Made by a program: the position numbers and the translations under genes
Part shown: positions 1-64,000 of the stretch, piece after piece
How the letters are laid out: each line of letters begins with the position of its first letter
Numbering within the stretch: the stretch's first letter is position 1
The notes under the pieces: generated by a model
Databases searched by the model: none
Told to the model about the DNA's origin: nothing
The model's input: only the letters and a program-made list of their open reading frames with translations
IMG/VR virus record: IMGVR_UViG_2675903375_000003
Coordinates: 30,557 to 94,556 of that record
Origin: a virus
Lineage: Duplodnaviria > Caudoviricetes
Length of the DNA: 64,000 nucleotides
Direction: 5' to 3' (one strand)

Positions 1-78
1 GTTCCGGTTCTCCCTCGCCCTGTACCAGTCCCTCCGCCCCGAGATCGACCTGGTGCACCCCCGATTGGACACGATCCG

Positions 79-1473
79 ATGACCCAGTACCACGTCGCAG
101 TCGACCACCTTGCCTCGCCCGACCCGAACAGCCCCGTCCAGACCAGCACCACCTACCTGGGCACCGTCGGCCAGGCCCACGTCGACGAAGTCCGCGCGAT
201 CGCCGACCTGCCCGACAGCGGCCGCATCGTCAAGGAACACCCGCGGCTGGCGGGCGCGTTCATGGTGCTCCGCAACGACGGCGACCTGGACGTGTACGTA
301 CCGACCGACGCCGCCGAATACCGCGTCTACCAGCCCGACCCGGGCCCCAAGACCCGCAACGAGGGCGGCGACCTCGCCCCGGACAACGCACAGACCGTGA
401 AGACCACACCAGGCGACCTGCCGCGCGGCGCCTCCGGCCCGGCCTACATCACCGGCGTCGTCCGCGTCGGCGACCAGTCCATCGGCGGCGCCATGGACAC
501 CCCCAGCCACCCACCGCGGAAGACCTGGCACACCACCGAATCCCCGGCAGGCCAGTCGTACTTCTACTCCGTCGCCGCCTACCTGATGCGAGTCGGCGCC
601 GAACCCCAGGTCATCTACGACCCCGACTCCGATCTCCTCGGACAGTTCGGTCCGCTCACCCAGTCCGGGCGGGCGCTCCGCAACGACGGCACCCGCCGCA
701 CCAACCGCGAAGGCAAGGTCAACATCCAGGTCGAGGTGCTGGGACGTGCCAGCCAGCCGTGGACGAAGGGCTTCGACCCGGCGAAGAAGCCCAACTTCCG
801 CAAGCTGCTGGCGGCCGGCCGGGCGCACGGCATCCCCGACGCCTGGCCCGCCGGGAAGCCCCCGGCCACCGCAGCCGCAGCCGCCAAGGGATCCCGCTCC
901 CGTACGACGTGGGAGACCAAGGGCGGCCACTACGCGCACGGCCAGGTGCCCGGAAACGACCACTGGGACCCGGGCGCCATCGACACCAGCATCGTCCCCG
1001 GCAACCCCCCCACCACCCCGGGCACCGGCGGCGGAGGCGACACCGGGGCCACCGGCGGGACCGGCACGTACACGGTGAAGAAGGGCGACACCCTGTCCTC
1101 GATCGCCAAGGCCCACGCCACCACCGTCGCCAAGCTGACCTCCCTCAACGGCCTGTCCGACCCGGACGAGCTGAAGGTCGGGCAGCAGCTGAAGGTTCCC
1201 GCGAAGGAGCCGTCCAAGCCGGTGTACGAGCCGTTCCCCGGCTCCGCGTTCTTCCACGGCGGCCGCCACTCCCCGATCGTCACCGCCCTCGGACGCCGCC
1301 TGGTCCAGCTCGGGTTCGGCCGGTACTACAAGCTCGGCCCCGGCCCCAACTGGACCAACGCCGACAAGGAAGCCGTCGCCGCGTTCCAGCGGTCCCAGCC
1401 CGAGCTGGCCGGGGACGCGGACGGCATCCCGGGCCCGAAGACGTGGGCAGCCCTGAAGATCCCCAAGGTCTGA
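79..1473 (+). CDS. Endolysin: N-acetylmuramoyl-L-alanine amidase + LysM + peptidoglycan-binding domain
   Basis: Amidase_2-type motifs WHTTE, QVEV, HGQVPGNDHWDPG; LysM YTVKKGDTLSSIA...LKVGQQLKVP; C-terminal AVAAFQ...ADGIPGPKTW. Confidence 0.92.
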   Translation: MTQYHVAVDHLASPDPNSPVQTSTTYLGTVGQAHVDEVRAIADLPDSGRIVKEHPRLAGAFMVLRNDGDLDVYVPTDAAEYRVYQPDPGPKTRNEGGDLAPDNAQTVKTTPGDLPRGASGPAYITGVVRVGDQSIGGAMDTPSHPPRKTWHTTESPAGQSYFYSVAAYLMRVGAEPQVIYDPDSDLLGQFGPLTQSGRALRNDGTRRTNREGKVNIQVEVLGRASQPWTKGFDPAKKPNFRKLLAAGRAHGIPDAWPAGKPPATAAAAAKGSRSRTTWETKGGHYAHGQVPGNDHWDPGAIDTSIVPGNPPTTPGTGGGGDTGATGGTGTYTVKKGDTLSSIAKAHATTVAKLTSLNGLSDPDELKVGQQLKVPAKEPSKPVYEPFPGSAFFHGGRHSPIVTALGRRLVQLGFGRYYKLGPGPNWTNADKEAVAAFQRSQPELAGDADGIPGPKTWAALKIPKV

Positions 1474-1515
1474 ACCCTGCAGCCCCCACCAACCCCCTTC
1501 TCGAAGGAGACCGTT

Positions 1516-1902
1516 GTGAGAATATTCGGACGCGAACCCGTCGCGATCATGGCGTTCATCGCCGTCGCCCTGAAGCTCAGCTCCGCCTACGGGTGGGACG
1601 TCGACGCGGACACCCAGGCCGCCATCATGGTCGCCCTCTCGTGCATCGTCGCGGTGGTCGAGGCGTTCGTCCTCAAGACCGGCGCCGCGTTCGCCGCGAT
1701 CGTCAACCTGGGACACGCCGCCATCGCCCTGTTCCTGGCCCTCGGACTGGAGATGAGCGCCACGGACCAGGCCCTGTGGATGGCAGGCATCGAGTCCTTC
1801 ATCGCCCTGTTCCTGCGCCGCGAGGTGACCGCACCGGTGCAATGGCTGCGCATCGAGCAGTCCAGCCCGCTGGACCGGGCCAACACGACCAGGGCAGCGT
1901 AG
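1516..1902 (+). CDS. Putative holin
   Basis: Directly follows endolysin; GAAGGAG RBS; about 4 hydrophobic helices; MRIFGREP N-terminus typical of actinophage holins. Confidence 0.75.
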   Translation: MRIFGREPVAIMAFIAVALKLSSAYGWDVDADTQAAIMVALSCIVAVVEAFVLKTGAAFAAIVNLGHAAIALFLALGLEMSATDQALWMAGIESFIALFLRREVTAPVQWLRIEQSSPLDRANTTRAA

Positions 1903-2349
1903 ATGAGGCGCCGGGCGGCCGAATGGTTCAGCGGACGAGTCGGCCTCCGCGGGCGCTTCCTCCTGTTCATGGGCGTCGGCAAGGTGTGCTGGGGCGTCGG
2001 ACTGATCGTCGAACCGCCACCCGGCATGGGACTGACCCTGCTCACGCACTACGCACCACTGCACTGCTGGGCCTGGGTATGGATCCTCGCTGGACTGGGG
2101 ACCTTCACCTCGGCCTGGGTTCGGTTCACCCGCGACGTCCTCGGCTTCGTCGCCGCTTCCATCCCGCCCGCCCTGTGGGCCTTCGCCTACGGGTGGGCCG
2201 GGCTGGCCGGCGACTACAGCCGGGGCCTGTGGATTTTCGGCTGGTACATGACCTCGCACTGTGGGGTGATCTGGTGCGCATCACGAGTCCCACCTGAGTC
2301 CGGATCACCCGGTCAACTCGGCCGGGTGGCTGAGAGGAGACCCGGGTGA
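1903..2349 (+). CDS. Membrane protein of the lysis cassette
   Basis: About 4 TM segments; abuts the holin stop codon. Confidence 0.7.
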   Translation: MRRRAAEWFSGRVGLRGRFLLFMGVGKVCWGVGLIVEPPPGMGLTLLTHYAPLHCWAWVWILAGLGTFTSAWVRFTRDVLGFVAASIPPALWAFAYGWAGLAGDYSRGLWIFGWYMTSHCGVIWCASRVPPESGSPGQLGRVAERRPG

Positions 2350-2675
2350 ATGGCGTCTGGGGAATCGTCGGCGCAGTCATCACCGTGCTCGGCGTTGTGA
2401 CAACGGGTTTCTTCACCTACCGAGGAACACGCGCGGCAGCCGCCATTCAGGCCGCGCCGCAGGCTGACGCAAACAAGTTCGCCGTGCTCCAGGCGACGGT
2501 ACAGAGGGTCGACCAAGAGAACGGAAAGCTCCGAGAGCGCCAGTCCCGACTGGAGGCGCTGCTGAGGGCGTTCGCGTGGACCACGGACCGGTGGGCGCGG
2601 CAGATGCACGATCAGGGGATAGACCCCGACCCGGCTCACCCTCTCGTCGACGAGTACAACCGAACTGGAGTCTGA
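2346..2675 (+). CDS. Single-TM coiled-coil protein (lysis-cassette associated)
   Basis: N-terminal TM helix then heptad-like segment; GTGA overlap. Confidence 0.7.
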   Translation: MNGVWGIVGAVITVLGVVTTGFFTYRGTRAAAAIQAAPQADANKFAVLQATVQRVDQENGKLRERQSRLEALLRAFAWTTDRWARQMHDQGIDPDPAHPLVDEYNRTGV

Positions 2676-2679
2676 ATCG

Positions 2680-4146
2680 ATGACCACCGTGAAGGGGAAG
2701 CTGCTCGGGGTCACCAACCCGCAGCGCGTGGAGATGGAAGCCCTCCTCGTCGACGTGACCGGACAGCCGGCCGTCGGCTACGTCCCCACCCAGGACGGCG
2801 AACTCGTCGCCCCCGTCCGCATCCAGGCGGACAACGACGGGGACTGGACCGCCGACCTGACCGCGAACGATCTGGTGGAGTCGACGTCGGGGGACACACT
2901 GTGGGCGGTCCAGGAGGGCCGAGAGAGGGACGGCACTCCAGTCATCACGTACATCCTCGTGCCGGAGTCCGGTGACGACTGGTGGGTGGGCGACCTGCGC
3001 GTCGACCTTTCCGGCACACAGACCGGGCAGGGAACCGTCGTGTACGTGCCGGGCGAGACCGGGCCCCAAGGCCCCGCGGGCGTGCAGGGCCCGGCCGGCG
3101 CCACCGGACCGACCGGACCGCAAGGTCCCGCGGGGGCAGACGGAGCTGACGGACTGAACGGCGCACCAGGCGTGGCCGGCGAGCAAGGACCCGAAGGACC
3201 AGCAGGACCCACCGGACCCACCGGACCCACCGGGGCAACGGGACCGGCCGGCCCGAAGGGTGACACCGGAGCTCAGGGCGCCAAGGGCGACACCGGAGAC
3301 ACCGGCCCGGCCGGAGCAGCCGGAGCAACAGGGCCCGCCGGTACGCAGGGAGAAGAGGGCCCGCAAGGACCTGAAGGACCGCAGGGGCCCGAAGGACCTG
3401 AAGGACCACAGCCACCGCTCGGCGCGGCAGGCGCCGGTGCAGACATCGCACTGCGCTCCACCGACCCCACGACGACGAACCCCCGCACCCCCACCGCTCA
3501 CGCCGCCTCCCACGCCACCGCCGGCTCCGACCCCCTGTCCCCGGACGCGATCGGCGCGCTGCCCGCCGCGGGCGGCACCATCAACGGCCACCTCGCCGTC
3601 ACCGGCAACGCCCTGGGCCTGGACACCCCGGCCGTCCACGGGGCCGCCGCCTGGTGCTACGACCCCGCGCTGGCCGTGAACTCCTCGCAGCTCTCCAACG
3701 GCGTGCTCTACCTGATCCGCGTCGACATCGCCGCCGCCGTGACCGCCACGAAGCTGCACTGGTGGGTGGGGAACTCCGGCTCGTCCCCAGTCTCCGGGCA
3801 GAACCAGGTCGGCCTGTACGACTCCACCGGCACCCTGCTGGCCTCCGCGACCGTCGACGCCGACATCTCCTCGGCCAACCTGAAGACCACCACCATCACC
3901 GGCCAGCCCCTGTCGGCGGGGGAGTTCTACTGGGTGGGCATGCTGTTCAACGCGTCGGTGCCGCCCACGCTCACCCGGGCCTCCGGCTGGACCGGCGCGG
4001 CCGCCGCCGCGAACCTGGGCCTGCCCGCGGCCGCGGCCCGGTTCGCCACCAACGGCAGCGGCCGGACAGCACTGCCCTCGTCGATCAACCCCGCGTCGAA
4101 CGTGGGCACCGAGTTCGCCGGGCCGTGGGCAGCGGTCAGCGCATGA
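2680..4146 (+). CDS. Collagen-like (Gly-X-Y) protein, probable virion fibre/decoration
   Basis: Uninterrupted G-X-Y run at about 3052-3410 between globular N- and C-domains. Confidence 0.85.
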
Positions 4147-4165
4147 ACGTACGTACGATGACGCC

Positions 4166-4345
4166 ATGACCAGCCCTGCAGCCCTCAGACCCGTCCCGCC
4201 CGCCCCTGTGTGCGCCCCGGCCCAGGTCGGCCCGTGTACGGCCTGCGGGCACCCGACACACCGGTACGGGTTCGGCGGCTGCCCGCTGTGCGTCGTGTGT
4301 CTGGTTCCGGTACGACAGCGGCAGACGAAACAGGTCCCCCAGTAG
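4166..4345 (+). CDS. Small Cys-rich (Zn-finger-like) protein, 59 aa, below the ORF-track cutoff
   Basis: Hand translation MTSPAALRP...CTACGHPTHRYGFGGCPLCVVC...QVPQ*. Confidence 0.5.
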   Translation: MTSPAALRPVPPAPVCAPAQVGPCTACGHPTHRYGFGGCPLCVVCLVPVRQRQTKQVPQ

Positions 4346-4354
4346 GCTGCCGCC

Positions 4355-4756
4355 ATGCGGAACGAGTGGGATGCGGGGGCCACGCCGTGGCTGCGCCAGC
4401 ATCAGACGACAGCAGGGTACGGCGATCAACAGAACCCGGTGCAGTGCATGTTCTGCGGAGCGCAGAGCATCAAGCGATCCGCCTCCGACCGAGATCAAGA
4501 CACGGGGCGAATCGAGCTGTACTGCGACAACCAGCTCTGTGACGCCCGCGAGATGGTGCTCCTGGTCAAGCGGGACGGTGCCGAGTCCATATTCCGCGCC
4601 GACGTTCGGGCACTCCACCTCGTGGACGACGGCACGTTCGATGTGCACTCGGCCTTCCCGCCCGAGGTCAAGTCCTACTCCATGGCCGACCTGCTGGCCG
4701 ACCGCGGCAACGAGGTGGAGCGCAGGATGCGTAAGGCGACCCGGCCGACGGACTGA
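4355..4756 (+). CDS. Hypothetical Zn-ribbon protein
   Basis: CMFC and CDNQLC pairs; Streptomyces-like codon bias. Confidence 0.65.
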   Translation: MRNEWDAGATPWLRQHQTTAGYGDQQNPVQCMFCGAQSIKRSASDRDQDTGRIELYCDNQLCDAREMVLLVKRDGAESIFRADVRALHLVDDGTFDVHSAFPPEVKSYSMADLLADRGNEVERRMRKATRPTD

Positions 4757-4878
4757 GGTAGATCCGGCTGAAGTCGGCTGACGTGCATGGCGGCGCGAAT
4801 AGCCCTGGGTTCCTTCATGGGAAGCCAGGGCCGGCACCGTGAGACCGTCAAGGTGTCGCCATCCTGAAGGAGGGACCC

Positions 4879-5214
4879 ATGGGACACCGCCCCTACCCGA
4901 ACGCCGACCGGGCGCGCCGGTACGTCGACGCCAGGCACGGAAGCGACTGCCCGCGATGCGGCCACCACGCCTCCGTTCACCCCTACCGTCGGGGCCAGTT
5001 CGTGTGCAGCCCCTCCCGCGACGGCATGCCCTCCTGCCGCGAGTGCACCGCCCGCCTCATGGCTTTGAGGGAGGGCCCGCTGCGTGGGTTCGCCGAGAGC
5101 ACCGCACGGGTTCACATCACCATGCCGAACCTTCGTCTCCCGACCTCGGCCACTGGTCTCGTGGTCCGCTCGGTCGACGAATCCCTTCTCCGGGCATTCA
5201 GGCATCGTGCTTAG
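4879..5214 (+). CDS. Hypothetical Zn-binding protein
   Basis: GAAGGAGG RBS; CPRCGH and CREC motifs. Confidence 0.6.
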   Translation: MGHRPYPNADRARRYVDARHGSDCPRCGHHASVHPYRRGQFVCSPSRDGMPSCRECTARLMALREGPLRGFAESTARVHITMPNLRLPTSATGLVVRSVDESLLRAFRHRA

Positions 5215-5265
5215 GATCGTTCCTGGCGAAGAATCGCACGCACAATCGAGCACGGGGAGTGCCGC

Positions 5266-5556
5266 GTGGAGATCCTCGACGAGATCCGCTTCCACATGCA
5301 GGTGGCCACCGACGCCCGCCGCACCCTCATGTGCACGCCGGATCAGGCCGATGCCGTCCGGGCCGCCGTGGACCAGCTGGGCGCGAGCCACATCTTCACG
5401 GTGAAGGCCAGCCCGTGCTGTCCGGAGGGGACGATCGTCGTGATCGACGAGCAGGCCCTCGAGGCGTCCTGGCAGCAGAGCATCCAGCGCACCGGACACG
5501 ATCTCCGCGTCTACGGACTGCGCGGACGGGACAGCGGACCGTCTGACTCCCGATAA
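5266..5556 (+). CDS. Hypothetical protein
   Basis: GGGAG RBS; GC3-rich frame. Confidence 0.6.
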   Translation: MEILDEIRFHMQVATDARRTLMCTPDQADAVRAAVDQLGASHIFTVKASPCCPEGTIVVIDEQALEASWQQSIQRTGHDLRVYGLRGRDSGPSDSR

Positions 5557-5597
5557 GCTCACATATCAAGAACGATCACGAGCAGGGGAGACGCACC

Positions 5598-5840
5598 GTG
5601 GACGAGATCAAACTCGGTGACTTCGCCACCACAACCGATGCGGATGGAGTCCAGTACGTTGCCGCTTCCGACATGACCAACCTCCTCCGCACGATCGCCG
5701 GCCTCTACGTCACCAGGTCCTGGCAAGACACAACAGCCGACGGCGCGCGCACGCTGAAAAGCCTCTCGGAAGAACTCGTCAGGATCGCCGACACCTTGGA
5801 CGTCCACTTCATCACCGAGCAGGGCGACGGACATGAGTGA
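5598..5840 (+). CDS. Hypothetical protein overlapping the recombinase start
   Basis: GGGGAG RBS; stop overlaps next gene. Confidence 0.55.
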   Translation: MDEIKLGDFATTTDADGVQYVAASDMTNLLRTIAGLYVTRSWQDTTADGARTLKSLSEELVRIADTLDVHFITEQGDGHE

Positions 5841-6849
5841 CATCCTCCCCGCTCGCTCTCTCCTGCCCGCCGAGTTCGACGATGATCTGCGCGCACGCCT
5901 GGCCGCCCTCGATGCCGCATCCGACGAACACGCTGACGACCAACGGCCGGACAACACCAAGCGGTCGTACGCCTCCGACTGGAAGACCTGGGAAGCCTTC
6001 TGCACCCAGCTCCAGATCCCGCCCACCGCCGCCACCCGCGGCACACTCCGCGCCTTCGTCGACTACCTCTGGAACCGCGAACAGCGCGCCTACTCCACCA
6101 TCGACCGGAAACTCGCCGGCGTCGTCGTCACCCTCCGGCGGCCGCCGTACAACGTCCTCGTCGACCCCGACGCCACCCGCGCCGCCCGCGAACTCCTCAA
6201 GGACTACCGGAAGAAGGCCGACGCAGCCGAAGAACCGGCGCGCGGCCGCGGCAAGGCCCCCGCCATGCGCCTGGCCGACCTACGACTCATCGTCTCCAAG
6301 TGCGACACCGACATCTTCGGCCTCCGCGACCGCGCGATGATCCTCCTCGGGTTCTCCATCGCCGCCCGCCGCGCCGAACTCGCCGGCCTGCGCCTGCGGA
6401 ACATCCGCGACGACGACAACGGCCTCCTCGTCGACGTTCGCGTCTCCAAGACCGAACCCCGAACCGTCGCCGTCCCCCACGGCAAGAACCCGGAGACCTG
6501 CCCGGTCCGGGCCTGGCACACCTGGCGCGACGCCGCACAGATCCTCGACCCGGACCGCCACGCCTTCCGCCGAATCCACCACACCGGCGCCGTCCAACCC
6601 CAGGGCCTCACCCCGCAGCGCGCCGGCGACGTCATCACCGCCGCCGGGCTCCGCGCCGGGTTCGAGGAACTCTTCACCGGGCACTCCGTGCGCTCCGGCA
6701 TGGCCACCGAGGCACGCCGTGCCGGGAAGGACCGCAAGGCCATCGCCGCCGTCACCGGCCACGCGGACGGCTCCAAGGTCCTCGACGGCTACATGCAGAT
6801 CGTTGATCAGTGGGGAGAGCAGGACAATGCTCTCGTGGGCCTGATGTAG
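5833..6849 (+). CDS. Cre-like tyrosine recombinase (probable dimer resolvase)
   Basis: SAM-like N-domain; complete catalytic set R (ARRAEL), K (SKT), HxxR (GHSVRSG), H (TGH), Y (DGYM). Confidence 0.92.
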   Translation: MSDILPARSLLPAEFDDDLRARLAALDAASDEHADDQRPDNTKRSYASDWKTWEAFCTQLQIPPTAATRGTLRAFVDYLWNREQRAYSTIDRKLAGVVVTLRRPPYNVLVDPDATRAARELLKDYRKKADAAEEPARGRGKAPAMRLADLRLIVSKCDTDIFGLRDRAMILLGFSIAARRAELAGLRLRNIRDDDNGLLVDVRVSKTEPRTVAVPHGKNPETCPVRAWHTWRDAAQILDPDRHAFRRIHHTGAVQPQGLTPQRAGDVITAAGLRAGFEELFTGHSVRSGMATEARRAGKDRKAIAAVTGHADGSKVLDGYMQIVDQWGEQDNALVGLM

Positions 6850-6875
6850 GTCCGGCCACTCCAAGGAGGAAGATC

Positions 6876-7451
6876 ATGGCTGTCCACCTGGCACCGGGCA
6901 TCACGCTGGAAGGGTTCGACCCGCGGCGGAGCGATGACGTTGACATCCTCCAGGGCATGTTCATCGACTACCTGCTCGAGGAGTTCCAGCGCATCGGAGA
7001 GCTGGCATTCGGTAACCCCGTCGCGAACTACTTGGCTACGACCTTCATCCGGCGCGAAGGCGAAGAGGCGGGGTTCATGTCGCTGGACGGCGGCCGTCAA
7101 GCAGTAGAGCTGATCTACGTGAAGCCAGAGTTCCGAGGCCAGGGACTCGCTGAGCTGGCACTTCAGGAGACGGACCGCGTCTGTCCCAACAAGCTCGCCC
7201 TCAAGACGCCCCTGACGCCCGGCGGCGAGGCCCTCGCGAACCGCTTGGAGCTGGACCGAGCCGACAACTTCCCCCACGAGGCGGCGAAGAACGCGGAGTT
7301 CCTCCAGAGCGTACGGGACCGCATCAAGCAGACCTGCCCACACGGCAAGAAGTCTGGCGACCCGCGGAAACCGTGCGCACGCTGCTACCGCAAGTTCCTG
7401 CGCAGTTACGCCGCCCGCGGCATGGAAAAGTACGTGGCGCCGTTCCAATAG
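6876..7451 (+). CDS. GNAT-family acetyltransferase with C-terminal Cys/His cluster
   Basis: AAGGAGG RBS; IYVKPEFRGQGLA acetyl-CoA motif A; CPH...CARC. Confidence 0.75.
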   Translation: MAVHLAPGITLEGFDPRRSDDVDILQGMFIDYLLEEFQRIGELAFGNPVANYLATTFIRREGEEAGFMSLDGGRQAVELIYVKPEFRGQGLAELALQETDRVCPNKLALKTPLTPGGEALANRLELDRADNFPHEAAKNAEFLQSVRDRIKQTCPHGKKSGDPRKPCARCYRKFLRSYAARGMEKYVAPFQ

Positions 7452-7490
7452 GGCAGTCGCCCCTGGGCTCGGTTGGCTTCTCAGAGAAAA

Positions 7491-8459
7491 CTAGTTGCCG
7501 CCAGGTTCCTCGGCGCCCGCTTCGGCCTCGGCCTCGGCCTGCCGGGCGCGCCGCTTCGCGCGCGTGCCGTTGCCGGGCTTGTTCAGCGTCTCCCAGTCCG
7601 GCTCCTCGCCGGGGTCCTTCGTCGCCACCTTCGTCACCTTCAGCCCCGCGGCCCGGCCCCGGGTGTGCTGGCTCGTGTCGCACGTGAGGAGCCGTACCTC
7701 GCGGCCGGCCAGTCCCTGGATGGCGACCGTCCGGTCGATGATCTCGACGTCGGGGCGGTCCAGACGTACGTGGCCGGGCGGATCGAGGACGATCTCGACG
7801 TTGACCCGGCCGTAGGTCTCGCCCTCCGCGGGGACACGCTTCCCCTCGCGAAGAACTCCGTGCTCGTGGCCGTTGAGGACGCCATCGAGGAGACCGAGGG
7901 TGTGGGCGGCACGCCAGCGGGGCCGCGCTTTGCTGGCGTCCTTCAGGTCGTCCAGCTCGTCGACCACCACGATCGGGAACAGCAGGCGCACGTACTCCCG
8001 GCGCGGCACGTCGAGGATCTCGTGGATGTCGACGTCGGCCAGCTTCACCTCGTTCTGGATGTAGAAGCTGGAGTCGGCGACGACGAACACCTCCCGCTGG
8101 TTCCAGCGGCCGATCCAGGTGTCCAGCGTGTACACGGCGGCCTCGAGCGCCTCGATCCGTTCGGCTACCTCGAGTTGGACCAGACGGTTCACCAGGCGCG
8201 TCTGCGCGGTTCCTGCGAGTGTGCCGCAGCTGGCCAGCAGTACCCGGTAGCGGTCGGTGAGGATGAGCGTGTCCAGGTCGCGGTCGCTGATCTGGGGGCG
8301 CAGCATCCGAGCGGACTCCGTGGCCCACTCCAGATACGCCAGCAGAGCATCGTAGGCGCTGTCGTACGGCTTCTGCAGGTTCATGGCCGCGACGTGGACA
8401 CCGCCGAGTACCTGACGGATGTTCTTCCGATCCGCGCCTGGGCGGGGTGTGATGAGCAT
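7491..8459 (-). CDS. PIN-domain ribonuclease-like protein
   Basis: PIN acidic motifs VVADSSF, VVDELDDLK, PDVEII, LLTCD. Confidence 0.8.
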   Translation of the reverse strand: MLITPRPGADRKNIRQVLGGVHVAAMNLQKPYDSAYDALLAYLEWATESARMLRPQISDRDLDTLILTDRYRVLLASCGTLAGTAQTRLVNRLVQLEVAERIEALEAAVYTLDTWIGRWNQREVFVVADSSFYIQNEVKLADVDIHEILDVPRREYVRLLFPIVVVDELDDLKDASKARPRWRAAHTLGLLDGVLNGHEHGVLREGKRVPAEGETYGRVNVEIVLDPPGHVRLDRPDVEIIDRTVAIQGLAGREVRLLTCDTSQHTRGRAAGLKVTKVATKDPGEEPDWETLNKPGNGTRAKRRARQAEAEAEAGAEEPGGN

Positions 8460-8502
8460 GCCGCTGATCCTGCCAGGGGGTTCTGACAGCGGGAACCGGA
8501 TT

Positions 8503-8700
8503 TCAGGAGACCGGCAGGGTGTGACGGCCGTTCGCGTCGACCACGATGACGGGCGGGCAGCCGGGGCAGGAGTACAGGTTCTGGGTGCCGATCCACCGCC
8601 AGCCCGCCTCCCACAACGGCTTGTGGTTCCGGTCCTCCGGCAGGCCGGCGGTGGCCCCGCAGTTGGTGCAGGTGAGGAACGAGGGCTTCGTGTACGCCAT
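8503..8700 (-). CDS. Small Zn-ribbon protein
   Basis: MAYTKPSFLTCTNCG...YSCPGCPP. Confidence 0.6.
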   Translation of the reverse strand: MAYTKPSFLTCTNCGATAGLPEDRNHKPLWEAGWRWIGTQNLYSCPGCPPVIVVDANGRHTLPVS

Positions 8701-8741
8701 GACGGCCAGCATATCGGCGCCCCGGCCCGGCTCTGGCCCGG

Positions 8742-9644
8742 TCAACTGTTCTCGGGGGTGTCCCAGAACCCGGTGTGGGCGATGGCGTCGGCGGTTGCTG
8801 GGGGGAGGGGTTCGCCGGTGGTGGGGTCTCGGCGGTCGGCGAGGAGGGGGTGGGTTGCGGCCATCTGTCCGACGAGTTTGTTGACCCAGCGGGACTGCAG
8901 GGCGTGGCGGGTGTCGTTGAGGAGCAGTGCGTGCTCGCCCGGGTCGGCGGGCTCGGGCCGGACTTTCAGGTAGTCCTTCAGGGCGGCGCCGGTGAGGGGT
9001 TCGAGGGTGAACTGGCGGCCGACGTTCTCGTGGTCGTCGGGGGCGCGGACTTCCCAGGTGCCGTCGGGCTGGGGGTAGAGGTGGCGGGTGTCGACGCGGA
9101 CGACCTGGGCGGGGCGGAGTCCTTCGAGGAGGAGGAAGATGGCGAGCCGGTCGCGCTGGTAGTGCTTGGAGTGGTTGGGGCCCCAGCCGCCGATGACAGC
9201 GAAGAGGGTGGCGCGTTCCATGCGGGTCAGCCTGTTCGAGGCGCCTGCGGGGCGGGGGACGCCGGAGCGCAGCACGGTGAGGTTGGGCGGCATGGTGATG
9301 ATGCCGCGGTCGCGGGCAGCCTGAAAGTACTGGGTGAGGGCGGTGATGCGCCGGTCGTGGGTGCGGGCTGCTTCGGGATGCCGGTCGGCGAGGTGGGCGA
9401 GGGCGTCGGGTCCGTCGAAGGGCCGGCCGCCGAGGTAGGGGGTGAGGAAGCAGTCGGCGGCCCAGGCGGCGATGTCCTGGGGGCGGGCGGTGAGGGCGTC
9501 GACGGGCGGGGTGCGGCCGGTGCACCAGGTGAGGAAGGAGCCGATCTCGCGCGCGTATTCGGCGCGGGTGGAGTGGCGCAGCGTAGAGGTGTCCAGCCAG
9601 GTGTGCAGCAGCTCGTCGGCGTCCATGCCCATCATTCTGCCCAA
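8742..9644 (-). CDS. Degenerate XerC/D-like tyrosine recombinase lacking HxxR and the catalytic Tyr
   Basis: STRAEYAREIGSFLTW SAM-like domain and RDRLAIFLLLEGLRPAQV box I; box II reads ADAIAHT and the protein ends 9 residues later. Confidence 0.7.
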   Translation of the reverse strand: MGRMMGMDADELLHTWLDTSTLRHSTRAEYAREIGSFLTWCTGRTPPVDALTARPQDIAAWAADCFLTPYLGGRPFDGPDALAHLADRHPEAARTHDRRITALTQYFQAARDRGIITMPPNLTVLRSGVPRPAGASNRLTRMERATLFAVIGGWGPNHSKHYQRDRLAIFLLLEGLRPAQVVRVDTRHLYPQPDGTWEVRAPDDHENVGRQFTLEPLTGAALKDYLKVRPEPADPGEHALLLNDTRHALQSRWVNKLVGQMAATHPLLADRRDPTTGEPLPPATADAIAHTGFWDTPENS

Positions 9645-9657
9645 CCCGAAGATCGCT

Positions 9658-9773
9658 TTACAAAACTTCCGAGCTACCCCGGCCCCATCCGGCGCTGTGG
9701 TTCATGTGCCCGGGACGGTGCGGGTCGGGGGCGCCGCGTGCGCGGGTAGGAGGGTGGGGCGGACGTTTTGTAA
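9658..9773. repeat. 13-bp AT-rich inverted repeat (12/13 match), 90-bp spacer
   Basis: TTACAAAACTTCC (9658-9670) and GGACGTTTTGTAA (9761-9773). Confidence 0.6.
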
Positions 9774-9928
9774 CCCACCACTGGATTCGAGTATCGGGCA
9801 GGGTGGGAGGAGGAGAACGGGGGAACTCCCCCTCCCACCCGGACGCCCGGCGGAGCGCGGAACACAACCTCTGCGCACACGCTATGACGGAAAACCCGGC
9901 TTGTCCGAGCCGCTATCCCCCGGCCCGG

Positions 9929-10426
9929 TCAGTGGTCGCCGTCGTAGCCGTACATGTCCGGGATGTCGCCGCAGCAGACCGGGCACAGGCACCGGCAGGA
10001 GTCCTCCCGGCCCGTGCACCGGCCTTTCCACATACAGCGCCCGTCCGCGCCCTGGCAGGGATGGACCGGCTCGGGGCAGTCGGCCACGGCCATCTGGTGG
10101 GTCTCGCACCAGGTCCGCATCGCCGTCTCCAACTGGACCTCGCCCCACACGTGCCCGTAGCGGCGGGCGTCCTCCTCCCACGGGCAGCGCGCCTCAACCT
10201 CCTGAGGAGGGCAGGACGGTGCCTGGCCGTCGGGGTAGGTCACCCAGCCGTCCCCTTCAGGGAACGACGACCAGTCCCGGCCGTCGGGTGCGAGCCACGA
10301 CAGCCACTCCCGGGGTCCGTGATCATGGTGGGCGGCGACGCGGCGCCAGACAGTCACGCCGCAGTCGGCACACCGCCCGCCGTACCGATCGCCCTGGAGG
10401 CGGTGCTGGCCGGTGATGTCGGCCAA
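9929..10426 (-). CDS. Cys-rich hypothetical protein
   Basis: GAGGAG RBS; many Cys/His clusters. Confidence 0.6.
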   Translation of the reverse strand: MADITGQHRLQGDRYGGRCADCGVTVWRRVAAHHDHGPREWLSWLAPDGRDWSSFPEGDGWVTYPDGQAPSCPPQEVEARCPWEEDARRYGHVWGEVQLETAMRTWCETHQMAVADCPEPVHPCQGADGRCMWKGRCTGREDSCRCLCPVCCGDIPDMYGYDGDH

Positions 10427-10463
10427 CCTGGCTCGGGTGCCGTTGATGGCGGTGCTCCTCTCT

Positions 10464-10658
10464 CTACAGGCCGGGTATGGGGTCTTGGTCGACGTCGTGC
10501 CGGTCCTGCCCGGTGCGGGCGTCCGGATCGCACTCCGCCCCGAGCTGGCGGCGCCGTGATTCCGGGTCGGTCAGCTCACGGTGGCAGCGGCGGCACCACA
10601 CACGCCGGCGCGCCCCGGGAGGCGTTTCGGTGAGGGCTTCCTGCTGGTGACGGTCCAT
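10464..10658 (-). CDS. Small Zn-finger protein (DUF6011-like)
   Basis: CRRCHRELTDPESRRRQLGAEC pattern. Confidence 0.7.
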   Translation of the reverse strand: MDRHQQEALTETPPGARRRVWCRRCHRELTDPESRRRQLGAECDPDARTGQDRHDVDQDPIPGL

Positions 10659-10787
10659 GAGTTCAGTGTGATCCGGGAAGGGGGCTAGCAGGGTGGTCAG
10701 TTGATCCGTTACGCTGCGCTGTGCGCGCTGAGTGCGCGATCGGCCACCAACCCCGGTCCGGGGCGGTGGCCTTCGTCGTGTGCGAGG

Positions 10788-10997
10788 TCAGGTCTTGGCC
10801 GCTGCTCGGCAGGAGGGGCACCATGCGGCGTCGGAAGGCGGTACGTCCCGCACGGCTCCGGGCAGTGTGATGCCCTCGTCGTCGCTGCACGCGATGGCCT
10901 GGAACTCTTCCACCGGGCGGCCGACGGGCCGGTGGAAGAGGACACGGTCTGTCGTGCTGGCGCTGTTCGATGGGATGCGTTCCTGCACGGCACGCAT
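10788..10997 (-). CDS. Hypothetical protein
   Basis: AGGAG RBS; C-terminal CPSC. Confidence 0.55.
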   Translation of the reverse strand: MRAVQERIPSNSASTTDRVLFHRPVGRPVEEFQAIACSDDEGITLPGAVRDVPPSDAAWCPSCRAAAKT

Positions 10998-11006
10998 GGG
11001 CTTCTC

Positions 11007-11441
11007 CTAAGCGGCGAGGTCGGTCTGGGACTGGATGAGCTTCACTCGGGGACGGTAGTCGGCGTCGTCGGGGTCGCGCTCCAGCTCGAAGTGGACGATG
11101 GCGGTCTCGTTGTCGGCCGGGGCGTCGGCTTCGCGCTCGTACGTGGTCGGCTCGGGCCGGGTGAGGACGAACGCGATCCGGTGTGCGGTGTAGGCGGAGA
11201 TGCGGGAGACGGTGAAGGCGCGCTCGGCGTCGTCGGGGTTCTCGGCGGCGGCGAGGCGGCACATGGCGTGGACGCGGATGTCGCCGGCCTTGGTGGTGCT
11301 GAAGGCGAACGGCTCGATCGTGCGGATCGTGGTGGTGCCGTCCCGGTCGGTGTAGGTGATCGTCATCGCGTGCTGACGGTCGATGGCCCGGTACAGGTCG
11401 GCGATCGTCTTGGTCTGGGTCTGGTTCTTCGTCAGCTTCAC
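11007..11441 (-). CDS. Stand-alone WYL-domain protein
   Basis: GTG start after GAGGGGG; AIDRQHAMTITYTDRDG-TTIRTIEP...HAMCRL...RAFTVSRI WYL signature; no HTH. Confidence 0.8.
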   Translation of the reverse strand: MKLTKNQTQTKTIADLYRAIDRQHAMTITYTDRDGTTTIRTIEPFAFSTTKAGDIRVHAMCRLAAAENPDDAERAFTVSRISAYTAHRIAFVLTRPEPTTYEREADAPADNETAIVHFELERDPDDADYRPRVKLIQSQTDLAA

Positions 11442-11469
11442 GGTGTCCCCCTCGGTGCGGTGTGATCTC

Positions 11470-11577
11470 AGAATACACATGCGCCATTGCGTCCGCAATA
11501 CTCGTGCATGTATGGTGATGTTGTCGGGGTGCGGGAACGCGCCACGATGCGAGGCCATACCGCATGGCGTCCGCAAT
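11470..11577. promoter_or_regulatory. Divergent promoter with two ATTGCG-N2-CGCAAT operators
   Basis: ATTGCGTCCGCAAT 11486-11499 and ATGGCGTCCGCAAT 11564-11577; + strand TTGCGT-18-TATGGT; - strand TTGCGG-17-TATTCT. Confidence 0.7.
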
Positions 11578-11597
11578 GACAGGAAGGAGATACTGGC

Positions 11598-12524
11598 GTG
11601 GCCAACGCCCCCACTACGCGCCCGCCCAACAGGTCCGATCGGCGGGCGCCGAGAGGACACCGCCACATGCCGAGCAGCAGGCCGCCCAGGCCCGTGCGTT
11701 CCGAACTGACTGCCGCGTCCGCGAAGCTCCGCGCACTGCCGGTGCCCGCGCTCGCCGAGGGCCTGGATGCCGTGAAGCTGGCCGACGCCCTGGACGCCGT
11801 GCTGGCGCCGGGCGGCTGGCACGTGCTGGAGCAGACCGATCCAGCGCTGCAGGAGCCCGAGGAGCCGAAGCGCAACATGGCCTTCCCCGTGCTCAAGAGC
11901 ATCCGGGACCAGATCATGGAGGCCGTGGAGGCCGATCCGGAGATGAAGACGGTGACGGCGGCGGTGGAGCACGGGTTCCGTGAGTTCCTGGCCAGCCGGT
12001 TCCGTCCGCTTGCGCCGGAGCCGGGTCTGCCGGCGGTGGTGGAGCAGCGGGTGAACATGAACGTGCGCCCGCGGAACTCGCTGCGTGAGCAGGTTGCGGC
12101 GTCAGGGACGGCTGCGGGCAGGGTGGCGGCCGAATACCTGATGTTCCGGTACCAGTTGGGCCGGTACGCGTCGGGTGCGGAGGCTCGTCTGCCGCGGGGT
12201 GCTCAGCGTCTGCCGGAGGTTCCTCGCCGGGTGCGGGACGAGATCCGTGTCCAGGCGAAGGCCACGGGGTGGCGGGTGGACGACGTGGTGAACGAGGGCC
12301 TGGGGAAGTTCCTGGACGGCTCGTTCGAGGCGGTGGCTCCGGTGTGGTCGGAGGAGGACCGGCGCGACATGGTGCCGCTGTCGATGCATCCGAACACGGA
12401 TCTGTATGAGCGGGTCCAGGGCCGGCGTGCGGAGACCGGGCTTCGGGCGTCGCAGGTGGCGATCGACTATCTGCTGGACCAGTTCGGTATCGAGGCCGGT
12501 GTGCACGCTGACGACGGCGTGTAG
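11598..12524 (+). CDS. DNA-binding protein with four tandem ribbon-helix-helix-like units
   Basis: AGGAAGGAG RBS; four beta-alpha-alpha segments starting NMAFPV, NMNVRP, RLPEVP, PLSMHP. Confidence 0.65.
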   Translation: MANAPTTRPPNRSDRRAPRGHRHMPSSRPPRPVRSELTAASAKLRALPVPALAEGLDAVKLADALDAVLAPGGWHVLEQTDPALQEPEEPKRNMAFPVLKSIRDQIMEAVEADPEMKTVTAAVEHGFREFLASRFRPLAPEPGLPAVVEQRVNMNVRPRNSLREQVAASGTAAGRVAAEYLMFRYQLGRYASGAEARLPRGAQRLPEVPRRVRDEIRVQAKATGWRVDDVVNEGLGKFLDGSFEAVAPVWSEEDRRDMVPLSMHPNTDLYERVQGRRAETGLRASQVAIDYLLDQFGIEAGVHADDGV

Positions 12525-12616
12525 GCGGTAGGGGGCGCGGTCTGGCCTGGACGCCGACAACCCGGCCGGGCCGCGCCTGAGTACAGCATCAACATCACAT
12601 CTCTCTTGGAGACCTC

Positions 12617-13651
12617 ATGGCGCAAGCCGTTGAGGCCCCCGCCACCACTTCGGCGGAGGGCCCCACCCAGCACACCCAAAACCAGGCCGATGGGGGGCTG
12701 GACTTCGTGGACGCGACCCGCCCCGCGACGAATGCTTTCATCGCTCTGACAGGCCCGGCCAACGCCGGAAAGACCTACACCGCCCTGGCCATGGCCACCG
12801 GTATGGGAACGACCATCGGCGTTTGCGACACCGAGCGGGGCCGTGCCAGCCACTACGCTGGCCTGTTCCCTTTCAAGCATCTTCGGATGCCGGACTTCCG
12901 CCCGCAGACCCTTGTTCGGGCTCTGGCAGTGGGGGCGCGGCGCGGCGTCGACGTCATGGTCATCGACTCGGGGACGCACTACTGGTCCGGTCGAGGCGGA
13001 GTCCTGGAGCAGGTCGATCGGACGACGAACGACTCCCGGTCGAAGAACGCGTTCACGTCCGGCTGGAAGTCCATCAAGCCCGTCGAGCACGAGATGTGGG
13101 ACGCGGTCATGGCCTACCCCGGGCACGTCATCATGACGCTCAGGGTGAAGACCGCGTACGAGCTGGTGACGAACAAGAACGGCCAGACGGAGCCGAAGAA
13201 GATCGGTCTGAAGCCGGATCAGCGGGCCGATGCGGAGTACGAGTTCGACTTCGTCGGTGACCTGGACATGGAGCACACGATGACCGTGTCGAAGTGCTCG
13301 TATCCGGGGCTGTTCGAGTCGGGTGAGCGTATCGAGCTGCCGAACACCGAGACCGGAAACAAGATCGTCACGTGGCTGAGTCAGGGTACACCGATGCCCA
13401 CCGTGCAGGACTACGTGAACCGGGCCATGAATCCGGAGGTCACGTATGAGCAGCTGCTCGCCCTGTACCGGGGGGAGCTGTCCCAGCGGGGCCTGCTTGG
13501 CGCGGCTCTGTTCGCCCCGGACACCGGAGAGCAGACGACGCTGGGCGGTCTGATCGCCCGTATCGGCGGTGAGCGTAAGGCTGCCGCCGAGGGCGCGCCA
13601 GCTACGTCGCAGACCGCTCAGGGCGGCGCCCCGGAAAGGAGCGCCGCCTGA
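12617..13651 (+). CDS. Sak4-like AAA ATPase / single-strand annealing protein
   Basis: Walker A GPANAGKT, CDTE, Walker B MVIDSGTHYW, EYEFD motif. Confidence 0.8.
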   Translation: MAQAVEAPATTSAEGPTQHTQNQADGGLDFVDATRPATNAFIALTGPANAGKTYTALAMATGMGTTIGVCDTERGRASHYAGLFPFKHLRMPDFRPQTLVRALAVGARRGVDVMVIDSGTHYWSGRGGVLEQVDRTTNDSRSKNAFTSGWKSIKPVEHEMWDAVMAYPGHVIMTLRVKTAYELVTNKNGQTEPKKIGLKPDQRADAEYEFDFVGDLDMEHTMTVSKCSYPGLFESGERIELPNTETGNKIVTWLSQGTPMPTVQDYVNRAMNPEVTYEQLLALYRGELSQRGLLGAALFAPDTGEQTTLGGLIARIGGERKAAAEGAPATSQTAQGGAPERSAA

Positions 13652-15108
13652 TGTCCGCCTGGTCGCGGTGGGCGCCGCAGCAGAAGGGCATAGTCCTGGA
13701 CCTGTTCGCGGGTCCGGGCGGGTGGTCGGAGGGGTTGCGGCAGTTCCTGGGGCTGCACGATGTGGGTCTGGAGTGGGATGAGGCGGCATGCCGGACACGG
13801 AAGGCTGCCGGGCACCTGACGGTCCGTGTGGACGTCTCCTGCTTCGTCCTGGGCCCGGTTGTCGGCAGGGTGTGGGGGCTGATCGCTTCCCCGCCGTGCA
13901 CGAAGTTCTCCGCCGCCGGTGACGGTTTCGGAAACCGGGTCATGAAGCTGCTCGCAAAGGGCGTCCAGCGGATGATGCGCGGCGATGACTGCCGACAGGA
14001 GATCCGCGACCGGATCTATCCGCTGGCTCTGGCTGAGCAGCGGGAGAAGAACGAGGGCCGCGCGGAGGGGAAGCGGTGGACTGAGGCCCGAGTGCAGTCG
14101 GCCGCCCAGCAGGACACCTTCCTGACCGTGCTGGTGTTGGAGCCGGCCCGCTATCTGTACGCGCTTCTGACCGGCGGCACGGCGGGCGGGGTTCCGCTGG
14201 AGTGGGCGGCGTTCGAGCAGGTTCCGTCGGTGCTGCCGCTGTGGCAGGTGTATGCGATGGAGCTACGCCGGTTCGGCTGGCAGGCGTGGGCTGGGATCCT
14301 GAACGCGGCCGACTACGGGGTGCCGCAGACCCGGAAGCGCGCTGTCCTGGTGGCGTCAGCGGTCCGGAAGGCGGGTCCTCCTGTCGCGTCGCACGCCGAA
14401 CAGGCCGGCGCAGACGACGCCGGATTGTTCGCCGACCCCCGGCGGCCGTGGGTGACGATGGCGCAGGCGCTGGGCTTGAACGGCCGGGAAGTCGTGAACA
14501 CTCGCGGCGACAGGAAGACCCCTGGGGGGAACAACTTCCCGGTCGATGAGCCGTCGTGGGCGCTGACGGAGAAGGCCCGGTCGTGGATTCTGCACACGAA
14601 CCGGAACCAGCAGCCGGACGGAAGCAGGCAGACGACCGACCCGCACACGGCACCGGCACCGGCACTTACCAGCAAATCCGGTGGTCAGTGGGTTCTCCAG
14701 CACAACGCCCGCGCCAACGCCACGGTACGCACGGTCGACGAGCCCGCCGCAACCCTGGCATTCGGACACGCGCGAAACGAGTACGAGTGGAAGCTGCGCA
14801 ATGGCACCCAGGCCAACGCGGCAACACGGGGCCTGGACCAGCCCGCCGGGACGCTGTTCTTCGGTGGCCGCTGCAACGACGTGTCCAGGACACGTCGTTG
14901 CAGCGGCCACCCGGTGGAGGAAACCACGGTGCGCATCACCGTTCCGGAGGCGTCCGTACTTCAGTCGTTCCCCGCCGACTACCCGTGGCAGGGGACCAGG
15001 ACGGCGCAGTTCACGCAGGTGGGGAACGCTGTCCCGCCGCTGATGGCCGCGCACGTGGTCGCTGCCGTAAGCGGGCTGCCGTTCCAGGAATGTCGGGTGG
15101 CGGCATGA
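13651..15108 (+). CDS. C5-cytosine DNA methyltransferase with expanded, repeated variable region
   Basis: DLFAGPGG, SPPC, EQV, YGVPQTRKR, QSFP, QVGNAVPP. Confidence 0.92.
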   Translation: MSAWSRWAPQQKGIVLDLFAGPGGWSEGLRQFLGLHDVGLEWDEAACRTRKAAGHLTVRVDVSCFVLGPVVGRVWGLIASPPCTKFSAAGDGFGNRVMKLLAKGVQRMMRGDDCRQEIRDRIYPLALAEQREKNEGRAEGKRWTEARVQSAAQQDTFLTVLVLEPARYLYALLTGGTAGGVPLEWAAFEQVPSVLPLWQVYAMELRRFGWQAWAGILNAADYGVPQTRKRAVLVASAVRKAGPPVASHAEQAGADDAGLFADPRRPWVTMAQALGLNGREVVNTRGDRKTPGGNNFPVDEPSWALTEKARSWILHTNRNQQPDGSRQTTDPHTAPAPALTSKSGGQWVLQHNARANATVRTVDEPAATLAFGHARNEYEWKLRNGTQANAATRGLDQPAGTLFFGGRCNDVSRTRRCSGHPVEETTVRITVPEASVLQSFPADYPWQGTRTAQFTQVGNAVPPLMAAHVVAAVSGLPFQECRVAA

Positions 15109-16160
15109 CCATGGTGGACTTGTTCGCCGGCCCAGGCGGCCTGGACGTGGGCGCCTCCCGACTGGGCCTGGAGGTGGTCGGGATCGAACGCGACCATGCG
15201 GCATGTGAGACGCGGCGCGCGGCAGGTCTGGGAACGGTGCAAGGCGACGTACGGGCATACGGGCCTGTGGACTTCCCAGAGGCCACCAATCTGGCAGGGT
15301 CGCCTCCATGTCAGCCGTTCTCGGTGGGCGGCAAGGGCGCGGGGCGCAGGGCCCTGGACACGGTCCTGGACCTGGCGCAGCAGCTGGTTGCCCGGCGAAG
15401 CATCGCACTGGCCCTTGATGGCTTCGCCGACGACCGGACGGGTCTGGTGCTGGAGCCGCTGCGGTGGTCCCTCCAGGCGCTGGACGCCGGGCGGCCGTTC
15501 CGGACGGTCGTTCTGGAGCAGGTGTCAACGGTGCTGCCGGTGTGGGATGCCTTCGCCGGGATCCTGCGCGCGGAGGGCTACAGCGCGGTCGCCGGGCGGC
15601 TGTCGGCGGAGGAGTTCGGCGTTCCGCAGACTCGGGTGAGGGCTTTCCTGGTCGCCTCCTTGGACCGTGAGGCCCGACTGCCGGAGCCGACGCACCAGCG
15701 CTACCGGAAGGGTGACCCGCAAGGGCAGGGCGCGCTGGGTCTGCTGCCGTGGGTGTCGATGGCCGACGCGATCGGCTGGGGTATGACCCACCGCCCCGCC
15801 CTCACGATCGCGGTGGGCACGGCCGCTGGCGGTCCGGACCCGTCGTGCGTGGGCGGCTCCGGGGCCCGGGCCACGCTGTACGGAGAGCGTGACGCGGGCC
15901 GCTGGATCGACTGCACCCGCATCGTCGACGCCGCCGACCTGCCCGCCTACAGGGGCGGGCGGCGCGACACGATCCGTCTGTCCGTCCAGGACGCGGCTTT
16001 GCTGCAGTCGTTCCCCGCCGACCATCCGTGGCGTGGAAGCAGGACCAAGCAGCTTGAGCAGATCGGCAACGCGGTGCCGTGCCTGCTGGCTCAGCATGTC
16101 TTCGCGGCTGCTTTCGGTATCCCGGCCCGCGCTGCAGACAAGGGCAGCGCCGCCGCCTGA
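15105..16160 (+). CDS. Second C5-cytosine DNA methyltransferase
   Basis: ATGA overlap; DLFAGPGG, GSPPCQPFS, EQV, FGVPQTRVR, QIGNAVP. Confidence 0.92.
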   Translation: MTMVDLFAGPGGLDVGASRLGLEVVGIERDHAACETRRAAGLGTVQGDVRAYGPVDFPEATNLAGSPPCQPFSVGGKGAGRRALDTVLDLAQQLVARRSIALALDGFADDRTGLVLEPLRWSLQALDAGRPFRTVVLEQVSTVLPVWDAFAGILRAEGYSAVAGRLSAEEFGVPQTRVRAFLVASLDREARLPEPTHQRYRKGDPQGQGALGLLPWVSMADAIGWGMTHRPALTIAVGTAAGGPDPSCVGGSGARATLYGERDAGRWIDCTRIVDAADLPAYRGGRRDTIRLSVQDAALLQSFPADHPWRGSRTKQLEQIGNAVPCLLAQHVFAAAFGIPARAADKGSAAA

Positions 16161-16222
16161 ACCGGGGCGTCTGCCGCACCTCACATCCGTCTCTGGCCTG
16201 CGGGCCGAATCGAGGTCTCGTC

Positions 16223-16507
16223 ATGTCTGAACCCGTGCGCTGGGTGATCCCGGCCATCCTGCTGGTCGCCGTGGCGGGGATCCCGCTGTCGCTGCTGTGG
16301 GAGAAGGCGCGGCCGTCGTCGTACACCGCCCGCGGGGATGCCGTGGGTGCGGATCTCTCGGTGTGGCGGGGTCTGTCCACGGATCAGCAGGCCGCCGCCG
16401 ATGCGTTCGCGCTGGAGGCGCAGGAGTCTGCGGAGGTCGACGCCGAGGATGCGGCGCGGCTTGTGGTGGAGCGGGCTTCGCAGGCCAACGCCCGGTCCCG
16501 CCCCTGA
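16223..16507 (+). CDS. Small membrane-anchored protein
   Basis: GAGG RBS; N-terminal TM helix. Confidence 0.55.
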   Translation: MSEPVRWVIPAILLVAVAGIPLSLLWEKARPSSYTARGDAVGADLSVWRGLSTDQQAAADAFALEAQESAEVDAEDAARLVVERASQANARSRP

Positions 16508-16511
16508 CTTC

Positions 16512-16538
16512 CGGGCCCCGGCGTCTGGCCGGGGCCCG
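16512..16538 (+). terminator. GC hairpin, probable intrinsic terminator
   Basis: CGGGCCCCGGC/GCCGGGGCCCG stem after stop codon. Confidence 0.55.
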
Positions 16539-16592
16539 TTGGTCTTCCCCTGTTCCTTGTCCGTTGTGGTTGCGCTCCGAAGGAGAGTGCCG

Positions 16593-16904
16593 ATGGCTCT
16601 GTGTGTGTGGACCGCCGCGGTGCTTGCCGCGGCGGTTGTCGTTTGTGCGGGCGTTGTCCGGTATCGCCGGCTGGCCCGGGCGTTGGTGCGGGAGCGGGCG
16701 GCGCGTCGGGTGTCGGATGCGTGCCTGCACCGTGACCTGGCCGCGATCCGGCTGGTGGCGGAGGCCGAGCGGGCCCGGGCTGGGGTGTTGCGGGAGGCCG
16801 ATCTGGTGCTGAGTGCGGCGCTGGCGGCGCATGGCCGGGGTGGGCGGATAGCCGACTCCGGGTCTGGTTTCACTGATCCGTTCATGGAGGGGGGCCCGGT
16901 ATGA
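16593..16904 (+). CDS. Membrane-anchored hypothetical protein
   Basis: GAAGGAG RBS; N-terminal TM helix. Confidence 0.55.
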   Translation: MALCVWTAAVLAAAVVVCAGVVRYRRLARALVRERAARRVSDACLHRDLAAIRLVAEAERARAGVLREADLVLSAALAAHGRGGRIADSGSGFTDPFMEGGPV

Positions 16905-17926
16905 CCGGCACCGAGATGACTGACGTGCGTCGCGCGTATGTGGCGTGGACTGAGCACCGTTTTTTCAAGTACCGGGGGTGTGCCCCGGATGTGGACGATC
17001 CGTCGCGGGCGGCTGGGGATCCGGGGCTGTCGTTGGATGCCTGGCATGGTCCGGATGTGGACGGGGGTGAGCCGCAGAAGGAGCGTCGGGCGCGGGAGGC
17101 GGCGGCGAAGGCGGTGTGCGCCAGGTGTCCGGTGTTGGCGGAGTGTGCGGCGTACGCCAGCACGGTGTCGGTGGAGGGGAAGTTGGTGGAGCCGGACGGG
17201 ATTCGGGGTGGGCGTACGGCGTTGGAGCGGCATCGGGCGTTTATTCAGCACAGGCATGAGGTGGCGGAGCCGGCGCCGGCGGTGCGGTTCCAGACGAAGC
17301 AGAAGCAGGATGTGCTGGCGGCGTTGGCGGGCCACTCGGATCCGTGTCGGGTGGCTGAGGTGGCGGGGGTGGATTGGCGGACGGCGTCGTGGCAGCGGTC
17401 GAGGCTGGTGACGCAGCTGAATCTGTGCAAGGTGTCGGCGACGCGGATGCAGGTGCTGGAGGAGGCTGTGGCGCGGGGGCTGTTGGATGGCTCTCTGGTG
17501 GTGGCGGATGACGGGTCGGTGCCTGCGGTGCCGCCGTCGCCGCCCGTGCCGGCCCCCGCGATGGATCCCGCGCTGGAGACTGCGGCACCGGTGGCCGACG
17601 GCCCGGAGCCGGGTGTGGGGCTGCCAGGGAGCTCGGAGGGCGCGGCGGGCCCCCTGCGGCGCGCGCTCGGCCCGTCTGGAGGCCGGGAGGATGCCGCCGG
17701 GGCCGACGGTCCCGTAGCGGCCGACCTGGTTGAGGGAGCGGGCGGGCCTGGCCAGGCCACACCGTATGAGCCGGTCCGGGTGCACTCCCCGCGACGAGAC
17801 CGGTTCGCGGCCGTCCACGGCCAGCTGTCCCTCGACGATGTCCTCGCCGACCTGCCGGGGCCGGTGCGGTCCCGGCAGGCTGTCGTGCTGTTCCCGCACC
17901 CTGTACGTCTGGAGCCGGCCGCATGA
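16901..17926 (+). CDS. WhiB-family (4Fe-4S) regulator with extra HTH-like domain and disordered tail
   Basis: RGC...AKAVCARCPVLAEC...GIRGG. Confidence 0.8.
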   Translation: MTGTEMTDVRRAYVAWTEHRFFKYRGCAPDVDDPSRAAGDPGLSLDAWHGPDVDGGEPQKERRAREAAAKAVCARCPVLAECAAYASTVSVEGKLVEPDGIRGGRTALERHRAFIQHRHEVAEPAPAVRFQTKQKQDVLAALAGHSDPCRVAEVAGVDWRTASWQRSRLVTQLNLCKVSATRMQVLEEAVARGLLDGSLVVADDGSVPAVPPSPPVPAPAMDPALETAAPVADGPEPGVGLPGSSEGAAGPLRRALGPSGGREDAAGADGPVAADLVEGAGGPGQATPYEPVRVHSPRRDRFAAVHGQLSLDDVLADLPGPVRSRQAVVLFPHPVRLEPAA

Positions 17927-18318
17927 CGGCCGCGCCCGAGCCCGCGGTCCTGGACGAGGTCCTGGCCGGGCGTGCGGCGCAGTCGGGCCGGACGCTGGCG
18001 GGTCTGATCCTGGCGGCGGAGCTGGACACGGCGGGCGCGCCCCGGAAGCTGCCCGCGGATCTGTTCCCTGATGTGGATCCGGTGGTGGTGCAGGCGGTGT
18101 GGGATCGGGCGTTGGTGGTGGGGATCCGGGCGGCGCAGTTCCTGGCCGCGCCCCGCTTCCACCGGGATCGGTTGGCTCGGCTTCAGGGGGAGTTGGAGGC
18201 GGCGGCGTTCTCGGCGATGGGCTCGATGGTGGCCGGGGCCCGGTCGGCTGTGGGGTGTCAGGCAGTGCTGTGGGAGGACGAGGGCGGGGAGGTGGGTGGG
18301 CGTGATGGTGGGGTGTGA
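17923..18318 (+). CDS. Hypothetical protein
   Basis: ATGA overlap; GC3-rich frame. Confidence 0.6.
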   Translation: MTAAPEPAVLDEVLAGRAAQSGRTLAGLILAAELDTAGAPRKLPADLFPDVDPVVVQAVWDRALVVGIRAAQFLAAPRFHRDRLARLQGELEAAAFSAMGSMVAGARSAVGCQAVLWEDEGGEVGGRDGGV

Positions 18319-18429
18319 TTTGTCGTACAACCGACACGAGTTGGGAGGCACGGGACAGGTGACCACTGCAACGGGTAGGCTGGTGCCTGCGCCAGACGAC
18401 CACTCAGGATCGGTCCGAGGCTCACAAGC

Positions 18430-18481
18430 AAAGAGAACGGTCCCGCTCCCCTGGCTGGTAACCAGGATCGACGCGGGACCG
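18430..18481. ncRNA. Putative structured RNA / antisense terminator
   Basis: Outer stem CGGTCCCGC/GCGGGACCG enclosing hairpin CCTGG-CTGGTAA-CCAGG; preceded by an A-rich run (U-tail on the - strand). Confidence 0.4.
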
Positions 18482-18660
18482 GTGCCGGAGACAGTTAGCG
18501 ACAACTTCCCGGCGCGGCCAACACACAACTCAGAAGGTGCTGACATGGCTCAGAGTACCCGGGGATTCCCCCGGTCAGACAGTGAGACCCGATTCTCCAC
18601 CGTGAAGATCACACCGGTGTCGAGCGTTTCGGCCACTGTCCCCACTACACACTCCGTCGC

Positions 18661-19104
18661 GTGACCGCCCAGCGCGAGGACATCCTCGCCTGGTTGAGCA
18701 ACGCCATCAGTGAGCGTGAAGAAGCAGGTCGAGCGGCCCTGGCATTCGGGGACGCCTTCGCCGCCGGACGGGAGGCGCCGGACTGCGTCTACGGAACGGG
18801 ACCCGGCGGCCCGTACATGCGCGTGACCGTACCCGGATTCGATGGCCAGACCGAGGCAGCCGTCGCCCACTTCGCTCTCCACAGCCCCGAGTCGGTTCTC
18901 CGCCGCTGCGCCGCCGACCGGAAGCTGCTGGAACTCCACGGCGGGAACATGCACTCCTGCCCAGCCACAGACGAGACCGACTACCTGGACGAGTGGACCC
19001 ACTTCGACTACTCCCAGGCATGCCCGGTCGTTGAACTCCTTGCCGCCAGCTACGGAAGGACGGCAAGGCAGACCCCACCCATTGAGGGAGATCAGGTGAC
19101 TTAG
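18661..19104 (+). CDS. DUF6221-like phage protein
   Basis: HSPESVLRRCAADRKLLELH...CPVVELLAASY pattern. Confidence 0.65.
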   Translation: MTAQREDILAWLSNAISEREEAGRAALAFGDAFAAGREAPDCVYGTGPGGPYMRVTVPGFDGQTEAAVAHFALHSPESVLRRCAADRKLLELHGGNMHSCPATDETDYLDEWTHFDYSQACPVVELLAASYGRTARQTPPIEGDQVT

Positions 19105-19144
19105 CCGATTCCGGCGGGAGATTCCTCGACCGCCTGGCCGCTTT

Positions 19145-19354
19145 CCCGGTTGGTGCGCCAACACCTTCCGGGCCTCTGCGGCCCTCGTACCACGGATCGG
19201 ACGCCAATCCGATCTAAGGCCCGCCGGGCGCCAACCCGAGCGAGCGACCTACAGGTTCTGCGACGAACCACCTTCACCACCGAGCGGGCTTTTTCATGTC
19301 CGCAGGACGGCAGGTACATAGTGCAGCACGCACACCCTTCTTGTCAGCTTGGCG
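19145..19354 (+). ncRNA. Structured rep leader: three hairpins with identical CGCCAA loops, terminator-like stem and downstream TTGGCG
   Basis: Loops at 19156-19161, 19202-19207, 19229-19234; AGGCCCGC/GCGGGCTT stem then T-run; TTGGCG at 19349-19354. Confidence 0.65.
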
Positions 19355-19450
19355 CTTCCCCAACGCCCGATTCGCGAGGAATCTCCCCCCGCGCGGCTGA
19401 CACCCAGTGCCCCCACACCCCACACGGCACCCCCAACCACTCCCAGCCGC

Positions 19451-19466
19451 TCGAACACTCGTACGA
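19451..19466. promoter_or_regulatory. Candidate actinobacterial LexA (SOS) box
   Basis: TCGAAC-ACTC-GTACGA vs consensus TCGAAC-N4-GTTCGA (1 mismatch). Confidence 0.45.
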
Positions 19467-19503
19467 TTACAGTGGCGGTCCCGGTCGTGGCGGACAACTC
19501 CTG

Positions 19504-20808
19504 GTGAACGCAGCTAGCCAGTGGCTGCACGCCACGACCGGCCGCATCGCCACCTGCGCCCACTCCTGGATGCAAGCCGTCCACTGGATGTCCGGCAGCG
19601 GCCTCTACACGCCCTCCCGCGCACACGGCCCGAAGTGGGGCACCACCACCCTCGCCGTCGCCCGCGAGATCAGCGCGCTCACCGAGTGCCGGCCCGGCGT
19701 CGACTACCTCGCCCGGAAGCTCCACATCTCCGAGCGCACCGTCCAGTACCACCTGGGCATGCTGCGGGAGGCCGGGCTGCTCGTGTACCGCAGCAAGGGC
19801 ACCCGCATCCACGGCGTCGGCGGTCGCGCCTCCGTCTTCGAGCGGATCATCCCCACCGTCTTCGATGAGGCTCTCGGGATCCGTACGGTCGGTGAGGGTG
19901 CAACGCGCCGCCCCGTCGGCGCCGCCCCGGAGCACCGCAAGGCCCTCGGCCAGCTCGCGAAGAAGGCCGCCCGGAAGATCCGCCGCACCCGCCGCCGCCC
20001 CACCCGGACCCCTGTTTCGGACCGGAGGCTTTGCACCCCAATGCAGGGTGGTACTTCCGGCACTTCTTCTGCGGCTGGTACTCACTCTCCCTCTGAGAGC
20101 AAGCTCGCAAGCGGGGAAGCCGAGTCGCCCACCAGGAAGTCACCGAAGCGCGGGCCCCGAACCCTGAACAAGACCGGCCGCCGCTACCAGCTCGCCCGGG
20201 AACTCATCCAGCTGGTGCCGTGGCTCGGCCGCGCTTCCGCCCCCCGCATCGCCTGGATCGTCCGGCACGTCGCTGACGCCGGATGGACAGCCCTGGAGGT
20301 CCAGGCTGTTGCCGAGTGGGAGCCCGTCCACGCCGACGACGCCCGCCGCCCCTCCGGGCTGCTCGCCTACCGGCTCGGCAACCGGCACCAGCTGTTCGAC
20401 ACCCCCGCCAAGCGCCGGACCGCCGTCCAGGTCTGGCAGGACTCCCGCGCCGCCGAGCAGGCCCGCCACAGCGGCTACGACCAGCCCGCCCGTTCCGGCG
20501 GCCCCCAGAGCGTTGCCGCGCGCCGTGCCGTCGACGAAGCCTTCAACGCCATCCGTGACCGCCTCACCGTCGACGCCGCCGACATCATCCCCGTCGAGGA
20601 GACCACCGTGCAGCTCGAGGACCTGGCCCGAGACGAGGTCATCCAGATGCGGGCCGATGCCGCACGCGACCACGGCCTGATCTTCGCCGCGATCGACCTC
20701 CTCGGCGAGCGCGATGCCCGTCGGCTCTACACCAACCGGCTCGTCGACCAGGCCCTCGCCCTCCAGGCCATCGCCGACCGCAACGCCACCTACACCCCCG
20801 CTTTCTGA
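19504..20808 (+). CDS. Putative replication initiator with wHTH (start uncertain: 19321, 19504 or 19570)
   Basis: RPGVDYLARKLHISERTVQYHLGMLREAGLL HTH; adjacent to DciA-like and par genes. Confidence 0.65.
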   Translation: MNAASQWLHATTGRIATCAHSWMQAVHWMSGSGLYTPSRAHGPKWGTTTLAVAREISALTECRPGVDYLARKLHISERTVQYHLGMLREAGLLVYRSKGTRIHGVGGRASVFERIIPTVFDEALGIRTVGEGATRRPVGAAPEHRKALGQLAKKAARKIRRTRRRPTRTPVSDRRLCTPMQGGTSGTSSAAGTHSPSESKLASGEAESPTRKSPKRGPRTLNKTGRRYQLARELIQLVPWLGRASAPRIAWIVRHVADAGWTALEVQAVAEWEPVHADDARRPSGLLAYRLGNRHQLFDTPAKRRTAVQVWQDSRAAEQARHSGYDQPARSGGPQSVAARRAVDEAFNAIRDRLTVDAADIIPVEETTVQLEDLARDEVIQMRADAARDHGLIFAAIDLLGERDARRLYTNRLVDQALALQAIADRNATYTPAF

Positions 20809-20811
20809 GGA

Positions 20812-21036
20812 TTGGACAGCACCGTGCCTGACGCACCTACGAGCGCCGATTTCTTGACCGTCCCGCTGGCCGACGGGGGGAGCTGGACCCGGCTGGACCG
20901 ACTCACGGACGGCCGTGTCATGTGCTGCCTCTGCTTCGAATACTGCACCCGAGACCAGTTGAATCCGGTGCAGGGCGGAGTCGAGGACGTCTGCAAGGGC
21001 TGCGCACGCGCCGAAGCAGAAGGAACTGGCCGATGA
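20812..21036 (+). CDS. Small Zn-finger protein
   Basis: CCLCFEYC...CKGC; coupled to the next gene. Confidence 0.55.
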   Translation: MDSTVPDAPTSADFLTVPLADGGSWTRLDRLTDGRVMCCLCFEYCTRDQLNPVQGGVEDVCKGCARAEAEGTGR

Positions 21037-21815
21037 CCCAGCAGGCATCTGGTGCCGACCTGGCCCGGCAGGCCCTCGCCGCCTACAAGGCCAGCGCCCG
21101 CACTGCTCCCACCACCAAGCCCACCCGGCCCAAGCGGAAGCGCGCCGAGCGCGGAGCCGGCCGCGACCCGCAAGGACTCGGTGCCGTCCTCGGACGCCTC
21201 ACCGCCGAACAAGGCTGGACCGGCGGCATGAACGGCGGCAGCATCCTCGACCAATGGGCCCAGCTGTGCCCCCAATACGTCGGCCTGGTCCAGCCCGCCC
21301 ACTACGACGACACCACCGGCCGCCTCGACCTCCGCCCCGGCTCCCACACCTACGCCGCCCAACTCCGTCTCCTCGGCGGGCAGCTCGCCAAGCAGATCAA
21401 CGACAAGATCGGGCGGCCCGTCGTCCGCACCATCCGCGTCCTGCCCGTCGGCACCCTGGACAGCACACCCCGCACAGAAACCCCCACCACGCCCGGCCCC
21501 GAGGCGCCGGTGAAGACCCGGGAGACCGCCCACCCCGGCTACCGGGCCACCCTCGACGCCGCCCTCGCCCACAAACCCGACCGGGCCCCCACCGACCCGT
21601 ACCTGCTCCAAGCCATCCAGCAGCAGGACCAGGCCCTGCGCGCCAAGCGCCTGCCCGAGGACGAGCACACCGAGTACCTCGCCGAACGCGAACGCCTCGA
21701 GCGGCTCGCCGGCCCTGCCCCAGGCAGCGTCGAGGCATCCCGTGCCGCCGCCCTCGCTTACAAGCGCCGCGAAGCCGCCGGACAGACCCCGCGCCGAGCC
21801 TTCGACGCCGCATGA
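21033..21815 (+). CDS. DciA/DUF721-family protein (helicase-loader-like)
   Basis: GADLARQAL...RDPQGLGAVLGRL...GW...ILDQW...YAAQLRLL...INDKIG actinobacterial DUF721 pattern. Confidence 0.8.
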   Translation: MTQQASGADLARQALAAYKASARTAPTTKPTRPKRKRAERGAGRDPQGLGAVLGRLTAEQGWTGGMNGGSILDQWAQLCPQYVGLVQPAHYDDTTGRLDLRPGSHTYAAQLRLLGGQLAKQINDKIGRPVVRTIRVLPVGTLDSTPRTETPTTPGPEAPVKTRETAHPGYRATLDAALAHKPDRAPTDPYLLQAIQQQDQALRAKRLPEDEHTEYLAERERLERLAGPAPGSVEASRAAALAYKRREAAGQTPRRAFDAA

Positions 21816-22261
21816 CCACTGCGGCGCCGCACCTGGCCCTCATCCTCGTCACCGGATCACGCACCTGGCCGGACCCGCGGCTCCTTGAGGACACGCTCCT
21901 CGACGTCTGGCACGACGCCCTCCAGGACGGCTGGGACGGCATCGAGGTGATGCACGGCCACGCCGACCACGGCGCCGACGCCATCGCCGACGCCTGGGCC
22001 ATCCGGCACGCCGTGCCCTACCGGCGGCGCCCCGCCGACTGGCCCGGCCCCTGCGCCGCCACCTGCCCGCCGGGACACCGCCGCATCAACTCCCGCGGTC
22101 GCCCCTACTGCCCGCTCGCCGGCCACCGCCGCAACCAGGCCATGGTCGACGAACAGCCCCTCCTCGTCGTCGCCGCCTCCCATAACCGGTCCACCGGCAC
22201 CGCCGACTGCATGCGCCGAGCCAAGGCCGCCGACATCCCCGTCCACCTGATCACTGTCTGA
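21812..22261 (+). CDS. SLOG-family (DUF2493/YspA-like) nucleotide-binding protein
   Basis: ILVTGSRTW, MHG..GADAIA, RRNQAMVD, GTADC. Confidence 0.8.
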   Translation: MTTAAPHLALILVTGSRTWPDPRLLEDTLLDVWHDALQDGWDGIEVMHGHADHGADAIADAWAIRHAVPYRRRPADWPGPCAATCPPGHRRINSRGRPYCPLAGHRRNQAMVDEQPLLVVAASHNRSTGTADCMRRAKAADIPVHLITV

Positions 22262-22329
22262 GCGGAGGGAACGGTTCACGGCATCTGGTGCACGGTGGTC
22301 GCGATCACCCGCACAAAGGAGACCAGCCC

Positions 22330-22539
22330 ATGGCCAACACCCCGCCCGGCATGTGCCTGCTGCACGCCGACTTCCACCCCATGGGACAGGACTGCTGGCA
22401 GACCTGCACCGACTGGTACCTCGCCCACACCGAACTGCCCGAACAGGACCGCCGAGACCGGTACCAGTGGGAAGTGGAACGCGCGATCCTCGACCAGCAC
22501 ATCCGGGCGCTCAACCCCACCCTCACACTGGCCGTCTGA
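22330..22539 (+). CDS. Hypothetical protein
   Basis: AAAGGAG RBS. Confidence 0.55.
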   Translation: MANTPPGMCLLHADFHPMGQDCWQTCTDWYLAHTELPEQDRRDRYQWEVERAILDQHIRALNPTLTLAV

Positions 22540-22714
22540 CCGTCCGAAGCCACTGCCCGTCCACCAGCCGAAGGCCCGCCGATGCCCGCCACCGCCACAC
22601 CCCCCAGACCCGCCTACCCGCGGCCTCCCCTGCACCACCAGCACGACGTCCTGTTCCGCGAGCCCGTCTACGCCGACGGCGGCCCCTACGAGCAGGACGA
22701 CGAGGACGGCGAGT

Positions 22715-22787
22715 AGGTGGTGACCAAATGGTCACCACCTTTGGGTCAGATAGACGACAAGGTGGTGACCATTTGGTCACCACCTTG
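22715..22787. repeat. Two near-identical perfect palindromes, candidate parS centromere
   Basis: AGGTGGTGACCA-AA-TGGTCACCACCT (22715-22740) and CAAGGTGGTGACCA-TT-TGGTCACCACCTTG (22758-22787), centres 45 bp apart, just downstream of the par operon. Confidence 0.75.
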
Positions 22788-22810
22788 AAATGCCGCCCGA
22801 CCGCCGTTCG

Positions 22811-23746
22811 CTACCCCAAGTTCCCGGACAGTTCCTCCAGCAGCTCCCGGACCGCGTTCTCCAGCTCCTCCGCCTGACGGCGCGCCTGGTCGGGGTCCTT
22901 CTCCGCCAGAGCCCGGATCCGTTCCACCGCACGCAGAGACTCACTCGGCCGCGACACCGTCCTCAGGCCCGCGGTCTCCTTCCCCTCGTCCAGCGCGGGC
23001 AGCTCCTTCGGCGGGGCGTAGCCCAGGAAGTTCGCCGCCTGCTTCAGCGCCGTGTCGGTGACGTTCCCGTGCCGGGCCGCCTCCTCCCACGTCCTTCGGA
23101 CAGCCTGCGCCCCGTGGGTATCCAGGATCGGCACCAGCACCCGAAGCGGCCGCTCCTTCAACTCCTGGGTGGTGATGTCCTCGAGGGCCTGGGCCACGCC
23201 GAGCACGCGGATGATGTTGTTGGCCTGGTGCTTCTTGATCTGGAACCGGGCGTCGGTCAGGTCACCGAACGTCTCGAACCCCGCGGTCTTGTGCAGTTCC
23301 TCCTCCTTCACCGCGCGCAGCCGCAGCCCCAGCCCGATCAGCCGCTGCTGCTCGGCGCGTTCGTGGTTGGCGCGTGCCGCGTACTGCACGGCGAAGATGC
23401 CGCGGGAGTAGAACTCCAGGCGATCGGCGGGGTCTTCGCTGTCCGGCTCGGTGAACTCCGGCATGGGCAGGTACCCGGTATCCGCCGCCCGCGCGGTCAC
23501 CGGTTCCGTGACGGCGGGCACCTCGCTGAGTGCCGCGGCCTCGGCTACCACCTGAGGGGCCTGCGCAGGAACTACCGCCGCCGGCGCTACCGGGGCAGCG
23601 GCAGGCAGCACAGCGGCCGCCTGCTGTTCACGCAGCCTGCGCTGGTTGTCCTCCCACTGCCGCAGCTGCTCCTCGCGGGAATCGTCCCCGCCCCCCTGGC
23701 CGCCGACCACCGGAATCGGCGGCGGCACCTTCTTCCTGGCGCTCAC
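22811..23746 (-). CDS. Partition partner of ParA (non-canonical ParB-like DNA-binding protein)
   Basis: GTGA-coupled to parA; basic N-terminal peptide, low-complexity linker, HTH-like FETFGDLTDARFQIKKHQANNII. Confidence 0.65.
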   Translation of the reverse strand: MSARKKVPPPIPVVGGQGGGDDSREEQLRQWEDNQRRLREQQAAAVLPAAAPVAPAAVVPAQAPQVVAEAAALSEVPAVTEPVTARAADTGYLPMPEFTEPDSEDPADRLEFYSRGIFAVQYAARANHERAEQQRLIGLGLRLRAVKEEELHKTAGFETFGDLTDARFQIKKHQANNIIRVLGVAQALEDITTQELKERPLRVLVPILDTHGAQAVRRTWEEAARHGNVTDTALKQAANFLGYAPPKELPALDEGKETAGLRTVSRPSESLRAVERIRALAEKDPDQARRQAEELENAVRELLEELSGNLG

Positions 23747-24900
23747 GCCGCAAGCTCCTTCGCCAGCGCCCGCATCACCTCGGCCTGCCCGGAGTCCGGC
23801 GCATGCTCCAGCAGCGGCACCTGATAGTCCGACGCCTCCCGGCCCTCGATCGCGTCCTTCAGCGTGGCCAGCACACCGGGAGTGGTCAGCTCGTTCCAGC
23901 CGTCGTAGAAGGACCGGGTGACCACGCCCTTGCGGAAGTCGTAGGCGTTGACGACGAACCCGAGCTGGTCGACGACGGCGCCGGTCATCCGGCAGTGCGT
24001 GCCGATCTGCTCGTTCAGCATCTCGTAAGCGTCGAACGAGGACCGGTCCGACCAGACCGGCATCAGGATCCCCGAGTGGTCGATGAGCTCGCCCGGCCGG
24101 CGCTGCACGTAGTTGATGGCGAGGTCTATGGCCAGCCCCAGGTTCGGGGGCCCGTCCAGGATGACGGCGTCGTAGGAGCCCTCGAGCGGAGCCAGCGCGC
24201 GAGCCAGGCAGGTGTCGCGGCCGACTTGGAGCAGCGCCAGCTTGGCATCCATCAGGAAGGCGTCCTTGGACGCGGGCAGGACGTGCAGGCGGCCCCCGAA
24301 CCTCTCGTGGGGGAGAGCGACCAGGGAGCGAGCGAGGTGCTTGTCGGCCTCGCCGAGCATGTGCTTGAGGAGGCTGTCGGAGCCCGCAGGCAGGCCGGGG
24401 ATCTGCAGGCGGCTGGTCAGGTGGCCTTGCGGGTCGTAGTCGACCAGGAGGACACGCTGCCCGGCCTCGGCCATGGCCTGGGCCAGGCCAGAGGCGACGA
24501 ACGTCTTGCCGACGCCGCCCTTCTGATTGCCCACCAGGATCCGCTTCACCGGCTGCGACACCAGACGCTGGTCGGGGGAGGGGTGGAGGCAGAGCCAGTG
24601 GACGATGGCCTGCGCCATGCCCTGCACCTTCGTGATGCCGCGGGTTTCGCAGTCTTGCGCGAACCGGGCGGGCAGGCCCGCCGGCAGGAAGACCCCCCAC
24701 GACTTGGAGCCCTTGGTGTCGATCGTCTCGAACGGCGAAGCGCCTGTGTCGGTCTCCAGCCACAGGGTGACGGCGTTGGTTGCGGCGTCCTGCATGTTGA
24801 GGCCGTGCTCGGCGGCACGGATCCGCAGGTCTCTGCGTAGCTCTGGCGTGAGATTGACGAGCAACTTTTCGCGTGCTTCGTCGTTGATCGGGTTCGTCAT
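23743..24900 (-). CDS. parA: ParA-family partition ATPase with N-terminal tandem RHH-like domains
   Basis: Deviant Walker A NQKGGVGKT; LVDYDPQG; ILDGPP. Confidence 0.92.
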   Translation of the reverse strand: MTNPINDEAREKLLVNLTPELRRDLRIRAAEHGLNMQDAATNAVTLWLETDTGASPFETIDTKGSKSWGVFLPAGLPARFAQDCETRGITKVQGMAQAIVHWLCLHPSPDQRLVSQPVKRILVGNQKGGVGKTFVASGLAQAMAEAGQRVLLVDYDPQGHLTSRLQIPGLPAGSDSLLKHMLGEADKHLARSLVALPHERFGGRLHVLPASKDAFLMDAKLALLQVGRDTCLARALAPLEGSYDAVILDGPPNLGLAIDLAINYVQRRPGELIDHSGILMPVWSDRSSFDAYEMLNEQIGTHCRMTGAVVDQLGFVVNAYDFRKGVVTRSFYDGWNELTTPGVLATLKDAIEGREASDYQVPLLEHAPDSGQAEVMRALAKELAA

Positions 24901-25655
24901 GGCGAGCAAATTACCAGGCGCCCCGGGGGTGGCCGGGTAACAGGCCGATGAACGTGCCCGTGTCGACGGCAGCATGACGGGACGACCTGCCCTGCGGCCT
25001 CGGCGCAGCACGCCGGGTAGGTCGTGTTTGCCGGGGTTTCTGAGTCACCCACTCGGGTGATCAACCCGCCCCCCTCTATCCCGGCCGCCCGAGTCCCCGG
25101 TTGGGTGGCCCGAGGCCGATCCGTGCGGGAATCGGCCATACCCGCTGGGGGAGTGGCGGCCGATCGCAGCCGACCGGACACACCACTCCTCCAGCGCTAT
25201 GAACCCCCGCCCACACCCCGCACACCACCCCCACACAACAACGGGGGAATGCGTCTACCTGCATGACCAGTGAAGTGATTACACTGCCGTCATCTGACGG
25301 GCATGCCCCGTGAGGTCTCACGGCCCCCGCGGGCCTTTCTCCTGGGTGCGTTGTCGGCAACACCGTCTCCTCGGACCCTGCCTGCGGGGGCCCACCTGCG
25401 TGCTGACAGCATCAAGGTGGGCGGATCGTGGCCGCACCGTCACCCCTAGCAGCAAACGACAACAATGGCGCATTAAGACACGGTCAAGAGTGAGTCTGGC
25501 CTTACCCGGAAACCGTATTCAGTGCCACAGTGGCATTCCCCGGGTGCGGACTGGCAGCCGACACCCACCAGCGGGGCCCGAGCGCTGACCACGCCACGGG
25601 TAGACGTAGACAACGCCCTTCCCACCCCACGCTGCCAGAGGAGCGGAGACGCAGC

Positions 25656-26042
25656 ATGCCCTCAGCGTCGAACCCGCCCGGTCCCCCCTCCTCCCCCGGA
25701 GGGGACGTCATCCACCTCAGCGGCCGCCGCGGCCCCCGGCCCAGCGGACCGGTGGCCCCGATCGGAGGCAACGCCGCGTACGAACCACACCCCGAACCCG
25801 CGCTCCCCGGCTCCGACCCGCTGAACGAACTCGCCCTCACCGTCGAAGCCCTGTTCCGCTCCCAGCAGCGGACCCTCACCAACGAGGCGACCGCCGGCGA
25901 CTACGGCATCACCCTCACCGCCGTCGAACTCATGATGCAGGGGGCACTCGCCCGCGGCATCATCACCGCCGACAGCCACATCCAGATCCACGGCATGCTC
26001 GAAGGAATGCGCGCCGCCGCCCAGTTGGTGACCCCCGACTGA
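25656..26042 (+). CDS. Hypothetical protein
   Basis: GGAG RBS; GC3-rich frame. Confidence 0.55.
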   Translation: MPSASNPPGPPSSPGGDVIHLSGRRGPRPSGPVAPIGGNAAYEPHPEPALPGSDPLNELALTVEALFRSQQRTLTNEATAGDYGITLTAVELMMQGALARGIITADSHIQIHGMLEGMRAAAQLVTPD

Positions 26043-26297
26043 CCAGCACATACGGAATAACTGTCACTGGTTGTGAATGTACGGCAGGCTGATGACCTGT
26101 CAGTTGTGACGAAACGGGCACAACTGAACGCGCGGGGTTCAGTCGTTCTCACGTTCTGTTCAACACAGCGCCCATACATGCCATAGTGGGGCGTCCGGAA
26201 GCACCGGAGTGCACACCTCCGGCCCCGGCGCGCGCCCCTGCCACCCCACGGCACCGCTCCGCGCACCCCCGGGGCCACACCGTGGATAGGGGACGCC

Positions 26298-26873
26298 ATG
26301 GCAACAGGGGACGTCACAGGGGACCAGGACGCCGCCACCGCAGCACGACAACTCACCCTCATCGCCACCGCCTACACCCGCCGAAAAACCGGCCGCGGCG
26401 ACGTCACACAACACAGCACCCGATCCACCGGACCCGCCCACGCCCCCCTGCCCATCGACCCCGGCATCGTCGAACACATGCAGGCATGCGTCGCCGAAGT
26501 CATCACCCACACCCGGGCCGCCGCCCCCACCGCACCACCCGCGCCCGCCGACAGCGCCGTCTACGAATGGATGCGCGACCACACCCGCAGCCTCGACGCC
26601 CACCGCCAGGCCGCCGCCGAAACCATCGTCTACCGGCAGACCCTCGAACACGCCATCGCCATGGGCGACCACAGCGTCGTCCGCCGCCACCCCTGCCCCG
26701 CCTGCCACTGCTACGGCCTGTTTTGGCGCCCCCTGGCGGGGAAGGCGGCATGCGCGAACCGTAAGTGCCCCGATCCCAGCGGTGACGGACTGGCCCGCAC
26801 CTGGTCCCTCGCCCACCTCGCACACCTCCACGTGCAAGCCCGAAAAGAATCATCAGCCCGCCACGCAACCTGA
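26298..26873 (+). CDS. Hypothetical protein with C-terminal Zn finger
   Basis: CPAC...CANRKC. Confidence 0.6.
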   Translation: MATGDVTGDQDAATAARQLTLIATAYTRRKTGRGDVTQHSTRSTGPAHAPLPIDPGIVEHMQACVAEVITHTRAAAPTAPPAPADSAVYEWMRDHTRSLDAHRQAAAETIVYRQTLEHAIAMGDHSVVRRHPCPACHCYGLFWRPLAGKAACANRKCPDPSGDGLARTWSLAHLAHLHVQARKESSARHAT

Positions 26874-27007
26874 GCCCCGCCTCAGCAGTCCAACCCCCAG
26901 CACCACCCGCACATCACCACACCCCACACCCGGCCCCGCATCCAGCAGGGGGCCACCACCCTGAGGCCGGTCGGAGCTGCGAACGACGGCCGCCGAAGGA
27001 GACCCAC

Positions 27008-27247
27008 ATGGCCGCCACCAGCCCGGCCCCCGCCCACTCCGACCTGGTCACCGTCGAGGAAGCCGTCGAGCTGTTCCGGGAGACCCCCCACCCGGTGTCC
27101 GTGACCACACTGAAGCGGTGGATCCGCAAGCACCGTCTCAGCGTCACCCCCGAGCCCTGGCCGGGCCGCGCCAACCGGGTCTCCTACAGCGACCTCCTCG
27201 AAGTCCACCGCGACGAGATCGGCCGCCGCGAGCAGGCCGCCGGCTGA
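27008..27247 (+). CDS. Small MerR/excisionase-like HTH DNA-binding protein
   Basis: GAAGGAG RBS; LVTVEEAVELF...VSVTTLKRWIRK. Confidence 0.7.
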   Translation: MAATSPAPAHSDLVTVEEAVELFRETPHPVSVTTLKRWIRKHRLSVTPEPWPGRANRVSYSDLLEVHRDEIGRREQAAG

Positions 27248-27295
27248 CCCACCACCGCCTGCGGCCGGCCCCACCCGGCACCCCTCCGTGTGAAC

Positions 27296-27334
27296 GAAGT
27301 CCCCGCCCCGGCACCCCGGGGGGCGGGGACTTTC
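27296..27334 (+). terminator. Intrinsic terminator
   Basis: AAGTCCCCGCCCC/GGGGCGGGGACTT stem followed by T-run. Confidence 0.7.
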
Positions 27335-27358
27335 TCATGCCACACCACAGTGCAGACT

Positions 27359-27389
27359 ATTGCGCCCGCAATGCGTCACGGGTTATTGT
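27359..27389 (+). promoter_or_regulatory. Promoter with ATTGCGCCCGCAAT operator over the -35
   Basis: TTGCGC-18-TATTGT; operator 27359-27372. Confidence 0.7.
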
Positions 27390-27460
27390 GGTCGTGCCGA
27401 CAGCGCAACAAGCCTCCTCACCAGGCATGTTCGCACCCGTCACACCACCCAGGAGCACCC

Positions 27461-27793
27461 GTGGCCGTGATGACCCATGCCCCGAACCGCACCGAAGCCG
27501 ACTACACCGCCCTCACCCACGCGGACCAGGCCAAGTTCGACCACCTCATGGACCTCGCCGACGACACCGCCGACCACGGCGAATTCACGGCCCTCATGCT
27601 CGCCGCCGCCTACGTCACCGGACTCGACATCCCCTACGGCGCCGAGATCCGCAAGTGCGGCTGCTCCTGCTACTGCGGCACCGTCTTCAACCCCGCCGAC
27701 CCCGACGCCCACGTCATCGAGGAGACCGGCGGCTACAACCTCGGCCGCGTCCAGTGCCCCACCTGCGCCGACACCCACCGCGAAACCGCCTGA
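27461..27793 (+). CDS. Zn-binding hypothetical protein
   Basis: AGGAG RBS; CGCSCYC...CPTC. Confidence 0.6.
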   Translation: MAVMTHAPNRTEADYTALTHADQAKFDHLMDLADDTADHGEFTALMLAAAYVTGLDIPYGAEIRKCGCSCYCGTVFNPADPDAHVIEETGGYNLGRVQCPTCADTHRETA

Positions 27794-28350
27794 TGGCAAC
27801 CCAGAACGGAACCACACCGATGGCCACCGACCCCACCAAGCACCTCCTCGGCTACGGCCGACGAGACGCCGCAACAGGCATGCTGCACGGCCACATCCGC
27901 TGGCCCCACGGAACCACGCCCAACCCCTACGGCTGCCGCTGGTGCGGCGACGACCAGAACAGCCACGGTCGCCAGTGGACGGCCGGACACGGAATGCACA
28001 GCTGGCAGAAGCCCACCGAGGCGCAGATCAAGGCCCGCATGCTGGCGCGCCGGAACGCCAGGAAGGCGGTGTGCCGGTGCCCGCAGGACGACGACATGCC
28101 GCGTCCGTTCGCGCCGGTGGTGGACCCGTACTCGTGCGAGGCCGCCGACTGTCACGGCTCCTTCTCGGAGCTGAGCCCGTTCGGGGGAGGCCCGGTCCAC
28201 GGGCACGACGCCAAGGTGTCCCGCACCTGCGGCCAGTGCGGCTACCGGACGTCGGTCTGGCACGTCAACGACGGATCAGCGGAGGAAGAACTCCACCGCC
28301 ACATCACCCGCGTCCACAACTCCCACCCCGTCGACCAGACCGCCGCCTGA
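27793..28350 (+). CDS. Multi-Zn-finger hypothetical protein
   Basis: TGATG overlap; CRWC..H, CGQC...H..H. Confidence 0.6.
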   Translation: MATQNGTTPMATDPTKHLLGYGRRDAATGMLHGHIRWPHGTTPNPYGCRWCGDDQNSHGRQWTAGHGMHSWQKPTEAQIKARMLARRNARKAVCRCPQDDDMPRPFAPVVDPYSCEAADCHGSFSELSPFGGGPVHGHDAKVSRTCGQCGYRTSVWHVNDGSAEEELHRHITRVHNSHPVDQTAA

Positions 28351-28425
28351 CCCACACCAGGCTCCCCGGCCGCGCACGACACCGCCTCTGCGCGGTCGGG
28401 TGAACAACCCCGCCAGGAGACCCTC

Positions 28426-28863
28426 ATGCGCAGCACCACCCACACCCTCCGCCTCGCCGCCCACATCATCACCCACCGCGGCCTCCACACCGACGACCAG
28501 TTCGCCGACCGCCTCACCCGCCGCGTCGACATCTGCGCCGCCATCTACCTCGCCACCCAGCCCTACCAGCGGCCGGAACGCCTCAACATCCCGGCCGAGT
28601 TCTTCACCGACGAAGGACACGCCATCACCCTCATCGAGGCCAACCCCCAGGCCATGCAGGCGATCCGCGCCGTGTCCGCCGCCATCACCAACTACCTGGT
28701 GCCCGACACCGACGGCCAGCCCGACGTCATCGAACACGTCTCCAACTGGGTCCGCACCCCGCCCATCGGCTGCACCCAGCCCCCCAGCCTCTCCGAAGTC
28801 ATCGGCTGCATCCTCCGCGCCGCCCGCAACGCCACCAGCACCCCCCACCCGAACGCCGCCTGA
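28426..28863 (+). CDS. Hypothetical phage protein
   Basis: AGGAG RBS; GC3-rich frame. Confidence 0.65.
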   Translation: MRSTTHTLRLAAHIITHRGLHTDDQFADRLTRRVDICAAIYLATQPYQRPERLNIPAEFFTDEGHAITLIEANPQAMQAIRAVSAAITNYLVPDTDGQPDVIEHVSNWVRTPPIGCTQPPSLSEVIGCILRAARNATSTPHPNAA

Positions 28864-28878
28864 AAGGCCCCCACCACC

Positions 28879-29124
28879 ATGACGATCCAGACCCTCGCCC
28901 CCGCCAACGACAGCCGCGGCGACAACAACTCCTACGACGCCGGCTACTTCGACGGCGAACTCGACGCCATCAGCAAGCTCCCCGCCGCGCTCGCCAACAA
29001 CCGCGCCTCCATGGCCGACCCCTACGACCCCATCTGGGCGCAGGGCTACGCCGACGGCTACCTCAACCAGATCCAGGTCACCTACGCCCTCGCCGAGCCC
29101 GGCGGCCAAGCCCTCGGCGACTGA
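28879..29124 (+). CDS. Hypothetical protein
   Basis: YDAGYFDG and QGYADGY repeats. Confidence 0.6.
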   Translation: MTIQTLAPANDSRGDNNSYDAGYFDGELDAISKLPAALANNRASMADPYDPIWAQGYADGYLNQIQVTYALAEPGGQALGD

Positions 29125-29207
29125 CGCCAGACACCCCCCACCCCGTCATCACCAGCACCGGAGCAGCACCGCACCACACCACCCGAACCGCAGGACGGAG
29201 ACCGGCC

Positions 29208-29825
29208 ATGGCCCGGACCACCACCAGCAGCGCCCGCAAGACGCCCGCGAAGAAGACACCCGCCGCCCGCAAGGCCACGGCCAAGAAGCCGCCCGCCGCC
29301 AAGCCGACCACGAAGGCCCAGGGCACGGCCGTCGACACCCGGCCCCTGCTCCCGGTACGGCGACGCGTCTTCGTCGGCCCCATGGGCGCCCACGAGCAAG
29401 CCGCCATACGCGCCGCCCTCGCCTCCGCCGCCGCCCGCCTCCCCATCCCCGTCCGCGCCTGGAACGGCCCCACCGCCCACCTCACCGACGGCACCGTCCT
29501 CACCCACACCCCCCACCACGCCACCACCGACCAGACCCCCCAGTTCATCGCCCACATCCCCTGCCGCCACGGCGCCACCCACCAGCACCTCATCCACACC
29601 GCCCGCGACCTCGCCGCAGCCCGCACCGCCACCAACCGCTGCGACGGACTCCACGGCACCACACAGCCGAAGCCGCCCGCGATCCTCCAGCTCCGCGAGG
29701 GCATCCAGCGGGCCACCGCCTCCGCCGCCGACACCCAGCCCCTGTCCCGCGACGACATCGACGCCGGCCTCAACGCCCGCACCGCGGGCGACCCGGAACG
29801 CCCGAAGGAGCACCCCCAGCCGTGA
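29208..29825 (+). CDS. Hypothetical protein with histone H1-like (PAKK) N-terminus
   Basis: ARKTPAKKTPAARKATAKKPPAAK. Confidence 0.6.
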   Translation: MARTTTSSARKTPAKKTPAARKATAKKPPAAKPTTKAQGTAVDTRPLLPVRRRVFVGPMGAHEQAAIRAALASAAARLPIPVRAWNGPTAHLTDGTVLTHTPHHATTDQTPQFIAHIPCRHGATHQHLIHTARDLAAARTATNRCDGLHGTTQPKPPAILQLREGIQRATASAADTQPLSRDDIDAGLNARTAGDPERPKEHPQP

Positions 29826-30226
29826 CCGACAACCCGATCCCCAACTGGTACCGCGCCGTCACCGAACGGGCCGCCAAGGAAGCCCCCACCGTGCCGGAAG
29901 CCACCGCACTGGCCACCGACTACTCCGTCAGCTGCGTCCCCGAGAACTGCGTCGACGCGTTCATCTTCAGCATCCGGGTGCAGTACCGGGGCTCGGGCCG
30001 CTACGCCGTCATCCGCGGCGGCGACATGTGCCTCGGGTCCGACGGCACCTGGGACCACGGAGTCAAGGAGTACGACCGCGGCCAGGCGTGGCTCGACCAC
30101 CACCGCTTCGACCTCGACACCGCGCTCCGCCTCGCCAAGGAACAGGCGGCGCTGGTGACCGTCAACGGCCACACCGTGAGCGACGTGCTCGCCATCCAGA
30201 AGAACCGGGAGGAGAACCGTGGCTGA
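29822..30226 (+). CDS. Hypothetical phage protein
   Basis: GTGA overlap; GAAGGAG RBS. Confidence 0.65.
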   Translation: MTDNPIPNWYRAVTERAAKEAPTVPEATALATDYSVSCVPENCVDAFIFSIRVQYRGSGRYAVIRGGDMCLGSDGTWDHGVKEYDRGQAWLDHHRFDLDTALRLAKEQAALVTVNGHTVSDVLAIQKNREENRG

Positions 30227-30623
30227 GCACACCCCCGGCTATGTGGCCGCCCTCGCCGCCGCCCTCCACCAGGCCAACGTCGACGCCCTCCTCGCCGCAC
30301 AGAACGGCGACAACCAGCTCGGCACCGCCCTCCGCCACCACCCCGGCTTCCGCACCTGGAACGGCGACCTCCTCCAAATCGGCCACATCCCCCTCACCCC
30401 CTTCGCCATCGAATGCAACGTCCTCCTCCCCGACCACCAGTACGTCGACCAGGCCCACCACGAACACGTCCGCCTCACCCCCCTCGAACCACCCCCCGGC
30501 TACACCCGCGGCAACCGGGACTGGCGCGGCTGGATCTTCTGCCGAGCCGACGCCGACGGAGCCGTCCCCATCACCATCGCCGTCACCCAAACCCGACCCG
30601 ACGACGAACAGGACACCCCGTGA
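30219..30623 (+). CDS. Hypothetical protein
   Basis: GGAGGAG RBS; overlap coupling. Confidence 0.6.
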   Translation: MAEHTPGYVAALAAALHQANVDALLAAQNGDNQLGTALRHHPGFRTWNGDLLQIGHIPLTPFAIECNVLLPDHQYVDQAHHEHVRLTPLEPPPGYTRGNRDWRGWIFCRADADGAVPITIAVTQTRPDDEQDTP

Positions 30624-31168
30624 CCACCACCGCCCCCGAGCCGAGCACCCAGCGGGAACTCCGACTCACCATCGTCGTCCACGGAAGGCCCGCACCCCAG
30701 GGCAGCAAGAAGTACGCCGGCCACCGCCGCAACAGCGCCTCCGGCCGCATCAGCGCCGTCCTCGTCGAACAGGTCAAAGGCGTCAGGCCATGGCGCCAGC
30801 AAGTACACGCCGCAGCCCTATCCGCCATCCGCCAGTTCGACAACTGGCGCCCCCTGGACGGCCCCCTCGCCGCCGACATGGTGTTCACGGTCCGCGCCAA
30901 ACCCGCCAGCCGACCCGTCTGGTGGCCCCGCGGCACCCGCTGGTTCAAGCACCTCCACTGGCGCCCCGCATCCGCCCCCGACCTCTCCAAGCTCCTGCGA
31001 TCCACCGAAGACGCCCTCACCACAGCCCAGGCATGGAAAGACGACGCACGAGTCGTCGAGTACGGCCACCTCGCCAAGTACTACGCCGGCGACCCCAGCC
31101 ACCCCGACGTCCTACCCGAACCCGGCGCCATCATCCGCCTCTACACCCTTCCCGGAGCAGCAGCATGA
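30620..31168 (+). CDS. rusA: RusA-like Holliday junction resolvase
   Basis: VHGRPAPQGSK; PDLSKLLRSTEDAL...WKDDARVV. Confidence 0.85.
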   Translation: MTTTAPEPSTQRELRLTIVVHGRPAPQGSKKYAGHRRNSASGRISAVLVEQVKGVRPWRQQVHAAALSAIRQFDNWRPLDGPLAADMVFTVRAKPASRPVWWPRGTRWFKHLHWRPASAPDLSKLLRSTEDALTTAQAWKDDARVVEYGHLAKYYAGDPSHPDVLPEPGAIIRLYTLPGAAA

Positions 31169-31662
31169 CCACCACGACCAGCCGCGATAGGAAGCCCGCC
31201 GCGCCCCGCCGCCCCGAAGGCGCCCTGGCCGTCCGGGAACCGGCTGCCACCACCGCCTGGAAGTCCCGAGGCGCCTGCCGCACCCACCACGATCCCGACC
31301 TGTGGTACCCCGAAGGGCAGTCCAGCCCCTTCCGCTGGCAGATCGCGGAAGCCAAGGAGATCTGCAACACCGAGTGCCCCGTCCGGCAGACGTGCCTGGA
31401 ATGGGCGCTGGAGCACCGGCAGGACACCGGCATCTGGGGCGGCATGTCGGAGCTGGAGCGGAGTGCTTTGCACGGGCGCCGTCGGCCGGGTGGGCATGCC
31501 AGTGCCGTGGACGGCATCCTCACCCGGCGCCTTCCGGAGTTTCTCCAGCTGCAGGAGCAGGGCTTGTCGCCGTGGGGTATCGCTCAGGCGCTGGGGACGA
31601 GCGTGGCCACCGTGAACAGGGTCATCGCCCGACTCGCCCAGGAGCAGGAGACGGCGGCATGA
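31165..31662 (+). CDS. WhiB-family regulator with C-terminal HTH
   Basis: W...GAC...DPDLWYP...AKEICNTECPVRQTC...GIWGGMSE; IAQALGTSVATVNR. Confidence 0.88.
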   Translation: MTTTTSRDRKPAAPRRPEGALAVREPAATTAWKSRGACRTHHDPDLWYPEGQSSPFRWQIAEAKEICNTECPVRQTCLEWALEHRQDTGIWGGMSELERSALHGRRRPGGHASAVDGILTRRLPEFLQLQEQGLSPWGIAQALGTSVATVNRVIARLAQEQETAA

Positions 31663-32585
31663 GCCGAAGGACGCCCTCCCAGCAGGCCGCCGCCACGCAC
31701 ATGCAGGCCCGTCGGCGACGGCTCAAGGCCCTGGGGCAGTGGCAGCCGTACGTGGACGCCGGCCCGGCCCGCGAGCACCTGAAGAAGATCAACGCCACGG
31801 GCATGCCGGTAGCTGCGGTCTGTGAACGGCTGGGCCTCCCGCACGCGTCTTCTCTGCAGCCGCTGCTGTGGGGGCGCGGATCGTACGGGCCTGCGCAGAA
31901 GGTACGGCGGGAGACAGCAGAGCTGGTTCTGTCGTACTGGCCGCGGCTGGAGGACTTCCCGGACTCGGCGTTGATCGACGCGACGGGAACCCGCCGTAGG
32001 GTGCAGGCGCTGGCGGTCCGGGGCTGGTCTCGGAACTGGATAGGCCAGCAGGTCGGGATGCGGCCGGAGCACTTCCGTAAGGCCATCACCCGAGACCGCG
32101 TCACGGCGGCTCTGGCCCGCAGTGTGGCCGCTGTGTACGACGCGCGTTGGAACCAGGACCCGACCGACCACGGCATCTCCCTGAACGCCGCCTCCCGGGT
32201 ACGGGCCGACGCTGCACGGTCGGGTTGCCACTCGGCTCTGGCGTGGGACGACGACACGATCGACGACCCGAGCGCGGTGCCGCTCACGGACGCCTGCGAG
32301 CCGGCCGCCACAGAGGGCGGGAACCTGGCCGCGCGGTGGCTGATGGGCGAGTCCGTGATCCTCGACCTTCAGGCGAGGAAGGAAGTCCTGGCCCACCTGT
32401 ATGAGTGGACGAACGACACTCCGCAGGAGATCGCCGACAAGCTCGGCATGACGTTCGCCGCGGCCGACCGGGCGTGGGAGCGGATGAAGGAGAAGGCCGC
32501 CCGTGATGGCCGGCGCCTGTGGCGGCGGGTGTATGTGGCGCGTGACCGGGACCTGAAGAAGAACGAGATGGAGGAGGCGGCCTGA
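31659..32585 (+). CDS. Multi-HTH phage protein
   Basis: [44 protein letters not shown]. Confidence 0.65.
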
Positions 32586-33088
32586 TGGCTGGCGAGACGC
32601 TGTTGACGATCGTCGGGAATCTCGTTGACGATCCCGAGCTCAGGTTCACTCCGAACGGGGCTGCGGTGGCGAAGTTCCGTGTCGCGTCGACGCCGCGGTC
32701 GTACAACCGGGACACGCAGGGGTGGGAGGACGGCGAGAGCCTGTTCCTGTCCTGCTCGGTGTGGCGGCAGGCTGCGGAGAACTGTGCGGAGACGCTGTCG
32801 AAGGGGATGCGGGTCATCGTGCAGGGCCGGTTGAGGCAGCGGTCGTATGAGGACCGTGAGGGGGTGAAGCGGACGGTGTATGAGATCGATGTGGAGGAGA
32901 TCGGCCCGTCGCTGCGGAACGCGACGGCGCGGGTGACGAAGGCCGGTTCGGGTGGGGGGAAGGAGGCGTATCAGCAGGCGCGGCAGGCGTCGTCGCGGGA
33001 GGGGTTGGAGGATCCGTGGGGTGCGTCGCCGGCTGGGCAGGGTGGCGTGTCGGCTGGCGGGTGGGATGGGGGTGAGCCTCCGTTCTGA
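32585..33088 (+). CDS. ssb: Single-stranded DNA-binding protein
   Basis: [38 protein letters not shown]; acidic EPPF tail. Confidence 0.97.
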
Positions 33089-33170
33089 TGTGGGGGTGGG
33101 TTGAGGGGTGTGGGGTCTGGCCTGGTGGTCGGGCCCCTTTCCCGTCTCCGCGCATCATCCGCGTGGAGAT

Positions 33171-33200
33171 ATTGCGCACGCAATGCGTGAAGGGTAGTCT
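33171..33200 (+). promoter_or_regulatory. Promoter with ATTGCGCACGCAAT operator over the -35
   Basis: TTGCGC-17-TAGTCT; operator 33171-33184. Confidence 0.75.
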
Positions 33201-33242
33201 GGTGGAGCCGACAACGCACAACCCACCCCCAGGGGGACACCC

Positions 33243-33731
33243 GTGCTCGACAACCTCGGATTCCACACCAACCGCGACTACCAGGCCGAACTCGACTCCC
33301 TGAACCAGCAGATCAACGCCACCACGGGACGCATCCAGATCGGCCTGTTCCACAGCCCCGAGGACGAGGCGAACACCCACAGCCAGCTCACCACCCTCCA
33401 GACCCACGCCCGGATCCTGGCCCGCGAGGCCGCCATGGAGAACCAGCGCCTCGACCGCCTGACCGCCGCCGTCCGCGTCGTCGGCGACCCGATCCTCGGC
33501 TTCATCGCCTACGTGGTGTTCGGCCCGCAGGCGCTGCCCCTGGAACCCCTGTACGAGATCCGGGTCCTGGACACCAACGGGTACACGGTCCCGGGAACGG
33601 TCCGGACGAACCTGCCGGCCTCCCGCGTGGAGAGCGCCAGCCAGAAGGTGCTGAACAAGGAGGGCCGCGAGAACGCCCGCCTGTGGGGCGAGCGACTGTC
33701 CTCGTACCGCGTCCAGGTCACCCCCTTCTGA
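33243..33731 (+). CDS. Hypothetical protein
   Basis: AGGGGG RBS; first gene after the operator-bearing promoter. Confidence 0.65.
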   Translation: MLDNLGFHTNRDYQAELDSLNQQINATTGRIQIGLFHSPEDEANTHSQLTTLQTHARILAREAAMENQRLDRLTAAVRVVGDPILGFIAYVVFGPQALPLEPLYEIRVLDTNGYTVPGTVRTNLPASRVESASQKVLNKEGRENARLWGERLSSYRVQVTPF

Positions 33732-33903
33732 CACCAAAGACAGGGCCCGGCCCCCGACCGGGCCCTCCGGCCGCGCCACCCCCAGGCGCGGCAACCCGGC
33801 CAGCCTCCCCAGCCGCCCGAAGAACCGCCGCCCCGACCCCCACACCCCACTCGGTGGGGGCGGGGCGACGGCCCCCGCCAGACACCACCGACCGGAGGAC
33901 CCG

Positions 33904-34278
33904 ATGTCCACGTCCGGACTGCCCACCGCCCGCCACCAGCTCCCCACCGGAAGCGACCGCCGCGACTTCATCGACTACAACCGCGCCCTCAAGGTCGCCC
34001 GCATCACCGCCAAGGCCCTCGAACTCGGCTGCGACCACGCCATCAGCAACGAGCAGATGGACGCGATCGCCCACGAGATCGACGTGAACCTCCCCGGGAG
34101 CGACGAAACCCGCGCCGCCGTACGCGCCGCCCTGGAGAACCCGTTGACGACCCTGCGCGACAACGACGCCGACTTCGTCTACGCGGTCGTTCGGGCTGCG
34201 AACGACGGCCACCCCTTCCGCTACCGCGACGGACGCGGCCGCACCGTCATGCTCGTCCCCCTCCCCGTGGAGCGGTGA
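33904..34278 (+). CDS. Hypothetical protein
   Basis: GGAGG RBS. Confidence 0.65.
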   Translation: MSTSGLPTARHQLPTGSDRRDFIDYNRALKVARITAKALELGCDHAISNEQMDAIAHEIDVNLPGSDETRAAVRAALENPLTTLRDNDADFVYAVVRAANDGHPFRYRDGRGRTVMLVPLPVER

Positions 34279-35129
34279 GCCCGGTGATCACCGACCCGGA
34301 CAGCATGGTCTACCACCTTCAGGACGAAGACCGGCCGTACTTCTACCTCGGCAGCCCCGAGCCGTCATGGCTGGGCCGTGACGAGTTCTGCGACGAGCCT
34401 CGGGTGCCGCTGTTCGTGTCTCACCGGCGCCTCGCCCGGTTGAAGAAGCTGCCGCGTGCCCGGACGTCGTGGGCGCTGGACTCCGGAGGGTTCACCGAAC
34501 TGTCCATGTACGGGGACTGGACCCTGCACGCCGTCGACTACGCGAAGATCGTGCGCCGGTACCACGACGAGATCGGCTGCATGGAGTGGGCGGCGCCGCA
34601 GGACTGGATGTGCGAGCCGTGGATCCTCGAGAAGACCGGCCGCACGATCCAAGACCACCAGCTGCGCACCGTCGCCAACTACGCCGATCTGCGGTACGAG
34701 GACGACTATCTGCCCTGGATACCGGTCCTTCAGGGTTGGACGCGTGACGACTACCTGCGCTGCGCCGACCTGTACGAAGACCTCGGCCTGGACCTGAGCG
34801 CCGAACCCCTGGTCGGCCTCGGTTCCGTGTGCCGGCGCCAGAACACCGACACAGCCGTCGACATCATCCGCGCCCTGCGTGACCGCGGCGTCACCCGGCT
34901 CCACGGCTTCGGCTTCAAGACCACCGGCCTCCGGGCGGCCCATCAGCTGCTCGAGTCATCGGACTCCATGGCCTGGTCGTACCACGCCCGCCGCTCTGCC
35001 CCCCTCCCAGGATGCACGCACCAGTCCTGCGCGAACTGCCCGCGCTTCGCCGCTCAGTGGCGCCACCGTCTTCTCGCCTCCATGCCGGACTGGCACCAGC
35101 CGGTCCTCGACCTCGATATCGCTGCCTGA
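34275..35129 (+). CDS. tRNA-guanine transglycosylase-fold (TGT/DpdA-like) protein
   Basis: LDSGGF, PQDWMCEP, PVLQG, GLGS, LHGFG, SSDSMAW and C-terminal CTHQSCANC. Confidence 0.75.
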   Translation: MSPVITDPDSMVYHLQDEDRPYFYLGSPEPSWLGRDEFCDEPRVPLFVSHRRLARLKKLPRARTSWALDSGGFTELSMYGDWTLHAVDYAKIVRRYHDEIGCMEWAAPQDWMCEPWILEKTGRTIQDHQLRTVANYADLRYEDDYLPWIPVLQGWTRDDYLRCADLYEDLGLDLSAEPLVGLGSVCRRQNTDTAVDIIRALRDRGVTRLHGFGFKTTGLRAAHQLLESSDSMAWSYHARRSAPLPGCTHQSCANCPRFAAQWRHRLLASMPDWHQPVLDLDIAA

Positions 35130-35169
35130 AAAGCCCCCTCATCACCGCCACTCTCACGAAGAAGGCCTC

Positions 35170-35628
35170 ATGGAATCAGCGGAAGCCCTGACCGAAGCGA
35201 AAGACCACGCGGTCCGCGCCTGGCACCTGTTCACCCGCGAGCGGAACCTCAGGTCGACGATCCGGGGCTGGGAGGCGACCACCGCGCTGGACGGGAGCCC
35301 GTACCTGCGCGTCCAGGTCGTCGGCCCCCGAGCCGCCTACGCGCTGCGCCTGTTCACCTCCGAGTACCCCCTGGTGCTGAGGCCCGACGACCAGCGGCCC
35401 GCCTACGACTACAGCACCCCGGGCCAGGTGGCGTGCGTGTGGCGCAGGGGCGGGGTGTGGGTGGAGCTCTGGCACCCCGACCAGCCCACGCCCAAGACAG
35501 TCCAGGTCGCCGCGAGGCCGCCGCTGACGTCCGCCTCGCCGAAGAGTGCGGCCCGCCCGTCCCTCATCAGCCGCGCCTCCGCCCGGCTCCCGTACACCCG
35601 CCGCAAGAAGGAGAACACCAACCGATGA
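35170..35628 (+). CDS. Hypothetical protein
   Basis: GAAGG RBS. Confidence 0.6.
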   Translation: MESAEALTEAKDHAVRAWHLFTRERNLRSTIRGWEATTALDGSPYLRVQVVGPRAAYALRLFTSEYPLVLRPDDQRPAYDYSTPGQVACVWRRGGVWVELWHPDQPTPKTVQVAARPPLTSASPKSAARPSLISRASARLPYTRRKKENTNR

Positions 35629-36461
35629 CCAGCACCGACATCCAGAACCCGACCGACTGGTCCGACTTCGACTTCCTCGAGTTCGAGGCGTTCGTGTCCA
35701 AGGTCGAGAACGAGGGCTTCACCTACGCCGCCGAGGAGTACGCGCCTCGCTTCGAGTCCCCCGACCTGCAGGCCCTCGCCGCCGATCTCGGCGCGTTGCG
35801 GACCCTGTACGTGGAGAACGAGGCGAAGGTCGACGCCTGGTACGAGACGGTCGGCGGAGAGCGGGCCTGCGACCTCCACAACGCGCACGTCGACGAGGAG
35901 CGGAAGCGGCGGGAGGACGCCCGCCTGTTCGGGATCCGCTGCACCGACGGCCACGTGATCACCTACGACACCGCCGAGGCCCGCGACAGCTACGCCGCCT
36001 ACCTGCTGGAGAACAAGGACAAGGGATGGCGGATCCCGGCCGTTCTGCTGCGCCGCGATGTTCCGGGAGGCGAGTGGACCGACGACCGCCCGGCCGTGCC
36101 CACCCCGGAGGCGCTGCTCGTGGAGCTGGGCGAGTTCCACACCCGGACCTGCGTGTCCCCCCTGCCCAAGCACCCGGCCGCGATGGGCTGGCAGGCCACG
36201 GCCGGATCCCTGGCCGCCGGCTTCGCCCGGGCCCTGCACGCCCTGAACGAAGTCGCACCGGAGAAGGCTGCCGAGATCGCCGTCTGGTTCCAGGGGCCGT
36301 TCGAGGACGGGCCGGACCCGGAGGAGCACACGGACTGGCTGGAGCAGCACGTCGCGGGCAGCCCGGAGACCGTCCAGCGCTGGGTGGACGAGGGCCGCCA
36401 GATGGCCGAGGAAGCCCGGACCAACACCGAAGTGTGGGAGAAGGAGAACCGATCCGCATGA
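35625..36461 (+). CDS. Hypothetical acidic protein
   Basis: ATGA overlap; AAGGAG RBS. Confidence 0.65.
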   Translation: MTSTDIQNPTDWSDFDFLEFEAFVSKVENEGFTYAAEEYAPRFESPDLQALAADLGALRTLYVENEAKVDAWYETVGGERACDLHNAHVDEERKRREDARLFGIRCTDGHVITYDTAEARDSYAAYLLENKDKGWRIPAVLLRRDVPGGEWTDDRPAVPTPEALLVELGEFHTRTCVSPLPKHPAAMGWQATAGSLAAGFARALHALNEVAPEKAAEIAVWFQGPFEDGPDPEEHTDWLEQHVAGSPETVQRWVDEGRQMAEEARTNTEVWEKENRSA

Positions 36462-37015
36462 GCATCCGAAACGTCTATCTCGACTGCGAGTTCCTGCCCG
36501 CCGATTCCTCCACCGCCGGCTTCGTCTCCATCGGGCTGACCGACGACCAAGGCAGCGACTACTACGCGGTGAACGGCGACTTCGACATGAAGGCGTTCAA
36601 GAAGATCCCCTTCATGATGGACAACGTGTGGCCGTCGTTGCCGAAGCCGCACGGGGACCGGCGCTTCCACGGGAAGTGGCCGCGGCTGGATGTGACGCAT
36701 CCGTCCGTGAAGACCGTCGGGCAGATGGCCGAGGGAGTCGCTGACTACTTCGCCGCATCCGACGCCGAAGTCACGCACCTGTGGGCCTGGTACGGGGCGC
36801 AGGACATGTGCCGTCTGCACTCCCTGTGGGACAACGACTGGTCGGTCATGCCGGACCAGATCCCGCGCTGGTTCAACGAGCTGGAGACGCTGCGCTGGCA
36901 GGCCGGGAACCCGGAGATGCCTGAGCAGCCGGGCGGCCTCCACAATGCGCTCGCGGACGCCCGCCACAACCGCACCATGCACCAGTTCCTCGTCGACCTG
37001 GCCAACCGGCCGTGA
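36458..37015 (+). CDS. DEDDh 3'-5' exoribonuclease (Rv2179c-like)
   Basis: YLDCEF, SIGL...YYAVN, WAWYGAQD, HNALADARHN. Confidence 0.85.
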   Translation: MSIRNVYLDCEFLPADSSTAGFVSIGLTDDQGSDYYAVNGDFDMKAFKKIPFMMDNVWPSLPKPHGDRRFHGKWPRLDVTHPSVKTVGQMAEGVADYFAASDAEVTHLWAWYGAQDMCRLHSLWDNDWSVMPDQIPRWFNELETLRWQAGNPEMPEQPGGLHNALADARHNRTMHQFLVDLANRP

Positions 37016-37365
37016 CCGCCCCCGTTCAGGACAGCCCGGCGCCTTCGGGCGCCGGGCCCGTCCCGCCCGCGCCCCCCGTCCGGGACTACCCGGCGGCACT
37101 CACCGTCGAGCCGCGTACGTACCTGACCGGCCGAGAGCGCGAGGCGCTGCTGCTCGCCGCGAACGGGCACACCAACCGTGCGATCGGCCGCGCCCTGGGC
37201 CTCGGCGAGGAGACGGTGAAGACCCGGATGCGGAAGATCCTGCGGAAGCTGCGGGTGAACGACCGGGCCCAAGCGGTGGCGGTGGCGCTGCGGTTGGGCG
37301 TGCTCAGCCTCGACGACATCACGGTGCCGGAGGGCGCGAACGCGGGCTACCGCGACTCTGCGTGA
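37012..37365 (+). CDS. Stand-alone LuxR-type HTH regulator
   Basis: LTGRERE...GHTNRAIGRALGLGEETVKT...LRVNDRAQAV. Confidence 0.9.
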   Translation: MTAPVQDSPAPSGAGPVPPAPPVRDYPAALTVEPRTYLTGREREALLLAANGHTNRAIGRALGLGEETVKTRMRKILRKLRVNDRAQAVAVALRLGVLSLDDITVPEGANAGYRDSA

Positions 37366-37508
37366 CGCCGCGCTGCGCCGTTCACCGGGATGAAGCCCCT
37401 TCTGATGATCGAACTACCTCCCAGACGCGCCCTCGAGACACCTACCCGGGAGTACGGCACGCAGGGCGCGTAACCCACAGTCACCTCACGCCCCGTAGAG
37501 GCCACCCC

Positions 37509-37742
37509 ATGCTCCCCAGAAACCTCGCCACCAACGTCCTCCTGCCCGCCGGCATAGCCCTCGTGGTCGTCGCCGTCTGGTTCTGGGTGACCGGAGGCGT
37601 CGCCAGGTCTGTCCTCACCGTCACCGGTCTCGCCCTCGTCTCTGCGGGGGCGTCCGTGGCAGCGGAGTGGCTGATCGGCCAAGCCCGCAGGGCGCGGCGC
37701 CCCCGTGCTCGCCCGCCCCGACACCGGAAGCCGACCGTATGA
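37509..37742 (+). CDS. Small two-TM membrane protein
   Basis: Two hydrophobic helices and a basic tail. Confidence 0.55.
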   Translation: MLPRNLATNVLLPAGIALVVVAVWFWVTGGVARSVLTVTGLALVSAGASVAAEWLIGQARRARRPRARPPRHRKPTV

Positions 37743-37788
37743 CAGCCCCCTTCACCAGCACACCCACCCTCATCACGCGAGGAGCAGC

Positions 37789-38013
37789 ATGACGAACACC
37801 GACCAGGCCAGCACCCTGAAGAACCGCCCAGGCGACCAGCCGCTCCCCGAGGGCGGACGCGAGTGCGTGCAGGACGCGCTCATCGCCGACATCCGCGCCC
37901 GCCGGGACCTGGGCATCCAGCGGTACGGCAGCCCGCTGACGCACAACGGGCGTGACGCGGTGCAGGACGCCCTCGAGGAAGCCATGGACCGGGCGCGGGA
38001 GGGGGCCCAGTGA
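37789..38013 (+). CDS. Short phage protein, possibly a truncated all-alpha NTP-pyrophosphatase-like remnant
   Basis: GIQRYGSPLTHNGRDAVQDALEEAMD then ends. Confidence 0.5.
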   Translation: MTNTDQASTLKNRPGDQPLPEGGRECVQDALIADIRARRDLGIQRYGSPLTHNGRDAVQDALEEAMDRAREGAQ

Positions 38014-38891
38014 GCGAGCAGACCACCCTCGACGTCCAGCCCACCAGCGGATCCGGGCCGGCCATGACCACGGCGGAGCTGAACGAGCGGCTGCACGCCC
38101 ACTTCATAGCGCCCGCCGACCGACTGAAGCAGGCGGGGGCCGGGGCGGTGTACCTGACCGAGGTGACCGCACCCGGTACCTCGGGGCGGCGGGCGGACGC
38201 CGTGCACATCGGGCTGTGGCAGTCCCGGGGCGCGGGCAGGATCGACGTGTGCGAGCTGAAGGTGTCCCGCGCGGACTTCCGTCGCGAACTGGAGCAGCCG
38301 GCGAAGGCGGAGGCGTGGTGGCCGTACTCCACGACCTTCTCGATCGTCTCCCCCGGGGTGCACGTCACTCCGCCGGATGAGCTGCCACCGGGGTGGGGAC
38401 TGATGGTGCCGGGCGGGCGCGGACGCCGCTTCAAGACGGTCGTGAAGCCCGCCGAGCGGGAACCGAGGCTGACGATCGGGCTGCTGCTGACGCTGCTGAA
38501 GAACACGGAGACCACCCGCGTCAACGCCCTCCAGGCCCAGGGACAGCAGTTGCGGGCCCAGCACTACGACGAGGTGCAGAAGGTTCGCCGGGAGCGGGGC
38601 AACGTCTCGCCGAAGGACGTGAAGCGGCTGGAGCTGCTCGAGCGCCTGGAGAAGGCGATGGACATGCAGCTCGGCGAGTACGCGTGGCGCGACCAGCTCG
38701 AGCCCGAGCACGCCGCCGAGGGCCTGGCCGCGTTCATGCGCGGCCAGAACGCCCGCAGGCACGCCCGGGAGACCGCCGAGCAGGAGGCCAGCAGCCTCGA
38801 GCGGATCGCCGTACGGGCTGCCGAGGAAGCGAAGGAACTACGCCGGGCGCTCGCCCGGGCAGACGAGACAGCAGCAGGAGGCGGGCGGTGA
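38010..38891 (+). CDS. MmcB-like PD-(D/E)xK endonuclease with coiled-coil tail
   Basis: RRADAV...ELKVSRADFRREL..PAK...LPPGWGL. Confidence 0.75.
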   Translation: MSEQTTLDVQPTSGSGPAMTTAELNERLHAHFIAPADRLKQAGAGAVYLTEVTAPGTSGRRADAVHIGLWQSRGAGRIDVCELKVSRADFRRELEQPAKAEAWWPYSTTFSIVSPGVHVTPPDELPPGWGLMVPGGRGRRFKTVVKPAEREPRLTIGLLLTLLKNTETTRVNALQAQGQQLRAQHYDEVQKVRRERGNVSPKDVKRLELLERLEKAMDMQLGEYAWRDQLEPEHAAEGLAAFMRGQNARRHARETAEQEASSLERIAVRAAEEAKELRRALARADETAAGGGR

Positions 38892-39418
38892 GCCAGAAGC
38901 AGCGTGGGCCGGTGGACTGGGCCCGCCACTACTCGGGCCTGCGCACGGCCGGCCAGCACCCGCTCCTGACCGCGCGGGAGGCCCGGGAGGAGGTCGACCG
39001 GCTCGGCACCGAGCTGTATTACGCGCAGGACGCGCACGCGTTCGTGGGCGAGATGTGCGACATCGTGGACGCCAAGCAGGAAGCCCCGGCTGGGTACGGC
39101 ACGCTGCTTACGGCGGACGTCCGGGAGTGGCTGAAGGGCCCGCGGTGCATACGCCTGCTGGCGGTGGACGCCCGCACGGTTCCGGAGACCCGGCCGGAGG
39201 AGGACGCGGACCTGCTGGCGGAGGCTCTGCGCGCGCAGGTGCGTGCCGCGTTGGAGTCCTCGGGTCGGTCGCAGGCGTCCGTTGCCCGCGAGCTGCAGGT
39301 GAGCACGAAGCACCTGAACACGATGCTGACCGGGAAGGCCAAGCTGACCTTGTGGTGGGCGGCGCGGATCCTCCGGGCGTGCGGAATGCGCCTCGTCGTA
39401 GGCGAGGCCGATCGGTGA
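38888..39418 (+). CDS. Protein with C-terminal XRE-type HTH
   Basis: SQASVARELQVSTKHLNTMLTGK. Confidence 0.7.
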   Translation: MSQKQRGPVDWARHYSGLRTAGQHPLLTAREAREEVDRLGTELYYAQDAHAFVGEMCDIVDAKQEAPAGYGTLLTADVREWLKGPRCIRLLAVDARTVPETRPEEDADLLAEALRAQVRAALESSGRSQASVARELQVSTKHLNTMLTGKAKLTLWWAARILRACGMRLVVGEADR

Positions 39419-39828
39419 GCGGGAGGTTGCGGCGTCCTGGCGGTCGGTGGCGGCTCCTGGTCCACGAGTACCTGGGACGGGTGCCCGGCCAGCGTGCGGG
39501 CGTGGGCGGGCTCGCGCACACGGTGACCCCCGATCCGGCGTTCGCGCGGAAGCACCCGGGCGGCGAGTTCTCGAGGACGCACCTACTCGAGGGGACCGAG
39601 TTCGACGAGCTGGTCGTCGGGTCGTGGCTGCACATCGAGCAGCTGGACACGAGCGTGTGGTGGATCAACATCGGCGGGGTGACGGTGCACGTCACGGCTG
39701 ATCGTGACGGCCGGCCGAAGCGGGTGTGGGTGTGCGGGCCGGAGGACTACGACGCTCCGCGGCCCGGATGCGCGTACGAACTGTCGTGGACCAACCCGGG
39801 CGCGTACGTGAAGAAGGGGGACAGGTGA
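39415..39828 (+). CDS. Hypothetical phage protein
   Basis: GTGA overlap; FDELVVGSWLHIEQLD. Confidence 0.6.
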   Translation: MSGRLRRPGGRWRLLVHEYLGRVPGQRAGVGGLAHTVTPDPAFARKHPGGEFSRTHLLEGTEFDELVVGSWLHIEQLDTSVWWINIGGVTVHVTADRDGRPKRVWVCGPEDYDAPRPGCAYELSWTNPGAYVKKGDR

Positions 39829-40010
39829 GCGAGACGACGTACACCGTGCGGTACTGGGGCGGCCCGAAGGACGGAGCAGAGGAGCAGATCACCTGCGGCT
39901 ACCCGCCCCCGGTGTTGAACGGGTACGGCCTGGCCTACAGCAAGCTGGGCCGGTACTACCTGTACTCGTGGGCTCGTCGGACTCGGGAGAAGCAGGGAGG
40001 GGCATCGTGA
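39825..40010 (+). CDS. Small hypothetical protein
   Basis: GTGA overlaps on both sides; WGGPKDG motif. Confidence 0.55.
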   Translation: MSETTYTVRYWGGPKDGAEEQITCGYPPPVLNGYGLAYSKLGRYYLYSWARRTREKQGGAS

Positions 40011-40657
40011 CCGTGTACGACAACAGCGCTGCCCACCGGGCGGCGGCGATCCGCGCGCATGCCCGGCGGCCCGGGTGGCGGTGGCTGCTGGCCCGGCTCG
40101 GCGTCACCGCCCACACCCGTCGGGCGGACGCCCAGGCGGCCCGCTGGCAGGTCGGGGCGCAGGCCGAGGACGTCACCAAGGCCATGCTCTGCCCGCTCGA
40201 GGCTCAGGGCTGGCGGATCCTGCACGACCGGCGGTTACCCGGCTCTCGCGCCAACCTCGACCACGTCCTGGTATCGCCTTGCGGGACTGCGGTGGTGGTC
40301 TTGGACACGAAGCGCTGGCACGCCCGACGGGAGACGGTGCTGCTCCGGGGTCGGGTGCACTGTGGGGTGGAGGACCGGCACGGGCAGGTGGAGGCGGTCG
40401 CCTCGTACGCGGCCCGTGTCGCCGAGGTGTTGGGGCTGCCGGCGAGTGCGGTGTGGCCGCTGCTGGTGGTCCACGGCTCCCTGATACGGGGCGGCCGGCT
40501 GGAGGCGCGGGCGCCCCGGTGGGAGGGGGTGGTGCATGTGCTGGGGCCGGAGTTCCTGGTGCCGACGCTGGCGAACTCGCCGACCGCCTGGAATCCGCAG
40601 GCTGCGGCCGCGCTGGCGGAGCATGTGGCGCGGGTGCTTCCGCCGTATGAGGGGTGA
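40007..40657 (+). CDS. NERD-domain nuclease
   Basis: GAQAE...GWRILHD...ANLDHVLVSP..VVVLDTK; in-frame TTA codon at 40235. Confidence 0.85.
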   Translation: MTVYDNSAAHRAAAIRAHARRPGWRWLLARLGVTAHTRRADAQAARWQVGAQAEDVTKAMLCPLEAQGWRILHDRRLPGSRANLDHVLVSPCGTAVVVLDTKRWHARRETVLLRGRVHCGVEDRHGQVEAVASYAARVAEVLGLPASAVWPLLVVHGSLIRGGRLEARAPRWEGVVHVLGPEFLVPTLANSPTAWNPQAAAALAEHVARVLPPYEG

Positions 40658-40690
40658 GGCGTACCGTGTGTGGTCCGCCTGGGGGGCATG

Positions 40691-40730
40691 GGGCCCGTCG
40701 TCTGCTTCGGCAGGCGGCGGGCCCTTCTTG
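40691..40730 (+). terminator. Intrinsic terminator ending the rightward arm
   Basis: GGGCCCGTCGTCTGC-TTCG-GCAGGCGGCGGGCCC then TTCTTG. Confidence 0.75.
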
Positions 40731-40934
40731 TGCTTCCGGGCCGGGGTGGGCAGCCGCATGGCCTCCCGTGGGGAGGAAGCCGGGAGGTGCGGCGGGCCCT
40801 ACCGCCAGGCGACTAGCGGTAGGGCCCGAGAAGGGGATTCCACCCGGGGGTGGAGTGGATCCCGCGATCACTACCCTGCCTCATAATCCGGCCAGAGGGA
40901 TAGATATCGGCCGCATATATCTGCGGTGTCCGGG

Positions 40935-41687
40935 TCAGCTCTGGCGGAGGTAGTAGTTGCGGAGCATCTGCCGCAGGCCCGGCAGGTCGAACTCGGTGGT
41001 GAACTTTCCCGCGCCGGTCGACGTCCGCACGCCTCCGTTCGGGGAGCACATCACCGGCATCCAGCCGGCCTTGTTCTTCACGCACTCGTACGCCTCCACC
41101 GCCCCGTCCTTGTCGCGGTCGGTGTTGGGGTGGTCCAGGCCGAGGATGTGCCCGAGTTCGTGGGCGACGGCGTTCTTCCGGTACGCGTCGTTGAGCGTGG
41201 TGTTCGTGGAGAACCAGGACGTCGACGTCCAGTACTCGGAGTCCATCAGGATGTGCCCGCCGGATGCGGAGCCGTCGGCGAGGTTGTGGCAGGGCAGGGC
41301 CTTGCTGATACCCGCCTTGCCTGTGGGCCGGTACACGTAGTGGACGACGATCCGGCGCTGGCCCGGGCATGCCGAGCGGGGCGTGGAGTCCAGGAGTGTG
41401 GTGACGGTGACGGGTACGCCGACGCTGAGGGTGACCTGGCTGGCGGGTGTCTTCAGGTACGGGGCGAGCTTGGTGCGGGCCCTGCTGTCTGCGAACACCA
41501 CGGTGTAGGGGCCAGGGTGCAGGGAGTAGACGCCGTGGGCGGTTTCGGCTTTCCACCCGGTCCCGGAGTAGACCGGGCTGGAGGTGGTGGCGGCGGCGAC
41601 CAGGGCGGTGCACGCGCTGGTGACGGCGGCTGCGGGTGTGAGGGTGCGCCGGATTCGGCGGGCGATGCGGTGGTTTGGGGTGGGCAT
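40935..41687 (-). CDS. Secreted metzincin (matrixin/snapalysin-like) zinc metalloprotease
   Basis: Signal-peptide-like N-terminus; HELGHILGLDH (HExxHxxGxxH); Met-turn PVMCS. Confidence 0.85.
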   Translation of the reverse strand: MPTPNHRIARRIRRTLTPAAAVTSACTALVAAATTSSPVYSGTGWKAETAHGVYSLHPGPYTVVFADSRARTKLAPYLKTPASQVTLSVGVPVTVTTLLDSTPRSACPGQRRIVVHYVYRPTGKAGISKALPCHNLADGSASGGHILMDSEYWTSTSWFSTNTTLNDAYRKNAVAHELGHILGLDHPNTDRDKDGAVEAYECVKNKAGWMPVMCSPNGGVRTSTGAGKFTTEFDLPGLRQMLRNYYLRQS

Positions 41688-41960
41688 GCCCTTCAGTCTG
41701 GGCACAAAACGCGCGACCGTTGCCACCGCTCGCGCGGGGGGGCCGGAGTGGTTCGGGGTCGCCTACCGCCGTCCGGAAGGCGACCCCTGCGCGCGCTACC
41801 TGGCAGCCTCCCACGCGCCACCGACAAAGGTGAGGCCCCCTGCACCAACAGGGGGCCTCTGCATAGTCCGACGCCTCAACCCGGTTGGAGCCAGAGCAGA
41901 ACCATCAGGAGGCCAGGATAGCGCGAGGTCACCGGACCGTTCCGGGCGCTTGGCGGCCGG

Positions 41961-42359
41961 TCACCGCGGCGTCCACGCCCCGTCTTCGTTGCCGACCAGG
42001 TCGGTGCTGCACAGGTCGCAGATGCCGACCGGCCGGTCCGGTCGGTCTTTCATCTTGCCGACGTCGAGGACGTACTGGTGCGGGCAGTGGTTCTCGAGGA
42101 CGTGCCACACCAGCTGCCCGTCCGGGCTGATGGCGGTGGCGTGGTGTCGGCCGAGCCATGCGGGGAGGGGCTGCCCGGTGGCGACGATCTGGAAGCTGCG
42201 CCGCATGTGCCGGGTGTCGTCACGGCGAGCGAAGTACCAGACGTCGACGGCGTCGGTCCGGCGTACGGCGGCGTGGAGGATGTCGCCGGTGAGGTCGATG
42301 CCGTGGGGTCGGTCGTCGAGGGGGAGCTCGATGCGGTGGATGACGTCGGGGAGGGCCAT
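41961..42359 (-). CDS. Hypothetical phage protein with C-terminal Zn ribbon
   Basis: FQIVATGQPLP...LVWHVLE; CPH...CDLC. Confidence 0.6.
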   Translation of the reverse strand: MALPDVIHRIELPLDDRPHGIDLTGDILHAAVRRTDAVDVWYFARRDDTRHMRRSFQIVATGQPLPAWLGRHHATAISPDGQLVWHVLENHCPHQYVLDVGKMKDRPDRPVGICDLCSTDLVGNEDGAWTPR

Positions 42360-42625
42360 CACGCGGGCTTCTCCGGCCTGCTGACGAGCGCCACGCCCAG
42401 GTACACGACCTTGTCCGGATTTTTGAAGGTCTCACCTTTCAGGACCTTCAGGCCGCCGGACTGGACACACAAATTGGTGCCGTCAAGGACGAGGATCTTC
42501 CCCTTGTAAAGGCGGACTCCTTCGCCCATGACGCGTTGTCCGATGAAGCTGATGTCGTCGCCGACGTGGAGTTCGTTTTTGAGGTAGTCGGTGACCGGGA
42601 GTGTGGGTTCGGTGGTGGGGGCCAT
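42359..42625 (-). CDS. Small SH3/KOW-like hypothetical protein
   Basis: DYLKNELHVGDDISF; coupled to the next gene. Confidence 0.55.
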   Translation of the reverse strand: MAPTTEPTLPVTDYLKNELHVGDDISFIGQRVMGEGVRLYKGKILVLDGTNLCVQSGGLKVLKGETFKNPDKVVYLGVALVSRPEKPA

Positions 42626-42714
42626 GCGTCCACGATGCCGGGATTCGACCGGCGCGTTCCCCCGGGTGCCCGGCAGCGTTGGGGGCGTGCTGCCGGGCCG
42701 GCGTGCCGGGGGTG

Positions 42715-42927
42715 TCAGCCCCAGGCGGTGTCGAGGGGGGTGACCGGGGTGGTGGTGTCGGTCGGGGTTCCCGGGGTGCCCCAGGCGGTGTCGTCGATGC
42801 CCGCGGTGGTGGCGGGTGCTCCCCAGGCGGTGTCTGCGGTGGTGGCGGCCGGTTCGGTGAGGACGGCGGTGGTGCCGGCGAGGGTGAGGGCGGTGGCGGC
42901 GAGGATGGCGCGTAGGCGTGGTGTCAC
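42715..42927 (-). CDS. Secreted propeptide with three identical DTAWG cores (candidate signalling peptide precursor)
   Basis: GAAAGG RBS; n/h signal peptide; DTAWG x3 with the last at the C-terminus; DNA repeat CCCCAGGCGGTGTC at 42719, 42779, 42821. Confidence 0.8.
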   Translation of the reverse strand: MTPRLRAILAATALTLAGTTAVLTEPAATTADTAWGAPATTAGIDDTAWGTPGTPTDTTTPVTPLDTAWG

Positions 42928-43210
42928 GGCGTGTGCCTTTCGGTCGCTTGGGGCGCTGTTGTGTTGTCGGGAAACGATTGTGGGGCGTCTGTCCCGGTGC
43001 CTTGTGTCCGATCCTGCTGCGAGTCCCGTTCCTGGTGCGTTTCTGGCAGTAGACGCGGCAGGGTGTGGGGAGGATGCGGAGTACAGGCGCCGGGGGACGC
43101 CCCGTGGATAGGCTGTCGTAGGGCGTGTGCATGCCTCAACTGGTTCGCGGTCGCGTATGTGCGCGGCGCGTAGACACGCAAGGATCTTGACGGGGGGTCA
43201 GGCTGTGGCC

Positions 43211-44299
43211 ATGGGTGAACCGGTGGACGGCAGAGGGTACTTGTCGGCGGACGCGATCCGCGTGTACGGGAGGATCGCCCGGCAGGAACGCCTCGGCGAA
43301 CACGATCGCAGGCATGTGCAGGAGCTGGTGGCGTGGGGGGCTGTGGCGTTCAGCGCGGACCGTCCGGACATGCCGGTGGTGCTGGACCCGCAGAAGGCTG
43401 CGCAGCGTCGTCTGGAGCGTGAGCTGGCGGAGGCCGCGGAGCGGGTGGCGATGATGAAGGCGTTGCCGGCGGTGTCGGACGAGTTGGCGCTGCACTACGA
43501 GCGGGCGCAGTGGCGGGCCGGCGGCGGCAGCGAGTTCCTGGACGATCCGGTGACGGTGAATGCCCGTCTGGATGACGTGGTCGGGTCGGCGGAGGTGGAG
43601 ATTCTGGCGGCGCAGCCGGGCGGGCCGCGGACGCGGGAGTTGCTGAATCGTGCCGTCACCCGGGATACGGAGGCTGTGCAGCGCGGTGTCGTGCTGCGGA
43701 CCCTGTACCGGGACACGGTCCGCGACCACACGGTGACCGCAGAAGGCGTGCGGACGATGTCGGGGCGCGGCGGGCAGTACCGGACGCTGGTGGGCCCGTT
43801 CCAGCGGTGCATCGTGGTGGACCGCAGGCAGGCGTTCATCTCCGACCACGTGGTGGAGGGCGCGCCCTCGCATGCGGGCTGGCATGTGACGGACCGGGCG
43901 TTGGTGGCGTTCATCGCTGTGGTGTTCGATGAGGCGTGGCATCGGGCGTCGCCGTGGCACGGCGAGCTCCGTACCCAGGGCGGGGCCGACGGTTCGGTGG
44001 ACGCGGTGTCGGGCCCGGGCAGCGGGGTACGGACGAGCGCGCTGCAGCGGGCGATCCTGCGGGACATGGCGGCCGGGATCGAGCAGCGGCTGACCGCGAA
44101 CCGGATGGGGATCCGGCTGCGCCGTCTCACGGACGAGATCAAGGATCTGAAGGAACTGTTGGGGGTTCAGACGCTGCCGGAGCTGACGTACTGGTGGGCT
44201 TTGTCCCCGGACCGGCTCGTGGACGACGGCGCCCCCGCCACGGTGGACGTGGCAGGGGCGGGCATCGCCGGCGCGCTCGGCGTGGAGACGGCCGCGTAG
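43211..44299 (+). CDS. Transcription regulator: degenerate wHTH, coiled coil, TrmB/PLD-like sensor domain, LuxR-like HTH
   Basis: EILAAQPGGPR, RGVVLRTLY, RCIVVDRRQAFI, FDEAWHRASPW; C-terminal QRAILRDMAAG...ANRMGI...LKELLGV. Confidence 0.8.
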   Translation: MGEPVDGRGYLSADAIRVYGRIARQERLGEHDRRHVQELVAWGAVAFSADRPDMPVVLDPQKAAQRRLERELAEAAERVAMMKALPAVSDELALHYERAQWRAGGGSEFLDDPVTVNARLDDVVGSAEVEILAAQPGGPRTRELLNRAVTRDTEAVQRGVVLRTLYRDTVRDHTVTAEGVRTMSGRGGQYRTLVGPFQRCIVVDRRQAFISDHVVEGAPSHAGWHVTDRALVAFIAVVFDEAWHRASPWHGELRTQGGADGSVDAVSGPGSGVRTSALQRAILRDMAAGIEQRLTANRMGIRLRRLTDEIKDLKELLGVQTLPELTYWWALSPDRLVDDGAPATVDVAGAGIAGALGVETAA

Positions 44300-44339
44300 A
44301 CGGTACGAAAGGGCCCAGCGCCGGGCTTCCAGCGCTGCC

Positions 44340-44864
44340 TCACGGGCCTTCGGCACCGGACACGTTGGACGGCTGCACGCCCCTCAGGACAGCCAACTCC
44401 CGCTGCGCCTGGGCCAGCCGGGCGAGGTACTCGGCGGCCTGCGCCTGCCAGTCCGGAGCGGCACCGGCACGGATGCGGCCGGTCATGAAGCGGTCCCAGC
44501 CCTGCAGCGCGTACTCCAGCTCACGGATCCGGGCCCGCAGACCGTCCGGGTCCCGGTCCTTCCGCAGCTCGGCGAGTTCCGCCTCCATACGCCGCATGTC
44601 GGCAGCGGTCCGGGCCTTCTGGCGTTCCTTGCCCTTGTCGAAGCCTCGCCCGAACGCGGCCCGCCGCTCCTCGCGCGGGCACTCCGCGATCCAGGGGAGG
44701 AGGGAGGCGGCCGCGTCCCGGTGCTCGCGGGCCCGCTCGGGTTCCTCCGTCTCCAGTTCGTCGATGCCCCGGTGGTCGTACTCGCGGGCCAACTGGTCGG
44801 CCAGGCGCTGCTCCACGCTGGGCTCGAGCGCGCCGTCGTCGACGGGCAGCGGGTCGGTGGTCAC
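44340..44864 (-). CDS. Coiled-coil hypothetical protein
   Basis: GTGA overlap; heptad-rich. Confidence 0.6.
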   Translation of the reverse strand: MTTDPLPVDDGALEPSVEQRLADQLAREYDHRGIDELETEEPERAREHRDAAASLLPWIAECPREERRAAFGRGFDKGKERQKARTAADMRRMEAELAELRKDRDPDGLRARIRELEYALQGWDRFMTGRIRAGAAPDWQAQAAEYLARLAQAQRELAVLRGVQPSNVSGAEGP

Positions 44865-45079
44865 GGCTGGTCGTCCTCGTCGATCAGTTGGTGCTCGTCG
44901 CGGTGCGCCCCGCACGTCTCGCCGAACATGTCCGTCCGGCACGCTCCGGGGCCTTCGTAGGTGTGGTGCCCGATAGTGGCCACGCTGATCGCCTCCTGCC
45001 CGTCGAGACGGTGCGCCGGGCACTCGGACAGCTTCGCCTCGACGGCCTCCAGGCGGGCGAGGAGTTCCCGCTTCGACAC
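44861..45079 (-). CDS. Small hypothetical protein
   Basis: VSKRELLARL...HHTYEG..AC...CG..H. Confidence 0.55.
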   Translation of the reverse strand: MSKRELLARLEAVEAKLSECPAHRLDGQEAISVATIGHHTYEGPGACRTDMFGETCGAHRDEHQLIDEDDQP

Positions 45080-45087
45080 CCGGCGCC

Positions 45088-45831
45088 TCACTCGGCCTCG
45101 TTCGGGAGTTCGGGCTGCATCTCTGCGTGGCCCTTCGCCTCCCACTGCCGTCGGTAGGAGTCGGCGGGGATGGCGCAGTCGTCGCTGGAGCGGGCGTGGA
45201 AGACCGCGGAGTCGTTGCCCCAGTCGGGCCGCCACAGGTTCGGGCCGGGGAACCGTACGGCCTTCATCCTCGAGGTGATGCGCTCGCCGCAGCCGAGGCA
45301 GTGGCCGGCGGGGATGGCCATGAGGCGTTCGGTGTTGGCCATCTCGTGGTCGACCATGGCCTCGTTGGTGGCATGGGTGCAGGGCGGGATCTCGTTGCAC
45401 AGGCGGCACACGCTGTAGTGCTCGGGGAGGACGTAGAACGGGCGGGAGGCGCGTACTGCGTAGTGCTCGGGCTTCGCCTTGGGCCGGTCGGCGGGCTGGA
45501 TGACGAGGACGAGGGGGCGGTGCTCCCACGTGGCGCGCTCAGGCTGCTCGCCCAGATCCCGGCCGACGACGACCTGCTCCACCCACTCCTTGGTGAACCG
45601 CTTCCACTCCGTCATGAAGTGCTCCGGCCACAGGTCCAGCGGGCGCTCGGTGACCTCGAGAACGCGGTACGCCTTCCGGTCACTCCACACGATGATCGTG
45701 CCGGGATGGATACGGGTGCTGTAGTCGGTCTCCTTGAGGTACCGCTTGACGCCCTCTGCGGGCAGATAGCCGGTCTTCCGGCACTGCTGCGGACTCCACT
45801 GCCCCAGCACGACACGCATCGGGATACGCAC
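45088..45831 (-). CDS. Hypothetical protein with Zn-binding motifs
   Basis: GAAGGAG RBS; CRLC..PPC, CLGC. Confidence 0.65.
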   Translation of the reverse strand: MRIPMRVVLGQWSPQQCRKTGYLPAEGVKRYLKETDYSTRIHPGTIIVWSDRKAYRVLEVTERPLDLWPEHFMTEWKRFTKEWVEQVVVGRDLGEQPERATWEHRPLVLVIQPADRPKAKPEHYAVRASRPFYVLPEHYSVCRLCNEIPPCTHATNEAMVDHEMANTERLMAIPAGHCLGCGERITSRMKAVRFPGPNLWRPDWGNDSAVFHARSSDDCAIPADSYRRQWEAKGHAEMQPELPNEAE

Positions 45832-45877
45832 GATCAGGTCTCCTTCGGCTGCGAGTCGATAGTCGGGGCGATCGGGT

Positions 45878-46513
45878 TCACAGGCTGGCCTCCCGTGCGA
45901 TCACGACATCCACGCCGCAGTCACCGCATACGCCTCCGTCCGGGAGATCCTCCGACGTGAGCGGGGCCAGGCCCCACCAGCGGGAGCCGTGCTTGCGGCA
46001 CCACAATGCGCCCGGCTTGTCGGGGTCCCGGTAGGCCACGACATCGGGCCCGGGCTCCTCGATGGCGGGGAGCAGGCCGGCGGTGGCGCGGCGGAGGAGT
46101 TCGTCGAGCATGCCGGCGGTGCCGGGGATGCCGTGGGCGACGATCGAGTTCCGCATGAGCGCGGTGGGCATCTGGGTCTGGCATGTGATGCCGCAGAACT
46201 CGTGCTCGCCGTCGGCGTGGGCCTGTTCTTCCTCGTGGGTCGCGCAGAGTTCGCCGTCCTCGCACGGGCTCGGCTGGCTGCACGGCGTGGGATCGATGCG
46301 CGCCCAGTTCTCCGGGCTGATCAGGTCGGCCGCGAAGTCCATCACCTTCGTCGCCTGCACCGCACCACGTGTGGAGTCACGGTGGGCGCGGATCTTCCCG
46401 GCGAGTTCCTGGGCGAAGAGGGCCAGGGCGCCGTCGATGACGTCCTCGGGCAGGTTGTGACGGGAGAGCAGCGCGCGGCCGGTCTCGGGCTGTGAGGCGG
46501 GCCGTGTGGTCAC
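45878..46513 (-). CDS. Mosaic hypothetical protein with C-terminal Zn module
   Basis: GAAGGAG RBS; LWCRKH...CGDCGVDV. Confidence 0.6.
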   Translation of the reverse strand: MTTRPASQPETGRALLSRHNLPEDVIDGALALFAQELAGKIRAHRDSTRGAVQATKVMDFAADLISPENWARIDPTPCSQPSPCEDGELCATHEEEQAHADGEHEFCGITCQTQMPTALMRNSIVAHGIPGTAGMLDELLRRATAGLLPAIEEPGPDVVAYRDPDKPGALWCRKHGSRWWGLAPLTSEDLPDGGVCGDCGVDVVIAREASL

Positions 46514-47088
46514 GGGGTGGGCTCCTTCGACGGGCAGGCGGGGTGCCGGTGGGCGGCTGTGCCGATCGCGTGCGGGTAGTCATAGATGGCGGGCTCCGGC
46601 TTCCACGTCTCTCCGTGGGCGCCGCACGCCTTGCACCGCCACCGCTCGCCGCCGTCGACCTGCTCGAGGTCGAAGCGGGCGTAGAAGGCGTCCAGTTCGG
46701 CCTTGCGTTCCTGGTAGATGGTGGTGCGCCGCTTGTAGTCCTCGTACGTGTTGCCGCGGTAGCGGGGGTTGTCGATGCTCTCGTTCCACCCCGGCTGGTA
46801 GTCGGGGTGGGTGCGCCATAGGCGGGCGAGGCCGCGCATCGTGGTGCAGGGGACGCCAGCGGCTCCGGTGCAGGTGACGCACTGGGCGTGGGATTGTCCG
46901 CGGGCGTCGATCCAGATGTTGTGCTCGTTGGCGATCAGGTAGAGGGAGTCGATGCGGTTGAGTTCGGCTTCCTGGACCGGGTCGGGCGGTATCCGCTCGG
47001 CGGCGGTCTGTCGTTCGGCGAGGCGGGCGTACACGAAGTCCTCGCAGCGGAACTCCCACCGCCAGTTCGGGTCGTCGGGGCCGGTCAC
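46510..47088 (-). CDS. DUF6221-like protein with Zn ribbon
   Basis: CVTC...PCTTMRGLARLWRTHPDYQPGW; CKAC. Confidence 0.6.
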   Translation of the reverse strand: MTGPDDPNWRWEFRCEDFVYARLAERQTAAERIPPDPVQEAELNRIDSLYLIANEHNIWIDARGQSHAQCVTCTGAAGVPCTTMRGLARLWRTHPDYQPGWNESIDNPRYRGNTYEDYKRRTTIYQERKAELDAFYARFDLEQVDGGERWRCKACGAHGETWKPEPAIYDYPHAIGTAAHRHPACPSKEPTP

Positions 47089-47268
47089 GTGCTGGTCCTT
47101 CCGGGTTCGGTCGCTTTGGTCGCTGTTCGGTCGATGAGCGCGGACACCACGGCCACGATCAGGAACAGGGGGATGGCGGTGAGGGAGGCGGCGAGCGCCC
47201 ACACGATCCAGGCGGGCGGGCCGCTCACTTCGGCCGCCGCACGGTCACGGCGGCCACGAACGCGAGCG

Positions 47269-47484
47269 TCACGACGGGCGCCGCGATTCGGGCTCGACCG
47301 CGAACGTGGCCGTCACCCGCACCAGCCGGTAACGGCACTTCGGGTAGGCGGCGCGGCGCTCGTCACGCAGCGCGCGGGCGTCGTCCTGGGACAGGCCGCT
47401 CGTGTGGTCGCTCCACGGCCCGCCGCGCTGGTACTGGATCTGGAGCATCCAGGAGACCTGGGCTGGGCGTTCGTGCCTGGCCAC
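47269..47484 (-). CDS. Small hypothetical protein
   Basis: GAAGGAGG RBS; SWMLQIQ...YRLVRVT. Confidence 0.6.
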   Translation of the reverse strand: MARHERPAQVSWMLQIQYQRGGPWSDHTSGLSQDDARALRDERRAAYPKCRYRLVRVTATFAVEPESRRPS

Positions 47485-47487
47485 GGC

Positions 47488-48759
47488 TCAGCCCTCCTTC
47501 GGCTGCTGCTCGGTGGCGCGTGCGACGTCGACGACATCTCGCCCGCAGCCCGCGCACAGCTCCCCGACACAGACGAGGCCGATGGTCATGGGTACGTCCT
47601 CGCGGTCGGGGCAGGGGCAGGTGAGGCACCAGAGGCGGCCCTTGCCGCTGTAGCCGACGATGCGCGCCTTGTCGGCCATGCAGACCGCGTGGCCCTTGGC
47701 ACGGCAGTCGGGGCAGAGGACCGCGGTCCCGGGCGCGTGCTGGGGCGTCTCGGTGTCCTTGCCGGGCTGCACCTCAACAGCCGGGCCGGGCTGCTCGTTG
47801 GTGCATGTGGCTTCCTCATCGGTGGTGTTCTGAGCCCGCCACATGCCGATGACACACTCCCCCGAGCAGTACGGCCGGGTGTCGTCCTTGAGGTAGACGT
47901 AGTCGTCTTCCTCGTAGGTGGTGAGGTCTTCGCCGCAGCGGGGGCAGGTGAGGACGACGGTGTACGCCTCGCGGAGCTGGACGAGGCGCCATTGCCGGTC
48001 GGGTGTGCGGGTCAGGTTCCGGGCGAGGCGTTCGAGGGCTGCTTCGCGGTCGTGGGTGGGGAACGCCGCTGCCCAGTGGCCGTCGGTCATGAGGAGTTCG
48101 ACGATCCAGCTGTCGTGGGAGGGGTGGGCCACGTCTTCGGCAGGTCGCCCGCTGTAGACGCACTCGCCGCCGTCGGTGTCGCACGCCCCTTCGGACTGGC
48201 CCTCGCGCAGGCAGTTCCCAGAGATCGACGCGGTGCACTCGCGGGCCTCTTCACGGAGCACCTTGGCCACGGCCTCGTACAGCGGCCCCCAGTGGCCCTC
48301 CTCCGGGTCGGTGCGCTGGATCGCCACGTTCACCCGGGACATGACGGCGGCGAACGCGGGGGCGCAGCGGTGGCAGAAGCCGTGGTGCGCGCAGTGCTGA
48401 GTCGTGCGGCAGGGCGCGGCCCGGTCTGCGGCAGGCACAACAACCGAAGCGGCCGGGTCGTGCAGCCGCGCCTCCTCCGCCAGCCAGACGGGCCAGCCGT
48501 CCAGCCCGTCGTCGTAATGCTGCCCGTACAGGCCACCCGGCAGGAGCGGCGTCTCCACCCCGTCCACCCACAGGCGGCCCGCCACGTAGGCGTGGACGCG
48601 GCCGAGCTGGCTGTCCGGCGCCGCCCGGTACGTCAGCGTGATCTCGGACGGTGCGAGGACACCGGGCCCGTACTGGTTCGGGACCTCGGGCAGGCCGCGT
48701 GCGGCGTAGCGAACGGAGTGCGCGATCGGGATGCGGAGGGTCTCGGTGGTGTCGGTCAT
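47488..48759 (-). CDS. Mosaic multi-module Cys-rich protein
   Basis: GAGGAG RBS before MTDTTE; string of short Cys/His modules. Confidence 0.65.
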   Translation of the reverse strand: MTDTTETLRIPIAHSVRYAARGLPEVPNQYGPGVLAPSEITLTYRAAPDSQLGRVHAYVAGRLWVDGVETPLLPGGLYGQHYDDGLDGWPVWLAEEARLHDPAASVVVPAADRAAPCRTTQHCAHHGFCHRCAPAFAAVMSRVNVAIQRTDPEEGHWGPLYEAVAKVLREEARECTASISGNCLREGQSEGACDTDGGECVYSGRPAEDVAHPSHDSWIVELLMTDGHWAAAFPTHDREAALERLARNLTRTPDRQWRLVQLREAYTVVLTCPRCGEDLTTYEEDDYVYLKDDTRPYCSGECVIGMWRAQNTTDEEATCTNEQPGPAVEVQPGKDTETPQHAPGTAVLCPDCRAKGHAVCMADKARIVGYSGKGRLWCLTCPCPDREDVPMTIGLVCVGELCAGCGRDVVDVARATEQQPKEG

Positions 48760-48854
48760 CGGTGCTCCTCGGTGGGTGCCGGCCGCCCCAAGGACGGCCT
48801 GTGGTTGGGTTGGGCCTACGACCCCCGCCCTATCCCGGCGGGGGTCGCCTGCGT

Positions 48855-49172
48855 TCACGAGACGGGCGCGGCGGCGGGCTTCTGGTGCTGCTCGCACTCC
48901 CACTTGGAGCCGATGTCCTCGCGGTAGTGCGTCATCGTGATCAGCTCGGTGGTGAGCCCAGCGCGCGCGGCCTTGGCGCGGTCGCGCTTCGTCGGGTTCA
49001 GGTGGCGGTGCGCCTGGTCAGCGGTCGCGAGGACGTGGCCGCTGTCGTCCACGGTCTCCACGACGGCGATGACGGCGGCAACGATGCAGCCGCAGGGGCG
49101 GCGTTGCAGCCAGCCGCATTCGTCGAGGGGGACGGGCTGGCCGTTGACGGTGACGGTCAGGTTGGTGGTCAT
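48855..49172 (-). CDS. Hypothetical phage protein
   Basis: GGAGG RBS; PLDECGW..RPCGC. Confidence 0.65.
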   Translation of the reverse strand: MTTNLTVTVNGQPVPLDECGWLQRRPCGCIVAAVIAVVETVDDSGHVLATADQAHRHLNPTKRDRAKAARAGLTTELITMTHYREDIGSKWECEQHQKPAAAPVS

Positions 49173-49183
49173 GCGGGTCCTCC

Positions 49184-49360
49184 GTGGTGTGGCTGGTGTC
49201 CGGTTGACGTCCTCCCCACGGCCGTAGCCGGGGGATTCCCTCCCTGGCGTCCGCGAGCGGCTCGCCTTGAGTCGGGTTCCTGTTTCATCGGGCCCTGCCC
49301 TGCCGAAGCTGGGTCTTACGGTCCCTCCGCAGGCGTTTTAGTTGTCCGCCCGTCCGGCGG
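49184..49360 (-). ncRNA. Predicted omegaRNA (reRNA) scaffold plus flank-derived guide
   Basis: Standard location from the tnpB 3' end to the right end; guide would read CCGGACACCAGCCACACCAC; boundaries approximate. Confidence 0.6.
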
Positions 49361-50459
49361 CCAAGACGATTCGGGCCGCGTTCACGTCCCGGTCGTGGGT
49401 GGTCTGGCAGCCCGCGCACGTCCAGGTCCGGACGTCGAGGGGCTTGGGTCCGTCGATGACGAAGCAGACGTGGCAGGTCTGTGAGGACGGCAGCCAGCGG
49501 TCGACGCGGCCGAAGGTCCGTCCGTAGCGGACGGCCTTGTACTCCAACATCGAGACGAACTGCGACCACCCGGCGTCGTGCACCGACTTGGCGAGCCGGG
49601 TGCGGGCGAGACCGTTCACCGCAAGGTCCTCGACGTACACCGCTTGGTTTTCGCGGATCAACGTGGTGGAGAGCTTGTGGTGGTGGTCTCGCCGCGCGTC
49701 GGCGACTCGGGCATGAGCCCGTGCGACCTTGATGACGGCCTTCTTGCGGTTGGCCGATCCCTTGGCTTTCCGACTGAGGTTCTGCTGCGCCTTGCGGAGC
49801 TTGCGCTCGGCGCGGCGGAAGAACTTCGGCGCGGTGATCTTCCGGCCGTCGGAGAGCACGGCGAAGTGCGTCAGGCCAAGGTCTATGCCGATCTCGCCGT
49901 CCGTCTCGGGCAGGGTCTCGGTCGGGTCGGCCTGGACGACGAACGAGGCGAAGTACCTCCCGGCCGCATCCTTGATCACGGTCACGCTAGAGGGGTCCGA
50001 CGGCAGCGGACGGGACCAGCGCACGGCGACCCCGCCGACCTTCGGCAGGTACAGCCTCCCGTCCGGACGGACCCTGAACCCAGTTGGTTTTGTGTAGCGG
50101 GCGACTTGCCGGTTGTCCCGCTTCGACTTGAACCGGGGTGCGCCGATCTTCGGGCCCTTGCGCTTGCCGGACAGGGAGTCGAAGAAGTTCCGGTAGGCGG
50201 TGTCGAGGTCGCGTAGGGCTTGCTGCATGACGCCGACGGGGGCGTTGACCAGCCACGCCCGCTCGGCGGTGCTCTTCGCCTGGGTGATGAGCGTCTTCGA
50301 CAGGTCGCCGGTCTTCGGGAACGGCAGCTTCTGCGAGTGCGCTTCCTGCCGAATGCGGAGTGCGTCGTTGTACACCACCCGCGCGCATCCAAACGTCCGG
50401 GCAAGCGCTGTGCGCTGACCAGGCGTCGGGTAGACGCGGAAGTTGTACCGGAGCTGCAT
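49338..50459 (-). CDS. tnpB: RNA-guided endonuclease TnpB
   Basis: MQLRYNFRVYP...FGCARVVYN; RuvC GIDLG, VEDL, DRDVNAA; Zn finger CHVC/CAGC intact. Confidence 0.96.
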   Translation of the reverse strand: MQLRYNFRVYPTPGQRTALARTFGCARVVYNDALRIRQEAHSQKLPFPKTGDLSKTLITQAKSTAERAWLVNAPVGVMQQALRDLDTAYRNFFDSLSGKRKGPKIGAPRFKSKRDNRQVARYTKPTGFRVRPDGRLYLPKVGGVAVRWSRPLPSDPSSVTVIKDAAGRYFASFVVQADPTETLPETDGEIGIDLGLTHFAVLSDGRKITAPKFFRRAERKLRKAQQNLSRKAKGSANRKKAVIKVARAHARVADARRDHHHKLSTTLIRENQAVYVEDLAVNGLARTRLAKSVHDAGWSQFVSMLEYKAVRYGRTFGRVDRWLPSSQTCHVCFVIDGPKPLDVRTWTCAGCQTTHDRDVNAARIVLAAGRADN

Positions 50460-50504
50460 GTACATAAGTGTACATGAATGCGGCGCCTGTACGGTGGTGT
50501 ACAT
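50458..50504. promoter_or_regulatory. TGTAC(A) palindrome array between divergent tnpB and phd-like genes
   Basis: TGTACA-TAAG-TGTACA and TGTACG-GTGG-TGTACA; both start codons abut a TGTAC. Confidence 0.7.
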
Positions 50505-50688
50505 GAATGAGGAATCCAATGAACTCTCCGTTGCTGATGCCCGGCGCCAGTTCGCAGACGTCCTGAACGACGCCTCAGCGCGGGGCCGAATCACATACAT
50601 CACGAGCAGGGGCCGGCGAGTGGCTGCCGTAGTCCCGCTGGCCGTCGCCGAACAGGCCGAGGCCGGAGCCGGGCAGACCCCGCCCTGA
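50503..50688 (+). CDS. Orphan Phd/YefM-family antitoxin-like DNA-binding protein
   Basis: LSVADARRQFADVLN...ITYITSRGRRVAAVVP; no toxin gene follows. Confidence 0.85.
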   Translation: MNEESNELSVADARRQFADVLNDASARGRITYITSRGRRVAAVVPLAVAEQAEAGAGQTPP

Positions 50689-50739
50689 CGGGCGCTGTGG
50701 GTGGTCAGACGACAGACGAGACGGCGGCGGCGCGTGAGG

Positions 50740-51576
50740 TCACGTCATGCACCAGCCGGAGTCGCACATCCCGTCGGCCTCGTCGAACATCGGCAGCAGG
50801 TCCACGCCGTCCGGGATCGCCTGCCGCAGCGGGCGGTTGAAGCGGGTCAGGTAGACGTGGTCCTTGCCCAGCTCGTCGCGGCGCGCGTTCAGCAACTCTT
50901 CGAGCTGGCACGACTTCTCGAACAGCTCCGGCTCGTCGCGCCGCTGGTCATGCCAGGTCTCCGGGCGGTGGAACGGGCAGAAGAAGCACGAGCTCTTCGG
51001 CGGCACGGGCAGCCCGGCCTCGCGGATGATGCGGGCGCAGTCGGTACGCCGCAGCCCCAAGTCCAGCAGCGGATAGGTGATGACCTCGTGCGGCTCGACC
51101 TTGCGGTTGTTCGCCCGGTGGATCTCGTCGACGCTGATGCCGATCCCGATCACCGCCGGGGTCTTCTCGGACGCGCCGCGCCGCTTCAGTTCCTTCCCGA
51201 TCACCTTGATCTTGAAATCGGCGGTGCACGACCGCTGGCCGGGCGCCCCGTTGGACATGCGCACCGGGATCGGCAGCGACCGGGAACCCTCGCGGGTCAG
51301 ACGCCCCCACAGCGTTTCCACGCTGCCGTCGCGCTTGATCCGGTCCAGGACGTTGAGCTCTATGCCGTGGTCGGCGGCGAACGGGCGGGCGTACTCCTCG
51401 ATGTACCGGAGCGTGCCGGGGTTCTCGGAGTCGTCGCCGACGTTGGCCATCAGGAACAGCCGGAAGTCGATGCGGCCCTGGGCGGCGAGGACGAGGAGGG
51501 CGGTGGACTGGACGCCTCCGCCGTAGCTGATCGAGCGGATGGGGGTCGGGTCGGGGATGGCTGCGCAGCTGGTCAC
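50740..51576 (-). CDS. PAPS-reductase-like PP-loop (adenine nucleotide alpha-hydrolase) protein
   Basis: SYGGGVQS; RSCTADFKI; GISVDE..R; YPL; KSSCFFCPF; C-terminal CDSGWC. Confidence 0.8.
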   Translation of the reverse strand: MTSCAAIPDPTPIRSISYGGGVQSTALLVLAAQGRIDFRLFLMANVGDDSENPGTLRYIEEYARPFAADHGIELNVLDRIKRDGSVETLWGRLTREGSRSLPIPVRMSNGAPGQRSCTADFKIKVIGKELKRRGASEKTPAVIGIGISVDEIHRANNRKVEPHEVITYPLLDLGLRRTDCARIIREAGLPVPPKSSCFFCPFHRPETWHDQRRDEPELFEKSCQLEELLNARRDELGKDHVYLTRFNRPLRQAIPDGVDLLPMFDEADGMCDSGWCMT

Positions 51577-51650
51577 GGTGTTCCTTACTCGCGGGTCAGG
51601 TCGTGGGGTTGGCGGGGGGTGGCGATGGGGTCACGCGCGGTGGTGATCGG

Positions 51651-52247
51651 CTAGGCGGCGGGTTGGGCGGCGGGTCTGCCGCAGTGGCAGTGGACGCGGC
51701 CGTCGGTGGCGGTGAGTTGGCGCCACCGGTGGAAGGGGCACGGCTCGACGAGGGCTGAGCCGGTGGGGTGTTGGACGATCGCGGTGCGCGGGTTGTAGGG
51801 GCCGCCCATGGCGCGGAGGGGGTGGACGTCGGCGCAGGCGAGGCAGCGGCCGGCGCGGCCTCCGGGGAGTTCGGTGTAGAGGACGCTGCTGCGGGAGCCG
51901 GGGCAGGTCTTGGGCGGGTCGATGTCGCGCGGGCTGAAGAGGAGGAGCCGACCGGTGGGGCTGAACTCCTGCCCGGCTCCGACCGCTCGGCCTTCGCAGG
52001 TGGCGCAGACGGGTTCACCGGGCGGGGGTTCGTCGGCGGTGAGGCAGGCGCCGGCTCGGTCGCTGCCTCCGATGCCGTAGCCGCACCAGGCGCCGTAGAC
52101 GATGCGGTCGTCGGGATAGCGGACGCCTGTACGGGGACGGTGCCAGCGGGACATGCCCCGGGTGCGGATGAAGCGGGGGCCTTCGGTGAGGGCTTCGGTG
52201 GTGAGGTCGACGTCGCTACGAGTGGTGGGCGGGAAGAGGGTGACCAC
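51651..52247 (-). CDS. Cys-rich hypothetical protein
   Basis: GAAGGAG RBS; WCG, CATC, CLAC, CPFH. Confidence 0.6.
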   Translation of the reverse strand: MVTLFPPTTRSDVDLTTEALTEGPRFIRTRGMSRWHRPRTGVRYPDDRIVYGAWCGYGIGGSDRAGACLTADEPPPGEPVCATCEGRAVGAGQEFSPTGRLLLFSPRDIDPPKTCPGSRSSVLYTELPGGRAGRCLACADVHPLRAMGGPYNPRTAIVQHPTGSALVEPCPFHRWRQLTATDGRVHCHCGRPAAQPAA

Positions 52248-52259
52248 GGCTCGGCTCCT

Positions 52260-52553
52260 TCAGGCGGCTTCGCGCAGTGCGGCGAGGAGCCGTTCGCGGT
52301 TGTCGCGCTGCTGGTCCGGGGAGAGGGGCATGCGGCCGGTGACGGGCTTCCAGTCCTTGACCCGGCCGGTCGGGACGGCCTCGGCGTACAGGCGCTCGAG
52401 GGCGGTGGTGTCGCGTCGGGTGGGGGCGTTGTCGCGCTGGAGGCGTTTACGGGCGGCGGTGATGGCGTGGGGGCCGAGTCCGGTGCGTTCACGGATCTCG
52501 GCGTTGTTGAAGCCCTGGTAGATGAGGTCGGCGACGTCGGCACGAATTTTCAC
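52260..52553 (-). CDS. Small HTH protein
   Basis: GFNNAEIRERTGLGPHAITAARKRL. Confidence 0.6.
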   Translation of the reverse strand: MKIRADVADLIYQGFNNAEIRERTGLGPHAITAARKRLQRDNAPTRRDTTALERLYAEAVPTGRVKDWKPVTGRMPLSPDQQRDNRERLLAALREAA

Positions 52554-52656
52554 GGTGGCGGCTCCCGGGGCTTGGGGCGTGGGGCGTTCGTTCAGGGTGG
52601 CGCGGGTGGGCGCGGGTGTTCCCCCGCCCGCGTGATGGGGGCGGGGGAGGGGTGGG

Positions 52657-52905
52657 TCAGGCCGCTGCCTCGTCGCGCAGCCCACGGATCACGGAGCGGC
52701 CGACCAGGAAGGCGGTGCGGTCGTCGGTGATGCGGTAGAGGGCGCGGGTGGCGGCGATGAGGACGTGGCGGGTCTCGCCGGTGAGGGCGGCACTGCTGTC
52801 GGCGATGTGCTCGAAGGAGCGGAAGTGGAGAAGGGCGCCGCGACGGTTGGGGGTGTAGGTGCGGCCGTTGAGGATGGTCTCGCCGGTGTTGATGTTGTAG
52901 GCCAT
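52657..52905 (-). CDS. Hypothetical protein
   Basis: AGGAG RBS; first gene after the operator-bearing promoter. Confidence 0.6.
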   Translation of the reverse strand: MAYNINTGETILNGRTYTPNRRGALLHFRSFEHIADSSAALTGETRHVLIAATRALYRITDDRTAFLVGRSVIRGLRDEAAA

Positions 52906-52943
52906 GCCGTCGCTCCTGTGTTGGTGCCGCCTTTACAGAAGAG

Positions 52944-52974
52944 ACCTTAACCCATACTCCATTGCGTACGCAAT
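52944..52974 (-). promoter_or_regulatory. Promoter with perfect ATTGCGTACGCAAT operator over the -35
   Basis: - strand TTGCGT-18-TAAGGT; operator 52961-52974. Confidence 0.75.
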
Positions 52975-53008
52975 GGTGATTGAGGGTGTTCCTGGGTCCG
53001 GGCATGAG

Positions 53009-53045
53009 GAAGCCCCCGGACCATCCATCACGGTCCGGGGGCTTC
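53009..53045 (-). terminator. Hairpin terminator insulating the downstream promoter
   Basis: GAAGCCCCCGGACC/GGTCCGGGGGCTTC. Confidence 0.65.
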
Positions 53046-53177
53046 CCCCAGCTTGCCCCTCACCGGGAACAGAGGCGGGTCATGGGGGCGCTCTCAGGTC
53101 GGTCCCGCACAGCGGGCCACCACCAGACTCCCACGACCCACTGACACTGGTGCCCTGACTGGGGAACGCGGCTGTTC

Positions 53178-53531
53178 TCAGTCCTTGTAGGCGATCGGGC
53201 TCAGGCCGCTGTGGGCCCGGTTCAGCGCCTCGTACAGAGCCTTGGCGGCATCGTGAGCATCGGCCAGCCCCCCGTAGGTGTTCTCCAGGTCGGCGGCCAG
53301 GGTGCCTTTGTCGCTGTACAGGTGCCCGCCGGTGTCAGACGGTTCGATGAGGGCGCCGATCTGGTCCAGGGCCTGCGGCAGCATCATCGCCATCCGGGAG
53401 AGGCCGCCGACCACGCTGTAGGCGTCGCTGGGGTACGTCCAGCCGTCCCGGGGACTCATGGTCAGGTGGTTGATGGCGCGGATCGCCTCGGCGGTCTGGT
53501 TGGCAAGCTCAGCTGGTGTCTGGTCAGGCAC
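53178..53531 (-). CDS. Hypothetical helical protein
   Basis: GAGGAG RBS; AEAIRAINHLT...YPSDAYSVVG. Confidence 0.6.
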   Translation of the reverse strand: MPDQTPAELANQTAEAIRAINHLTMSPRDGWTYPSDAYSVVGGLSRMAMMLPQALDQIGALIEPSDTGGHLYSDKGTLAADLENTYGGLADAHDAAKALYEALNRAHSGLSPIAYKD

Positions 53532-53607
53532 TGCTGCGTCTCCTCGGGTGGATGTCGGGCGTGTCGGCCAGTCTTCCAGGCCCCTCTGCCGGACGACGGA
53601 GACTCCG

Positions 53608-53841
53608 TCAAGAGCCCGGCGGGCGTACCGAGTAGGACGGGCAGCGTTCGGGGTCTCCGTACGCGGTCTGGTGCGGTGTGGTTGTTCCGCACCACGGGCA
53701 CGGCAGAACCGGATCGGCAGCGGAGCCCTCCACGCCGCAGTACCCGGCGTCCCCGAACTTCTCATTCGAGTAGACGACGATGGCTGGCCGGCCACAGGTG
53801 CAAAGTTCACCGGGCCGCGCGGCCCGCTCATCGGTATCCAT
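53608..53841 (-). CDS. Small Cys-rich protein
   Basis: MDTDERAARPGELCTCGRPA...CPWC...RCPSY. Confidence 0.55.
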   Translation of the reverse strand: MDTDERAARPGELCTCGRPAIVVYSNEKFGDAGYCGVEGSAADPVLPCPWCGTTTPHQTAYGDPERCPSYSVRPPGS

Positions 53842-53906
53842 GCTGGGGAGTCTTCCAGTTGGGTCCGACAGGCGGGACGGAATCAGCCGGAGTCTGCAAG
53901 ACGGGA

Positions 53907-55222
53907 TCAGCCCGCAGGGTGGAGCCGACGGACAAGCGCGCCGTCCTGGACGTGCCCGTGCAGGTGGTCGGCGAGGGCGTACAGGGTGGCCCCAGGCTCT
54001 GCGGGCGGCGTGTCGGTGAGCCGGACGTTGCCGCGGCGGGTGCGCCGTGTGGGGGCCGGGCCGCGCCGCTTGAGCGGCCGTCCGACGGCGGCGGCGTGCA
54101 GCTTGGTCGCCTCGGCGTCGATCGCGTTGATCCCGGTGTCCGCAGGCTTCGGCAGAGGCGGCTCGTCCCAGGTGTCCGGCTCCGGGGCGGGCGGCTCCAT
54201 GCCGTCGAGCGGGTTCGTGCCGGCGACGGCCGCACGGTGCGCGACGATGGCGGTGAGGGCGTAGGCGCGGGCGGCGTGCTCGGCTCGGGCCTGGAGGTCC
54301 TCGACGTGCTCGGCGCCGAGGGTGGACCGGCGCCGGGCTGTCTCGCACCACAGCGTGTGCCGTGCCTCCACCTGGGCGACGACTGCGGCAGGGAGGGCGT
54401 CCGATGCCTTCGGGGCCGGGGCGGCGGCCTCCTCCTCGGCGGCCTGCTGGGCTTTACGGACGGTTTTCCACGCGGCGAGCAACGCCCGGTACAGCTGCCG
54501 GTGCTGGGCGAGGAGCGTGTCTGCTGCGGCCGGCCACGGCTCGGCGGCGGCGCCGTCCGGGTGGGGTGCCCGTACGTCGGGGTGGGCGGCCGTGTGCGCG
54601 GCGTAGTGCTCGCGGTAGAAGTCGCGGCCCCGGTCGGTGATCTCGTACCCGTCGTATCCGTCACGGGTCCGGGCCAGCGGCGGCACGCGCTTCTCGATCA
54701 GCGCGCGTTCGACGGTCACCGAGTAGCCCCACTTCAGGTGCTCCCCGCGAAGGTCCGCGGACCACAGCAGCGCCAGGACCTCCCAGGAACGCCGGCCAAG
54801 CGCCGCCTTCCGGGGGCCTCCTGGGGTGAGGCTGGTGCCGACACGGGCAGCGGCGCGCCCTTCACGGGTCAACCGCACGGTCCGCATGAAGCCGTACTCG
54901 GTGGGCCGACTGTCCCGCGTGATCAGGCCGCGCCGCTCGAGCGCGGCCATCGTGGACCCGTTGCCCTGGTTGTCCCAGCCGCGCCCCATGAGACGCTCCT
55001 GAAGCAGAGTCCAGCCGAACACCTGTCGCAGCGCGGGCTCGTGCGCGAAGTCGATGCTCCGCCAGGCGTCCGCAGGCCGGTTGTCGTACACCCCACGGGC
55101 CGCATCCCGGCGGCGCCCGGACTCAGCGCCCTGGTCCAGGTCGAAGATGACCGCCACGTGCCCTGCTGACGATCGTTCAAGTCCTGCCAGGTCTGCAGTG
55201 CCTTCGACGTACGTGGGGGCAT
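53907..55222 (-). pseudogene. wHTH-containing hypothetical gene with an apparent 1-nt frameshift near 55158
   Basis: MPPRTSKALQTWQDLNDRQQGT continues as AVIFDLDQ only after a frame change; span is 3n+2. Confidence 0.5.
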
Positions 55223-55289
55223 GAGGTCCATCCTGCTACGTGCCACGGCCCTGTCCGGCGGAGAATGCGAAGAACGTTCCGGTGGCCGG

Positions 55290-55691
55290 TCAGTAGCCGC
55301 CGGTCTCCCGCAGCTGCGCGGTGACCGTGTCGGTGTGCTCGGGACAGTACGCCCGGACACCGACAACCAGCAGCCGGTCGGCGTTCTTCTTCACCGTCCC
55401 CCAGTCCATGCCGTTCGGGTACAGGCCCCCGCCGCCGCCGGAGAACAGCCAGGTGACGCTGTGGCCTTCGTCGAGGCCGGCGCACCACTTCGGGGGGAAC
55501 GCGGTGAGTTCGGTGTCGGCGGGCCGGTGGGTGGTGAAGGGGATGTCCTGGCTGGCGGTCAGGTACTGGTCGGCGGGGTCGGCGGTGGGGGAGGGCTTAC
55601 TGCCGCCGGCATCGCTGGTGTCACTGCTGCTGCAGGCGGTGAGGGCGAGCAGCAGGGCCACGGCCCCGGCCGCGGTGGTGGTGTGGCGCAT
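55290..55691 (-). CDS. Lipoprotein
   Basis: Lipobox LTAC followed by Ser-rich linker; KWC...AYCP. Confidence 0.8.
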   Translation of the reverse strand: MRHTTTAAGAVALLLALTACSSSDTSDAGGSKPSPTADPADQYLTASQDIPFTTHRPADTELTAFPPKWCAGLDEGHSVTWLFSGGGGGLYPNGMDWGTVKKNADRLLVVGVRAYCPEHTDTVTAQLRETGGY

Positions 55692-55840
55692 GGATCCCCC
55701 CGGAGTTGGCGTGGGCGGATCCTACCGCTCTGGGCCCGGGCCGAATCAGGAGATCTGACGGTCCGGCTGGCCGTCGGCCGGAAGGAACCACAAGGCCCGC
55801 CTGTCATGGGGGAACAGGCGGGCCGTGCCGGGCGGAGCGT

Positions 55841-55996
55841 TCACGCGTCGGGCTTTCGTCTACGCAGCAACTCCCGTACCCCGCCGACCGTGCCCACGGC
55901 GCCGATGACGGCCGTCGCAACGGTTGGCTGCCAGTAGTACAAAGCAGCGAGCGGGGCGAGAGAGGCAGCGTAGAGCCGGGGTGTGTGGCTGAACAT
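55841..55996 (-). CDS. Small hydrophobic protein (start uncertain)
   Basis: MFSHTPRLYAASLAPLAALYYW...RRRK downstream of the operator-bearing promoter. Confidence 0.4.
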   Translation of the reverse strand: MFSHTPRLYAASLAPLAALYYWQPTVATAVIGAVGTVGGVRELLRRRKPDA

Positions 55997-56101
55997 GATC
56001 TGTTCGATCTCCGTTCGGGAAGGGAGTATGGGCGCAGCCCAGCCACACACTGGGGCCCTAGGGTGCTGGTCAGAGGGGGGAACCTCTGGCCAGCCACCTA
56101 G

Positions 56102-56132
56102 AACGTAACCCACGGGCTATGGCGGGCGCAAT
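56102..56132 (-). promoter_or_regulatory. Promoter with ATTGCGCCCGCCAT operator over the -35
   Basis: - strand TTGCGC-18-TACGTT; operator 56119-56132. Confidence 0.6.
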
Positions 56133-56153
56133 ATGGTTGCGAAGTGCTGTCGC

Positions 56154-56831
56154 CTACTGCTCTGAGGCACGCCGCTCGGGCAGCTTTGGCAGACGGCTCG
56201 CCAGGCGCGCACTGATCAACGTGTCGTCGGGGAGGTCTTTCAGTGCCTCCCGGAGTTCCGCCACAGTCCAGACCAGATAGGCCCGACGAAGCTCCCGGTC
56301 CTCACGAGGAACCTCGAACCGCTTGTCGAACTCCTCCTTGGTCGGCCCCTTCAGCACGGCGAACCGACCGAAGTGCTGGTACTTCAGCAAGCCGTGCTCG
56401 TGTAGGTCAGCCATGGCGTTTGCCGCAGTAGACCTTGACACGTCGAACCGCTTTGCCACGGCACCGGACATGAGCACTTCGCCTATCCAGTGCCGTCCCT
56501 GCTCGATCTCCTGCGTGAGTCCGTTCACCACAGCCTGTTGCCCATCCGGGTTGAACCACGTGGGCTTATCGCCGTCATTTGTCCTGCGCCAGGAACTGTC
56601 GTGCAGCGGCTTCTCCACGGCTGTCGCGGATTCTTCTGCCGCCAGTGCTGCTGACCGTGTCGGGTGCCACTCCACGGTTCTGCGTGCTACCTGGTGAGCC
56701 CAGTGCTTGTCGTTCTGATGCTGCTCCCAACGAAAGTCGGGGTTCCAGGAGATGCCGAGGTACAGCAGCACATCGTTGGCGTCATACAGCCGGTAGAGCG
56801 CTGTGCGCTCATCGTTGGGACGGTGACTCAT
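56154..56831 (-). CDS. GIY-YIG nuclease-like domain fused to a GntR-like wHTH
   Basis: TALYRLYD...LLYLGIS...RWEQH...AE; VAKRFDVSRSTAANAMADL..GLL. Confidence 0.75.
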   Translation of the reverse strand: MSHRPNDERTALYRLYDANDVLLYLGISWNPDFRWEQHQNDKHWAHQVARRTVEWHPTRSAALAAEESATAVEKPLHDSSWRRTNDGDKPTWFNPDGQQAVVNGLTQEIEQGRHWIGEVLMSGAVAKRFDVSRSTAANAMADLHEHGLLKYQHFGRFAVLKGPTKEEFDKRFEVPREDRELRRAYLVWTVAELREALKDLPDDTLISARLASRLPKLPERRASEQ

Positions 56832-57769
56832 GCGATTACGCCCTCTCGACAGTCGCGGCACAGAGCGTCCTCTGCGGAGTCTCGCAGCGGCCTGTGACAC
56901 TCAGGGCACTTCGACTTCCGGACCCGTGACGGGGCGTCATCTGCCGTACGCGGAGCGGGAAGCGCAGGAGCGGCAGGAAGGTTGTCCGGATCCAGGCGGT
57001 GCCGGTACACGGCCGGCAGAGACTTCGCGGTCTCCGTCTCCTCCGTCAGCTGCACACGCAGCGCCCACTCCGTCCATCCAGCAGCCAGAGCAGCACTCAC
57101 ACGATCGATCAGGTGAGCACGCTGCCGAGGCCCCGGCATACGGGCCCCATAGGGCAGCCGATCCACGAACGCGGCGGCCGCGGAGTCTTTCCCTTCCTCT
57201 CGAGGGACATCCCCTCCCCCTCCTCCCTCGGTCGGAGCCGACTGCGGAACGTCATGCAGCAGGGGACCGGAGGGGGTGGTGGTGTTCTCACCCTTGGTGT
57301 GATTGGAAGTGGTCTTCTTATGCGGGCGATCAGCCGCTCGCGGATCAGCCGCTCGCGGAAAATCCACAACCGGTTCCGACCTGCAAGAACTGTCGTCCGG
57401 GACCTCCGAACCGGCATTTTCCCAGGTCACATCCGGTGTGCGATTTTCCACTACCGGCTCTGACCTGGGAGTATCCGTGATGAAGTACACGATCGGCCCC
57501 AGCGTTCCATTGGCCCTGCGCGGCTGATCCCGCAGCAGATACCCGCGCGCCTCAAGCTCACGCAACCCCGTGTTGATCGCTGACACGCCATCGGCCATGT
57601 AGGCCGCGATCGACTCCGGCGTCACACCCCACCCGTCTCGATGGGTGCTGATGAACCCGAAGATGCCCTTGGCCTTGGCCGACAAGAGCGCGTCCCGGAA
57701 CAGGGCGTTGCTGATCTGGGTGAACTGGTCTCCGGCCATCGGGCCCCGACGGATACGGCCATAGCTCAC
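56828..57769 (-). CDS. Phage-type replication initiator (wHTH) with internal iteron-like repeats
   Basis: FTQISNALFRD..LSAKAKG...GLRELEARGYL; C-terminal CPEC/CRDC. Confidence 0.75.
   Translation of the reverse strand: MSYGRIRRGPMAGDQFTQISNALFRDALLSAKAKGIFGFISTHRDGWGVTPESIAAYMADGVSAINTGLRELEARGYLLRDQPRRANGTLGPIVYFITDTPRSEPVVENRTPDVTWENAGSEVPDDSSCRSEPVVDFPRAADPRAADRPHKKTTSNHTKGENTTTPSGPLLHDVPQSAPTEGGGGGDVPREEGKDSAAAAFVDRLPYGARMPGPRQRAHLIDRVSAALAAGWTEWALRVQLTEETETAKSLPAVYRHRLDPDNLPAAPALPAPRTADDAPSRVRKSKCPECHRPLRDSAEDALCRDCREGVIA
57328..57466. repeat. Iteron-like direct repeats inside the initiator gene
   Basis: GATCAGCCGCTCGCG x2 in tandem (57328-57357); CCACAACCGGTTCCGACCT and CCACTACCGGCTCTGACCT. 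Confidence 0.6.
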
Positions 57770-57909
57770 CGAGCCACCCCCGCCGTGCGGATGATCACGG
57801 TGGTGCTACTTGCGGTAAGGCTGCGTGGTACGGCTACCCTGAGCACGGGTACCTGCTTTCAGGAGTCGGACTCGTTTTGCCAGCGGACGGGAATCCACTG
57901 GCCTTGCTT

Positions 57910-57960
57910 AAGGCGCCCTGGCGTGGAGGTAGCTGCGAACTCCCTCAGCTGGGGCGTCTT
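57910..57960 (+). ncRNA. Structured element upstream of and antisense to the second initiator
   Basis: AAGGCGCCCTGGC/GCTGGGGCGTCTT stem with internal hairpin. Confidence 0.4.
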
Positions 57961-58009
57961 GCGTTTCCGGAGCCGTGGCTGCGATCACGGCCGGCCGGGA
58001 ACGCGACCG

Positions 58010-58321
58010 TTACGACGTGCTGGTGGCCTTGCTGCGACGTGGTTCCTTGTCCGGGCCGCGCCCGACGACCGGGTGTTCCTTGAAGAACTCCACGAACGGC
58101 CTCGTCTCCATCACCTCGGCGTTCGCCAGGAGCCAGTACGGGTACGGCCGGTCGGTGCCGAAGGGCCAGTCGGGGTGCTTGGAGGCTCGGCGGACGCCCT
58201 CGCGGGTCATGTTCCTGGCCAGCCCGAGCCGGACCAGAAGGTCGGCCCCGGTGGCGAAGGTGACGACGGGTGGCATGGCGTTGATCGTTCTCGGATCGGC
58301 TTCTTTCAACGCCCACCCCAC
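58010..58321 (-). CDS. Small AlpA/excisionase-like DNA-binding protein
   Basis: VTFATGADLLVRLGLARNMTREGVRR...PDWPF. Confidence 0.6.
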   Translation of the reverse strand: MGWALKEADPRTINAMPPVVTFATGADLLVRLGLARNMTREGVRRASKHPDWPFGTDRPYPYWLLANAEVMETRPFVEFFKEHPVVGRGPDKEPRRSKATSTS

Positions 58322-58518
58322 CGGATCATCCGAACCGGTGGCAGCGCGAGAGGATCGCCAACAAGTAGCATCTTCGGTGACTGCCTTCCTGACATGGGTT
58401 GGTCGGTCAAGGCCGCGCGACTTCGCAGGTCAGCGGCCAAAAGGGAGGTCGGTCGGTTGTGGTGACCGGTCGGCCTCCCGCCTTCTACGGCGGAACAAAC
58501 GCTTTCATTGCTTCCTCC

Positions 58519-59724
58519 TCACGCCGCCAGGGCGTTGATCGCCTCGACGGTCTCTTCAGCAGTCCGATTCCCGGCGTACCGGGGAGCACTGAGCATTCCC
58601 GCCAGCCGCTCGGCCCGCTTCACGATCCACGAAATCTGCTCCTCCAAGGGCAACGACAGCACCGGACGGATGGCGTCGGCCGCGCCCTCCACGTCATCGA
58701 GCTGCACCCGGGCCGTCGCCAGATAGATATGCGCGAGCCGCTCATCGTCCAACGACCGCTCCTCCGCGGGCCCGGACTGCCACAGCTCAATCGCCGCCAC
58801 AGCCTCACGGCAGGCCCGTTCGGCGTCGTGGCCGCCCTGTAGCCAGATCAGGCTCGACCCGGCGTAGTACGACTGCTTGGCCTGCGAGAACCCGAACAGA
58901 CCTGACAGCGAGTCCGGGCGGCGCATCCGCTCCCGGGCCTCCTCGGCACCGTCCAGCGCCGCGTTCGCCGCCCTGGAGTCACCCAGGTTCGCCAGGCACT
59001 GCGCCTCACCGCACCTGAGCCGGGCCTCGCCAGTTCCCTGGCCGTGGCCGACCCACTGGTACCCGTCGCGCACGTACTCCAGCGCGCGCCCGTAGTCGCC
59101 CTGGAACCGGGCGATCAGAGACTTCGTGCCAGCCACCCACGCGGCCAACTCCGCATCACCGGCCAGCTCCGCGCACCGGCCCGCCGCCGTGGCGTGCTCG
59201 ATCGCTTCCTCGGCGTCACCCATGTCCAGCAGCGCGTACGACAGCACGCCGGACAACCGCCCGGCAGCCACGTACAGATCCGAACGGTCCTGCGGCCGGT
59301 GGTGACCCGACCGAAGACGCTCGAACGCCTCACCGCGCATCACGTGGGCCCGGTCCATCATCGGAGCCGGCGGAGAGGACAGATAGTCCACCGCGGTCGC
59401 GGAGACACCGTCCTGGAGTTCGCTGATGTCCAGGTCCGCGAGCGCGGTCAAATCCCGGGACATCGCGAGCGCCGCGGCCCGCGTCCGATGCGTGGCCGCT
59501 GCCTCCCGGCGCGCCGCGTCCTCTCGATGCCACTGCTCGACCAGTGCACCGTTCGCGCCCGTGGCTTCATCCGCGGCCTCGGCCACGGACAGCGGGGTCG
59601 GACGGCGGCCGGTCTCGAAGTTGTGCAGCGAGGTGCGGTCGTACCGGACGCGCTGCGCCAAGTCCGCCAGGGACATGTGGGCAGCCAAGCGCCATTCGCG
59701 AAGCAGTTCCGGGAAGGGGGTCAT
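58519..59724 (-). CDS. XRE-family HTH regulator with TPR-like C-terminal domain
   Basis: FPELLREWRLAAHMSLADLAQRVRYDRTSLHNFETGRR; Ala-rich helical repeats. Confidence 0.85.
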   Translation of the reverse strand: MTPFPELLREWRLAAHMSLADLAQRVRYDRTSLHNFETGRRPTPLSVAEAADEATGANGALVEQWHREDAARREAAATHRTRAAALAMSRDLTALADLDISELQDGVSATAVDYLSSPPAPMMDRAHVMRGEAFERLRSGHHRPQDRSDLYVAAGRLSGVLSYALLDMGDAEEAIEHATAAGRCAELAGDAELAAWVAGTKSLIARFQGDYGRALEYVRDGYQWVGHGQGTGEARLRCGEAQCLANLGDSRAANAALDGAEEARERMRRPDSLSGLFGFSQAKQSYYAGSSLIWLQGGHDAERACREAVAAIELWQSGPAEERSLDDERLAHIYLATARVQLDDVEGAADAIRPVLSLPLEEQISWIVKRAERLAGMLSAPRYAGNRTAEETVEAINALAA

Positions 59725-59790
59725 GCTGTCGATCCTTCCTCCTCTCAAGTCTGCGTGGGAGGGCTGGGCGCCCTCTTCGTCCTTTTTGAG

Positions 59791-59824
59791 TGTTGGCAAT
59801 TACGGGCCGGCCGGATTGCCAACA
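59791..59824. promoter_or_regulatory. Inverted repeat upstream of the XRE regulator
   Basis: TGTTGGCAAT-N14-ATTGCCAACA. Confidence 0.55.
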
Positions 59825-59906
59825 GCGGAGCGAACACCGGTAGCCGTGGCTGGTGCTGGCATGGAGTCAGACCTGATCGATGACTCCCGAGGAAGCCGCT
59901 GTGGCA

Positions 59907-60209
59907 TCACTTCGAATCGCCCTCCTGCTCGATACGGCGTCGGCTGTCACGCCGAGCGGCCTTCTGGGCGTGAGCCACGAAGTACGTTCTCGCCTTCTTC
60001 CAGTCGACGACCTTTGCTCGGCCGATCACCTGGACCTCCGGGAAGTTCTTGTCCCGCAGGTGCAGTTGCGAGATGCGCTGGTGGCTCATTGTCGGCGAGA
60101 TGCCTTCCTCGACCACGCGGCGCGCAGCTTCTCGGAAGGTCACCAAGTCGGGTCCTCCTTCAGTCTCGGAGATGTCGATGTCCTCCAGTCTCCCCCAGTG
60201 GGTTGCCAT
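59907..60209 (-). CDS. Small AlpA/excisionase-like DNA-binding protein (paralogue of 58010-58321)
   Basis: VTFREAARRVVEEGISPTMSHQRISQL...NFP. Confidence 0.65.
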   Translation of the reverse strand: MATHWGRLEDIDISETEGGPDLVTFREAARRVVEEGISPTMSHQRISQLHLRDKNFPEVQVIGRAKVVDWKKARTYFVAHAQKAARRDSRRRIEQEGDSK

Positions 60210-60387
60210 ATGGCAACCCGGGGCGTAGTGTCTTTCCTGGAACAGCACGACGGCCCCGGACCAGCAAATGCCGGACCAGGGCCGCGTGTCCGGAAGCGGC
60301 TCCTACACCGCCCCGGACATGAACCCGCCCACCTGCGCATTCAGGGAGGCCGATCCACCATGGATCGTAACCGCCATATGGCTACCC
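60200..60387. promoter_or_regulatory. Divergent control region with GCCATATGGC operators on both start codons
   Basis: Perfect 20-bp palindrome GGGTTGCCATATGGCAACCC (60200-60219); GCCATATGGCTACCC (60373-60387). Confidence 0.7.
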
Positions 60388-60659
60388 GCACAGCTCACCC
60401 CGTGGACAACGTTCACCCGGTGCCGATTTCCACCGCCGAGCAGATCGGCCCGCGCGCGCCGGGTGTCGTGTACTACGACGGCCCGCGCCTCGTGCAGGTC
60501 GCCGAAGTCATCACCGACACCTCCGAGTCCCAGCGAATCCTGAAGCGGCGCGCCGCCAGGTTCGCGATCCGACTCGTCGACCAGCACGCCGGCACCGAGT
60601 ACTACACCGGCGCCATCTGGACCGGCAGCGACCGGGTCCTCAAGGCGGTCACGGCATGA
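60378..60659 (+). CDS. Hypothetical protein
   Basis: First of an ATGA-coupled chain. Confidence 0.55.
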   Translation: MATRTAHPVDNVHPVPISTAEQIGPRAPGVVYYDGPRLVQVAEVITDTSESQRILKRRAARFAIRLVDQHAGTEYYTGAIWTGSDRVLKAVTA

Positions 60660-60961
60660 GCAGCGCCAGCCAGACCGCGCAGGCGGACATTGCCCGGCAG
60701 ATCGACGAGCGGACCGCGGCCGCGTTCATCACCGCGGTCACCGCGATGGTGGGCGCGAACCCGCACCCGTCCGGCGCCACCATCCGGCTGACCGTCACCA
60801 GCATCGACGGCGGCCGCGACCTCGGTGTCGTGGACATCGACGTCACCAACCTGTGGGACCTGGCGCAGCGCGCCCGGGACCGCGCCGCCAACCCGGTGCT
60901 GGCTGCCAACCCGGCCACGGCCGCCCGTCCGGCACTCCGCCTGGTCGGAGGTGCCCGATGA
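60656..60961 (+). CDS. Hypothetical protein
   Basis: ATGA overlap; ends RLVGGAR. Confidence 0.6.
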   Translation: MSSASQTAQADIARQIDERTAAAFITAVTAMVGANPHPSGATIRLTVTSIDGGRDLGVVDIDVTNLWDLAQRARDRAANPVLAANPATAARPALRLVGGAR

Positions 60962-61176
60962 TGCAGCAGCCCAACCTGGAACAGATCACCGGCGGCCACT
61001 GGTCGGCGGCCGCGGTCGCGCAGAACGACCCGCAGCTCTACGCCGACGTCACCGACCTGTTCGACGACATCGACCCCGTCTCCTACCTCGACGACGTCTT
61101 CGGCAGCCCCGACGCCCACGCCTCGATGAACGCCTACGAGGAGCTCGTCACGGGCGAGTGGACCGGAGAACTGTGA
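60958..61176 (+). CDS. Small acidic protein
   Basis: GGAGG RBS; overlap coupling. Confidence 0.55.
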   Translation: MMQQPNLEQITGGHWSAAAVAQNDPQLYADVTDLFDDIDPVSYLDDVFGSPDAHASMNAYEELVTGEWTGEL

Positions 61177-61583
61177 TGGCCGGCCCTACGGAACTCGACG
61201 GCACGCTCGCCGACCTGGACGGCTTTACGTGGATCCCCGGGATCGCCGACCTGCTGCGCGGCTACCGGGCCCTCGCCCAGACGGCCGCCAGCGGCCAGCT
61301 CACCGCCGACGACACGCAGACCGCCCTGGCGCTCCTCGGCAACCCGCACGGCCCGGACCTGATCGACGTCCAGGCCCAGCTGGTGAAGAACCTGACCGAC
61401 CCCGCCACCAACCCTGGTGCGCTCGCCGGGCTGCCCGACAAGACGACCAAGCAGATTCAGCACCTCGGCGAGATCCACGCCTTCGAAACACGGGAGCTCG
61501 CCCCCCGCGACAACACCAACGAAGCAGCCGGCCTGCTCTACGAGGCCACCGCCATCGCACCGGAAAGGACTTCAGCCTCGTGA
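61176..61583 (+). CDS. Hypothetical protein
   Basis: TGATG overlap. Confidence 0.6.
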   Translation: MAGPTELDGTLADLDGFTWIPGIADLLRGYRALAQTAASGQLTADDTQTALALLGNPHGPDLIDVQAQLVKNLTDPATNPGALAGLPDKTTKQIQHLGEIHAFETRELAPRDNTNEAAGLLYEATAIAPERTSAS

Positions 61584-61708
61584 GGAAGCGTCTGGCCCGG
61601 TTACGGGCCCTGGTCACCGCCTACGCCGGCCAGTGCTCGATCTGTCAGGGCTGGTTCGACGACTGGCCGGGCGGAGTCTGCTCCGCCTGCCAGAGCAACG
61701 GCCACTGA
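61580..61708 (+). CDS. 42-aa Zn-ribbon peptide with a TTA codon
   Basis: GAAAGG RBS; CSIC...CSAC; TTA at 61601. Confidence 0.55.
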   Translation: MRKRLARLRALVTAYAGQCSICQGWFDDWPGGVCSACQSNGH

Positions 61709-61867
61709 CCACCCCCGATCGGGGTCCGGTCGTCGACGCCGACAACGACGACCGGACCCCACCCCCCGGCACTGGCCGGGCCCGAGGCCGCCCCACCCTC
61801 CATCCCCCCGGGGTGGGGCGGCCCCGAGCACGACCAGCCCCCGCACACCACCACCGGAAGGACCATC

Positions 61868-62179
61868 GTGAAGAACCCCAAGGCCACCGCGATCGAGGCC
61901 ACCGTGCTGGTCTCCAGCGGCGCCCTCGCCGCCGGCCTCGGCGTCCAGCTCGCCGACCACGACGTGAGCACGTACGCGATCGCCGCGGCCGTCGTGTTCA
62001 CCCTGACCACCGGTCAGTACTTCGCCAACCAGCTCACCCAGACCCTCCGCACCACCTTCTACGCCTGCCCGGCCAAGGGCTGCGCCGTCTACGTCCGAGC
62101 GAAGGACGTCACCGACGCCGAGCTGGCCCGCTACCGCGCCTACGCCACCGACCACACCAAGCACGGGAGCGCCCGATGA
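61868..62179 (+). CDS. Two-TM protein with Cys/His C-terminus
   Basis: GAAGGA RBS; hydrophobic helices; CPAKGC. Confidence 0.6.
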   Translation: MKNPKATAIEATVLVSSGALAAGLGVQLADHDVSTYAIAAAVVFTLTTGQYFANQLTQTLRTTFYACPAKGCAVYVRAKDVTDAELARYRAYATDHTKHGSAR

Positions 62180-62343
62180 CCGGCCGCGAGTTCACCCAGC
62201 AGCACGGCGACCCCGCCACCTGGACGACCGCGGACATCGAGGCGCAGCAGAACCTCGCCGCCATTGACGCCCTCCCTCGCACCGCCACCGTCCTGGTCCT
62301 GCCCGTACGGCAGACCACCCCCGACCACACGCCCGCCGCCTGA
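62176..62343 (+). CDS. Small hypothetical protein
   Basis: ATGA overlap; HGDPATWT. Confidence 0.5.
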   Translation: MTGREFTQQHGDPATWTTADIEAQQNLAAIDALPRTATVLVLPVRQTTPDHTPAA

Positions 62344-62377
62344 ACGTCCGTCCCCGCCGCCCAGAAAGGACCCGCCC

Positions 62378-63562
62378 ATGCTCACCCAGGTGCAGAACGC
62401 GGCCGCGCAGGTGCCCGACCAGGCATGGGCCGTCCTGCTCGCCCTGACCACCCTCGCCTTCGGCTACCGCATCGCCCCCAAGACCCGCGCCCGCCGAACC
62501 CACCGCCAGCCCCGCGACAACCAGAACCGGCGCACCGTCACCGGCTTCCTCGGCATGGGCCTCGTCGTCACCGCCGGCCTCGCCCTCTCCACCAACACCA
62601 GCGCCCGCTTCGCCCTCACGCGACTCCACATGGACTCGCCCTGGCACGTGACCATCGGCCTCGCCCTGGAAGTCATCGTCCTGGGCCTGTCCGTGTACTC
62701 CTGGGCCTTCAACGACAAGGGCGTTGCCCGCGTCGTGTACGCCCTCGTCCTCGCCCAGGCCATCGGCGCCATCGAAGTCACCAGGTTCGAAGGCGAGGAC
62801 CTCGGCACCGCCCTCGTCCGCATCGTCGGCCCCGTCATGCTCGCCTACGGACTCCACAAGCTCCTCGGCCTCGAATCCAAGCTCGGCAAGATCGAGATCA
62901 AGTCCGACGGCATCCTCGCCCGGTGGTGGAGGGACCGACTGAAGCGGATCGAGAGCCACCTCGGGATCGGCTCGCGCGGCGCCGACACGCAGGCGATCAG
63001 CCGCCGCAACGCCCAGGACAAGGTCATCGCCCTCGCCACTCTCGGTAAGCCCTGGTACATGAGCAAGCGCGCCTACGAGAAGGCCCTCATGCGCGCGGGC
63101 GACGCCTCCTTCCAGGGCCTGGACGACACCCTCGACCAGCTCGGCACCGAGATGACCATCACCACCCGCATCGACCGCATGGGCGCCTTCAAGGCACTCC
63201 CCGAACGGGCCGAGTCCTACGCCCTGCGCTCCCTGCGCCCCTCCGTTCAAGATCAGGGCGCACCGCAGCCTTCAACCAGCAGTGACCCCCTCGTGACCAG
63301 CGAGGGCGCACCAGGGCGAAGCCAGGACGCGCCCAACGCGAACCCGGTCGCGGCGCAGGCGAACAAGAGGCCCGACACGAGCGAGGCCGACCTTCGCACC
63401 CGCGCCTTCGATCTCTACTTCGACCTCCGAGGCACCGGTCAGGCTCCCTCGCAGAACGCCTTCGAGCAGGCGTGGCGGAAGGCCGGATACGGGCTGAAGA
63501 CCGACGACATCCGCGCCCTCTACAAGCACATCCACACCAAGGTCACCGGTAACAACCCGTAA
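62378..63562 (+). CDS. Multi-TM protein resembling Streptomyces plasmid spread (SpdB/DUF2637-like) proteins
   Basis: GAAAGGA RBS; about 5 TM helices, helical middle, C-terminal HTH-like end. Confidence 0.55.
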   Translation: MLTQVQNAAAQVPDQAWAVLLALTTLAFGYRIAPKTRARRTHRQPRDNQNRRTVTGFLGMGLVVTAGLALSTNTSARFALTRLHMDSPWHVTIGLALEVIVLGLSVYSWAFNDKGVARVVYALVLAQAIGAIEVTRFEGEDLGTALVRIVGPVMLAYGLHKLLGLESKLGKIEIKSDGILARWWRDRLKRIESHLGIGSRGADTQAISRRNAQDKVIALATLGKPWYMSKRAYEKALMRAGDASFQGLDDTLDQLGTEMTITTRIDRMGAFKALPERAESYALRSLRPSVQDQGAPQPSTSSDPLVTSEGAPGRSQDAPNANPVAAQANKRPDTSEADLRTRAFDLYFDLRGTGQAPSQNAFEQAWRKAGYGLKTDDIRALYKHIHTKVTGNNP

Positions 63563-63584
63563 CCGCCCACCCGAGGAGACCGTC

Positions 63585-63839
63585 ATGAACCAGCCCATCA
63601 CCTGGACCGCGCGCACCGTTGCCGAAGCACTCGATCTTCTCCGCGCAGTCGAGCAGCGCATCGAATCCGGGATGAAGGCCGCCCACCCCGGCAACGCCAC
63701 GGCACGTCTCCGAGCAGGCCAGAAGACCCCGCTCAGCCTGCGCATCACCTTCGACTCCAGCGCGCTGGAGCAGATCGCCAACGAGCGCGACACGTTCGAC
63801 GACCAGGTGGACCCCCTGACGATCACCGACAACCCCTGA
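63585..63839 (+). CDS. Hypothetical protein
   Basis: GAGGAG RBS. Confidence 0.55.
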   Translation: MNQPITWTARTVAEALDLLRAVEQRIESGMKAAHPGNATARLRAGQKTPLSLRITFDSSALEQIANERDTFDDQVDPLTITDNP

Positions 63840-63869
63840 CCAGCAGAAACGTAAGAAGGGAACCCGTAC

Positions 63870-64000
63870 GTGGACCAGCAGACCCGGACCGAACAGCGGC
63901 CGGGGACGGCGCCCCCGTCCCCGGCTCCGACCCGCGTCCCCACCGCGCCCGCCCGGGTACAGCCGGTCCAGGCCCCGCCGAACCTCCTCGACCCGCCCAC
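63870..64000 (+). CDS. 5' part of a gene running off the window
   Basis: GAAGGG RBS and GTG; open to window end. Confidence 0.4.
   Translation, partial: MDQQTRTEQRPGTAPPSPAPTRVPTAPARVQPVQAPPNLLDPP

Follow-up and report, generated by a model that had tools for sequence, protein, structure and literature searches.

To our knowledge, peptide communication between phages has so far been found only in the arbitrium-type (RRNPP) systems of Bacillota, represented by the AimP–AimR pair of Bacillus phages. Among other RRNPP pairs, NprR–NprX adjoins a secreted metalloprotease gene. Phages also carry receptors for host quorum signals, such as LuxR-type AHL receptors and VqmA of vibriophage VP882. As far as we know, peptide quorum sensing in actinobacteria has hardly been described in terms of genes, with butyrolactones dominating thinking, and we know of no defined gene or receptor for the bld signal. 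TrmB proteins, the regulators with sugar-binding function in the second half of their effector domain, are best known from archaea. Tandemly duplicated propeptides among RRNPP systems provide a precedent for repeated cores within one propeptide (PMC11343458). In Streptomyces coelicolor, an extracellular signalling oligopeptide is imported via the Opp-type permease BldK (PMC11303876). Here we describe a gene pair of a 94-kb Streptomyces phage-plasmid as a candidate peptide pheromone and its putative receptor; we found no description of the pair or of its family in the searchable literature, in keeping with the novelty originally claimed for it.

In the window, by which we mean the whole 64,000-nucleotide stretch of DNA analysed, the precursor peptide gene occupies positions 42,715–42,927 of the minus strand, where the open reading frame list gives 70 aa with a GTG start and a TGA stop. 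The original prediction of a 70-aa frame with a ribosome-binding site is confirmed in detail: GAAAGG lies 8 nt upstream of the start, a GC3 of 0.87 identifies the frame plot's coding frame for 70% GC DNA, and NCBI's gene caller predicts the same 70-aa precursor gene in identical contigs. Read from the translation, residues 1–31 (42,835–42,927, minus strand) comprise a basic n-region, a hydrophobic core and T-T-A before the first Asp; the layout is common to all homologues, and in many of them A-x-A immediately precedes the first core (alignment A2). By these features the N-terminus is an export signal, as had been proposed. The remainder holds three identical DTAWG cores, also on the minus strand, at aa 32–36 (42,820–42,834), aa 46–50 (42,778–42,792) and aa 66–70 (42,718–42,732), the last placed at the exact C-terminus with the stop codon directly after it. 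The monoisotopic mass of DTAWG is 548.22 Da. The core DNA is kept between the repeats, again as predicted: the 14-nt GACACCGCCTGGGG occurs exactly three times in the 64 kb, always within the precursor frame, with 0.00 occurrences expected from shuffles. The precursor gene is the sole match of our peptide detector in the 64-kb window, and no family in Pfam, NCBIfam or PHROGs matches the peptide itself.

Across 283 bp, and divergent from the precursor gene as first described, lies the 362-aa regulator and putative peptide receptor (43,211–44,299, plus strand; GC3 0.89), the true start of which may be a GTG at 43,205, two codons upstream. The sequence of the window regulator alone matches no Pfam, NCBIfam or PHROG model, its GerE score lying below threshold; its description draws on 384 homologues, fold matches and an AlphaFold2 model (pLDDT 82.9) with a winged HTH at residues 13–57, a helix at 60–103, an alpha/beta domain at 107–245 and a further HTH at 277–336. 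The N-terminal winged HTH (43,247–43,381, plus strand, as for all regulator segments) matches TrmB/TrmBL2 folds. The long helix that follows (43,388–43,519) is probably a dimerisation coiled coil as in TrmB proteins, because Foldseek matches the regulator to the TrmBL2/TrmB structures 5bpd, 3qph and 2f5t (E 6e-11 to 3e-6). The alpha/beta domain (43,529–43,945) is PLD-like and putatively peptide-binding, with Foldseek matches to Nuc (1byr), NucT, Zucchini and the sugar-binding domain of TrmB (2f5t); its family-wide invariant residues are N117, R140, R151, D152 and R199. A relic of the PLD HKD motif, H221-x-G223-x4-D228 (43,871–43,894), can be read from the sequence, and H221 and D228 are present in at least 90% of regulator alignment A1. 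While the fold of phospholipase D superfamily enzymes is present, their catalytic H-x-K-x4-D motif is absent from the regulator: the catalytic Lys has been replaced, so that the domain probably serves for binding and not for catalysis. Beyond residue 245 the model predicts a disordered linker, then a LuxR-type HTH of four helices, and nowhere a beta subdomain, so that a complete sugar-binding TrmB effector domain, with its second beta-rich subdomain, is not present in the model. The C-terminal HTH (44,039–44,218) is of the LuxR/GerE type by both the model and profile evidence: the A1 profile matches the NarL/LuxR DNA-binding domain (1je8, E 2.4e-5), and among 28 relatives Pfam finds GerE in 14 and Regulator_TrmB in four. 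The domains guessed from the sequence (wHTH, coiled coil, TrmB/PLD-like and LuxR HTH) are thus upheld by the AlphaFold2, Foldseek, profile and Pfam results taken together. The same goes for the claim that the receptor is not an RRNPP/TPR protein: searches of Pfam, NCBIfam and PHROGs match it to no TPR or RRNPP model, and its fold is TrmB/PLD instead.

The control region shared by the two genes (42,928–43,210; 283 bp) is, in alignment A3, unusually conserved: 58 columns are invariant across 27 elements, even though their regulators share only about 50% identity with that of the window. Two adjacent 14-bp palindromes of the form (T/C)GCG-N6-CGC(A/G) (43,152–43,180), located 25–55 bp upstream of the regulator start, are candidate operators. 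Across the 27 loci their half-sites are kept, with some symmetric changes, and their spacers are free; the double site occurs once in the window. There is also a conserved inverted repeat, with a left arm GGGGCGTC at 42,982–42,989 (an invariant GGGGCG block in A3) and a right arm GACGCCCC at 43,096–43,103, within the near-invariant GGGGGACGCCCC block. The pairs proposed by RNAalifold for the control region are mostly invariant, the covariation term being only -1.18 kcal/mol, and compensatory changes are seen only in pairs of the two short palindromes, which, as candidate elements, fit operators as well as hairpins. The region matches no Rfam family, and promoter and terminator scans yielded nothing in it, a sigma-70 consensus promoter included. 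Further copies of the candidate operators or of the GGGGGACGCCCC block are not found in the window beyond chance; with the conserved candidate operators confined to the pair's own control region, there is no visible link to lysis/lysogeny genes.

Whether homologous regulators also have such peptides as neighbours was a test set beforehand, and D-x-x-W-G precursors lie beside the regulator in 41 loci, down to 31% regulator identity. The close family comprises these 41 non-redundant loci with a peptide, 29 without, and 11 that are too short to judge. In the 41 paired loci a precursor of predicted exported type adjoins the regulator and carries one to three D-x-x-W-G cores, the last always C-terminal; thus, the three signals per precursor proposed originally hold as three copies in the window, but elsewhere the number of copies varies from one to three, the C-terminal one alone being universal. 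The 29 loci lacking a peptide are one nested chromosomal group (28 paralogues) and one truncated gene. Paired loci include phage-plasmids of about 90 kb, such as pSAM1 of S. ambofaciens (SAM23877_RS36295 and RS36290 in strain ATCC 23877; core DTAWG), as well as phage Chymera (core DPGWG), where at 31% regulator identity the neighbours of the pair are the integrase and the immunity repressor, and Chymera-like contigs, where the pairing recurs. Furthermore, a DNA pattern of two D-T-x-W-G units plus a stop codon picks out four IMG/VR contigs, all four with the regulator alongside, and the peptide detector gave 69 matches in the fetched DNA versus one in 914 kb of reversed DNA. The precursor–regulator arrangement is real and far beyond chance.

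Pairing extends to more distant relatives, among which four of the five sampled have a peptide; a Kitasatospora paralogue is paired in convergent orientation. In a class-wide sample searched over 1.5-kb flanks, a peptide lies beside the regulator in seven of 29 loci, most loci having none within that reach. In every peptide-bearing locus the two genes adjoin each other; pairs of the close family are divergent, with a gap of about 300 bp, and those of three distant loci are convergent. Across Actinomycetes, similar peptides, such as DSQWG, DIGWG, DWHWG and DTVWD, are frequent among the remoter members of the family, and the regulator profile matches 3,699 clusters at 50% identity. The peptide-less loci (the 28 close paralogues and most class-wide loci) indicate that the regulator family is not strictly dependent on an adjacent peptide. 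Judged by the loci collected, the system reaches beyond phages and plasmids to a wider actinobacterial family including prophages and chromosomes; its original placement in actinobacterial phages and plasmids is therefore right as far as it goes, but the system is not confined to such elements. A W-T-R-x-x-C-x-x-C motif upstream of the chromosomal paralogues was rejected as a peptide, as it sits where the neighbouring XRE gene begins; we infer that it is another reading frame of that gene's N-terminus. Kinship with the plasmid-phage pZL12/phiZL12 was likewise rejected: there is only a 368-bp match elsewhere in the stretch queried and no regulator homologue, and the locus is not pZL12-like.

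Downstream of the peptide gene, on the same strand, lies variable cargo. An 88-aa frame (42,359–42,625, minus strand), seen in the frame plot and predicted in the NCBI contigs, has a counterpart in only a few related loci and no known family or Pfam match. A DUF7352 gene (41,961–42,362, minus strand; Pfam PF24043, E 3.6e-18) is present in six other related loci, identical contigs not counted. A metzincin-type metalloprotease (40,935–41,726, minus strand), apparently exported and bearing HExxHxxGxxH, has weak Pfam/NCBIfam metallopeptidase matches and no solved structure related by sequence; its gene accompanies the pair in nine of the 41 peptide-bearing loci, possibly as a processing enzyme or as regulated cargo. 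In Chymera, a gene for a small two-helix membrane protein comes after the peptide gene.

The cores are far better kept than what surrounds them. Across 35 precursors (alignment A2), D66 is invariant and W69 and G70 are each present in at least 90%, while the spacers are free; the C-terminal core is the only copy found in every precursor homologue. In 31 of 32 multi-copy precursors the cores are identical in amino acids, and 24 of these carry synonymous differences (Ser as TCC versus AGC, for example). By this codon pattern the cores within a precursor are held identical by selection on amino acids, and the selection originally surmised from the DNA repeats is borne out. Apart from V-T-P-L before the last copy, no conserved cleavage motif flanks the internal cores, the release of which would need cuts on both sides.

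Between loci, by contrast with this uniformity within precursors, the close family displays 14 forms of the C-terminal core, DTWWG having arisen twice. The residues D121, R147 and S148 are invariant in ten DTTWG regulators and changed in all four regulators with a switched peptide, a split that is unique among 1001 partitions. In a phylogeny-aware independent-pairs scan of 344 columns, regulator residues 148, 147 and 121 rank 1–3, on the basis of at most five supported independent pairs, with which no sign test can reach significance. Loci L131, L119 and L042 are exceptions, and the contrast between A-type and G-type cores, by column count, is not significant and no different from other partitions, although the location of the A/G-separating columns 141 and 144 is suggestive. 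Residues 141, 144, 147 and 148 fall in one helix segment (aa 141–152; 43,631–43,666), beside the invariant R151/D152. Taken together, residues 121, 147 and 148 of the PLD-like domain appear to track the variable core residue; the peptide–receptor co-variation anticipated for the pair thus stands for these top-ranked positions, but not without exceptions and not for the A-versus-G contrast.

We consider it rather probable that the two genes encode a peptide pheromone and the cytoplasmic receptor-regulator that responds to it, a system that parallels arbitrium/RRNPP but has no homology to it. The precursor would be exported, and signal-peptide cleavage together with extracellular proteases would yield short peptides ending in the D-x-x-W-G core, the C-terminal core serving as the universal signal and the other copies amplifying it; in some elements, processing may involve the metzincin encoded nearby. 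The peptide level would rise with the density of element-carrying cells, and the peptide would enter the cell via an oligopeptide permease to bind the regulator's PLD-like domain. There, the invariant Arg, Asn and Asp residues of the regulator would hold the invariant Asp, the Trp-Gly and the C-terminal carboxylate of the core, and residues 121, 141, 144, 147 and 148 would read its variable middle residues. Bound peptide would shift the seating of both DNA-binding domains on conserved sites in the 283-bp control region, so that the regulator, the peptide operon including its cargo, and possibly further phage genes would be transcribed differently. The decision governed in this way may be lysis–lysogeny, transfer or the expression of cargo genes.

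A different account would make the product a regulated secreted effector, the protein or its peptides acting outside the cell on the envelope of the host, the receptor of a competing phage, other microbes or, via Asp/Trp, a metal or cell-wall ligand, with the regulator sensing an unrelated small molecule and no peptide feedback. The many loci where the regulator family occurs without peptides fit this account, as do the variable, moron-like character of the genes after the peptide, an exported protease among them, and the sugar-binding TrmB relatives seen in the fold matches. However, it would not lead one to expect pairing that lasts down to 30% regulator identity, in phages of different types and in either orientation, nor pocket residues of the regulator that change together with the core; and short identical repeats, a universal free C-terminal core and free spacers are the signature of a released peptide, not of a folded effector. 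On balance, we regard it as unlikely.

Still less probable is a modified, RiPP-like pheromone, with a core altered by a host enzyme encoded elsewhere, e.g. at the invariant Trp as in ComX, and sensed by the regulator or another receptor. Multi-core precursors are common among RiPPs, and the invariance of Trp across the cores would suit such a modification, but the absence of an adjacent RiPP enzyme, pointed out in the original prediction, applies more broadly: neither the window nor related loci encode a radical-SAM, P450, YcaO, lanthionine or prenyl-transferase domain in the vicinity of the pair. Furthermore, the leader reads as an export signal, not as a RiPP leader, and elements that pass from host to host could not depend on an enzyme of any one of them. 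Finally, a host membrane sensor might detect the peptide outside the cell, the adjacent regulator being downstream or unrelated. Agr- and Com-type peptide systems do sense at the membrane, and the two-helix membrane protein of Chymera would agree with this, but related loci have no kinase or membrane sensor conserved beside the pair; the sole constant partner is the cytoplasmic regulator, the ligand-domain residues of which seem to co-vary with the core. To this last account we assign only the slimmest of chances.

Returning to the pheromone–receptor reading, the chances are about even that it generalises, i.e. that D-x-x-W-G peptides and TrmB/PLD-like/LuxR regulators constitute a large undescribed family of Actinomycetota pheromones and receptors, the first genetically defined peptide quorum sensing of the phylum. 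The phage and phage-plasmid members would then be the first phage peptide communication outside RRNPP/arbitrium, with private 'dialects' arising by core–pocket co-evolution, and the peptide-less chromosomal paralogues nested among the phage lineages may be host receptors listening to phage peptides. If the pair works as proposed, it would be a second, independently evolved solution to phage–phage or element–element signalling, and a dead PLD fold acting as peptide sensor would be a new architecture for a receptor. It would also suggest substrates for the oligopeptide import long known from Streptomyces development and offer thousands of family members to be mined for orthogonal signal–receptor pairs for Streptomyces engineering. 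Tractable test beds are pSAM1 of S. ambofaciens ATCC 23877 and phage Chymera on S. venezuelae.

How does the locus compare with the systems described so far? Like arbitrium, it is phage-borne, with a small precursor of predicted exported type, a putatively active short peptide at the C-terminus and a cytoplasmic HTH receptor-regulator adjoining the peptide gene; arbitrium peptides, too, combine a conserved C-terminal portion with positions that vary from phage to phage, and in Chymera the likeness extends to the adjoining integrase and immunity repressor. In contrast, the arbitrium receptor is a TPR/RRNPP protein, whereas here a TrmB-like wHTH is combined with a PLD-like domain and a LuxR HTH; arbitrium genes are co-directional and these divergent; the hosts here are Actinomycetota, the precursors often have two to three cores, and no aimX-like target is recognised. 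The logic we propose, export, extracellular proteolysis, Opp import and a cytoplasmic receptor, would be that of the RRNPP systems of Bacillota (Rap-Phr, NprR–NprX, PlcR–PapR), with a metalloprotease gene near the pair in nine of 41 peptide-bearing loci recalling NprR–NprX, but the receptor is non-homologous and has no TPR, the core is D-x-x-W-G with a free C-terminus, and the setting is actinobacteria and their phages. The import step would need an uptake route of the kind that BldK provides.

With TrmB/TrmBL2 (3qph, 5bpd, 2f5t) the regulator shares the N-terminal wHTH, the long helix and the PLD-like first half of the effector domain; however, a LuxR-type HTH occupies the place of TrmB's second effector half, and the presumed ligand is a peptide instead of a sugar. 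As with the phage receptors for quorum signals, a phage carries what would be a ligand-responsive transcription factor with a LuxR-type HTH that reads population information. While the ligand domains of those receptors are unrelated to that of the regulator described here, and while they sense small molecules made by the host, this element encodes both the peptide signal and its putative receptor.

The putative precursor gene (42927..42715, minus strand) encodes 70 amino acids and begins at a GTG codon that is preceded, at a distance of 8 nt, by a GAAAGG ribosome-binding site. Its GC3 of 0.87 is the signature of a coding frame and the same gene is called by the NCBI annotation on identical contigs, bearing out the original prediction of an ORF at this position. 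As read from the sequence, the N-terminus is basic, then hydrophobic, with T-T-A at its end. The three predicted copies of DTAWG were likewise recovered, at residues 32–36, 46–50 and 66–70, with the stop codon directly after the last copy; the 14-nt core DNA is present three times in the 64-kb window, always inside this ORF, versus zero expected occurrences. The regulator ORF (43211–44299, plus strand; 362 amino acids) lies 283 bp away on the opposite strand. A GTG at 43205, which has a conserved GGGGGA-type ribosome-binding site upstream at a suitable distance, is a possible alternative start, and the TTG/GTG-GCC-AT block is kept in relatives. The precursor gene is followed on its own strand by an 88-aa ORF, a DUF7352 gene and a gene for a metzincin-like protease with a putative export signal; a terminator scan detected none between these genes.

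To follow the pair across elements, we fetched loci with relatives of the regulator from genomes, IMG/VR and metagenomes, and scanned the upstream DNA of every regulator. A small divergent ORF built in the same way – a putative export signal, T/P/A/D-rich spacers and one to three cores of the form D-[T/S/P]-x-W-G – accompanies every non-truncated member of the phage and phage-plasmid lineages with enough upstream sequence, and the last core forms the exact C-terminus in all precursors of these lineages but one. In the exception, a 94.8-kb relative (locus L003, 3250–4000, minus strand), there are two DTTWG cores and the tail is no longer core-terminated: this peptide gene is probably decaying. 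In total, as the original prediction had anticipated for small ORFs near regulator homologues, D-x-x-W-G precursors were found at 41 non-redundant loci; 29 loci are peptide-less (one truncated gene, in locus L021, and 28 chromosomal paralogues) and 11 are too short to judge. The sole cultured phage with a regulator homologue, Streptomyces phage Chymera (31% regulator identity), encodes the peptide gp30 divergently from the regulator gp29: a putative A-Q-A signal cleavage site is directly followed by DPGWG, a spacer and a C-terminal DPGWG. Chymera-like viral contigs keep both DPGWG copies at 68% regulator identity, with the spacer altered.

The association between peptide and regulator holds specifically in either direction. 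A detector requiring an export signal and a C-terminal D-x-x-W matched 69 ORFs in the fetched DNA versus a single ORF when 914 kb of that DNA was reversed; in the window its only match is the 70-aa precursor. A DNA pattern of two D-T-x-W-G units followed by TGA retrieved four IMG/VR contigs, all of the ~90-kb family, and in the single new contig among them, too, the regulator and peptide genes are divergent. Synteny comparison shows that peptide and regulator are the only constant genes (the 88-aa ORF, the DUF7352 gene and the metzincin gene come and go); the cassette is the pair plus a control region of roughly 300 bp. Of the 41 peptide-bearing loci, 9 also have the putatively exported metzincin-type protease (40935–41726, minus strand, in the window), and in two of these (L032 and L076) its gene immediately follows that of the peptide. 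The protease could either act in precursor cleavage or itself be secreted as a regulated product.

The core is under selection. Across 35 aligned precursors D66 is the sole invariant residue, with M1, W69 and G70 present in at least 90%. The amino-acid cores are identical within 31 of the 32 multi-copy precursors, and in 24 of these 31 the copies differ at synonymous sites (Ser as TCC versus AGC in one precursor; four such differences between the two Chymera copies), so identity is maintained at the protein level and not via recent duplication. Single-copy precursors always retain the C-terminal copy, which argues that the functional unit is a peptide with a free C-terminus. The middle positions vary between elements (DTAWG, DTTWG, DTGWG, DTWWG, DTHWG, DTSWG, DSAWG, DSTWG, DSVWG and DPGWG), and endings such as DTCWC or DSVW also occur. 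A few precursors mix two different cores and may be switching intermediates.

The regulator has 384 homologues in a 90%-clustered protein database; searched alone, the window protein matched no family model in Pfam, NCBIfam or PHROGs. Its structure was modelled with AlphaFold2 from 28 relatives (pLDDT 82.9), yielding a winged HTH (residues 13–57), a 44-residue helix (60–103), an alpha/beta domain (107–245) and a four-helix HTH (277–336) that follows a disordered linker. Foldseek grouped the first three elements with TrmBL2 and TrmB, and the alpha/beta domain with the PLD-fold proteins Nuc, NucT, Zucchini and PLD3/4; a family profile matched the NarL/LuxR DNA-binding domain, and among the 28 relatives GerE was matched in 14 and Regulator_TrmB in 4. 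The original description of the protein is confirmed; the protein is not a canonical TrmB, since a LuxR HTH replaces the second effector subdomain. The PLD-like domain is best read as a binding module, because its version of the PLD catalytic motif has degenerated to H221-x-G223-x4-D228. N117, R140, R151, D152 and R199 are kept even in distant members, and the three arginines in the former phosphate pocket could plausibly accommodate the invariant Asp of the peptide together with its C-terminal carboxylate.

Judging from sequence comparison, receptor residues seem to change with the core, through few independent switches. Core types follow the clades of the regulator tree apart from independent switches: DTWWG appeared on two occasions, and DTGWG, DTHWG and DTCWC each emerged inside another type. 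Within the DTTWG clade, ten regulators show no variation at D121, R147 and S148, and these residues are altered in all four regulators with a switched peptide; among the 1001 ways to pick four of the fourteen proteins, only the real one yields three such columns. A-type and G-type receptors separate at positions 141 and 144 of the same helix, the count of separating columns itself not being significant. A scan of all 344 columns for those linked to Thr/Ser at core position 3, using phylogenetically independent pairs and a tree built without columns 139–149, placed column 148 (Ser) first, 147 second and 121 third, with exceptions; as only five independent pairs are well supported, this order is a ranking and not a significance test.

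The intergenic region (42928–43210) is more conserved across elements than either flanking gene: an alignment of 27 elements, the regulators of which are ~50% identical to that of the window, retains 58 invariant columns. Just upstream of the regulator start lie two adjacent 14-bp palindromes (43152–43180) with conserved half-sites and free spacers, a double palindrome unique within the window. The invariant blocks comprise GGGGCG, CTGCTGCGA, CTGGCAGT, GGGAGGA and GGGGGACGCCCC, as well as an inverted repeat, GGGGCGTC / GACGCCCC, with arms 106 nt apart. An Rfam search of the region gave no match and base-pair covariation was too weak for an RNA call. Palindromes and invariant blocks are candidate operators and promoter elements serving a regulator that has two DNA-binding domains.

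The 28 chromosomal Streptomyces paralogues lacking an exported peptide (L005–L009, L011–L016, L018–L020, L022–L023, L027–L029, L031, L033–L037, L039–L040 and L059) are 43–55% identical in the matched segment, form three clades nested within peptide-bearing phage lineages and may be domesticated 'orphan' receptors. In L059, the one such locus with gene calls, the divergent neighbour encodes an XRE HTH_31/MLTR_LBD regulator. In one of the chromosomal clades, a short ORF lies between the regulator and XRE genes of L005 (3608–3709, minus strand) and at matching places in L007 and L009; it lacks an export signal and has a variable N-terminal part, an R-R-D-S-A-W-G-C ending and a GC3 of 0.91. It is absent from sister loci L006, L013 and L037, and could be a peptide-gene remnant, a leaderless peptide or chance.

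More widely, 3,699 cluster representatives match the regulator profile with E values under 0.001. Among 301 genomes drawn evenly from the class, 33 have matches (genome sizes 2.8 to 10.7 Mb), and a Streptomyces or Kitasatospora genome has 9–11 paralogues, often clustered. Four of the five distant representatives whose contexts were fetched have a divergent peptide with a putative export signal (cores DSTWG/DSTW; two DIGWG; three DIQW plus DLQW; DPTWD), and phage-type genes occur in two or three of these five contexts. One chromosomal paralogue from Kitasatospora is convergent with a neighbouring gene for a precursor with three DWHWG copies, and in the class-wide sample, with only 1.5 kb of flank each, peptides were found at 7 of 29 loci (DSQWG, DSTWG, DSKWD, DTVWD and DTGWD). 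As peptides adjoin distant and chromosomal members, the system is not phage-specific: it is a broader actinobacterial family, some members of which reside on phages and phage-plasmids. Distant paralogues also stand in tandem, three to five genes per cluster, on Streptomyces and Kitasatospora chromosomes (genomes G001, C1:4660442–4663263; G003, C6:56457–63331; G002, C6:70211–74530), the Kitasatospora cluster including the DWHWG precursor.

The window (bases 30557–94556 of a 94,556-bp IMG/VR virus record rated complete; G+C ~70%) carries genes for an endolysin, a tail fibre, two tyrosine recombinases, a DNA methyltransferase, a WhiB-like protein and a replication initiator. Annotated proteins of Streptomyces scabiei include near-identical regulators, and relatives of ~88–94 kb have been deposited as circular plasmids of Streptomyces. 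One of these plasmids, the 89.7-kb pSAM1 of the model strain S. ambofaciens ATCC 23877, described as a plasmid with prophage-like sequence strongly expressed in HT medium (PMC11302927), carries the pair as two genes annotated as hypothetical: a precursor with three DTAWG cores (SAM23877_RS36295; NZ_CP012383.1, locus L108, 3465–3692, minus strand) and the regulator (SAM23877_RS36290; 4001–5068, plus strand). Phage and replication gene content, the circular relatives and the description of pSAM1 together identify the element as a temperate actinophage of the phage-plasmid type. Elsewhere in the window, an IS605/OrfB-type transposase gene (49338–50603, minus strand; PHROG 506, E 1e-116) sits amid leftward phage genes, adjoined in the identical contig L056 by a small plus-strand PhdYeFM-like antitoxin gene; a DpdA-like gene (34275–35129, plus strand; PF23859, of the 7-deazaguanine DNA-modification system) in the upstream rightward block hints at DNA modification by the phage; and a 247-aa protein of unknown function (45088–45831, minus strand; PHROG 26381, E 1e-71) recurs near the regulator 3' end in several relatives.

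The best explanation of these sequence patterns is that the pair constitutes a putative peptide pheromone and its cytoplasmic receptor; import of oligopeptide signals has precedent in Streptomyces (PMC11303876). The small protein might instead be an extracellular effector under regulation, the pheromone might be modified, or the peptide might be sensed at the membrane, but all three fit the conserved pairing and the covariation less well. As for what such a pheromone would control, the Chymera pair adjoins a tyrosine integrase gene and an immunity repressor gene, a position suggestive of lysogeny control. Visible targets in the window would be the pair itself and the leftward operon, with its variable cargo including the putative secreted protease; such targets would be just as compatible with density-dependent expression, whether of 'public goods' or of the processing enzyme.

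Our literature search found no description of these peptides or of such a regulator type in phages. Tandem cores have precedent in RRNPP propeptides (PMC11343458); the pair is not an RRNPP member, since the TPR feature of those receptors was looked for in the regulator and not found. The working proposed for the pair is like that of arbitrium or Rap-Phr, but its parts are unrelated to theirs.
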